Part shown: piece by piece, positions 1-44,034 of the stretch | How the letters are laid out: each line of letters opens with the position of its first letter | Numbering within the stretch: position 1 is the stretch's first letter | From: Paraphysomonas bandaiensis | Taxonomy: Eukaryota; Protista; Chrysophyceae | Length of the DNA: 44,034 nt | Reading direction: 5' to 3' | Assembly: GCA_965644295.1 (NCBI GenBank) | Contig: CBFFRP010000008.1 | Span: 1 to 44,034 of the forward strand | Program-made: the position numbers and the translations under genes | The notes under the pieces: model-generated | Database searches by the model: none | What the model was told of the DNA's origin: nothing | The model's input: the letters and a program-made list of their open reading frames with translations, nothing else

Positions 1-2280
1 GAGAAAGTAGTGAGATGCGCTATACGCGACGTTGTGGACTGGTGTAGGGGGGTGTCGAGTCGTTCCTGTCGACGTCTTGAGGAGGACCCAGCCACGCTGA
101 AGGTACAGCGGGTGTCCCTGCCAGAACTGGAATCGGAGTCGTAGTAGTTTAAGCATGAGTAGGAAGTCTTCGGTGTCCATGTAGTGTTTGGCGGGGAGGG
201 CTCTGGCCTGTGAGTTGGGGGAGCGGAGGGAATTCCTCATGCGGGTGAGTGTACGCCGCAGTGTTTGGATACGTGTGGCAGTGATGCCTGCAGTGAGGCA
301 TAGGGCCAGCAAGCGTTGCACCAGTGACAATAATGCGGTGGTATCCTCCTCGCTGGAAAGGTGCACAGGGTTGTATTTTCCTATTGCAGTTGACCTCAGA
401 ATTTGATGAGCTGCTGCCACCGAGCAGAAGCCACGTCCGGGGGTGGCGGCGTAATCCGTATCGCAGTTGAACGAGGTGACGTGTATGTAGTTGGAACTGT
501 TGTTGACAGTATTGAAGAGTGTGGGCCAGGCTGTTGGGTCCGGAGAGGTCATGATGGTGGTGTGGAGTTGGTGTAGGAGATCCTCTCGCAGGGACGCTGC
601 TATTTGGCCGGTGTTGTCGTAGGCAGCCCAGGTGTTGGTGAGTAAATTGGTGAAGGGGACTGTGCTGTCCTGTTGTGGGGGCTTAGCCTCCAGCTGGTTA
701 ACTTTGGCAGTCGTGGGGGAAGTGGGGCCAGTCGTGGTGGACAGAGGAGTGAAGGTATCTGTGGTGCCAGACCTGTTCGGTTTCAAGAGCTGGGGTGTGG
801 GAGTGATACAGTGAGTTGAGGACAGAGTCGCTGAGCCGTGATTTTTGTGGGAGGTTTTGTCGCGTGCATGGGCTGTTACTGTGAGAGGTGGGTGGGAGAC
901 TGTGGATGGGTGGTGACCTGGTGGAGCGACTATAGTAGTGTGCGATGTTTCGGAGTGAGTGTGGTCTGTACCGCAGGTATTATGTTGTTCGGTGGTGTGT
1001 GATTGTTGACGGGTGGGTATGGGGGGGAAGAAGTCGAAGAGGGTGGTTAGGGATGGTGCGGTCTGGTGGGAGGCATGGACACGTCGGCGTCGATGGGAGG
1101 GGGGCCTCCGTGCGGGGCCATCTCCGCTATCGTCAGAGGTATACCCTGGGCCCTGCTGGTGTGCCGAGGGGTGCTCTGTGCGCTGTGTGTTTGTATCATG
1201 TGGACCCCGGGAATGCTGTGCGTAGGTTCTGTGCGTCGAGCACCATGTGTAGTCACGACTAAATGGCTCATGTAGCATGGAACACAACAGCAGCTTCAAG
1301 GTGATACAGGGGGAGTGTTTTGGGTGTAGAGGTGGAGACAAAGGTGATAGTGTTTCGTAGGTTCTCCGGGGTGAGTGCGAAGTGTAGGCGAGACTACATA
1401 GCTCGGACCCCAGGGAACACAACAATGAGAGTGGGAGTGTAGCCTGGGGATGTATGTATTGGGATATAGGGGAAGGACGGTTATGTCTCCTGGGGAGTTG
1501 TCCCGCGTTATCTGGAGCTGCCATGGGAGTGGGAGCGTCGGCTTGGTGGGTATTACCTGGGGTTGTGGGTTGTCGAGATACCTTATTAGGGGGTTTACGT
1601 GGTCGACGCTTGGGCGGACCGTCGCTGCTGTCGTCGCTGCTGTAACCAGGTCCAACCTGGCGTGGTCTGAGTTGGTGTTTTTTCGCACCTCTTTGCGTCG
1701 GAGGATTGTCGTGTGAAAGCTTGTGAGTACTATGGACTGTGAACAGGCATACCTGGTGCATGCACAGCATTTCCACAGTCCGCTCTGTGCATCCTGTGAG
1801 AGCGTGAGTTGGAGGATGTGGGTGGTGGTGTGCTGTTGGACGGGCACAGGAGGGGAGGTGGATGTGGGTGTTTTGATGCAGGTGAGCAGTACCATGGGCT
1901 GTGAACAGGCACACCTGGTGCATACACAGCATTTCCACAGTCTGCTCTGTGCATCCTGTGAGAGCGTGAGTTGGAGGATGTAGGTGGTGGTGTGCTGTTG
2001 GACGGGCACGGGAGGGGAGGTGGATGTGGGTGTTTTGATGCAGGTGAACAGTACCATGGGCTGTGAACATGCACACCTGGTACATGCACAGCGTTTCTAC
2101 AGTGTCCGCTCTGTGCATCGCGTGAGAGCGCGAGTTGGCGTGTGCTGGTGGTGTTGTGCTAGTGCACGGACACAGGAGGGGAGGTGGATGTGGGTGTTTT
2201 GATGCAGGTGAGCAGTACCATGGGCTGTGAACAGGCACGCGAGGTGCATGCACAGCATCTCCACAGTCCGCTCTGGGCAT
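1..2280 (-). CDS. Partial TE polyprotein with OTU-like cysteine protease domain (not in ORF track)
   Basis: Manual translation: no stop from 2298 to position 1 (ATG at 2280). Motifs TPGRGFCSVAAAHQIL (Cys loop, ~444-397), KHYMDTEDFLLMLKLLRLRFQFW (~189-121) and VHNVAYSASHYFL (His loop, 39-1). Confidence 0.65.
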   Translation of the reverse strand, partial: MPRADCGDAVHAPRVPVHSPWYCSPASKHPHPPPLLCPCTSTTPPAHANSRSHAMHRADTVETLCMYQVCMFTAHGTVHLHQNTHIHLPSRARPTAHHHLHPPTHALTGCTEQTVEMLCMHQVCLFTAHGTAHLHQNTHIHLPSCARPTAHHHPHPPTHALTGCTERTVEMLCMHQVCLFTVHSTHKLSHDNPPTQRGAKKHQLRPRQVGPGYSSDDSSDGPPKRRPRKPPNKVSRQPTTPGNTHQADAPTPMAAPDNAGQLPRRHNRPSPISQYIHPQATLPLSLLCSLGSELCSLAYTSHSPRRTYETLSPLSPPLHPKHSPCITLKLLLCSMLHEPFSRDYTWCSTHRTYAQHSRGPHDTNTQRTEHPSAHQQGPGYTSDDSGDGPARRPPSHRRRRVHASHQTAPSLTTLFDFFPPIPTRQQSHTTEQHNTCGTDHTHSETSHTTIVAPPGHHPSTVSHPPLTVTAHARDKTSHKNHGSATLSSTHCITPTPQLLKPNRSGTTDTFTPLSTTTGPTSPTTAKVNQLEAKPPQQDSTVPFTNLLTNTWAAYDNTGQIAASLREDLLHQLHTTIMTSPDPTAWPTLFNTVNNSSNYIHVTSFNCDTDYAATPGRGFCSVAAAHQILRSTAIGKYNPVHLSSEEDTTALLSLVQRLLALCLTAGITATRIQTLRRTLTRMRNSLRSPNSQARALPAKHYMDTEDFLLMLKLLRLRFQFWQGHPLYLQRGWVLLKTSTGTTRHPPTPVHNVAYSASHYFL

Positions 2281-2288
2281 CTCGTGAG
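1723..2288. repeat. Coding tandem repeat, 162-bp unit, ~3.4 copies
   Basis: Anchor GTGAAC at 1739, 1901, 2063, 2227 (periods 162,162,164). The 2-bp insertion near 2102 shifts the reading frame. Confidence 0.95.
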
Positions 2289-5200
2289 CTGTATTATCTC
2301 ATATGGTCTTTGCGTCGAGCACAATGTGTATACATGGCTACATGGCTCATATGGCGTTGAACACAACAGCGGGTTCGAAATGGGACGGTGTGTGTGTGTT
2401 GAGTGGAATAGAGTGGGCGGAGGTAACGGTGAAACGGGGGTTCTCTGCGGTCGGCACCATGTGTAGACTAGACTGTATCGCGACGAAAATAAGGCACGGA
2501 CATGTCGATATGGCTCATGGAAGATAAGGAGTTGTGTGTGTTTGTTGTTAATGTATGGGGTGTGATGTAAGGAGGTAATAGTGGCATAGTGTAGGAGGGA
2601 GTAGATGCAGTGGGGGTGGAGTGTGTCGGTGTGGAACCAGGATGGCGTATACCTGGTATACATCAGAATACTGGAGTGGTAAGGAAGAGCGTATAAGGGC
2701 TGTAGTACTCTTCATGTGTAGAGGCTGGAGGCGGTGGATTGTGTGTACTCTGCACAATATACAGTGTAATATACGGTGTATTCCAGTGGTGTAGGTTGCG
2801 TGTATATGACTGAGTATCGGTGGTGTGTGTGATGATGTTGGAGTGGGTGTGATGGAGGAGTGTAAAGTATGAAAACACCGTAGACGAGGTTTGTGATGAA
2901 GCTCTGGTACCCTTAATATTCCACAGGGCGTGTTCGGTGCAAGTAGGTGCCTCCAGGGTGGTTTTGGGTGAAGTGGGGTAGGCCAGTAAGCTTGGAGCAG
3001 CGTTTCCAGCTGTTGCAATGGGCTGATGGGGGCGAAATTGGCTGTTGAGTAAACCCGCAGAATGGGGACCCTGTCGGATATGCAGACTGCGAGGATGGCA
3101 CTGGGGGAGGCCATGCTGTGGGGCAGAGCAACACTGCCAGGGCTGCATCCCTGCACTGGAGTGTGTGTAGGCTCTATTTGTAGTTTGTTATTGGGTGTTT
3201 GTTGGGCGTCCATCCAAAGACCTGAATATGTAGGTGTTTGGTAGTTGTGGTGCATGGGACAATTTGTAGTTGTAGTGAGGTCACCGTGAGGTGGATGTGG
3301 TCATGTTGACCGAGGTAGAGCTTGTAATAAGCAGTTTTCTTAAATGGTGCCTGTAGCTTCCTAGAGCTAGGAAAAAGTATATATAAATCTAGCAAATGAC
3401 AATGAATGATAAAAGGGAAACGGAATATAATATTAAAATTGATTATATTGAGTGAGTTGAACTTTCAGTAGGTTTTAACCATCTAATATTTCAAATACTG
3501 CTACTATCTCTTCACTACACACGTACTGTAGGTTTGTTAAAATAATTTAGCTTTACAGCAAATAAGTACTGCTAGAGTCTTGTTGCATAGATGTTTCGTG
3601 TAGTATATATTACTACTTAATGATCTATTAGGGATAGAAAATTTCAGTAAAACTTATGATTTATAGTAGCGTCATAGATTGACCTGTGAAATAGGTGTGA
3701 CTTACATCCGAATAACCTCTAACAGAGCTATAATTGTCAATTTATTGATGCAGGTTGTAGTCAATTATAATTGCGATTGAACAAAATAATACACACGACG
3801 ATATCGACTGTTTCCTTGCGTTTATCAGGGACGCGTACACAGCGTGTCAGGCTAACGCACGACCCTTGCCAGATGAGTCTATATATTGAAGATTCTAAAA
3901 CCTCTACCCGAAGTGATTTTGCTCTGGCTCCTGCTATACGGATCACGGGAACTTCTTCTCATGAAAGTTGTTGATAATACATATGAAGGAGAAGTACACA
4001 GCAGAGATTCCCAGCAGTTGCTAGAGAATGGCTCGAGTGGGCAGAATTGTATCTTCAAAGTGGAACATGTGTACGGCAAGGAAGAAGCCCAATGTTGACA
4101 TAAGTGCATAAAATAGGCGAGATACAAGGAGGAGGAAGGAGGGGTGGGATTGGGACTGTCAATATAGTAACCTATGAATCAGACAATAAGTCGGGGTAAT
4201 ACCAAAACCTGGTATGCAGTCAGTAGTGTTGTCTATACACTGTATATATCATTATGCATCGTTTATTTTTCTATATAATAATATATAACGATGACAAGAG
4301 GTGAAGTGACAACATCTCTCATCATTCATTGGTATCCGCTACATTTATATTCTCTTTTTACTACCAATCAATTTTATTAGACCTTAGATATTATAGACAA
4401 CATGATCTTACACATTACACACAGTCAAAGTATTTCAGTTCCTCTATAACATATTTCATAACATACATATCATTGGTAACATATAATAAACCTATGATCA
4501 ATATTTGTCAATCGCCATATTCATGTTGTCTCAAATAGCAGTCATTTCTATACAATCTTAGTTACCACGATCTTATACGGTCAATATATTTCAGTTTCAC
4601 TACTATGACTGCTATCATGACATTAGTTCTCATTTCTCATAAAATACAGTTAACCTCTTCTTTATTCTTCCATTAACAGTCACACTTCAAATACCTTCGA
4701 ACTACAGCTTTTAATTGCTCTCAAACAGCAAAACTCAACAGCTTTTAATAGCTTACTCAACATTCAACATTACCATCAATCACACGCTGCCCTGTTTGAA
4801 CCTTTAACTAACTACATGTAGTTTGTACCGCTTATGATATGTATTGTAACTATTAATATATACACTCCAGATATACCTTGCCAGTATCAAATAGATGGTA
4901 GTACAAAATATTATTCGCAATCAATTAATCGTGATTGCAATTATTATTTGCTGTTCCAATTAATTCTAAATCAATTAATTGTTGCGCTGCAGCCCAGATT
5001 TCGAAATTTATCGACTAATATATCGCATGACATTTTGACCAATTATCGACTTCGTAAATTCCAATACTCTGTATTCTGTATATTAAAATCAAAACTGCCT
5101 GTAGGGCACGAAAATTTTTCAGCATCTAGGAAATATATAAATGCATACAAAAAAAACACGCACCTTCATTTAACAAATCCAATTTTAAAATTTCATATGA

Positions 5201-5431
5201 TTAAATGGTGATCATATTTAGATCTACCGGGTACTCTACTCAATTGAAAAGGGCTCTATCTAAACGAAGCTCACACTTCCTACAAACTAGTCTCTGAGGT
5301 GTCAATCTACTAGTTACTCTGCTGAGAAAATGACAAGAGTTCAAAAGTGTCAAACAGTACACACAAACTAATCGATGCTGTACTGCATGATACTATTGTC
5401 ACATTTTCATAGATACAACGTCAGTATAGGA

Positions 5432-6648
5432 TCACTTGCTAATACTGGGAGTGGAGTTATTGAGTTGTTCCTGCTCGGCCCTCGCCGCACGTCTGGCCAT
5501 GACACCACCTCCACTAGCATCCCCAATTCTTGCACCTGGGAGCTTCACGACAACAGCGCTGATGTTGTCTCTCGAACCTGTGCAGCATTTACGAAAAGAA
5601 ATTGTTACAATCAGCAAAGCGAATATATCAAAAGAATGACTTCGTAATTGGCGTACATTTTGCCTACCTTTCAGTAGTGCCACATCGACAACTTCTTCAG
5701 CCACGAGTAGCATATCCTTCTCACCACTGTTGAGTATTTCCCGAACAATATTAACACCTTCCTGACTGGAAAGTACATCCCATACACCATCACATCCCAG
5801 CAATAGAACATCGTCAAGCTCAGTCCGCTCGTGAACCATAATGTCGGGGTAACAAGTTACCTATATGAATCAATAATCGAAGCATTATTTCAGAACAAAA
5901 GTAGCACCTTCTGATCTTTAGCGGGAAGATCCGGACGAGTCTTGTATTGAAAATCCCCATAAGCACGGGACACCGCAAGATCTCCGTCCACGCGTTTCCA
6001 CTGTACAAATCCACCGGCAGCCTCAATCCGTTTTCTCTCACCTTCGTCGTATGGTTTGTGGTCTTCAGACAAAGGGCGAGTCTCCTGTTTAGTGCCCAGT
6101 ACACATCGAGAATCTCCCGAATTTGCACATATAATGTGCTTAGGTGTGATCATTGCTGTGACGGCCGTACAGCCGGAGCTATCTGGAGATGACATTTGGT
6201 GAGACCTGAGTGCAACATCAATATCCAGGAAAGCCTGTTGCAATGCCCCCCCAACTAACGCCACGTTATCACTCCCTTCCTTCACGTATTGATCCCACTG
6301 AGATGTATTCTGAATAAAATTAATAAGGTTTGCTGCGGCGTATATAGCAGCGCCTGAGCCCCCGTGACCGTCAAACACCGCTACAAATAAATGGTCCGGC
6401 ATTGTTGGCATGTCACAGACAATATGTGAATCCTGCAACACACAATCAAGTGACTCGCCGCACATGAAATATGCTCTACCTCCATCTCTAACCTCCACCC
6501 TTGCATTCCGCATGCACCGCACTCTAGACCTGTAGATGAGGTGAATCTCTCGCAGTCGACCTTATCGGTCTTCGGATTATCCAATAAATTTCCCTAATTT
6601 CATTAACACATATCATCATCTTTTACCAAATCTCCAAAAACTTACCAT
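5432..6648 (-). CDS. PP2C/PPM family Ser/Thr protein phosphatase (PTC2/3-like, MG start)
   Basis: Motifs MQGWR.EMEDSH, VFDGHGG, ANSGDSR, LAVSRAYGD, GCDGVWD, GSRDNIS. Exons 6648-6646, 6593-6480, 6432-5908, 5860-5668, 5577-5432 with GT-AG introns of 52, 47, 47 and 90 bp. Confidence 0.96.
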
Positions 6649-7161
6649 TGCTCGACTTTAGTGAGATGAGCACAAGACGGACACCTAAACATCCATCCAC
6701 ATGAGGGAAATGATACATACATACCCTGCTGTACTGTACATATATCCGTATACAGCACCAGAGTACGGTATATCCCGCCGTTTACCAGTATACCACTGTA
6801 TACTACTGTATACCACTGTTATGGATATTGAGAAGGCAAGTTTTTTTTCTGTAGTCCAGTTTTTTCTAGTAGTATACGCTTACACAGAGCTGCTGTAGCA
6901 GGGTGCACTGCGATGTGAAACGTATGGTATACTCGGTATACTGAGTCGTATACACAGCAGTCTTGTCGTATGACGGCTGTGGTTTCACATTGAGTACGAA
7001 TTGCATGCACTGCTCTGAGACATACATACATATATACAGTATACGGTATGTGGGTGCTGTATATGAACACGTGAGTCGGTGGAGTTACGGTGGACTCAAG
7101 ACAAGGTTACACATATAGACAGCGTCAACTCAAGAGGTCGTTATATGACTATATATGTGAC

Positions 7162-10100
7162 ATGGAGTAATAAAATAGAAATTACAATGAAGTTTGCTGT
7201 ATTGCTTAACTAGCAGTGTGATGCCGTGGTTTGGTGACGTTCACAGAGTAGACACTCGGCGATCTTCTTGCTCCGCGGCGTCGTCGAGGGGGTCGGGCAA
7301 TTCAGTCTCTCTTCCGCAGAGCCAAACCGATGAACTGTTCCATTGGATCAGAACACAAGTTTCTATTTCAGGTCGCGAATCACGACCAGATGATTACTAC
7401 TATAACCCTGATAATCATGAAGGGTGGGTGCAAAAGTACCTGGACTATACCATCCAGGCAAGGGACCTCGTAGAGAACGACAATTTCAACTATTTTATTA
7501 TTATTGTAATCATAATTGCTGGTATTAATATTGGAATACAGAGTTATGATCGAATGAGTAATGTGTTTGCCCTTGACATGCTGGACAATGTTATTTTGAT
7601 AGTTTTTTCTTTTGAGGTTGTAGTCAAAATCTTGGCAGAAGGGTTAGCACCTATGATGTACTTTATTGGCCCTGAATGGAAATGGAATAATTTTGACTTT
7701 GCAATAGTCTTTATGAGTTTACCGTTTTGGGATGGCCTCTTTGGTGGCGGATCGCTGGCACTCTTGCGTTTGGTTCGCCTCATGCGTCTAGCAAAGCTTA
7801 TTAAGAAAGTTCCTCAGCTGCAGATGATAGTACAAGGTTTAACTGGTGGGTTATCATCCATCGGTTATATTCTGCTATTATTGCTTCTGGTGTTTTATCT
7901 CTTTGCGGTTGTTGGATTTTACATGTTCGGGAAAAACGACCCTTTTCACTTCGGTAGTCTCCCATTGGCCATGATGACTCTTTTTCGGTGTTCGACTCTT
8001 GATGCCTGGAGTGATGTCATGTATCTGAATATATTCGGATGTGATGGATACGCGTATTTATATGTTTCTGAGGAAGACCAGGATGAGACCAACGAGCTCT
8101 TTTGGTGCGAAAATCCCAAAGGACAGTTTGTGCTATCTACTGTGTATTTTGTTGTATTTGTGGTTGTGTCTGCTCTGGTAATGCTGTCTCTTTTCATTGG
8201 TGCTGTTACCCTGAGTATGGCAGACAGCCTTAACGAACTCAAGGCTATGGCCGAAGAAAAGAAGAAAGCAGACCGCTTCAGGAGGGGTGTTACGAAAATG
8301 TTTCTGGCCTCCGCACGTATTGAATTGAGGAGTAAGGGAAAATTGGCCAAGAGTAATGGAACCCTGGCTGGGCGAATGATAAACAGAGCAGGAATGAAGC
8401 GTGTCAAGTCACCTGAAGGTGTAGCTGCCTCGCACAAAACCTCCATTGCTAGCGTGGATCACCCAGAGGTTACGGCACTAGTCAAGCGCAGGTCTAATTT
8501 GACGTTAGGCCCAGTGCGGGAAACCGTGCCAAGTGTCAAAAACGACAAGGATGAGGAGGAGCAAACTAATGCTCAAATGAATGCCTTTGAAAATTTTGAG
8601 AGTCGCCAGAAGAAGGCGATAGCAGTGCTAGCCTCTTCATCATTACCTGACCCCACCTCTATGATGCATAGGAAGTTCTCTATGTTCATGCCAGCCGTAC
8701 TGAAGGAGCACCTTGACCATTCCGAGCACGATAAGGTGGTTGGTGAGTCCATAGAGGTCAGTCGTAAGCTACGTATCGCACTCGGTGAACTTCCTATCGG
8801 CATTGAAGATGAACCGAAGACCTTCAAACTACTGTTTTATCGAATAAACGTGGCAAAAACCTGGAAGGAGAAGTTTTTAGTCATAGCCGAGCACCTTAAG
8901 TTCTTGACGGAGCATCCGAAGTTTGTTGGTTTCGTGACCTTTGTCATTGTCTTAGCAGGAGTAAATGTAGGCGCCCAAACCGATCCTAGAATATATGGCA
9001 TCCCAATTATTAATGATATTCTCAATGTTTTAGATATACTGATCCTGGCCGTATTTACAATGGAGTGTGTTTTCAAAATTCTGTCTGAAGGACTTCACCC
9101 ATTCGTATATTTTCACGACAACTGGAATAAGTTTGACTTCATAATCGTGGTGGGCTCGTATATTCCCGGTGCTGGATCAATGCTCACAATTTTGCGGCTT
9201 TTGAGGCTTCTCAGAGTTCTCAAACTCGTCAAGTCACTGCCTCAACTTGCTGTCATTGTTAATGCTTTGATGATGGGTTTAGGGTCAATCGGGTACATTG
9301 GGCTAATTCTGTTCCTATGTTTTTACGTGTTTGCTATTCTTGGAATGATACTCTTCCGAAAGAACGATCCGTTTCACTTTGGTAATTTACACATATCCAT
9401 GTTCACCCTTTTTCGAATGTCTACTCTTGACGACTGGACAGAAATCATGTATGTGAATGTGTATGGGTGCGACAGATACTTCGGTGTGTATGAAGACTTC
9501 CCTGAGATGTGCGATGCTCCTGCTGCCACTGGGCTATTGGCAGCCATATACTTTCACTTATTCATTATTATCGGTGCACAAGTATTGCTGACTCTTTTTA
9601 TTGGTGTTGTTACGACGAGTATGGAGGAGGCTCAGGACCTCAAAGACATAGAACTGAAATTAGAACGGCAACTTAAAAGCCTTAAGAATTCAATGGATTT
9701 ATCTGATGCACAGATGCGTCATTTCAGAGAAGTCTTCGCAATGCTAAATTTGGATGGCGGTGGAAAAATCGATTTGGAAGAACTAAGTCTAGGACTACAG
9801 CCTATCAATGACTTATTGCCTGATGATAAGCTTCGCCAAGAAGTGAAGAAATCGGACCCCAGAGGCGTTGGTATTGACGTAATAACTTTTATTATTATAC
9901 TATGTAATATACCTGCGTGCCGCCACAAGCGACTGCTCCGGAGAACCGTTCGACGATGGCGGGCTAACAAGCATAAGCGCGGAGCATTCTTCAGTAATCA
10001 TGCAAAAGCTGCCCTTCCTGACACCTCAAAGATCAAGAAAAAAATTCTAAAGAATGCGAAGGAGATGAATGATATGATATTTGGCTCTGCTGTTTTATTT

Positions 10101-10451
10101 CCGAGCTCGAGTTCTACTTCGTTTAAAGGAGACGGGCATGTTATTTCTGATGGGGGTGGTAGTAACAAGGAGGCAGGTATGACGGAAACAAGCATCAAGC
10201 GTAGGCGATCAGGAACATGGGTTCCTGAAACAGATCACGAAATCTCCACAGCTCTGTCAGTGGCGAAAGAATATTCTACACTAAGCTATATCTATAATAT
10301 ATCTGGTAGTGCCAGTCCTGTACAGACACCATATGTGTCCAATCGACATTCTAATGTTGGTGGTTTTTTCGTACAGGATATAGCTAGCGATAGTGTGCAA
10401 CCCACAATAGAAGAAAAGTCTGGTACATATGTCATGCCTTTTGATAGTTAA
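7162..10451 (+). CDS. Two-domain (2x6TM) voltage-gated cation channel with C-terminal EF-hand pair
   Basis: Two Ion_trans repeats, each with WNxFDF, an S4 (LRLVRLMRLAKL / LRLLRLLRVLKL) and a pore (FRCSTLDAWSD / FRMSTLDDWTE). EF-hand NLDGGGKIDLEE. Predicted 5-nt first exon 7162-7166 plus 47-bp intron 7167-7213 gives MDSVMPWF; alternative start ATG 7221. Confidence 0.93.
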
Positions 10452-10971
10452 AGTTTTGTGCATTTATGTATGTTTTTATGTAGCCATTGCATCACCTGTA
10501 TTAATCCTAATAGGAATTCGTTGCTAAACCGCACAATGGCAAGAATAATATGGTGCTGACTAGGAATATGTGCTGCTAATATTTTACTAAGTTGTATGAT
10601 ACTCAATCTACGAAAACACGTTGTGATAAAAATAATATTTGAGAAGAGAAAGTGCTTGAATTCGTGTGGTACTTCGAGATATGCCCTACTCCCTCACGTG
10701 CTCACGTGAACATCACAGCCAACAATCAACAAAAATTACTAAACCTTACGACATATTATCATGTACATTAATTAGGTAGAATTGGAATTGGACATTACAC
10801 TGAAGTTAACTTCGCTCTTCACGTAAACCTTAACTTTCTTTGTTGCACACAATGCACTTCAAGTAAGAATTATAATTATTGCTCTAAACTCTAAACACTT
10901 TATAACATACTTAACACTTATGTAACATATGGTGAACATCTGTTCTCAGCAATCTTATTATAATACGTTCA

Positions 10972-11704
10972 ACCTCAACAAAGTCGGATTCGCACCTTTT
11001 CGTGGGGATAAATACCGGAGATATTTCTTCGGGAAAGTGACGTGACCAGCAGATATCATATATCATATATAGTCAGCAGATATTGTTCAGACACTCATAT
11101 CAAATGCTTGTGTTGTACAAGGGACACTAATAAGTGTTGTAAAATGCTCATTCTGTTGGAATACGTATGGTTCTCTAAGATAGTACTGTAGAATACGTTA
11201 AATACAATGTGAAAAACAGTAAAACGTAGTCAATAGTCAAAGGTGCTATTATATAGCTATAACTGTGAAATTGAAGTATTATATCATGACGATTCAAGAT
11301 ACGGAAGTTGAGCAGTGGTTGACATGAACGAAATAATTTATCATGTTGTTGACATGTGTTACATGACTACACACACAATTGTGTATACTATTATGATAAA
11401 GTAATCTATCTAGTTTGACTAACTTAAACTTCTCTTAAAACGAGATCATTGTCTGAAAATGGTCAATACTCAGTACATTCTTGAACTAGATCTCAGAGAG
11501 AATTTGGAAAGTATCAGACTCTGCATGCTCACTGGGTTAGCTTTGAGTGATAGAGTGCAAGTTGTTGCACCTTGGTGCGTGCGGTGACACACCCGTAGCT
11601 TTCGTAGCGCCAAATAGTAGGATATCAGAGTTAAGTACTAGTTAGTTTAATTGCAAAGCTAAATTAGGTCTGATTCCGATTGCTAATAATCAGATTTTCA
11701 CAAC
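10972..11704 (+). mobile_element. SINE-like retroposon copy A (5' part 10972-11140, 3' part ~11520-11704, interrupted by unrelated AT-rich DNA)
   Basis: Both parts are reverse-complement matches to copy B (12178-12576) and direct matches to copy E (37949-38432). Confidence 0.85.
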
Positions 11705-12177
11705 TCATATTTATTCACCATTTCACCAGTTTACCAGTCACATCTATATCTTACATATAGTCACACATCTGTAACTGAATTTACTGCCATTGTATCAATA
11801 AGAGTTGATTTCACCTGTTGCACATTGTTTACTCACTTAAATCGCACAATCTATATTCTATATCACATCATACTGCAAAACTCAACACAATACAATCAAA
11901 TGATAACAACCAACTATTACAACTGGCTGTGTAGAGATATTATTAGGTCTTATTCGTTGTTATAGGAGCCTTTATAAAACTTTATAAAATTTTAGCCTTT
12001 GCAATAACTATCGCTGACCTTACTCTTAGTGAGTTTGTATCATTTATGCATTTGCATTGATCATTGAATTCCAATAAAAGAAAAATCAATAACATTATTT
12101 CAAGTCTATAAAGTTAGATTATCGGATTTCATGAATCTACAAAACAGTATTATTGTAAATGAATACATTAGCATGTA

Positions 12178-12576
12178 GTAGTAGTGAATGTCCGATTATT
12201 AGCAATCGGCGTGTAAGAGCAGAACAAATGTAGTACTTAACTATGATATCCTACTACTTGGCGCTACGAAAGCTACTGGTGTGTCACCGCAAGCACCAAT
12301 GTGCAACCAGGTTTGCTCTCTGTCAAGATGAACAGCCCGGATTCTTGACTTTAGTAGGCAGCCCAATACTCCGGATGGCCTTGAGGTCTACACAAGTGAC
12401 ACTTATTAGTGTCCCTTGTACAACACAAGCATTTGGCTATGAGTGGTCTGAACAATATCTGCTGACTATATATCTATATATGATATCTGCGGGTCACGTC
12501 ACTTTCTCGGAGAAATATCTCCGGTACTTATCCCCCATAACACCACGAAAAGGAGCGAATCCGACTTCATTGAGGG
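12178..12576 (-). mobile_element. SINE-like retroposon copy B with 12-bp TSD
   Basis: Starts CCCTCAA on minus strand and ends in a CACTACTAC tail. Flanked by cattagcatgta (12166-12177) and cattagcgtgta (12577-12588). Confidence 0.9.
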
Positions 12577-13533
12577 CATTAGCGTGTAAGCGGAATAGTA
12601 TGCTACAATAAAGCTCATGTTATTAATTCTTTCCTTAATTCTCTGATCAATAAATTCAAAAACACATCTCTAAAGAACACTAAAATAAAGTTACGGAGTA
12701 TGAATAAAATGCTTTGACTAACATACCCTGAAATAGAACTAGACGAAAGAGCAATAAATGGAAAGAAAGCTGATGCAGCAGATGCTTCAGGGCATACTAT
12801 CTGCAATGCCAGATATAACGAAGCTAATGGCTTCATGGGTTGGCGATGCAGTTTATCTGCATCTGAGGGCGTGTGTAAAACTTTTTGCGTAAAAAGGTAG
12901 CGTGGTGCTGCTAAACCCTGAAAGCTAATGCGTAGAAAGGCCATCTGATATCTGGATAAGCGGGTGACACTCACTATGAATATAATGCATACGGGCGGTA
13001 CGTATATATCATCGTGAAATGATGTGTGATGATTCCTCGTATCGAGCAGAGACCTGAACTATTTATCCCCATTGACAAGAATAAGAGAAGACGACAGAGG
13101 AAACCAATAGGAGGTTATGCGGGACGGTATGAGACGACTCTCTCGGCGTATTGGCATCCTTTGTGTATTTTTGTTCAAAGACGCCTCTAATGATGAGACA
13201 ACAATTACAGTATCTGTATTCCAGCTGTAGTTGTATGTAGGTACTATACAAGTGTTTTGCTTCATATTTCTGAATAACTGCCGATGAGTCATCGGCACCA
13301 AATGCTCTACTACATTGGCTGCAGATTTTACTAGAAATTAGGGATTCCTTATATAAATTTCCGATTTCTATATTTGCACAAAACCCTGTCAAGAACAACA
13401 CGACTTTCTTAACAAAGTGCTCGTTTCGCCCATACACACACTGCTGCTGTACATACATGTGGACACCCCACTCACACATAGCGAAAACATATACTGACAT
13501 AAAGAGAGTGCAGTGAGTGTGTAGGAGTGTTGC

Positions 13534-14700
13534 ATGTGTAGTGCCCTGAGCATGAGCATGAGCAGTGCGGTGATGCGTGTGTTCTCTAATGAAGATATTA
13601 TGACCAGAGAGGTGTGCTCATATCTGCCATCAGGAGCTGTGCTGCCGTTACTGCTAACCAGACGGTGCCTCTATCTCCGCGCTAGAACAGTGGATGGGTA
13701 CATGATGTCCAATATGTCTCATTTTTGCTCCAGCGTATCGCTTGTGCAGTGGGCATGTGACATGGGATGCCCATTAGCAGATAGATCTCTACTTTGTCGC
13801 TATGCCGCTGCTGCTGGTAACACGGAAGTTCTAGAGTGGGCGAGATCCTTAGATTCTCCGTTTAGTTGGGATTCTACTGTGTGCGCTTTAGCTGCCAAAG
13901 CTGGTCGTCTTGATTCGCTTCGATGGTTACGAGGACGGCATCCACCTTGCCCATGGGACGAACGGTGCTGTATATTGGCTGCTTTGTCTGGGCATATAGA
14001 AGTGCTTCAATGGCTGCGGACTCAGAACCCTCCATGTCCATGGGATAGCCGCTGTTTTGCAGCAGCGGCTACAGGAGGGCATATCGACACAATGGAATGG
14101 TTACTATATACCGACCCTCCATGCCCCTGGAGTGATGAAGTATGTGCGAGTGCCGCTCGCGCGGGGCATTTGCCAGCACTTAAGTGGCTTAGAGAACAAA
14201 GCCCCCCTTGTCCATGGGGTGTCCGCGTAGGAGTTGCTGCCTCTTCCGCCGGGCACCTTGAAATCCTCCAATGGGCTACAGAGCAGGTTCCACCTTATTC
14301 AATCTCAACTATATGCTACCCTGCTGCAGTGTCATCTGGACATATACATATTCTTCAGTGGCTAGTGGATTATAGCGAAGAGCCTTTACCTGTGAATAAC
14401 GGCTCCTTGTGCTTATTCGCAGCAGAGCAGGGGCACTTGGATGTTTTGGTTTGGCTAAGGAGTCACAATCCTCCTTGTAAGTGGTCACAGCACGTGTGCA
14501 CTGCTGCTGCAAGTATAGGCAGTTTGTGCATACTTCAGTGGCTGAGGAGCTGCGAGCCTCCTTGTCCATGGAACACAGAACAGTGTATTGCTGCAGCACG
14601 AAAGGGTGGACACGTTGATATGTTGAATTGGCTCTTGAAGCAACCAGCTTGTGATGATAGTCCTGTCACTCATCATTCTGGGTTGAACATTCAGATATAA
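13534..14700 (+). CDS. Ankyrin-like repeat protein (GHxxVLxWLRxxxPPCPW type), intronless
   Basis: About 8 repeats of C..AA..GHL..L.WLR...PPCPW. Possible F-box-like N-terminus. Confidence 0.9.
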   Translation: MCSALSMSMSSAVMRVFSNEDIMTREVCSYLPSGAVLPLLLTRRCLYLRARTVDGYMMSNMSHFCSSVSLVQWACDMGCPLADRSLLCRYAAAAGNTEVLEWARSLDSPFSWDSTVCALAAKAGRLDSLRWLRGRHPPCPWDERCCILAALSGHIEVLQWLRTQNPPCPWDSRCFAAAATGGHIDTMEWLLYTDPPCPWSDEVCASAARAGHLPALKWLREQSPPCPWGVRVGVAASSAGHLEILQWATEQVPPYSISTICYPAAVSSGHIHILQWLVDYSEEPLPVNNGSLCLFAAEQGHLDVLVWLRSHNPPCKWSQHVCTAAASIGSLCILQWLRSCEPPCPWNTEQCIAAARKGGHVDMLNWLLKQPACDDSPVTHHSGLNIQI

Positions 14701-14897
14701 ACATGTATTTACTATACCTCGAGGCTACATATAAGTTTGTGTGTTTAATTTAAGGGTATGTATAGTTAAAGTATCTTTCTTTAAGTTGACTTAGAGTTGA
14801 GAAGTCTAAAAAGTGAATTTGGTACCCAGATATTTAACGAATTCCTGGTTGTGTCGTCGGCGTTACGTGAGGATTCCATTGCTGCGAGTATATATAC

Positions 14898-15891
14898 CAG
14901 CGCTTGGTATTCATTAATGGTAACGCCATTATAATTGCGGGAAAGTTGTTACCCGTTTAATGGCGATTGATATATGCTATAAAGAATTGAGTGTTTTTAA
15001 AGATATAGTGTCACCTCTATTCTCCGAAGAAACTCGAGACAATGTTAATGCAACTCTACCGATTATTTGTGGCATATTTTGACAACGAAAGTGAAGAAAC
15101 TTACTTCACACAGCGTGTTCTGGACAGCGCTGAGGTCAGCATGAGAGCTCGACTTTAGTCCAGCTACCGCAGCTTGCTTCATATGGAAGCTCTATCTAAT
15201 GTTTTTCGCTACCATTTTAGGTGACCAAATTGATTATGTCACCTGAGCGTCGAGACATGAACCCACATCGTGTAGAATCGTTGCTATTCCTTAGAGCCAA
15301 TTACATGTTGTGGCTCCATGAGGAGATCCTGATGTGCTAGTGGAGAGCGAGAAGAATATATTGTTCTAGTAGTTACGACTCGTAGTCTGTTATTTAAGCT
15401 AATTAGTAATTAAGGTGGCAGCACACTATCTATTATGTGCGATATTTTCTAGTTAGTCATTGACGCTACCATTATAATAATTGCCGATAGTATTTTATTG
15501 ACGACTATTATAATTTTGGGGAATTAATGAGTGAATACACGTCCAGTAATCATTTAATTGTGTCATAACTTGACACGAATTGCTGCTGTTCTTTCGCTTC
15601 AATAAGCACTTGTGGACCGCAAAGGCAGTGCAACAGGTCATCGATGATGAATTCTCCGATCATGACGAGAATGACGACGGCAGTGACGAAGAGTTGGAAT
15701 ACGTAAAGTACTAGGTGCTGCATAGTTATTGGGTTTTCATTATCATGTTGTAACCTCTAACTAGTTCCTACCGATCGAGCTAATGTCTTCTACTTAGCAC
15801 CAATATATGTCAATATATTTATTATTGGTCTTTATATAATACTATTATTATTTTTCTATTTTTGCTGGCAAAATATTGTTACCCGGCCCTG
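14898..15891 (+). mobile_element. Degenerate hAT-like DNA transposon relic
   Basis: Residual peptide ELLLFFRFNKHLWTAKAVQQVIDDE...* (~15577-15714) resembles the C-terminus of the hAT dimerisation domain. Imperfect TIR CAGCGCTTGGTA (14898) vs reverse complement CAGGGCCGGGTA (15880-15891). No 8-bp TSD seen. Confidence 0.45.
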
Positions 15892-16199
15892 ACTAGAATT
15901 CTAAAGGCTAACCGAGTGGGTAGTAAACAGCAATAGTGAAGAGTGTCATATATTTATAAATTGACGATTCAGGTTGTGATTGAATTAATCGAATACAAGT
16001 AAGTATCCATATAAATAAAATTGTTGAAAGCTAGACGAGGTAAACATCGGCTTACTCAAACATAGCAAATCAAATTAAAGCTATAATAATGCTGCAACAA
16101 AGCTGGAAACGGTCACTTTTCACCATAATAAATTTGTAGATACATATTTCACATCGTATGGCTCGTACACGTCAACAATTAAACTATCCCATCAAGTGT

Positions 16200-17501
16200 T
16201 TACATCAGCATACCGTGATAATCTCTAATTTTGTCTGTAGTGTTAATACTAGACCGGAGTTTGTCTTTCGTCGACATGTACTCTCTCATTTTGTGTCTGT
16301 ACTCCTTTCTCTGTGCTGCCCGCTGCTCGATCTGCTGCATTTTTCTGAGCTCCTTGTGTTGTCTGACTATTAGAGACATCACTTCCGTTTCAGAAAGAGA
16401 ACGGAGAGCAGAACTCGTAAGTGGTCCCTTCTGGTCGGCGATTCCTAACATGTCTGGAGTCATGCGGGCGCGGAGGAGTCCCTCTCGACGTTGTGCCGCA
16501 ACAGAGGCACGATCATCAATGGGTTTGTGGTTCTGTTTGTAGTACCTTCGAAAGGCACGGTGCCCAACGCTGCGTCCATCCGTCAATACCAACTCCCCAA
16601 TAGCAGACACCTCTAGGGCATCGTCACCAAGATCTTCATCATCTCCACCCTCTGCATAGCTCGAAGAAAAATCATAGAATTCTTCGAATTCGTCCACATC
16701 AACCTCCTCCTCATAGGCGATCTTACAATGAGACTTGCTTATCATGTGATTCTGACAGGGCCGACCTGGTCGCAACTGTTTCTGACAATACAGACATATA
16801 CCACCAATCTTAACTTTCTCCCCCAGATATGTGAGCAAGCCTGGCAGATCAACTAAATACTCTCGTTCCGGTATGAAAAAGCCAAACGCGGTCTCCATAT
16901 ATGTGACGCACTCGTCGACAGTCACAAATTCTTTGTCATCGAAAATACTAATATTGGGCTCAATAATTATCACTTCGTCGGTATCCTCTTCACCATCTTC
17001 CTCGCTGTCATCAGCATCTGCAGTTTCGTCCGCTGGTTCAGCCTCCACCGCAGCAGCTACCACACCATCTACATTTTCCGGTTCCACACCATGATTCAAA
17101 GCTAGCGCCTTCAAATTGTGAGCAATATCGTCAACTTTGCTTGCGTTCTGTATGTTATCCGATAATTCGGCTGGGGCGCTAGCCGATGAATCAAATTTTA
17201 CAGGTTCGTCGGGAGATTTCTCTCTCGTGACCTGCATCCCCTTCCCAGATGAGTCTGTGGGCACAGGAGGGGGAGGAGACTGCGTCTTAGTCATCGGAGT
17301 GTTTTGAGCAACTCGTTTCTTTTTTACAGGAAATTGCCGACGATACTCTTCAAGTGTGACATGAGGGAGTCCATTGGCTCTCCTCTTAGAGTTAAATACA
17401 TGCCAATCGGTCCTGTAGTGCTCTCGAACAATCTCTACTGATGAAAAGGCTGCTTTGCATGTGTTACAACGAGTAACCACAGGTACAGTGAACTCTGACA
17501 T
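16200..17501 (-). CDS. REI1: REI1/ZNF622 pre-60S ribosome maturation zinc-finger protein
   Basis: N-terminal C..C...HYRTDWHVFNSKR, GFFIPEREYLVDLPGLLTYLGEKV, CLYC...HM.SKSHCKI and GHRAFRRYYKQ motifs. ATG at 17501. Confidence 0.95.
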   Translation of the reverse strand: MSEFTVPVVTRCNTCKAAFSSVEIVREHYRTDWHVFNSKRRANGLPHVTLEEYRRQFPVKKKRVAQNTPMTKTQSPPPPVPTDSSGKGMQVTREKSPDEPVKFDSSASAPAELSDNIQNASKVDDIAHNLKALALNHGVEPENVDGVVAAAVEAEPADETADADDSEEDGEEDTDEVIIIEPNISIFDDKEFVTVDECVTYMETAFGFFIPEREYLVDLPGLLTYLGEKVKIGGICLYCQKQLRPGRPCQNHMISKSHCKIAYEEEVDVDEFEEFYDFSSSYAEGGDDEDLGDDALEVSAIGELVLTDGRSVGHRAFRRYYKQNHKPIDDRASVAAQRREGLLRARMTPDMLGIADQKGPLTSSALRSLSETEVMSLIVRQHKELRKMQQIEQRAAQRKEYRHKMREYMSTKDKLRSSINTTDKIRDYHGMLM

Positions 17502-18051
17502 CCTCAATATATTCCAACAAATAGAAAGAAAACTTTGTCAGTGATGTATGAGAGCTGAGAGCAGGGTATGGTGTCTGTTCTGTGTCGACCAGTGCAGAGG
17601 AGTATCGTGGAGATGGTCCAAGTGTACAGTCGTAATAGCATGCTGTATAAGGAGCAGAGCCACCCACCCTTCTGTCCAACCACCCAGCTATATGTTGATT
17701 GGTTGACATATCTTCTCTTCTTTTTGAGAATCCACCAATAGGCTTTCGTATCTAATGATTGAAGATATATCAGTGGCCTATAGTACGGTATAATACGGTG
17801 AATCGAAGTCACGACCAGCAGAGTCTCTGTAAGATTAGGGGTAGGAATTCCTATAACCCGTATACACTGCTATACAGTGCTATACAGTGCACTCGCGTTA
17901 TGGTGGTAATGTATATGTATGTCAGTCACCTCAGCAAAGTCATGTGGGTTGCATAGTTACTTGCAGAGACTCATGAATGAGATTTGAATATTCTGCCGTG
18001 AAAAGATAAGTAAGAAAAGTGAGTGCAGTGCGGTGACTGTGTATTTATCAG

Positions 18052-19454
<1,403 letters not shown>

Positions 19455-20479
19455 TTGTATTAGATGATGCGCTTATGTGTTCAGAATAATAGTACGTATC
19501 TTGAGTGAAGTAGTCAAAATTCGTTGACATTAATTGTAAGATGCTATTTTTTTATCCAAGCATATGTAAAGATTTCATATATTATTTTTCTGATTGCGAT
19601 TAACGTCCGTGGAGGGTACTACTTATCGTGCCATATATCTCTATCGAGTGTTGCAGTGCAATAAGGATTTAAGCTTAATAATAGTTAGAAGTTAGAAGAA
19701 TGTTGTGATATATTATATATTATAAAGCAAAACGTGATGAGTGATGAATACAGCAATGTAAAACGTAAATAATAATATGGAACATAACTATCACGTACAA
19801 CGGAATAGTTGAAATGTACTGACGATCGTTATGATGAATAATAACGATATGAATTCAGTTTGTGTATATTCATTGAACACTATAAACTATAATTCACATA
19901 TATTATCGTAGATTGAGATAGATCTTAATAAGTGTTCTTGAATTTTTCAACGGGATGTTGGAAATAGACATTGTTAGCCGTTTATGTAAGTAAAGTAACT
20001 TAGGTTGTTACTTCAATAGGTATATTATGAAATTATAGAAGATATCATTCATTGTCATTCCCCAACTCTATTTATCTCTACTACACTAACTACTTCTAGT
20101 ACGATTTTACATTTTACATCGTCACTATTTTATTTGGTTCTCATAATACGGTTATCTACTATTGTATTCTTTGAGAGTGACGGTTATAATTCGAATATCT
20201 TATAAACTACAGCTTTTAATTTCTCAATATCAGCAAAATTCGTATACAGCAGTACGTATTGTCGTGCCGTGAAACAAACACACGATATTTCATTAACTAA
20301 TTAGCATACTGTAGGGTAGTTCAAAAGCTAAAAACAAAGAGAGTATTATTCATTCACAAACCAGACACTTAACACTAAACACACACATAAATGAACGTAA
20401 GTTTTCGAACACACACTTGTATCAGTGCACTTGTACCATAATTATAACAAAAGTACTCTTGTCTGTAATTTTGGCAGCA

Positions 20480-21676
20480 TCAGCAATTATTGTCATTGCA
20501 CGGGTGTACACGAACTGCCTTCCAGATAGAACGTCGTGATTGACAGATTTCTTTAACATGTATTTTCTTGAAATGATAATTATCTTCACCATAGGGTAGA
20601 CATGATTCACGACGTAAAATTTCCCAGCTTGATTCCACACTGGAAGGGGACAACGAATTCTGACTTATTTCAGAGCACGGAGAGCAGGAAAAAATTTCAT
20701 CTTTCTCCGACAGACCGCAGCTGAATTCGTCCTCAGTCAATACCTCAAACTGTGTTAATACTCCGGTGGACCATTCAGCATCGGTTTGCACAGTTTCCTC
20801 TTCGTCAACGGAGCCACATTGATAGCTGTGTTGGAAACTGGAATTATCAACAACCTCTGTATCGTTGGCCATTTTGACGTCGTGCTGACAAGAACTGTAT
20901 ATGATGGCTGCGCGGCACGAATCATCAATTTCCCGTATTACATTATTGTAAGCATCGCTGTTGACATGGAGGTCGAACTTTAAAATATTTAGCAATGCCG
21001 ACTCTAGCATGTTGATCGTTTTCAGGTCAAATTCTATATGCATCTTGACAAAATGAATTATACGTTTCGGTACACTCACCACGAAATATAGATGAAAAGT
21101 CAATATTTATGAAAGAAAAGTCATCACAAACTTTTGAAGCCAGTATCATACACGTAAATAGCAAACGGCGCCAGTTCCACGAGCATACTCGAAGGCGACC
21201 GTGGGTGTGTTCACCGATGCGACGAAGGTATATGAGAGCCACAGCCATGCACTCACCCTCCACCATCCCTTGCATCTGGATAGCGCACAAGGTAGACTCA
21301 ATAATACTGAAATAGCTTTCCTATTGCAATGACATTATTACAACATGGAGTATGTGCTAAAAGTACATGCCGTTTTATAGCTGTTGGCTAAGTTCACGGA
21401 ACAGGAGTCGAATGTTTGGAACTCTAACGACGGAAAGTAACCAACTTTATCAGCAGCCATGATACTTAGTGTAATAGACACACTTATATATTTACGAATG
21501 TCACTCGCACAGCATGTAGGACAACCATCAGATTGATACTTCCTTGAATTTTTATCTGCGGTCCGACGAGGACTTTGGTTGGGTACTCCACCGTAAAGCA
21601 AGTCAGGTACGTTAACCCGCGGCATATTCCAAGAATCAAAAGCCTCTGATAGCGCGGCAACAGTGTGTTCTGACAT
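20480..21676 (-). CDS. Cyclin Y / PHO80-like cyclin (5' exon structure uncertain)
   Basis: ALIYLRR...NWRRLLFTCMILASKVCDD...N..F joined through a 46-bp intron (21079-21034) to INMLESALLNILKFDLHV. Confidence 0.8.
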
Positions 21677-22474
21677 TAAATCATGGTTGTTACTCTGACG
21701 GCAGAGAGTTTGATTGTGTGATGCTCACCTCGTGACTCGTCAGTCGACTCCATATCCACTAACAGTCTTGGCATACTTGTGCGTACAGATATATGCTCTG
21801 TTAAGGCCCACTAAAATGTTCAGAAAGAGCATCACCTCATGGTGTTGCAGTAGGTGTCAGTATCTTGTCGCGGTGGGTGTCATGTGGAGTGTAGTGACAC
21901 CTAGGGCACATCACATCACATCACTAACCCGCTGCTATTGTACGACACGACTGGAGATAAATGACACTGAGGTTGTGATACTGCATAGCTTCTCATTCAT
22001 GTCATTACCCAGGGACAGTACACTTAACTGCGTGTGTTAGTTGCAAGTCTCCGTGCTAATGATGTCACTGATATCTGCAAGCAAGATATGGACACACTGA
22101 GGGAGCTCACATGGACTGCTGCATAATACACTATATACAACCGTAGGGGAGGTACCGTATGAACGCAGCTGAGCTGTATGAAGGAAGATATGGACACGTG
22201 CGCGTCTAGATGCTGGAGGAGGATGTCCATGCGGCATGGATGTTCATCGAGTCAACTCATATGACTCCGTGTGAAGCATCAGCATCGAATCATTCAATTT
22301 CTATTGGCTGTGTATTGGGCGGAGAACGACAGCGAGTCAATTGACTCCTGCATATATACATACATGCCAACACGTACATATCAGCACCTAACATAGAGCA
22401 TAGAGCACACATCTTGTAAGGTCGTAGTCGATATCGATGTGGTGATCTCATACAGTTGTCGACCCACACAATAG

Positions 22475-24345
22475 ATGCCGTTCAATCTCGTGATCGTCAT
22501 GTCTCCTAGAGTGGTGTTCATGAACGGCGATGGAGACATACTTGTTCATCGGCCGCTGCCCAATGATGACTATGATTACTGTGAAGTAGTGAAAGAGAAG
22601 ACTGATGAGTGTTGCTATAAAGTTAACATTGACAGCTACTTGCTTCAAACTTTAGAGAACCTTTACAATCAAGGGCTCCTGTGTTCGAGTCCTAATGTCG
22701 TAGAAGACGACAGAAAGAACTCCGTGCAGGTGCCTTTACTGTTGTTAAGTATTTACGAGAAACATATAAATAATATACAGGCAATGTTTTTATGCCAGAG
22801 AGGACTTGCGTTGGACACAGTAATGAACCAACTGGCACATATTGGAGTCGGATCAATTGTTGGTTCGGTCAATGTGCTGGCACTAGAGCTCTCTAAATTT
22901 CACGAAATGTTACCTACAGGTAAAGCTGAAAGAAAAGCATATCAGCACCGTATGTTATATGGTTAGATATACAGGCCAAGAGAATGGCCCAACCGAAAAG
23001 AGATCTGGGAACCAGTGCACTGGAGTGAGCCAAGATTATGCCAGTTCTCAAATCAGTAACGGGTTTTTAGATAGCACAAGCAAAATACGAGTAGAGCAAG
23101 TGACTGAAAGTATCGAGGTTGGTTGAAGTATTAAAATTGGTGGTAAAGTGTCGATAGTGTACAAGCGATATTATTTGGGATTTTGAATGTATAGGTCCAT
23201 AAATGCATGATGTGGTTGTAAGTATATCATTCTTTTTTATTTAGACAAGTGCAGCATTTACGTTCGATTACCTTTGCCTTCTTCTGGTGTCTTCCGTTAT
23301 CGCCGGTATCGGACTTGCTAGGGATAATTCCGTCGCTATTGTTGCCAGCATGCTTGTGTCGCCCATTATGGGGCCAGTGTTGGCTCTGGCCTTTGGATCC
23401 CTTATCCACAATTCTAGATTGACTCTCCTCGGCCTCAAGAATGAGCTTACATCTCTTGCCATATGTATACTAATTGGATATGCAACGGGAATCGTGGTCA
23501 TTTTCGTGGGCACAGAAGAGAATTGGCCCACACCAGAAATGAGGAATCGTGGAATGACAGAAGGCCTTCTCGTTGGTTTAGCTATAGCGATTCCTTCTGG
23601 GGTTGGAGTTGCACTCTCTGTTTTAGGTGAGACTCTGTTGAGTTATTGGTGGTACATATACAGCGACGATGTGCTATCGTTAGTTAGATGTTGATTATTT
23701 TGAACATATATGAGGCGTGTGTACCGACACCTATCTAATACTTATGTCATTATAGGAAACAACAATTCGTCTCTTGTGGGTGTTGCAATTTCGGCATCTC
23801 TACTTCCTCCTGCGGTTAACTGTGGAATGGCTTTTGCATATGCATCAGTGGGATTTTCTCTTGATTCTGGTGCAAAAACTGACGACAGCATACACTTTTC
23901 CACACCAATGAGCTATACTCTATTGGGAGCAATATCACTCTCTCTTACGCTTGTGAATATCGGAGCAATATATTTATCAGCACTTGTTATGTTGCGCATC
24001 AAAGAAGTGGCACCAGTGGCAAGTAAGAAAGCTTTCTGGCACGAGGATATCAAAGCATTCAGAGATTATAATCGGGCTCATACTGTTGCACTGCCAACTG
24101 AACCATCTTCTATAGACACTGTCACATCCAATTCGCATATGACCAGCGATGAACTAACCCAAAGAAAGCCACAAGATAACTGTCGAATAGCTGCTTTCCT
24201 TCGTCGCTTGTTTTTTTATTCCTTTGAATGTACAAGTAGTGAAGAGGGTATATCACCCTCCATTGTCACTCCTGCAATTGTAAGCGACATCAAGGATCGA
24301 TATATTTCGGACGCAATTCGATCTTTGGGCACAGAAGGAGTCTAA
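22475..24345 (+). CDS. DUF389 (TIGR00341-like) multi-pass membrane protein
   Basis: IAGIGL...AIVASMLVSPIMGP and LVGVAISASLLPPAVNCG. Predicted exons 22475-22919, 22967-23024, 23075-23117, 23245-23626, 23756-24345. Confidence 0.88.
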
Positions 24346-24601
24346 GAGATCCACTCCATTTTTATACTACTTTGTTTAATTGGTGTTGCTAGTTATTGAT
24401 TGTTTGATATCATGCGATTTGTTTTATAGAAGAATGATTAAGTTTAACAATAACACATCTTCATCGTTCATGTGGTGATAAAACTCACAGTTACGAATAC
24501 ATCGTAGAATACCATATATACATATATAGAAGTGTAAAAAAAACATATAACGAACTTTGCAAGAAGGCAATGTCTATCAATATACTAAAATCTAAGGCAC
24601 A

Positions 24602-26608
24602 TTAATCATCTTTGGTTACATGTAACGGATTCACCAACACGTCGTAGGGCGACAAACACTCCTTCTCCTTGACTTCGTTGTCCCGACCTTTTCCGGGTAA
24701 TTCAGTCATTTCAATATCTGGTGTCTTCTTGTCACCATTCATGTGCACATAGTAAAATCTGCTCACACTATCATCGGCGACAAGTTCATTGGTTAACTTC
24801 ATCAGAACACCATCTGGATCACCTTTATATCGCTTATCCCTCGCCAGTAACATATTGAATGCCAAAAAATCTAAAGCATCTGACCTCTCCCCAGAACTGT
24901 AAGTGCGGGGTGCTTCTATACTCCTTGAGCTACTGTAAAGTACATAGAAACTGAGCACCAGAAATACAACTACAGGAAGAGCAGCGGAAGTATTTCCCAT
25001 TGCAATTCCAAAGGCGTTATTGATGGCAACAACAACCTCATTTCTACATTCGAAATAACTTTCAGTAAGGGGCTCTGGAGGAATGGATTTCAATTTACGC
25101 TGTGCACTTAATGGAATCGTAAAAGTGTTGTTGCATGATCCAAAAGGAACAGAATAGTAGTGACTGCTAACAGAATATTTGGGCATGGAAATAACGTCAT
25201 TCGTACTATTTTCTCTCAAGTAACTGTCAGATAGAAGCAATGTCAGCATCGAACAGTTTATTGAACCTGAGAGAGTACAGAAGTCATAAGCGCTTTGTCG
25301 CCATTCTTTGCTTCCGCTATTCTCATGCTTGCTATGCACAGCATCGAACGATGCATTGTACGCGTCACGATTTAGAGTCCCCCCACTCTTTCCTTGTTTC
25401 ACTGAGAAGTCGATCAGGCGGCCAATGGCATCAGACCTACTCTCTCCATCAGCTTCAGAGTAGTCATAAAACACAAATCCAGCCAGAAACTGAAATAGAT
25501 TGCACTCAAACGAAGTCCCGGCTTGAGTCGAGCAATTGCAATACTCTGGATTATATAGCGAGTTTCCGAGACTGTTAAATACTGGATAGAGATATACCTC
25601 AAAATACTCTATAGTGCAGAGAAGTCCCTCTGCAGAATTCATGCAAAATAAAGGTACCATTCCAGGAAAGAGCGGATAGAAGTACTCGCCGAGGTTGTAG
25701 GAAACGCCGTCATCTACATATATGAAGGCAGTATTAGGAACAGGTTCTAGATCATCTACACTGATGACTCCGAGGTTAACAGACAGAGCTGTTATAATAG
25801 TTTGTGCGTCAATATTTATATTGAAGTATTTCCCACTATACTGGGTGCTATAGCCAATATGTTCCGGGTTGATAACACTCATACATTCGGTGGAGGCCTT
25901 GAACTCCGCATAATCAAACTGCAGCGAAATTCGTGAATTCGCAGAGTTGTAAGTAACGACTGGGTGCACCGGACACGTGCTATGTTGATCGCTGAAGGAA
26001 GCATAATAAATACCTCGATCGAAAACTACTGACGGGCTGCCAGTGAACCCAAATCTGCTGACGGTGCTACCCAGTTGTACACTTCCAGACCACGACATCC
26101 AGTACAGCAAATTGATCGCCAAACTCTGAGTGTATGATAAAGCAGCGATTTCATCTAAATGAGAAAATGCCAGGTCCAATGCATTTACATATTCTGATTG
26201 GGTGGTATCGAGCTGAGGAGCATACATTACGTATATAGCGTTATTGTAATTAAAATCAGCACTGCCTTCCCAATATCCTTGATAGTCTGCTAAATAGGTC
26301 CCACTTATTGGTTTAGAAACTGAATTGCAGTCCCCAGCACTCTTTGTAACAGCTAAGAACTTCTCGTTACGGTCATTTAGATATCCCGTCAAGAAGAACG
26401 CTAAGAACGTTCCTGTTAAAATAACATACGCTGCTAGACCGAGAGGGAAGGCGTGAGCAGCGGGGAGCTCTTTTATTCCATCAGATGGTATGTTCTCATA
26501 AAACTTATCGCGTAGAAACGACAGCACAAGAGAGACATACGACGCAAGTGTCTTGCCGGACTGTATCGACCGCTTGCGGAGTGCGTACACTAGACCCTCC
26601 AGACGCAT
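24602..26608 (-). CDS. Hypothetical membrane protein with two TM helices and a ~460-aa Cys-containing extracellular loop
   Basis: 668-aa intronless ORF. Hydrophobic segments at aa ~52-76 and ~530-558, several NxS/T sequons. Confidence 0.8.
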   Translation of the reverse strand: MRLEGLVYALRKRSIQSGKTLASYVSLVLSFLRDKFYENIPSDGIKELPAAHAFPLGLAAYVILTGTFLAFFLTGYLNDRNEKFLAVTKSAGDCNSVSKPISGTYLADYQGYWEGSADFNYNNAIYVMYAPQLDTTQSEYVNALDLAFSHLDEIAALSYTQSLAINLLYWMSWSGSVQLGSTVSRFGFTGSPSVVFDRGIYYASFSDQHSTCPVHPVVTYNSANSRISLQFDYAEFKASTECMSVINPEHIGYSTQYSGKYFNINIDAQTIITALSVNLGVISVDDLEPVPNTAFIYVDDGVSYNLGEYFYPLFPGMVPLFCMNSAEGLLCTIEYFEVYLYPVFNSLGNSLYNPEYCNCSTQAGTSFECNLFQFLAGFVFYDYSEADGESRSDAIGRLIDFSVKQGKSGGTLNRDAYNASFDAVHSKHENSGSKEWRQSAYDFCTLSGSINCSMLTLLLSDSYLRENSTNDVISMPKYSVSSHYYSVPFGSCNNTFTIPLSAQRKLKSIPPEPLTESYFECRNEVVVAINNAFGIAMGNTSAALPVVVFLVLSFYVLYSSSRSIEAPRTYSSGERSDALDFLAFNMLLARDKRYKGDPDGVLMKLTNELVADDSVSRFYYVHMNGDKKTPDIEMTELPGKGRDNEVKEKECLSPYDVLVNPLHVTKDD

Positions 26609-26968
26609 ACTTGTACGATATATATCGAATGCCCCTCTCTACAGCTGACGTTAAGACTCTTGTGGGAGTATACTCGCTCCGGCCCGAGTGATGCTGTGCG
26701 GCATGGTGAGGCGATGGATATGGCAGGAGTCGTCTGTGTGTATACTGTACTGGTATACCTGGTTATACAGTTCATCACCCGTATTGTATTGTATTTCAGA
26801 TATACGGTGGACGATATACAGGGAGCAAGTAGCCGTTAAACTGTTGCGTTTACAGAGCAGAACGGAGCAGAGCAGAGCAGACAGTATCATCCAACACAGC
26901 AAAACAACATTAGAAAGAGACAGAAGTCATCAAGTTAATTAATCTGTGAAGCAAAACGTAATTCTGAC

Positions 26969-28920
26969 ATGGACAGAGAAGGATTGTGTGGGCTCCAAAG
27001 AAAAGAACTGCAAGCTCTAGCGAAGGAGCATGGAATTAAGGCGAATAAGAAATCGGCGGAATTAATAGAAGAGCTACTTGTTGTACTCAAACAACCTACC
27101 CCAGAGAAAAAAGACTGCGACAACTCTTTGTCTGTAGAGCCTGTTGCACTATCTGTTGATAAAGAAAGAATGGATGCTGTAGTCAATGGTTCTACTGTTT
27201 CAACCGAGTGCACTAATGACGAGGCTTTGCAGAAAGCCTGCCAGACTATTGTGGTGCTTCCTGCACTTTCTGTTGGCATGAAAATTTTATATTCTTTAAA
27301 TAATACCGAAGAAAGTGGTATGATAAAGCGTCTAAATAAGAAATCTGTCCGTGTCGTCCGGGATAATGGATCTGAAGTTACTGTTGTCCATGAAAACATC
27401 ATTGGCGAAGACAAACCAGAAGACTCCAAAGATGACATCCAGCGCGTAGTATCACCAAAGAATCAAGAATCTTCTGATTCATTGCTAGCTTCAGGATCTT
27501 TGACTAAAGTCGAAATATCTAAGACTCCCAACAAGTCAACCACAGCTACAAAAGGTGTCAAGCGTTTCAGTTTAGAAAAGGATGTAAAGTCTACTGATGC
27601 TGAATTAAATCTAGCAGGTGTATCATCTCCTCAGGTTGTCAAGAAGGTGAGGTTTTGGTTGATAGATATTTTATAGTCACTCTTGTGCATTATAGTCTGA
27701 AGACTCAACAACTCCTTGTACAAGCACATTGAAACGTGCATCGTTGATTAAGACAACCAAAGCCCAAAGAGCGCGCGCTGAAGCTATCGCTCATCGAATG
27801 GAACGTGTGGATAATGCTATTGCAGCTGCCAATCATACTCCTCACAAGGCCCGTGTTTTAGCTTCTGCGAAGAAGTCTGAACACAAGCGATCCTCTATTC
27901 AAGTATCAGGAAACATTCACTCGTCTATGCAGAAGTCTGAATGCAAACGGATTTCGCTTCAGAGTACGTCCAATGATGTACCTGTTCATAGTGCGCCATG
28001 GAATGCATCCTTTCGATCAACATCTCGCTCTTCTGTTGCAAGTACCGAAAAGATTGATCGCATTGCAATTGCCAATGCGGCGAAAGAGGCAGCTAATAAC
28101 TACCTTTCCAAGCGTAGTTCCTCCGTTGTGAAAAGCACAGCCAGTAGCGTGGAAAAAGTAGACAGACAGTCTGTTGCAACTGCAGCCAAAACTGCTGCAA
28201 ACAATTATCTGTCACAACGTAATTCTGCTCATAAATCCACCAAAAAGGTGCATAAGTCGTCATCCACAAAGGTTCCAAACTTTAAAAAACTTCACGAGAA
28301 GAATTTCAATAGCCAAAAGGCTATAACATCAATAGTAAAACCTGTAAGTTTGATACTTTACCCGTGTGTATTATTCCTAAATACTGCATAGAATGAGGCT
28401 GTGCGTCGACAAATGTCAGAAAATTTATCGAGAGCAATGAATGAGGCCGCAGGTGCGAAAGAAAACATGACACCAGCGTCGACAACATCTTCTGGAGTCT
28501 CGAAAAAGAGACAGGAGCATGCACCAGCTGGAAACCCTTTTAAGCGTATTCTTTCGAAGGTGATTTGTTTGCGAACTTAGTTTTAGCATTCCATTACTTA
28601 GCTGTTATCGGCAGCCTTCTTCTGATGCGCCAATAAAAGCTTTGGAAAAGCATAAAGCAAGTAACAGGGATAATGTACCTAGTAAATCTGCCAATACGAC
28701 ATCTTCTACAACCAAACGTGTTCCTCTTCATAAAAAAGGTAATGTGCAGCATGTATGTGAAATAATTTATTATAGTGTTTATATTTAATGAGCAGGCATA
28801 TCTAATGATGTAGCCAAGGAAAATAGAAGAGAAAAGTTTTTGGCTGAGAACAAAGTCCTTCGAAAAGAAAAAATTAATACTGCTAGGGGGCTAAAAGCCG
28901 CTCCGAAATCCACATTCTAG
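26969..28920 (+). CDS. NuSAP-like (nucleolar and spindle-associated protein) microtubule-binding protein
   Basis: N-terminal SAP-like LQRKELQALAKEHGIKAN, PNFKKLHEKNF, two KEN boxes and basic C-terminus KENRREKFLAENKVLRKEKINTARGL. Exons 26969-27646, 27696-28343, 28392-28559, 28615-28738, 28796-28920 splice in frame. Confidence 0.75.
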
Positions 28921-29340
28921 GCAGTGGCCATTATGCTACAACATTCAAGTTTTTAGCACTTGAAGTGATGTGTTTTTCTAATTACTTCCATATGTCAGGA
29001 AGTAACCAAATGTCTTACATAACGCACCAAGTAAATATTCTTAACATAAGTCAATTATTATTGTATAATCTTAATTAAAATAACACAGTTTATTTCATTA
29101 TATGACGGGAAATTGTGCATTTATCGCAGCCAATTCATAAGTTCTATGTTTTTTGCGACATTAAAGAGATTGTGTAAAATTTATACACATTCTCTTAATT
29201 CTATCTCTAATTTTGTATAATGGTAATTATATTGTTGAGAGGAATCAACAAGTATTCAACTATCAAAAAAACTTTCTGTACTACAATCACACCCCAAATG
29301 TACAGAAATCTTAACATTTTAAGATGCGTAGATGTCATTT

Positions 29341-30190
29341 TCAAAAAATTGGACTTGCACTATTTCATTGTGTTCTGGGGGTAAGTAGTGGAGATATAGT
29401 CAGCGGATATTGTTATGTTTACTCATATCCAAATGCTTCGTCTTTAGGCCTCTTGACGAAGAACAAACAGGTATCCGAGAATGGGCCCACCTCAAGGGCA
29501 TGCCTGCCGCAATCAAGCATCCTGACGAATAATCAATAGGTGTGTAAAAGTCAGAACAATTTTAATAACTAGTGCTGATAACTCTGATATCTTACTATTT
29601 GTGCGTCACTGCAAGCACCAAGATTCAATCATTTTCGCCCTCCTTTACCGAATATTCGACTTTAGGAGGTAGCCCATCACTTCGGATGCGCTTGGGGTTG
29701 CGCATTCCCGGATGCCTGTTTGTTCGTAAAAGCCCAAATATATTAGTGTCCCATCATGTACCACACAAGCATTTGGCTATGCGTGGGCATAACAATATCT
29801 GCTGACTATATAATATGCAGTCGAGTTAGATTTCCCGGAAAAATGTCTCCGGTACTTACCCCCCAGAACACCACGAAAAGGTGCGAGTCCTACTTTGTTG
29901 GGGGCGAGTCCTACTTTGTTCCGGAATGGGACCACCTGAAGGACATCCAGGATACTGGGTTGATCACGTTAAGGAGGACTTAAAATCCTGAAATCAGCAG
30001 ATGTCAGGTGCATATCAATATTCTGCTTGCTCACTGCGTTTGCTTTGAGTGATAGAGCAAAGTGACTGCACCTTGGTTCATGTGGTGTTGCACAAGCAGC
30101 TTTCGTGTAGCGTTAAATAGTAGGATATCTGGCTTTAAAATAAGCACTAGTCATTTAAATTAGTTTTGCTAATAATCAGACATTCACTAC
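29341..30190 (+). mobile_element. SINE-like retroposon copy C (split: ~29341-29522 and ~29921-30190)
   Basis: Matches copy E in two pieces and ends CATTCACTAC. Flanked by tagatgtcattt (29329-29340) and tagatatcattt (30191-30202). Confidence 0.85.
29523..29904 (-). mobile_element. SINE-like retroposon copy D nested antisense inside copy C
   Basis: Collinear with copy B (e.g. cacaagcatttggctatg, aacaatatctgctgactata, caccacgaaaagg). Followed by a short duplication gcgagtcctactttgtt (29904-29920). Confidence 0.85.
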
Positions 30191-30279
30191 TAGATATCAT
30201 TTGCTTGCGGAAATCAGACATAGTAACTATAGCCCTACTGAACAACTTCTTCTCACTGCCATAACATTGGCAGTGCTAT

Positions 30280-30690
30280 GCACATGCTTCATACAACGAT
30301 GCCATGTTGGCAGTTGGTTGTATTCTCTTATGTGCTTTCAGTTGCTATTAAGTAATGAAAGGCCCCGCCTTCCTCATTATTCTCTCATCCTTCATCTACT
30401 TTGCCTTCGCCTGCAGTGTATCATTTATCATAAAGCATCGCACGTGTGCTTTTTCAGCACAGTACAGTTTTGCTTCTATACTACGCTGAATTTTGACTAC
30501 TGTTTTCTCAGAATCCGCACATTGAAGAATGTCCGCGTGTGGATCTAGATGGAAAATCATCCTAGGATACTGACGAACTATATCATCTAAGTCTACTCCG
30601 TCACCATCCAGGTTGTTCTTGTGATTGAAAAACTGTACAGGCGACGTCAAACCTTTCAAAATGAGAAAAAAAAACTTTTCTGACATGATT
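30280..30690 (-). pseudogene. Decayed coding relic, possibly LINE ORF2 linker region
   Basis: 96-aa ORF continues through in-frame stops (AKAK*MKDERIMRKAGPFIT**QLK). No diagnostic motif. Confidence 0.25.
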
Positions 30691-32129
30691 TATTTCGCTT
30701 TGGATAAATCGCTGGACATCAACAACATAATTCCATATACCATACACCTCCTATCATGCAGCGAACTCCAGTTTTCAACTATCTCTTGCGAGCACTATTA
30801 ACTAACTGCCCTTATACCTTATATTATCTCACAATTATGATAAGTAAATTTAAAGTGACTATGCGCAGTGCACATACATCCAAGTTCTTCTATGCTAACA
30901 GATAATTGGTTTGTACGTTTGTATTTTGTATGAATGATCAGTAGCTACTACTATACGGCTTAAGATGCTATCTATATGATTAATCGAGCTATATAGACCA
31001 ATAATTATCATATTTTAAGCCAATTAATTGAAAACCAATGAGTTGTACGCAAGCCTACTACTAAGTATCATTGTTAGATATTGTTTTGCAATGTTTCTAA
31101 TTAACATTAATACACAAGATCTCTTTGGGGGGTATAAGGCTTGCCCCCCCTCCTAGTTTATCAATAGCATAAAATAAAACAATAATCAATATTCGTAAGC
31201 ACTAGGTTCTACACATTTGTCAATTGCACTAGAAACTCAACTAAGGTTGATAGTAATAATGCAACTACAGAGGCTTCATAGAGAACGTTGTTTCCTGTCA
31301 TTTCATGGGAAATCTCAAATGTCTCCCATCATGTTAAGATCTCAAATATAGCAGATAAAAGGACTATTAATAGAATGATTGTAGTCAGAGTGGTATGACA
31401 TGTTGTACTCCTGGGACATCGCAATGACAACAATGCGCTACTATTACTTCCACCATTAAAATATCTTCTATCATAAGCAAAACTTCGTGCATTCTGTGCA
31501 ATCAGGTGACTCCTATTGCGTGTGAGTGTGGCGAACAATAATATAGTACTCTTTTACTCTAAACGAAGACCTGCATATGATAAGTAGGAGGCCCGCTTGT
31601 AATATTGAGGAAAGGGCTCATGCCAATCCCTCAGACAAATGTTCCTTCAATATTCGAGGAAAGCGAGGGAGGGCGTGTATCTTATGCATGCTACTAATAG
31701 CCCGTGTATTCCATGCGAGTGTCCGCTCTGCAGGTGTATATGTGGATAAGGGTAGACGGGTCTACTCACATCACACACACGTCACATACAGACTGTACAC
31801 TTCAATACGCCATACATAGTGTACACAGTATTCTATGTATATGCCGGTGTATTCCTCATCTCTTTTCAGAAAAAATATTTTGGGTAAATTCAAACCCTTA
31901 TAAATAGCAACGATGCACTAGACGATCATGCTCTTCTCGGCCTTTTGGCTAAGATCAAGTGTAGTATCTGTTCTTATCAGTGTAATAACTGATAACCGCA
32001 CAATGTGCGGTACGTTATTCACTAATATTTGAAGCTTGCAGATCACGATGAGCTTGCTCACGTCCTGCACGTTGTCCTCGGCATTGCACCACCGCCTTGT
32101 GATGACAGCCCTTAGGGGCACCCACCTCA

Positions 32130-32164
32130 CACACATACATACATACATACATACATACATACAT
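32130..32164. repeat. (ACAT)n microsatellite
   Basis: About 8 ACAT units seen directly. Confidence 0.95.
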
Positions 32165-32981
32165 TGTCCATGAACCTCAACACCAATATTTCCTGTTCTA
32201 TGTCCATATCTATTCTACTACATACTCCATTATTATGATCGAGACTTACCCTTTAAATTCGTGTGACTACAAAATAGTAAGCTAGAGTTACCCACTGGCT
32301 TGATACAATCGGTATATATGTGTATATGTGGAGATGTCTAAACCAGGTTGGGCATAAAATAAATGAGTCCTGATTTCTCGTTTACTGTTGGTGTGTCGTC
32401 ATTGTGGTTTTTGCGTTATTGGAGAGAAGACGATTGTGGGCATTCGCGCTGTAGTGTTCAAGTACTAATGCTTCCATAAGATGCAGTAAATGAATATAGA
32501 CTAGAAGCTGAGATATTCAGAATGTTTTAGCATGAGTTTTCAGAGTTGTGATGTAAATTGGCGAAAAAGTTTCTACTTTTCGTGACAGCTTTGTTGCTTA
32601 GAATCGAGTGTCTAGATCGCTAGACTCTAAACTCTTTACGAGATCTAGTCTAGCTTTCTAGCGAGGTGGACAGCTAATAATGATATTCACTTAAATTTGT
32701 TGTACTTAATACTAGTTTGCCTCTAATTTTCTTATCAAGCATTAGCTATGTCAACCAACATATCTACAGCTTCGTTGTCGTAGGTAATACACATATAGGT
32801 AGTGTCACTGATAAGTCAGTGTAGTCAGATTTATTTACCATAATGAATAAAAAGAAGACCACCGACTCAGGGAACCAGTGCTGGCAATTGAAGAAACATA
32901 TCCTACCACGCGTCATAGCTATTTTGAATAAATATATCATAATCACCCGATATCAATGGTTCAACACTTAAAATAATGTCA

Positions 32982-34708
32982 CTAATGCTGGCAATTCTCC
33001 GAATGAGTGTGTACTTCATCCTCGTCTTCATCTTCTTCGTCCACTCTAAATACACTTCTATCGCTATTCGTAAATGGTGCACTAGCTTTATTGGATACTC
33101 GTTGCTCAATATCTGATGTTTCGTCGAAAACGGGGTTAAACTTGAGCGGACCGGCGGAGCCAAATTGCTGGTACGCACTTTCAGCCTGTCCACCTTCGGT
33201 AATGGTGACATACTGTACATCACATCCAAGATCTCTAAGGGCACCGTAAGCTTCATCCACACAAGACTGTACTCGTCCTGCCATACGCAGAGCATTCTCC
33301 ACACCGCAGTCAAGCATACGGGGACGGAGTTCGGGGCTGCGAGCGGCAATATTTCGGATTGTTAAGCATGCCTGGCGCTGCAGGGCAGGTTTATCTGCAT
33401 GTCTCTGCATACCGCTCACAATCTCATCAACCGCCCCAAGATTCACAATTGCACAAGCATTGTTAGGAAATCTCAGGGCCATAGCGGCGAGGCACGCGAA
33501 GGCGTGCTCCATTAATATCGCATCCGAAGCATTTTCATCTCGAGATATAGTATCCACCAGTAGTTGCAACGTACCGTCGGAAACCAAGCTGTTCTTGCGC
33601 TCGTCGTCAGCACACAGATTCCTCGCGAGACCAAGCACAGATCGAATCAAAGGTACCGTTGCCGCAGGATAGCTCAGGACATCTCGAGGCAAAGTCATTG
33701 CGCCAAATTTCGCCACTGCTTTAACTGCTTCCTCTGAAAGAACAACCTGGCGCACAGCAGAGAGAGCGGCAATGCCGAGATCTTGGTGAGTAGCGAATTT
33801 TCCAGCAAAGAGCATTAGATACTCCACGAAGCCATCAGAGAGAAGTCGGCGCCCATTGTCATAAGCGCATGACATCTCCCGTCGCGTATCGTCGTGAGTG
33901 CAAAGGCATTTAAGGAGAAGACACGACTCCTGGGTGGCCAAAAGGAGTCGACTTCCTACCGACAGAGAGTCGATAGAGTCACTACACAAGCGCAGCAGGG
34001 AAAGGATGTGATTCGAGAGGCCGCAGTGCATCAGAGCAACTATTATACACAAGAATTCAACTAACTTAATTCCCACACATATACAACTACCTTTATTATT
34101 TTCACTCTTTGCAACGACACGGGCGCACTTCAAGCACTGATGCAGCAGTTCCATAGCAGAATCGTTCTCACTTTCCGAAAAAGATTCAAGACAACGATTT
34201 ATAATAGCACAGAGTTTCTCGCTTCCGAATGGTTCAAATAAGTCTCTATTTTCAACTGAAACCAATCAATTAAGAGTTTAGCTATCGCAGAATTACACTT
34301 ACTGTTCGTGCGGCATACAGTAATGATCAGGTCACAGACACTTTTAACAATGTCGTCAGATAAGGATGTTTCCAATGCTGCTACTGTAGCAATCATTCCG
34401 CCATTAATACGAAAAATGCTTTGGTTTCTTTTCCCAAACTCGTGCTTGTCGCTGCATTTACTGCACAGTGTTCGTATGCTCTCCTCAATCGATTCATTCT
34501 TGTTTTCTTTTAACTCTCTAATGCATCGTATTGCAGCAAGAATTTCTTCACGGCCTTCACCGCCTGTAGTATCAATGGAGGAAAGGTCTTTACCCATTGA
34601 TGTCAGCTGGCTTATAGTCTCAGCAAGTGCCTCCTTTTTCTCCATGTCAAAGTCTTCCATGTTCTCTCGAACCATGTCATCAAAGGTTTCCTGTGATATC
34701 GTTGTCAT
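32982..34708 (-). CDS. ARMC6: Armadillo repeat-containing protein 6 homologue
   Basis: N-terminus TISQETFDDMVRENMEDFDM...EAL.ETI.QL...G.DLS.I, ARM repeats and C-terminal AYGALRDLGC. Exons 34708-34303, 34255-34091, 34039-32982. Confidence 0.9.
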
Positions 34709-35075
34709 TGTAGTATATAGTGAAGGCTGTAAATGGGATATAGCTTGATCGGGCATATATTGAATTGATTGCAAGGCAGGTTCACCTGCCCTTCACAGAC
34801 CTGCCTGCATAACTGCCTTTCTTCTGTTTGTTAGGACTGTACACAGACACACTCTATACATTGTACACACGTACATTGTACACAAGTACGCTGTACTCAT
34901 GCACACTAGGTATACAATGCAGCAGTACAATACAGCAGTACTATACAGCAGTACAATATCATCATGTCTGTGCTGATCCATATGGATGACGTGCTGTAAG
35001 CTGCACGCTTATCCCCCTCATATCACCCCGATGAAGACAGGCGGTCGGTAATTGCCTTCAACCTCCATCCACAGT

Positions 35076-36326
35076 ATGAGGGCTTGCAGTTTAATGAGTG
35101 CGTCAGTGTGTGTGGCAGCAGCAGCAGTGGTGTGCATGTATATGATGCATGCGGCTGGATGGATGCACAGAGAGCGCTCTCTCACCATTCAAATTATCAA
35201 ATACTTCAGCCGGGCTCACGATAGTATCCCATCGACAGACATATCGTCTAACGCTGCATGGTACGGGCCTGACTTGCAGTCCATGAGGGACGAGTGGCAG
35301 CATATCTTCTCCGCTGATGAGATATACGCATTAAAGAGAGCTGTTAAGTATGCTCTGGATATGAACAAACCCCTCAATCAATTGAAAAAGTCAGATTTCC
35401 CATTGGATGCATTGGAAGCTAATGTTTCTCTGTGGAGACAAGCACTAGACCCAAAGTCGGGTTTGGGTGTTGTAGTGTTGAAAGGAGCTCCGGTGAAAGG
35501 GTGGACAGAAAGAGAACAGGAGGTATTCTGGTGGGGTCTGGGGCTACATCTAGGTATTCCTGGGGCTCAGAACGGAAAAGGAGAACTCCTTGGACGTGTA
35601 ACTAACGAATTCTACGGCAAATCGGATGCCCATGTGGGTTCAGTGCGTCAGTACAGGACATCAGAAGATATTGGATTCCATTGTGACGGGGCGGATGTGG
35701 TTGGACTCCTCTGCCTCCAGTCTGCCGGTGTGGCTGGAGGCCGCTCTCGACTTGCCAGCTCGGTTACGATATTCAATGAATTACGTAGACAGCGCCCTGA
35801 TCTAGTTCCTTTATTGTTTGAGCGTGTGCCGCTGGATAGTCGAGGGGACGCGGGGGTAAACTGGATTTTCGTCACCCCGTGCGCCTATTTCAATAACATT
35901 CTCAAGACATTTTGGCACACCGAGTATTTTCAAACAGCGTACAAATATCCTGATACCCCATCTCTCTCTCCAGCGATGCTTGAATTAATCCAAGTCTATG
36001 ATGCAATTGCCAATGACCCTGCAGTGTATACGGAGATGGACTTTGAGGAGGGAGATATACAGCTCATATCCAACCATGTGGTGAGTAATACGTGTTGCTG
36101 TAGTGTCGAAATTATTGCTCTTTAGGTCGTGCATGCGAGAACTGCATTCGTGGACTCGGATATAAAGCAGAGAAAACTATTGCGGTTATGGCTGTCACTT
36201 CCTCTGTGGGACCCTGATGGAGACAGAAACGTTCCCTTGGATATTCGAGAAAAATTTGGGATTTTTAGAAGTGGGGCTAAATTTCTGTGGGACGTTGCTA
36301 GAATTCGAGCCCAATCATATATCTAG
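35076..36326 (+). CDS. TauD/TfdA family Fe(II)/2-oxoglutarate dioxygenase
   Basis: FHCDGADVVGLLCL (HxD), GGRSRLASS, GDIQLISNHV|VVHART and RKLLRLWL. 45-bp intron 36081-36125. True start uncertain. Confidence 0.92.
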
Positions 36327-37455
36327 AGTCAATAGCACGCTATCTTGGGTATGCATCGAGTATACATGACTACACATGTTGCTGTCTGCGGTCTAAATAT
36401 TGCGTGTTATATTTCTTGTTTTTGTTTTGTATGAGAATTGGATATTTATTTTAGCTGAGATGTGGTTTTCCTTATTTATTACTATTGCTTGTTTACGGTA
36501 CAAAATATTGCTTGTTATATTATGGCAACTGGTTACCCATCAATTTATATATAATAATTCATAAACCATGTGCTAGGAAAAAATATATGGTTATGTATTG
36601 TGTATGATGTAATAGTATTCTAATATTAATGATGGATACTGTATCAATATATTGTACATTACCTAATTTGAAATTTTAATATATATTGTGTGCTATTAAA
36701 GTGAATATAGTTCATTGTTGATTGTGGCTCTTATATGTTATATCACTATTGCATTCATTTGTCACTCCTGCTGACTGATGATAATATGTACATGGATATT
36801 ACGTATGTAGCTAGGTACACACCATGTCCGCTCTCGAACACCGCTCAACAAACTATCAGATGTTACTTGACTTTTTTCCAGCTACTTGATCTCTAATTTG
36901 ATTTTTATAGTTGCGGTGTTGCTGAAGCCTATGAAAATGTGAGCAATAACTTTTTAACACGATGTTCAAGACGAGACAGGCCGATGACATTTGTGCGTTT
37001 CGATGCTGCCCATCATCGTACGTAATGTCGCTGTATACTAGAGAGTATACCTCTTGTATTTAGTTAAAGATATGTATATGTGTTTCATGTCGCTGCTTCC
37101 CTCAGAAATAATACCCTGTATCTTGTAGACTTGTTTGTCAACTGCGAATGTTGTTGACAAATAATGACAATCTGATTCAGGGCCTGTTATTCGTGTACAG
37201 TAAGATGGTGGCGGGATCGTCAAATCCTAGCAGAAAGCATATCCAATACGTCCCGCTGGTGCTGAACTTCGTCAGGAAATTATGCTCCATCTGCAAGAAT
37301 TTCGTGATCTCGAATAATGAAAAAGAAATGAAGATCCTCTACTTGCTAATAATGTGTCGTTATTCTTGCATGTAGTAGAAGTAGTATTGTAGTGGAGATA
37401 GCTATATGTGTATGCAATGTATCCAAAATCAGGCTATTCGGTTGGAGCGTTTGCG

Positions 37456-37847
37456 ATCTCAAGAGAGGCAAATGCAGCTATATGAGAATAATAATATGAT
37501 ATTACAAAACACAAGTCGTGGCAGGGCCAACTTGTAACGCAATAAATATTGCTAATAAAAACTATAATTGCAACTTTTTCTTTATCTTTAACCTCTCAGC
37601 TACAAATTACAGTAAAATAATAACTCAATACTTAGATATGAAACCAGGTGAAATCGCTTTACCAGGTTTTGGTATTACCTCGACTTTTAGCAATCTCAAG
37701 AGAAGCAAATGCAGCTATACGTGAAAATATAATAATATATGCGTTACAAAAACGTAGTATAGCAGGGACTGCTTGTAACGATATTACAATAACAACTACT
37801 ATATTGTACGTTTTTTATCTTCTTTGACCTCTCAGATACAAAATATG
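37456..37847. repeat. Diverged direct repeat, ~155 bp unit, period 237 bp
   Basis: atctcaagagaRgcaaatgcagctata at 37456 and 37693, with collinear gcaggg..cttgtaacg and acctctcag.tacaaa. Confidence 0.85.
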
Positions 37848-37948
37848 TATATTTAACCGTTCCAATTATGGTACTTAGTCAGCAGGGGTCGTGCTTGGGT
37901 AGCACATTGGTGGCGCATGATGATGGAGGTGGTGTTCTTCTTGGGGGT

Positions 37949-38036
37949 CCCTCAACAAAGTCGGGCTCGCACCTTTTCGTGGTGTTCTGGGGGATAGAAA
38001 CCAGAGAGATTCTCTCTGGGAGACTAACGTGACCCG
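37949..38036 (+). ncRNA. Putative HDV-like self-cleaving ribozyme at the element 5' end
   Basis: P1 37949-56/37984-93 (imperfect); P2 CGGGCTCGC 37962-70 / GTGACCCG 38029-36; P3 ACC/GGT with 7-nt L3 TTTTCGT; P4 CCAGAGAG/CTCTCTGG; J4/2 GAGACTAAC with candidate catalytic C at 38024. Confidence 0.72.
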
Positions 38037-38432
38037 CAAACATAGTCAGCAGATATTCTTCTGCCCACTCATAGCCAAATGCTTGTGAAGACGTCTTTGA
38101 GCCCTGACGAATAAACAGGCATCCGGAAATATGGGCCCACCTCAAGGGCATCCGGGACAGGGCCCACCTGAAGGGTAGCCGGGGTATTGGGCTGCCTGCT
38201 GAAGTCAAGCATCCGGGATGTTCACCTTCAGAACTCAGAGCGGAAGTAGTCGCACCTTGGTGTTTGCGGGCGCGCACAAGCAGCTTTAGTAGCGTTAAAT
38301 AGTAGGATAAAAAAAGTGTGTACTGATTAGTTACCGGTAGAGGTCTCACTAGGTTGACTAGCATACATCTACTAGCTACTAAATCGGTGCAGGCTTTTAA
38401 CGCCTGTTGCTAATAATAAGACTTTCAATATA
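37949..38432 (+). mobile_element. SINE-like retroposon copy E (most intact) with 12-bp TSD
   Basis: Starts CCCTCAAC. Flanked by cttcttgggggt (37937-37948) and cttcctgggggt (38433-38444). Internal gggcccacctSaaggg subrepeats. Confidence 0.92.
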
Positions 38433-38660
38433 CTTCCTGGGGGTATAAGATCGATGTGGGTGTGCAGGATAATGGAATGGGTAGAGTCACCGCTTGTAGG
38501 GGCCGGTGGTCGGATGTGTAAAAGTAGTTGGCCGAGCTGAGGCACGCCGAGTAGGTGTACTTCGTGCTTCGTGGAGTTGAGTGGTGGAGACGTTGAGTAG
38601 GGTTAGTATGTGGTCCGTGTGGCTGCGAAGTGGAGTGCGTGGCGGTATCGCGAAGCCTTA
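38433..38660 (-). pseudogene. Relic of LINE apurinic endonuclease (APE) C-terminus, continuing at ~37948-37880 beyond the inserted SINE
   Basis: Minus-strand RSHTDHILT (DHIL 38615-38604) and, after one frameshift, YTSDHRPL (SDHRP 38514-38500). C/A-rich like the element at 1-3400. Confidence 0.65.
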
Positions 38661-39388
38661 CATGTGAATTTATTATTTGATAATGCTGATCCCTGAATAA
38701 AGGGACTAGACACCTACTTAAGCAGGGGAGTCCTGTCCATCATGCAGCTACGATATATACTCAACATTAACATATTATAATATATAAATTAGCAAATATA
38801 GGTGAGACCCTCTATACATCAAACCTAGTGAAATTAATTTCCCAGGTTTGGTCATCAGATGAATTTTATACTATTTACTTGACAATTAATTGAAGCAAGC
38901 TGAAGTCAATTATAATTGAAATTATGGTTTGATGTCCTAATTTTAATAGCCAATTAATTGCATTTAATTGATACGTAGCTCTGCTGTTGACTATTTTGAA
39001 CCCACAGTATATTAGCTCGTAGACAATAGACAACACACTGTTATAATAGACATCAATACAGACTTGAATTCATTAGGACTTATACATTACATATACACTT
39101 CTTTGAAGTGTATATAAAGAAGGTGTTGAAGATAGGTAAGTTATGATAGATCTCTGTACATTGCAATATACAGTATTCTGCATCGACTAAAGAAATCCAA
39201 AAACGTTACAGGAATTTGTTATCTGACTGATGTTGGTCCCTATAGCATTTTCCTGGTTTAGTTGCAAATTTCGTAGCTCTCGGGTTGTTGCCAAATTACA
39301 ATACGTATTGTAATTCATACAGCAGATTTATACTTTATATAATACAGAACGCAGCAGCACTCAACGTACTCCTAAAAATTCTAAAAAT

Positions 39389-41007
39389 TCAAGAGTCAAA
39401 CCCATATTTCTTTCTTATTCTTCCTATCCAAGATTCAGTTTCTACTCTGATTTTATTCTTCGCTGTGACTAGTAATCTAGGGCGGGTTTGGGGATCATCC
39501 GAAGGAAGTGTAGCCGTAACTCTTTGCTCGCTACTATTCAAACGACTCAAAGATTGAATATCCGCGCTATGAATGTTAATTTTTCCTATAAGAGTGTATT
39601 TTAAACACTACATTGAGCAACACAAAATGCTTCATATTACCGGATCTAGATTTCCTCTTCGTGAACTCAGGACGCTTAACAGCGTCACTAACACCTGAGA
39701 AGTATCCGCTACACTCCAAATCACTTTTAATAAAACCATGAAATGAGTCCGACTTTACACTAAGCATTCGGTTCTCATCATCAAAAGAATCTAGACGACT
39801 GTCTCTTAGATTTTCAAAGCACATGCTGAAATATTTTACCGACGTACCTTTAAGGTCTTCCTCGGCACCCTCTCGGCGACCAACAAGATGCAGCGGCAAC
39901 TGTATATTTACACATCACTATCACACATCGTACATAACAGATATCCACACAACACCTCTGGGTCCACAAGAACATGGACACTTCCCTGGGGCGCCTGGGC
40001 AAAAGATGCGGAAGATTGGTAGAGCTTGTTTATTTGCAAGGTAATGTCACCGAACTGAGAATCGGCCTCCACCGAGCCGTCAATGTTACTCATTGTGGTT
40101 GATCCGTCGGACACAATCTAGAACCACACAATTAGTTAGATCGTTACAATACAATAGAACATAGTCATGCTACACCCAGTGAGAGAGACCTTTGTATTAA
40201 TGCAACTACCCCAGTATAACATCACACACTACTGCTAAGTCTGACCTTCATCTTTCCCCTTGCTAAATCTACTGTCACATCGCCTCCACAGTCAATGCAA
40301 GTGTGCTCCCCGTATATTGCCTTCGCAAAAATATCCTTAGTGCACTTCACATTTACATTGTGCCCATTGATCATTGCAGCACTCAGGTTGCGAGCACTGA
40401 TTTGAACATCCCCTTCAATGACATTGGATATCTGGATATCAGCTGGAAAGAGCTAATTAAAGTATTGATTGTAAACTATAGAAGTGTACCATTGTTACAA
40501 TCAAACGTGATATTGGAGCCTTTAACTTTTTCAACGTTTATACTCCCTGACTGGCACTGAATGTGCATATTTCCCTTAATCTGTAATCAGCAGCAGCGGT
40601 TAGACTCCAACAGAGAACCATTGCAATAACAGGACCTTCTTGCATATATCTAGCTGGGCGTGATTCAAACTAAAGGTGGAGTCAAAGTACTCAGGGACGG
40701 ATATCTTGATGGCGTAAGTGTCGCATAAGGGCTTCGAAGAGTCCGGAAACACCTCAAAACAACCGCTCTGTTCGTCTACTCTTATTATCACTGGGCATTC
40801 ACTGGAGTGCTCAACCTCACAATGATCAATCCATGCAGATGTAACCTCGACATGAGCGGTCTTCACTTGGTCTAGTTTGAGGAACATCGCCCCCCCCTGA
40901 CACACCGGCACTCTATGTCTGCAGACAGCACCAGCAGCAGCAGACCAGCTGCGTCGAAGAGAGGGTCTTATGAGAGGGAGATGGCGACAGACACGAAGCG
41001 ATTGCAT
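39389..41007 (-). CDS. FAM185A-like / DUF4097 beta-repeat protein with probable mitochondrial presequence, multi-exon
   Basis: Arg-rich N-terminus MQSLRVCRHLPLIRPSLRR, repeats such as SGSINVEKVKG, GGDVTVD and IDGSVEADSQFGDITLQI, last exon ending IRVETESWIGRIRKKYGFDS* at 39389. Internal exon borders not fully resolved. Confidence 0.65.
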
Positions 41008-41349
41008 TCTATGCGTGCAAGGCTAACGGCAGATTCGTTTCCTCCCCTCAAGGAGGTCGTTGCTTTGTCTCACGGGTGTTGAGCAATCATCATTTTCATG
41101 CACCGGAGAGCTGCCCGTGTTTAATCCGTTACGGGCTGTCATAATTACATGTATGTCAGTAGTTTGTTGTGTTGCTGTGTTGCTATTTGTTGGCGTTTCA
41201 TTTTTTTGTGAATGAGACTCTACGCTGCCTGCTGTCTCTGTGCACTCACATGGAGACAGAGGACAGAGTGAGTATCTGGCAATAATTCGACTTCACCTAT
41301 ACAGTTACTCTCACATATTATTACATACGTCACCCTTTCTGTACATCTA

Positions 41350-41538
41350 ATGGGAAATTCGGCTAGCATTCAACCAGAATTGTTTGAAAAGCTCAAAACT
41401 GAATTTGAGTCGAAAAAAGACAGTCTGACCGATGAAGAGCTCTTTAATCATATGAAATCGTTCTACGAGTCATTACAACAGACACCGCAGCCCGCAGCGA
41501 GTGAAGCTCCCGTTGAAGCGGAAACGCCAAGTGCTTAG
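41350..41538 (+). CDS. Small (62 aa) probably N-myristoylated helical protein
   Basis: MGNSAS start (G2, S6), amphipathic helix composition, divergent from the neighbouring gene like the other pairs. Confidence 0.7.
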   Translation: MGNSASIQPELFEKLKTEFESKKDSLTDEELFNHMKSFYESLQQTPQPAASEAPVEAETPSA

Positions 41539-43038
41539 CACGATATATCGTATGAATTCTGAATCACAATTTTTTATTGAGTCACATATATAGCGAATAA
41601 GTAATGGTTTGTATAATAGCCGTGTAAGCGACATAAGATGTTAAAGTTACTAACTGATAATGGTTCTACTTGATTTGATATTATCTTTTTCTATGTCCGT
41701 TTCTGTTTTGGTTCTACAAGTATATTTACTTGAAAGGTGGTCCGTGTAATGTGATATTATACTAGGTACACGAAAAACGACACACTTATCATCTCCCTTG
41801 GGCAGTTGTTTACAGAAACCCGAGTGATATCATTGGTGGTTTCAATAAAGCGTCTGGGACACGTAATGCTATGAATCATAAATCAGAGAGTATGTTGCTG
41901 ATGATATGTAATATGTAGGCTGCACGAAAGTACTGTCTACTGTGAATCATATGACAAGGAATTGGAAATTGAACTATCATGGATAGTACAACAGCGGTAT
42001 GTATCAGGGATAGGGGATAAAATATCTTTATTCGCAATTGTGTCACTATGCAAGTACGTCACTACTCCCTTCTCTGCTCAACAATTGAAAATTGAAATTA
42101 TTGTAGTAAGGCTCAGCTAGGTCTTGTGAGCAGAATTTAAGTCTTGAGAAGTAGATACCTAAATAGATTACTCTTGCAGATACAAAATAAGTGAAGTAGT
42201 GATGCCTTTTGTTAATGTACTTTTTAATGAAGCTTTATTTTATTTAGATTCTATAAGAGTCATCTACTTAGTTACCGAGTTCACAAGACTTTAATTCTGC
42301 TTGCAAGGTCTAACTGAACCTTACTATCACTGCTTATTCCTTAAACTAATTGTTATATTTTAAAACAGCACAGAATAAAGGTTGAATATTCATTGCTAAC
42401 AGCTTTACGTAACACTCATACGACGTGAGTACGTGAGTATTACTTTAGCGACAACTTCACGTTTCACTATAATATAGTATAATGAACGTAACACTATATA
42501 TTTCTCGCACTGTATCATATAAGCTGGCAAATACATATTCTCAAACCTACGAACTCACATTCAGGATAGCGGAATAATATAGCATATCTACAAATACGTG
42601 TATGACTCAAGGCTACTCAATCAGGAGTAATAAGTGTTGTAATATATCGTATGCTTCTTTTCAAGGTGTCAATCTCTTACTCAGCTGCTCTTCCGCGAAA
42701 GCAGATTTTAGTCCAGTTCGTTACCGGTAATTATCAGTGAAGACAGACAGTATTATAAACGGAAATATTCACTGAGCTATAATGGAATATAGAGTGAAAC
42801 ATATGGCTACAGTAGTTCTGGTTCGTTTGGTAAAGGTCGGTAGCAGCTATTGAGTTCGATATCCTTGAAACCCCGCGCCGCGTCCAGGCAGGATGATGCA
42901 TGTCTGAACAAGCAACATGCAGCACCTGCTGACTGATCCTCGGCTCTCATTGTCCCATTCTTTAAATACGGTATGTATATCATGAATACGGGTATCTCCG
43001 TATACAGCAACTACAGCAGCCCGTGTACGTATCTAGAT

Positions 43039-44001
43039 ATGGAGCTGCAAGCCGATGAGGTTGCTGGTATGTATGTACATGTACATGCATGTCTTAATGT
43101 ATACGCACAACACACACATCACATGTACATCAAGGTTATATGTGCAGCGCTTACAACTGTATGGGTAGCCCATGGCTCTTTCTATGAATCCACTGGACGG
43201 GTCCCAGATGACCGCCTCTTCATGCACATGCACATAGGTCACGGGGGCGGGACCTTCCTGTGCAAATTAGCCAAACAGAATGGCGAAATTACTTATCGTT
43301 CTTGTAACTTACGAGGAGATGGTGCTGGAAGTAGCTACCTTGTGACGAACTGTAGCACACGAGAGAAGAATTTAGCTCTATTCAGAAAACAAGATGGCAT
43401 TACTTTCGGAGCATGCGAACACGGATTCAAAGAAGGAGAATTCTGTCCACACTTGTATCGCTATATCATATTCATCAGAAATCCAATGGACACCCTCAAT
43501 TCATACTTGTCAGCTCGGGTGAGGCAAAAGCAGTCTGTGAATGAGATTATTAATCTTATTAAAATATCTCCACATCAGACCTATAATATATCAGATATTA
43601 CCAATATTAAGAAATCTCTTTATCGGTTGGATAATTTTGTTGTGCGATTCTTATCGTTAAGTTCCCCAACTTACTTTGGGCCTGTTGGTAGTCTAACTCA
43701 ACAGGATCTGGCAAACGCGCTGGAAGTACTGAGCAGATTTGAACTTGTTATCACGGATGAAGATATGCTAAATCGTAGCGATATGGTAGCCGAAATGTTA
43801 CATTGGAAACTTGGCTGGACAAACATAACAGATCCATCAAGTGGCCATTCGACTAATAGCCATGGCAAACATATTCTTACTGAGGATCATTTGAAATACT
43901 TCCGCAAACGAAATGAATTAGACATGCAGTTGTATGAACGAGCGAAGATGATGTTTATGGCCGATTACAATAGAATGAAAGCTGTTGTAATGGGAACGTA
44001 G
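43039..44001 (+). CDS. Golgi-type sulfotransferase-like protein (start and 5' intron uncertain)
   Basis: FMHMHIGHGGGTFLC (5'-PSB-like), IFIRNPMD (3'-PB-like), C-terminal NELDMQLYERA..F. Confidence 0.7.
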   Translation: MELQADEVAGMYVHVHACLNVYAQHTHHMYIKVICAALTTVWVAHGSFYESTGRVPDDRLFMHMHIGHGGGTFLCKLAKQNGEITYRSCNLRGDGAGSSYLVTNCSTREKNLALFRKQDGITFGACEHGFKEGEFCPHLYRYIIFIRNPMDTLNSYLSARVRQKQSVNEIINLIKISPHQTYNISDITNIKKSLYRLDNFVVRFLSLSSPTYFGPVGSLTQQDLANALEVLSRFELVITDEDMLNRSDMVAEMLHWKLGWTNITDPSSGHSTNSHGKHILTEDHLKYFRKRNELDMQLYERAKMMFMADYNRMKAVVMGT

Positions 44002-44034
44002 TAATAACGTCGCGAATGCATAATTTATGTGGGT

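What the first reader, a model, noticed from the sequence alone, without database searches (positions are those of the whole stretch)
7162..10451. Two-domain channel made of two near-twin NaChBac/CatSper/EukCat-like repeats with TLDxW filters
Seen: both repeats share F.KNDPFHFG.L...M.TLFR.STLD.W...MY.N..GCD, with filters TLDAWSD (7995-8015) and TLDDWTE (9423-9443) 476 codons apart. Both S4 segments are fully charged, and the EF-hands are C-terminal rather than between domains. Known: canonical TPCs have asymmetric domains with Asn-containing filters, whereas TLDDW-type filters mark Ca2+-selective single-domain channels (CatSper, engineered CavAb). Inference: an independent tandem duplication of a single-domain channel giving a dimeric Ca2+ channel distinct from TPCs, an analogue of the 1-to-2-to-4 domain intermediate.
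Basis: partly seen in the sequence, partly recalled or inferred. Interest (0 to 1): 0.8.

Follow-up and report, generated by a model that had tools for sequence, protein, structure and literature searches.

The report
Two-repeat bacterial-type voltage-gated cation channel
This alga carries an expressed gene for a voltage-gated cation channel made of two bacterial-type six-helix repeats that arose by their own internal duplication, separately from two-pore channels and four-repeat calcium or sodium channels, so it is a second natural example of the one-to-two repeat step in channel evolution.

Summary
One uninterrupted ORF (ATG 7221 to stop 10451, 1076 aa) encodes two Ion_trans repeats that are 44-47% identical. 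The filters TLDAWSD and TLDDWTE sit exactly where stated, both S4 segments carry a full R-R-R-K-K ladder, and an EF-hand pair is C-terminal. A single unspliced RNA contig covers 7129-10496.

The gene belongs to a large conserved family of two-repeat channels. Named members come from MMETSP algae, Triparma, Bolidomonas, a chrysophyte, Phaeomonas and oomycetes.

Domain trees (IQ-TREE, LG+C20) place repeat I and repeat II as reciprocally monophyletic sister clades (100/99). They nest inside single-repeat eukaryote channels, which are sister to bacterial 'ancestor-like' BacNavs (the CavMr/NavPp type). This genome's own TPC-like and four-repeat Cav domains lie far away. Forcing repeat I to join TPC-DI and Cav-DIII is rejected (AU p=0.018). 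The independent-duplication claim is therefore supported, but as one ancient, family-wide event.

- Calcium selectivity cannot be read from the filter. NavPp (TLEDWTD) conducts Na+ and is blocked by Ca2+.
- In this copy the second EF-hand loop is degenerate.

I found no paper describing this class. Dimer assembly and ion selectivity remain untested.

The parts
7129..10524 (+). Transcribed unit (mRNA), unspliced
   Evidence: Contig 1 of run X1 is 3368 nt long and lies on 7129-10496 end to end with no gaps or joints. A contig of polyA metatranscriptome run X9 reaches 10524. No run gives depth in the bins 7000-7123 and 10596-10700.
7221..10451 (+). Coding sequence, 1076 aa plus TAA stop
   Evidence: The first ATG follows an in-frame TGA at 7188. 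The MMETSP transcript protein P0001 has the same length and differs at 3 residues.
7485..8219 (+). Repeat I, S1-S6 (aa 89-333)
   Evidence: Pfam Ion_trans, helices in model m4898c7dfd983 at pLDDT 80-94, motif positions.
7755..7811 (+). Repeat I S4 voltage sensor, R183 R186 R189 K192 K195
   Evidence: Motif position. R, R, R, K are present in 113-114 of 114 family members.
7995..8015 (+). Repeat I selectivity filter TLDAWSD (D261 at the high-field-strength site, A262 next to it)
   Evidence: Position. Family census of repeat I filters: TLEDWTD 19, TLENWGD 18, TLDAWSD 12.
8220..8921 (+). Linker between the repeats (aa 334-567): a long post-S6 helix, then disordered, poorly conserved sequence
   Evidence: pLDDT is below 50 for aa 380-442 and 466-483. 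The family alignment has no consensus here.
8922..9623 (+). Repeat II, S1-S6 (aa 568-801)
   Evidence: Pfam Ion_trans best stretch, model pLDDT 82-94, 45% identity to a bacterial Enhygromyxa channel.
9183..9239 (+). Repeat II S4 voltage sensor, R659 R662 R665 K668 K671
   Evidence: Motif position. R, R, R, K are present in 115-116 of 116 family members.
9423..9443 (+). Repeat II selectivity filter TLDDWTE (D737 at the high-field-strength site, D738 next to it)
   Evidence: Position. Family census of repeat II filters: TLEDWTD 20, TMDGWSD 15, TLDDW.. about 25.
9705..9905 (+). C-terminal EF-hand-like pair (aa 829-895). Loop 1 is NLDGGGKIDLEE (9747-9782). Loop 2 is SDPRGVGIDVIT (9852-9887) and is degenerate.
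   Evidence: Weak Pfam EF-hand hits. The model shows helix-loop-helix twice with a paired beta bridge at pLDDT 81-89.
9912..10004 (+). Basic helix after the EF-hands (CRHKRLLRRTVRRWRANKHKRG), conserved in the close paralogues and in P0002/P0004
   Evidence: Tail alignment and model helix 898-928. The function is not known.
10080..10448 (+). Disordered C-terminal tail (aa 954-1076)
   Evidence: pLDDT is about 30.

Best explanation
The gene encodes a voltage-gated cation channel subunit built from two six-helix repeats of the bacterial 'ancestor-like BacNav' type, followed by a C-terminal EF-hand-like pair.

Shown:
- It is one unspliced, transcribed gene.
- Both repeats keep a complete S4 charge ladder, a T-L-D-x-W pore filter and the family's conserved cysteines.
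- It belongs to a large conserved two-repeat family. In that family, repeat I and repeat II are sister clades that arose by a single tandem duplication of a single-repeat eukaryotic channel, which is itself sister to bacterial CavMr/NavPp-like channels.
- This duplication is separate from the one behind two-pore channels and four-repeat Cav/Nav channels.

Inferred:
- Two subunits assemble into a four-fold pore with repeats I and II alternating, by analogy with TPC dimers.
- That pore would have a ring of four aspartates (D261 twice, D737 twice) plus two extra aspartates (D738).
- Depolarisation opens it and it passes Ca2+, probably together with Na+.
- The C-terminal EF-hand module, which tunes a related single-repeat channel (EhEUKCATB1), is weakened in this copy, because loop 2 is degenerate and loop 1 starts with Asn.
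For: Gene and transcript:
- Continuous ORF and start codon.
- One colinear RNA contig over 7129-10496 and parts in polyA metatranscriptomes.
- A near-identical MMETSP transcript protein.

Architecture:
- Two Ion_trans domains.
- Repeats I and II are 44-47% identical.
- S4 charges are invariant across the family.
- The model has both six-helix repeats at pLDDT 80-94 and an EF-hand pair fold.

Kinship by identity:
- Both repeats are 36-46% identical to bacterial channels from Myxococcota, Enhygromyxa and Meiothermus.
- They are only 25-31% identical to this genome's Cav domains and about 21% to one own TPC-like repeat II (L032).
- They share the NDPxHF and GC[DE]...C motifs with the bacterial group.

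Trees:
- In the 79-row careful tree, repeat I is monophyletic (100/99), and repeats I and II plus gene fragments form a 99/93 clade that excludes bacteria, Cav and TPC.
- In the 97-row careful tree, the two-repeat clade has 100/99 support and splits into a repeat I clade (99/83) and a repeat II clade (100/80). It is nested in single-repeat eukaryote groups, and these are sister to 26 bacterial-type rows. The whole set (97/96) is apart from Cav and TPC domains.
- The AU test rejects repeat I joined with TPC-DI and Cav-DIII (p=0.018).

Functional precedents from papers:
- CavMr and NavPp (PMC7041947).
- OsEUKCATA1, filter TLDAWAD, is non-selective between Na+ and Ca2+ (PMC6509283).
- EhEUKCATB1 has two C-terminal EF-hands, and its currents fall when Ca2+ is removed (bioRxiv 10.1101/2020.04.29.068528).
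Against: - No functional data exist for any member that I could find.
- The dimer was not modelled or tested.
- Ion selectivity in this backbone does not follow simple charge counting. NavPp, with more filter aspartates than CavMr, prefers Na+ (PMC7041947).
- The outgroups were this genome's own Cav and TPC-like genes. The TPC-like identity rests on weak PDB hits to TPC1/TPC2 (E about 1e-6) and on an EF-hand motif between their repeats. No named animal or plant TPC, TPCR, CatSper or EukCatA/B/C sequences were in the trees.
- One metagenomic two-repeat gene (L051) has both halves at the base of the repeat I clade. A strict single-duplication history does not predict this.
- The taxa of most family members, and of the single-repeat sister groups, are unknown.
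Confidence: 0.8

Rival explanations
1. It is a divergent member of the two-pore channel lineage (TPC or the 'TPC-related' TPCR clade with Cav-like filters). Its repeats I and II would then descend from the same duplication as TPC DI and DII.
For: It has the same gross architecture, two six-helix repeats in one chain. TPCRs are described as having acidic, Cav-like filters (PMC4278181, PMC6259924). Older surveys counted 'TPCN homologs' in Phytophthora (PMC4820453), and these may be members of this family.
Against: Repeats I and II are sisters inside a BacNav-like clade, far from this genome's TPC-like DI and DII. The AU test gives p=0.018 against repeat I joined with TPC-DI and Cav-DIII. Identity to an own TPC-like repeat II (L032) is about 21%, against 36-46% to bacterial channels. 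No TPC chain appears among the 60 PDB rows shown of 131-141 significant. There is no Asn filter, and the EF-hands are C-terminal rather than between the repeats (PMC11085791).
Confidence: 0.05
2. It is half of a four-repeat Cav/Nav channel produced by gene fission, working as a heterodimer of two halves, as in the aphid sodium channel.
For: The best full-length PDB and Foldseek matches are Cav and Nav chains. Several paralogues exist in the genome that could pair. An aphid precedent exists (PMC4332693).
Against: Both repeats match the same Cav repeats best, II and IV, rather than I-II or III-IV. Identity to this genome's own Cav domains is only 25-31%. The Cav domains form a separate part of the tree. 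The high Cav/Nav scores come from summing four matched repeats.
Confidence: 0.03
3. The two repeats come from fusion of two different single-repeat genes (for example two separate acquisitions from bacteria), not from a tandem duplication.
For: Repeat II is nearly as similar to bacterial channels (40-46%) as to repeat I (47%). In a first FastTree, repeat I sat apart from repeat II plus the bacteria.
Against: With a site-heterogeneous model and wider sampling, repeats I and II are sister clades with 100/99 support, and two single-repeat eukaryote groups branch between them and the bacteria. The FastTree pattern had low support (32-56) next to a very long outgroup branch.
Confidence: 0.06
4. It is an artefact or a dead gene: two neighbouring single-repeat genes read through, or a pseudogene.
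For: Gene callers often split relatives of this gene into two 'single-domain' proteins.
Against: The frame is open for 1085 codons. One RNA contig spans both repeats. The architecture and functional residues are conserved in over 100 clusters. The split relatives are adjacent halves on one strand, so they are errors in the other direction.
Confidence: 0.02

Closest known systems
Ancestor-like prokaryotic BacNavs (AnclNav): CavMr of Meiothermus ruber and NavPp of Plesiocystis pacifica (Shimomura et al. 2020, PMC7041947)
   Same: They are the closest sequence kin that carry names. Meiothermus, Enhygromyxa and Myxococcota proteins are 36-46% identical to each repeat. The filter type is the same: TLEDWTD is the commonest filter in both repeats of the family and equals NavPp's, and TLEGWVD is CavMr's. 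The NDPxHF and GC[DE]...C motifs are shared. The bacterial-type group is sister to the eukaryote clade.
   Different: The bacterial channels are single six-helix subunits of about 260-320 aa that form homotetramers and have no EF-hands. This protein has two repeats in one chain, a long linker and a C-terminal EF-hand pair, and its two filters differ from each other.
EukCat single-domain channels of algae (EukCatA of diatoms; EukCatB, e.g. EhEUKCATB1)
   Same: They are eukaryotic BacNav-like voltage-gated Na+/Ca2+ channels. OsEUKCATA1's filter TLDAWAD matches repeat I's TLDAW (PMC6509283). EhEUKCATB1 carries two C-terminal EF-hands, as this family does (bioRxiv 10.1101/2020.04.29.068528).
   Different: EukCats are single-repeat. 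The surveys I read list only Cav, TPC and EukCat classes for diatoms (PMC11085791), and one reports EukCat as absent from other stramenopiles (bioRxiv 10.1101/2024.02.19.579948). No EukCat reference sequence was available to place in my trees, so kinship to EukCatA, B or C is untested.
Two-pore channels (TPC1/2/3, plant TPC1, diatom TPC1 and TPCL)
   Same: Two six-helix repeats in one polypeptide. TPCs work as dimers, which is the model for how this protein would form a pore.
   Different: The duplication is a different one. TPC filters contain Asn (VNN, MGN, VND), and plant and diatom TPC1 have EF-hands between the repeats (PMC11085791). Here the filters are acidic T-L-D-x-W, the EF-hands are C-terminal and both S4 segments are fully charged.
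Four-repeat Cav/Nav channels
   Same: The repeat fold is the same, and these are the best hits by summed score in PDB sequence and fold searches. The filter ring is acidic, as in Cav.
   Different: Two repeats rather than four. Domain identity is only 25-31% and the tree position is separate.

Membership tests
Two-pore channels (TPC/TPCL) | Two six-helix Ion_trans repeats in one chain | tested here: met
   Pfam finds two Ion_trans stretches. The model shows two six-helix repeats.
Two-pore channels (TPC/TPCL) | Repeat I and repeat II descend from TPC DI and DII (domain phylogeny) | tested here: not met
   Repeats I and II are sisters in a BacNav-like clade apart from this genome's TPC-like DI and DII. 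AU p=0.018 against repeat I joined with TPC-DI and Cav-DIII. Caveat: only own-genome TPC-like genes served as references.
Two-pore channels (TPC/TPCL) | Asn-containing filter in repeat II (VNN, MGN or VND) | tested here: not met
   The repeat II filter is TLDDWTE. TPC motifs are taken from PMC11085791.
Two-pore channels (TPC/TPCL) | EF-hand pair between the repeats (plant and diatom TPC1) | tested here: not met
   The EF-hand pair is at aa 829-895, after repeat II. The linker between the repeats is disordered.
TPC-related channels (TPCR, Rahman et al. 2014) | Membership of the TPCR clade (Salpingoeca, Monosiga, Capsaspora, Thecamonas sequences) | not testable with these tools
   The paper is not held and no TPCR sequence was obtainable. 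Only second-hand descriptions were read (PMC4278181, PMC8490419).
BacNav / AnclNav | Pore signature T-L-[ED]-x-W with the flanking NDPxHF and GC[DE]...C motifs, and high sequence similarity | tested here: met
BacNav / AnclNav | Single six-helix subunit that forms homotetramers | tested here: not met
   Two repeats lie in one ORF and on one RNA contig.
EukCat (A/B/C) | Single-repeat eukaryotic BacNav-like channel | tested here: not met
   The protein has two repeats.
EukCat (A/B/C) | Grouping with EukCatA, B or C reference sequences | not tested
   No reference sequence was at hand. The own-genome single-repeat genes I first took for EukCatA are K+ channels with TTxGYGD. No single-repeat BacNav-like gene was recognised in this genome.
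Four-repeat Cav/Nav | Four repeats in one chain, or a half that pairs I-II with III-IV | tested here: not met
   Contig C8 has only two repeats. Both repeats best match Cav/Nav repeats II or IV. The tree position is separate.
CatSper | Sequence kinship to CatSper1-4 pore subunits | tested here: inconclusive
   No CatSper chain appears among the 60 PDB rows shown of 131-141 significant for the whole protein or either repeat. No phylogeny was made.
EF-hand Ca2+ sensor module | Canonical 12-residue loops (Asp at position 1, Glu at position 12) | tested here: inconclusive
   Loop 1, NLDGGGKIDLEE, has Asn at position 1 where at least 90% of relatives have Asp, and keeps Glu at position 12. Loop 2, DPRGVG-IDVIT, is one residue short and lacks Glu at position 12. 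The loops are canonical in Triparma, oomycetes and the C52 paralogue. The fold is kept in the model. Pfam hits are below the cut-off.

The most novel reading that the evidence does not exclude
The family is an undescribed class of voltage-gated channel: a dimeric, pseudo-tetrameric BacNav-type Ca2+/Na+ channel that repeated the one-to-two repeat step independently of TPC and Cav. It is widespread in stramenopiles, including diatoms and plant-pathogenic oomycetes, and expanded to about ten loci in this genome. It may supply depolarisation-activated Ca2+ entry alongside, or in place of, four-repeat Cav channels.
Probability: 0.45. Interest if true: 0.72.

Novelty: new variant of a known kind. 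Interest (0 to 1): 0.6.

Why it matters
Four-repeat calcium and sodium channels are thought to have come from a single-repeat channel through a two-repeat stage, and until now TPCs were the only living two-repeat example.

This family gives a second, independent two-repeat lineage. Its single-repeat relatives, both bacterial and eukaryotic, are still close in sequence (about 45% identity). That makes direct experiments possible on what concatenation buys: asymmetric filters, two different voltage sensors and fixed subunit order. The comparators (CavMr, NavPp) are already tractable.

It also fills a gap in algal and oomycete Ca2+-signalling inventories, which list only Cav, TPC and EukCat classes. 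And it warns that many 'single-domain' database entries are halves of these genes.

Tried and rejected
1. I took three own-genome single-repeat genes (L048-L050) for EukCatA. They carry TTVGYGD/TTLGYGD and are K+ channels. They were dropped from the later trees.

2. Short hits with EF-hands looked like single-repeat ancestors. P0130 clusters at 90% identity with a 903-aa member, and P0244/P0224, P0132, P0128 and P0173 lie directly beside a second Ion_trans ORF on the same strand. They are therefore halves of two-repeat genes, and I withdrew the idea of a living single-repeat EF-hand form inside the clade.

3. Scans of this genome with PF00520 and with a bacterial channel found no recognisable EukCatA.

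4. A first FastTree put repeat I apart from repeat II with weak support. I did not rely on it, because a very long TPC branch sat next to it.

5. Rahman et al. 2014 (TPCR) is not held.

6. Two cluster look-ups gave almost no taxon names.

7. Foldseek against the PDB returned only four-repeat Cav/Nav chains at TM about 0.2-0.4. This cannot separate the hypotheses.

8. Complex prediction was not run. A full dimer (2152 residues) exceeds its limit, and a pass for cut-out repeats against unrelated controls would not have changed my odds.

9. The exhaustive protein search was not used, because the claim does not rest on absence of relatives.

10. The search of earlier findings returned three notes on other parts of the window, none bearing on this gene.
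Full report
**Observation.** The window (contig C8 of a 62.5-Mb genome) carries one long open frame, 7194..10451 on the + strand. An in-frame TGA lies at 7188 and the first ATG is at 7221, so the protein has 1076 residues.
- Pfam finds two Ion_trans domains (1.4e-80) and weak EF-hand hits after the second one.
- The two repeats align at 44% identity over 290 residues, E 5e-64.
- Both S4 segments carry R-R-R-K-K at every third position.
- There is no third repeat. Upstream lies a PP2C gene on the other strand, downstream an ankyrin-repeat ORF, and C8 has only these two Ion_trans hits.

**Expression.** One contig of run X1 is 3368 nt long and lies on 7129-10496 from its first to its last base, without gap or joint. 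PolyA metatranscriptomes hold parts of the gene at 99% identity or more. No run covers the flanks. A protein from an MMETSP transcript is the same length and differs at three residues. So both repeats sit on a single unspliced RNA contig that stops at the gene's ends, which fits one mRNA. The runs are kept as contigs, and the tool warns that these cannot fix mRNA ends or prove transcription.

**Family.** The word search returned 267 proteins, and the best 120 all score below 1e-160. Most are 800-1300 residues long with two Ion_trans domains, usually with EF-hand domains.
- Named members come from Triparma, Bolidomonas, a chrysophyte, Phaeomonas, Pythium, Phytophthora, Plasmopara and Nothophytophthora.
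- Source names are generic ('voltage-gated sodium channel', 'EF-hand domain-containing protein').
- The genome itself holds close paralogues on C108 and C9 (73-77% identical per repeat), a second subfamily on C52 and C297, and further multi-exon copies on C445, C398, C238, C67, C598, C74 and C376.
- It also has silicon-transporter genes, so it is a silicifying stramenopile, most likely a diatom.

**What the repeats are like.**
- Searched alone, repeat II finds bacterial single-repeat channels at 40-46% identity: a Myxococcota MAG, Enhygromyxa salina and Meiothermus. The Enhygromyxa protein matches repeat II at 45% and repeat I at 43% in this genome.
- Identity to this genome's four-repeat Cav domains is 25-31%, and to one own TPC-like repeat II (L032) about 21%.
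- Both repeats best match repeats II or IV of solved Cav/Nav chains. No TPC chain is among the 60 rows shown.
- The bacterial relatives carry TLEDWTD or TLEGWVD filters and share the NDPxHF and GC[DE]...C motifs.
- These are the filters of NavPp and CavMr, the 'ancestor-like' BacNavs of Shimomura et al. (PMC7041947). TLEDWTD is also the commonest filter in both repeats of the family.

**Phylogeny, first tree.** I cut all repeats out with a profile and built trees with IQ-TREE under LG+C20. The first careful tree had 79 rows and 284 columns.
- Repeat I is monophyletic (100/99).
- Repeat I, repeat II and short 'single' hits form a clade (99/93) that excludes the bacterial channels, the genome's Cav repeats and its TPC-like repeats.
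- TPC-like DI joins Cav DIII (90/86), as the literature describes for true TPCs.
- Forcing the family's repeat I to join TPC-DI and Cav-DIII costs 56 log-likelihood units, AU p=0.018.

**The 'single' hits.** These turned out to be halves of two-repeat genes. P0130 clusters with a 903-aa member. P0244, P0132, P0128 and P0173 lie next to a second Ion_trans ORF on the same strand. One relative, P0176, stands alone on a 30-kb contig and is followed by a C2-domain ORF. Its kin are single-repeat proteins with a C2 domain and TGEDWT[DE] filters.

**Phylogeny, second tree.** The second careful tree had 97 rows, with the fragments removed and more bacterial-type and single-repeat sequences added. It is clean.
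- A BacNav-like super-clade (97/96) stands apart from Cav and TPC domains.
- Inside it, 26 bacterial-type rows are sister to a eukaryote clade (97/90).
- Inside that, two single-repeat groups branch first (each 100/99).
- Then comes the two-repeat clade (100/99), which splits into a repeat I clade (99/83) and a repeat II clade (100/80).

This is the pattern of one tandem duplication. Because oomycete and algal members sit in both daughter clades, the duplication predates their split.

One exception remains. Both halves of a metagenomic gene (L051, whose cluster includes a Picozoa-labelled entry) sit at the base of the repeat I clade. I cannot tell whether this reflects conversion within the gene, a second duplication or an artefact.

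**Conservation and structure.**
- In an alignment of 35 full-length members, the S4 arginines and lysine, the S2 Glu/Lys, the S3 Asn/Asp and the filter Trp are invariant or nearly so in both repeats.
- Across 114 and 116 members, R, R, R, K are (near-)invariant in each S4.
- Identity between repeats I and II within a protein ranges from 0.33 to 0.49 (median 0.41; window 0.47).
- The AlphaFold model has mean pLDDT 69.5. The two six-helix repeats are at 80-94, an EF-hand pair fold at aa 829-895 is at 81-89, and the linker and tail are disordered.
- Foldseek returns Cav and Nav chains, which is consistent but not discriminating.

**EF-hands.** Relatives from Triparma, Bolidomonas, oomycetes, Phaeomonas and the C52 paralogue have canonical loops (DLDGGGTIEEEE and DEDNSGEIDLAE types). 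In the window protein, loop 1 is NLDGGGKIDLEE, with Asn at position 1. Loop 2 is DPRGVG-IDVIT, which is one residue short and has no Glu at position 12. The close paralogues and P0002/P0004 share this degenerate loop 2 and also a basic helix that follows it. Ca2+ sensing by this copy is therefore doubtful.

**Mechanism.** Shown: an expressed two-repeat subunit with two intact voltage-sensor signatures and two different acidic filters.

Inferred:
- A dimer forms a four-fold pore with repeats I and II alternating, as in TPCs.
- Four aspartates (D261, D737) lie at the high-field-strength site and two (D738) at the next position.
- Depolarisation opens it.

Permeation cannot be read from the filter:
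- NaChBac turned to TLDDWAD becomes Ca2+-permeable, and OsEUKCATA1 (TLDAWAD) passes Na+ and Ca2+ (PMC6509283).
- The 'beacon' aspartate rule would predict Ca2+ selectivity (PMC10120453).
- Yet NavPp, the closest characterised backbone, has TLEDWTD and prefers Na+ with Ca2+ block. It gains Ca2+ selectivity only with Gly at position 4 (PMC7041947).

My best guess is a Ca2+-permeable, weakly selective cation channel.

**Comparison with the literature.**
- Diatom TPC1 and TPCL have VNN and VND filters, and TPC1 has EF-hands between the repeats (PMC11085791), so this is neither.
- That survey and a brown-alga survey list only Cav, TPC and EukCat classes (PMC11085791; bioRxiv 10.1101/2024.02.19.579948).
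- An oomycete review counts 'VGCC', 'TPCN' and 'CatSper' homologues by BLAST (PMC4820453), and some of these may be members of this family.
- EhEUKCATB1 is a single-repeat channel with two C-terminal EF-hands and filter TGESWSE (bioRxiv 10.1101/2020.04.29.068528). It is the nearest described architecture.
- Searches for two-domain or two-repeat BacNav/EukCat-like channels found nothing.
- TPCR, a TPC clade with Cav-like filters in choanoflagellates and relatives (PMC4278181, PMC8490419), could not be tested, because neither the paper nor any sequence was available.

**Verdict.** The independent-duplication reading is well supported, with three qualifications: it is an ancient, family-wide event; calcium selectivity and dimer formation are untested; and the EF-hand module is degenerate in this copy. 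I rate it a new variant of a known kind, the bacterial-type voltage-gated cation channel, and of moderate to high interest for channel evolution and for algal and oomycete signalling.

Noticed in passing
L057:5001-7027 (P0176) and proteins P0257, P0259, P0262, P0263, P0270: This is a family of single-repeat BacNav-like channels fused to, or followed by, a C2 domain, with filter TGEDWT[DE]. In the tree it is the closest single-repeat group to the two-repeat clade. I know of no description of an Ion_trans plus C2 channel.
   Followed up: partly
L051:86-2468: A marine-metagenome two-repeat gene whose cluster includes a Picozoa-labelled entry. Both halves branch at the base of the repeat I clade and are 51% identical to each other. 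This hints at conversion within the gene or a separate duplication.
   Followed up: partly
Proteins P0130, P0132, P0128, P0173, P0224/P0244; loci L051, L054, L055, L058: Many database 'single-domain' channel proteins with EF-hands are halves of two-repeat genes that gene callers split at introns or frame breaks. Counts of single-repeat channels taken from such data will be inflated.
   Followed up: yes
G000: C108:226272-228560, C9:89516-91768, C52:37424-39195, C297:689584-691371, C445:161350-164514, C398:105488-106057, C238:53518-54899, C67:133065-134373, C598:50726-52038, C74:139348-140750, C376:119686-120404: The genome holds roughly ten loci of this channel family. Some are intronless like the window gene and others are multi-exon. 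Some may be allelic contigs.
   Followed up: partly
window:5890-6522 (-): A PP2C phosphatase exon (Pfam PP2C, 1.9e-42) lies about 700 bp upstream of the channel gene and is transcribed divergently from it. Its other exons were not traced.
   Followed up: no
window:1-4000: This stretch is GC-rich (0.46-0.56, against about 0.41 elsewhere) with strong G-over-C skew (0.32-0.37). Overlapping minus-strand ORFs there have no Pfam match.
   Followed up: no
window:13534-14700 (+): An ankyrin-repeat protein of 388 aa built from a regular PPCPW-containing repeat (Ank_4, 4e-24).
   Followed up: no
L061 (G000:C324:99500-104500), L031-L036: These are this genome's own TPC-like genes. They have an EF-hand motif right after repeat I and, in L061, a repeat II filter AMLGNW, which is closer to plant MGN than to the VNN reported for diatom TPC1.
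   Followed up: no

Follow-up and report, generated by a model that had tools for sequence, protein, structure and literature searches.

The locus

The DNA analysed here (the window) is a stretch of 44,034 nt. It is eukaryotic, lies within a 62.5-Mb assembly and holds a U2 spliceosomal RNA gene at 31929-32113 on the plus strand (144 bits). Public sequencing runs that contain DNA of the window include marine poly-A metatranscriptomes. The sequence at 37949-38036, which an earlier note had read as an HDV-like ribozyme at the head of a dispersed SINE-like family, is as described there, and it opens a retroposon copy designated copy E. The parts of this copy are listed in Table 1 together with other copies from the window and with a second member of the ribozyme class. 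All four copies named at the outset, A (10973, plus strand), B (12576, minus strand), D (29904, minus strand) and E (37949, plus strand), are genuine. The weaker pattern matches F (8724) and C (14594) are due to chance and are not copies.

Other repeats are also present in the window. At 1-3370 on the minus strand lies the 5' portion of a LINE-like repeat rich in C and A, which contains 162-bp tandem repeats at 1726-2288 and has a 5' boundary that is common to at least 8 genomic copies. It is related to, yet distinct from, the SET-APE LINE of loci L061 and L064 described below. A 48-nt dispersed repeat (TAATTGTCAATT...) is found at 3731-3778 and 38876-38923; it has at least 25 genomic copies with ~94% identity and is unrelated to the retroposon.

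Table 1. Retroposon copies, parts of copy E and a second member of the ribozyme class. Positions refer to the window unless a locus is named; nt numbers count from the first base of the element.
Feature	Position	Strand	Remarks
Copy A	10973-11647	+	degraded; P3'/P1' deletion, large insertion
Copy B	12247-12576	-	degraded; G in place of C76
Copy D	29683-29904	-	degraded; inserted into another copy
Left target-site duplication CTTCTTGGGGGT	37937-37948	+	12 bp; 11 of 12 bases identical to 38433-38444
Copy E	37949-38431	+	483 bp; 85.7% identity to the 510-bp consensus
HDV-like head with theta-type core	37949-38036	+	nt 1-88; fold by homology to the covarying class
P1 5' strand, C1-A6	37949-37954	+	predicted cleavage immediately 5' of 37949
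J1/2	consensus nt 7/9-13		single-stranded
P2 5' strand	37962-37970	+	nt 14-22; pairs with 38029-38036
P3 ACC, L3 UUUUCGU, P3' GGU	37971-37983	+	nt 23-25, 26-32 and 33-35; family-invariant
GUU, three extra bases between P3' and P1'	37984-37986	+	nt G36-U38
P1 3' strand CUGGGGG	37987-37993	+	nt 39-45; 6 of 7 positions pair with nt 1-7
J1/4, AUAGAAA in copy E	37994-38000	+	nt 46-52; family and class consensus AUAAGUA
P4 hairpin CCAGAGAG AUU CUCUCUGG	38001-38019	+	nt 53-71; 8 bp
J4/2, GAGACUAAC in copy E	38020-38028	+	nt 72-80; consensus GAAACUAAC; candidate catalytic C at 38024
P2 3' strand GUGACCCG	38029-38036	+	nt 81-88
Element body	38037-38236	+	with the head makes up the 5' module of ~321 nt
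LINE-derived 3' tail	38237-38431	+	~190 nt; terminus ...AAGACUUUCAAUAU, without poly-A
Right target-site duplication CTTCCTGGGGGT	38433-38444	+	repeats the left duplication CTTCTTGGGGGT
Second class member	G000:C103:7208-7377	-	canonical; 8-bp P2
Second class member, other copy	G000:C357:247763-247931	+	canonical; 8-bp P2

Anatomy and abundance of the retroposon

The element is a non-coding, non-autonomous non-LTR retroposon of ~510 bp. This assignment follows from its LINE-derived 3' tail and its target-site duplications, which are the marks of a SINE or other non-autonomous retroposon, together with the absence of a polymerase III head. Classical SINEs have a head derived from tRNA, 7SL or 5S RNA with an internal polymerase III promoter, and neither ARAGORN nor Rfam found a tRNA, 7SL or 5S part in the element. 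An alignment of the window copies with 60 genomic loci showed that the repeat is sharply bounded and starts with CCCTCAACAAAG. The 5' end of copy E is exactly at 37949, and the flanks diverge precisely at this position in 16 and 13 contigs from sequencing runs X1 and X2, respectively. An exact duplication of 7-17 bp was found in 24 of the 27 other full-length copies, and 18 of these 24 duplications stop at the base preceding C1. The length of the element is 509-512 bp in 26/27 full-length copies. Poly-A is absent from the 3' end, and the consensus terminates in ...AAGACTTTCAATAT. The element body is present in contigs from poly-A metatranscriptomes, where DNA carry-over is possible and the contigs carry no information on RNA ends.

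About 1,000 places in the genome match the 33-nt core of the head with at most 3 mismatches. Heads are equally frequent on both strands (507 forward and 493 reverse), and the reversed core, used as a control, gave 0 matches genome-wide at the same threshold. Copies have also been found inside one another. At 29341-30127 of the window the minus-strand copy D lies within a plus-strand copy (29341-29501 and 29957-30127), and at locus L027 one head is inserted into another head. Four variant ribozyme heads lie on one strand at G000:C69:4989-7108 with an exact spacing of 681 bp, an arrangement that looks like tandem amplification of part of the element.

The head of copy E matches the family model at 104 bits. 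Three bases of its AUAAGUA, which is invariant in the class, and one of GAAACUAAC are substituted, and copies A, B and D are more degraded than E. Copy E is an old, mutated insertion, a fossil that is probably no longer active. The changes in old copies are neutral decay. The G found in place of C76 was considered as an argument against a catalytic C at this position but was dropped, as the G76 variant is confined to copies A and B of the window.

Structure of the head

Nucleotides 1-88 of the element follow the nested double-pseudoknot order P1-P2-P3-L3-P3'-P1'-(P1.1)-P4-J4/2-P2', in which P1 and P2 cross. A 3-bp P3 that closes an L3 of 7-8 nt with the pattern U...CG is present as ACC-UUUUCGU-GGU. 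P1 consists of the pairs C1-G45, C2-G44, C3-G43, U4.G42, C5-G41 and A6-U40, and it can be drawn either as six contiguous pairs (C1-A6 with U40-G45) after a linker or as 8 bp with a C39-U40 bulge. The 2-nt bulge that the earlier note considered necessary is therefore one reading of P1; in the other, the six contiguous pairs are accompanied by a 3-nt insert, G36-U38, that is absent from the relatives described below. The retroposon has 10 nt between P3' and AUAAGUA versus exactly 7 in the relatives, a difference that is unique to the retroposon. HDV-like ribozymes in general have a P1 of 6-7 bp that starts at the cleavage site and a P1' strand that comes straight after P3'. P2 is longer than originally drawn. 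It pairs nt 14-22 with nt 81-88 in a helix of 8 bp with one bulge, the consensus being CGG[A]CUCGC with GUGAGCCG. The earlier note called P1.1 weak; this mini-helix between L3 and the bases that follow P1' amounts to at most one A-U pair, in which A46, the first A of J1/4, can pair with a U of L3, and the next position is U.U.

HDV and R2 have shorter J1/4 and J4/2 segments than the head, where these measure 7 nt and, from P4 to P2', 9 nt; the base at +1 is C, where the usual +1 is G. The candidate catalytic base is C76, at 38024 of the window, and the sequence C76-U-A-A(-C) matches the C-N-R-A pattern for the start of J4/2. Pseudoknot-free folding by free energy recovers P1, P3 and P4 in the consensus and P2, P3 and P4 in copy E. 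An Infernal-type scan had been advised as a check on the fold, and no HDV-type model of Rfam matched the head, either at the gathering threshold or at E<=10. The same models also miss the phage members that lie next to tRNAs and the metagenome relatives. Since the tRNA-adjacent phage relatives are missed too, the failure of Rfam to match the head says little.

Covariation within the family and among relatives

The earlier note claimed covariation between copies of the family. For P4 the claim holds: the variants quoted for copies E, B and D are correct and pairing is kept. There are three active subfamilies, and the differences between their heads are confined to P4. The third pair of this helix (55:69) alternates between G-C, G.U and A-U among the subfamilies, and one of them gains an extra G-C pair. 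This variation supports the P4 hairpin. For P1, P2 and P3 the claim does not hold, as these helices are invariant among the three subfamilies and show no within-family covariation. Copy E carries a matched pair of changes in P2 (A17G and G85C) that is unique to it, and the unmatched combinations G17/G85 and A17/C85 also occur genome-wide. Being confined to a single old copy, the paired change was rejected as compensatory evidence. The three helices are supported by covariation among relatives that do not belong to the family, and not by family copies.

Relatives were sought in public collections with three single-stranded motifs separated by free helices and then with a shorter pattern. The search returned two metagenome contigs (L065 and L066), a contig from a giant-virus bin (L067), the locus pair C103/C357 in the genome of the window and, with the shorter pattern, 29 viral loci, about a dozen of which are distinct true members. 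The shared core consists of L3 UUUUCGU, J1/4 AUAAGUA and J4/2 GAAACUAA[C] and is combined with P1, P2 and P3 that are wholly different in sequence but complementary. It is carried by about 12-14 phage contigs, the giant-virus contig L067, the metagenome contig L065 and the locus pair C103/C357. In every true member the helix sequences differ and complementarity is kept at the same places, and the first pair of P3 is A-U, G-C or U-A. At two loci, L070 and L084, P1 pairs poorly, and these may be degenerate. Four matches to the three-motif pattern in bacterial genomes (L096-L099) are without P3 and were taken as chance.

In an alignment of the phage members alone, 91.9% of the cells are paired versus 54.7% when shuffled and 29-48% when the partner strand is slid. 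Double-sided changes occur in 14 of the 17 pairs (7/7 in P1, 6/7 in P2 and 1/3 in P3). In a partner permutation, the 3' strands of 15 members, including the retroposon, were reassigned among the 5' strands 100,000 times. The native score of P1 is 95/105, compared to 75.7 +/- 2.8 for the permuted sets, and that of P2 is 92/105, compared to 64.4 +/- 3.6; the native score was reached in 0/100,000 permutations. For the retroposon alone, the P2 complementarity of 6/7 beats all 14 swapped partners and the P1 complementarity, also 6/7, is equalled by 2 of the 14. The HDV-like layout is upheld by these results: both crossing helices covary class-wide, and the core matches the theta/HDV-like pattern ACC-U-YY-UCGU-GGU with CUAAC.

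The relatives differ in their surroundings. The C103/C357 member has P1 CAUGCCC/GGGUGUG (7 bp), J1/2 AA, P2 UAAUCACG/UGUGAUUA, P3 GCC/GGC and P4 GCAGCC/GGCUGU. Its two copies share 45 nt upstream, including the palindrome CTATTCAAA...TTTGAATAG, and therefore the ribozyme there is not at the 5' end of a retroposon. The giant-virus member (L067:5577-5676, on an IMG/VR contig) has a long P4 and is intergenic, upstream of a 172-aa ORF. No tRNA lies on this contig, whose products include Mre11/Rad50-like, T5orf172 and Hint-domain proteins. Two non-coding JGI metagenome contigs (L065:1-82 and L066:1-60) have their first base within the ribozyme and miss the predicted +1 by a few bases, an appearance that assembled transcripts beginning at a cleavage site would have.

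The cleavage site and the link to theta ribozymes

Theta ribozymes are minimal HDV-like ribozymes of gut Caudoviricetes (Kienbeck et al. 2024, PMC10879173). Their defining context is the 3' end of a phage tRNA, and self-cleavage has been demonstrated in vitro (PMC10879173). The catalytic C of theta ribozymes is the first position of J4/2, and an elongated J4/2 has been verified experimentally (PMC10879173). CUAA(C) is the commonest J4/2 of the published examples, and entries in the supplement of the same study have P3 ACC, L3 U-CC-UCGU, P3' GGU, P1.1 GG and J4/2 CUAAC (PMC10879173). The searches in that work included protist genomes, and theta and minimal HDV-like matches were almost entirely confined to phages (PMC10879173). 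The earlier note had pointed to a resemblance in sequence to L1Tc. Judged by core sequence, the closest kin of the retroposon head among the ribozymes compared appear to be the phage theta-type ribozymes. The retroposon is not a theta ribozyme in the strict sense of a minimal form next to the 3' end of a phage tRNA; four of the phage relatives do lie beside a tRNA.

These four phage members start one base after the tRNA 3' end (L069 996/997, L083 4594/4595, L086 6896/6897 and L089 5943/5944). The exact adjacency confirms the register independently: the base at +1 is the one that pairs with the final P1' nucleotide ahead of AUAAGUA. This pair (1:37) covaries in the relatives. In the retroposon the corresponding +1 base is C1, which is also the boundary defined by the target-site duplications. 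By homology, the predicted cut site of the retroposon would be 5' of C1, where the duplications end.

A portable 5' module and the partner LINE

A second non-coding element, ~1.2 kb in length (loci L031-L060, e.g. L038:1501-2716), carries the best-conserved heads. Its copies are 97-99% alike and therefore it has been active recently. The target-site duplications of this element abut C1, as they do in the 510-bp element. The two elements share only their first 321 nt (95.6% identity), and the 1.2-kb element has its own 3' part of ~890 nt with the terminus ...AATAATCAGATTTTCAAT. Because these 321 nt are common to two elements with different 3' parts, the head and a further ~230 nt act as a portable 5' module to which different tails have been attached. 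Of the 26 heads with a variant next base, all but one interrupted copy run on into the retroposon body.

The tail of the 510-bp element is shared with a LINE. Consensus nt 319-509 have 87.5% identity to the 3' UTR of a SET-APE-RT LINE (L062 and L063), immediately behind the stop codon of its giant open reading frame with SET, APE-endonuclease and reverse-transcriptase domains. In the sequence covered, which for the partner LINE lies downstream of its 5' end, no LINE with this head was found. Giant LINE frames of 2,800-3,700 codons are found at L061, L062 and L063 (G000:C644, C433 and C440), and in these the SET methyltransferase domain precedes the APE endonuclease and the reverse transcriptase. 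The giant SET-APE LINEs comprise at least two families without nucleotide similarity to each other. L061 and L064 belong to a different LINE family and were rejected as the partner. The ribozyme core is absent from the 5' regions of the relatives L100 and L101. The LINE fragment at 1-3370 on the minus strand of the window was also rejected as the partner; it is of another family, and its 5' boundary near 3370-3384 is without the core.

Proposed mechanism and alternatives

From the sequence comparisons above, the element is likely to be a ribozyme-headed retroposon in which a theta-type HDV-like core takes the place of the polymerase III promoter and cleaves the element's own 5' end from longer transcripts. 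The earlier proposal that a non-autonomous retroposon sets its own 5' end with a ribozyme gains support from the agreement between the predicted cut site and the boundary defined by the duplications. A copy would be transcribed within a longer host or read-through transcript. Nucleotides 1-88 would then form the nested double pseudoknot (P1, P2, P3/L3, the one-pair P1.1 and P4), a fold that homology and covariation establish. C76, the first base of J4/2 CUAAC, would catalyse cleavage 5' of C1 and produce an RNA that starts at C1. The 190-nt tail, which is shared with the 3' UTR of the giant SET-APE-RT LINE, may recruit the reverse transcriptase of this LINE for target-primed reverse transcription. 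Copying up to the cleaved 5' end would give insertions with duplications of 7-17 bp abutting C1, as is seen in the copies.

Why would a retroposon keep such a head if it no longer cleaved? It could be a relic HDV-like ribozyme that the insert of 3 nt and the weakness of P1.1 have made inactive. Its present function would be that of an internal promoter or of a 5' module bound by protein, and the fixed 5' end would come from a transcription start at C1. The insert is unique to the retroposon, and the whole 321-nt module, not just the 88 nt of the head, is conserved between the two elements. In addition, the first 77 nt of L1Tc (Pr77) have been documented as both an internal promoter and a ribozyme (PMC3383444). 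However, all of the class-invariant core bases and the pairing of P1, P2 and P3 are kept in the three active subfamilies and ~1,000 copies, and a relic or promoter does not predict that the last base of P1' pairs with exactly the first base of the element. This explanation is considered unlikely. Less probable still is the reading that the fold is real and cleaves but has a main role other than the definition of the 5' end, such as the priming or templating of the second strand or the translation or stability of the cleaved 5' end, roles that have been discussed for the R2 and RTE ribozymes. The R2 ribozyme and RNA 5'-end structure have been linked to 5'-junction formation and insertion (PMC3774820, PMC11331408). 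A role in translation is unlikely because the element is non-coding, and the other roles would add to the main explanation rather than exclude it.

It is very unlikely, the least probable of the explanations weighed here, that the resemblance is due to chance and that a conserved transposon end can merely be drawn as an HDV-like fold. With z-scores of -0.24 and -0.42 the folding energy of the 92-nt head is unremarkable, and there is no Rfam match, as would be the case for a chance resemblance. However, pseudoknot-free folding energies are unable to score a nested-double-pseudoknot topology, and the exact core is found in unrelated sequences with covarying helices, for which not one of the permutations reached the native score.

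Implications

HDV-like ribozymes at the 5' ends of retrotransposons are known from animals and trypanosomatids, and they are here extended to a marine protist with ~1,000 copies. The core sequence ties a eukaryotic mobile element to the theta ribozymes of phages. It also defines a wider ribozyme subclass (L3 UUUUCGU, J1/4 AUAAGUA and P4 present) that escapes both the current Rfam models and the published theta descriptor. A ribozyme head suggests that a short retroposon could spread without a promoter by riding any transcript. The ~1,000 natural variants of one ribozyme can be used for activity mapping. A more tentative idea, about which there is considerable doubt, is that a eukaryotic retroposon lineage recruited a theta-type ribozyme as a portable '5'-end maker', with a 321-nt module, distinct from the partner LINE's own 5' end, placed on at least two different LINE-derived tails. 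The elements would then form a class of SINEs headed by a ribozyme rather than by a polymerase III promoter. The giant-virus relatives offer a hint that the ribozyme has travelled by way of viruses among phages, giant viruses and marine protists.

Comparison with known systems

The theta ribozymes and the retroposon head have much in common. Theta ribozymes have P3 ACC/GGU or GCC/GGC, L3 U-YY-NCGU and J4/2 CUAA or CUAAC with the catalytic C first; their P1 of 7 bp, J1/2 of 1-3 nt and P2 of 7-8 bp are also like those of the class to which the head belongs. The P3 and J4/2 of the retroposon are identical to published theta entries and its L3 is nearly so. However, L3 has CC in theta ribozymes and UU in the retroposon class, and P1.1 is GG in theta ribozymes whereas the class has only an A, within the invariant AUAAGUA. 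Theta ribozymes have a minimal form without P4 and with a short L4, while the retroposon class has a real P4, which is 8 bp in the retroposon. Theta ribozymes lie beside a phage tRNA; the retroposon head lies in a eukaryotic retroposon with no tRNA nearby and has 3 extra nt before P1'.

In L1Tc/NARTc, ingi/RIME and SIDER the Pr77 ribozyme is HDV-like and makes up the first ~77-96 nt of a LINE and its short derivatives (PMC3185411, PMC4035085). The P1.1 of L1TcRz is one pair (PMC3185411), and L1Tc provides precedents for both a C at +1 and a 1-bp P1.1 (PMC4035085, PMC3185411). The retroposon head likewise has C at +1 and at most one pair in P1.1, and cleavage at the first base of the element, as in Pr77, is predicted for it. 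The short elements of trypanosomatids are deletion derivatives that have the LINE's own 5' end, whereas no head-carrying LINE was found in the sequence covered here.

In R2 (and R2 SIDE), RTE and Baggins of animals, a 5' HDV-like ribozyme releases the RNA of the element from a co-transcript (PMC3774820, PMC3414825). These ribozymes have a P1 of 6-7 bp, comparable to the six-pair reading of the head, tolerate mismatches at its top and, like the head, have a variable P4. R2 is site-specific in rDNA, is coding and has a J1/4 of 0-2 nt, whereas the retroposon is dispersed and non-coding with a J1/4 of 7 nt. Classical SINEs resemble the element in that they are short, non-coding and abundant and have a LINE-derived tail and target-site duplications. 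Their head is a polymerase III promoter from tRNA, 7SL or 5S RNA, and here the ribozyme occupies the position of that head.
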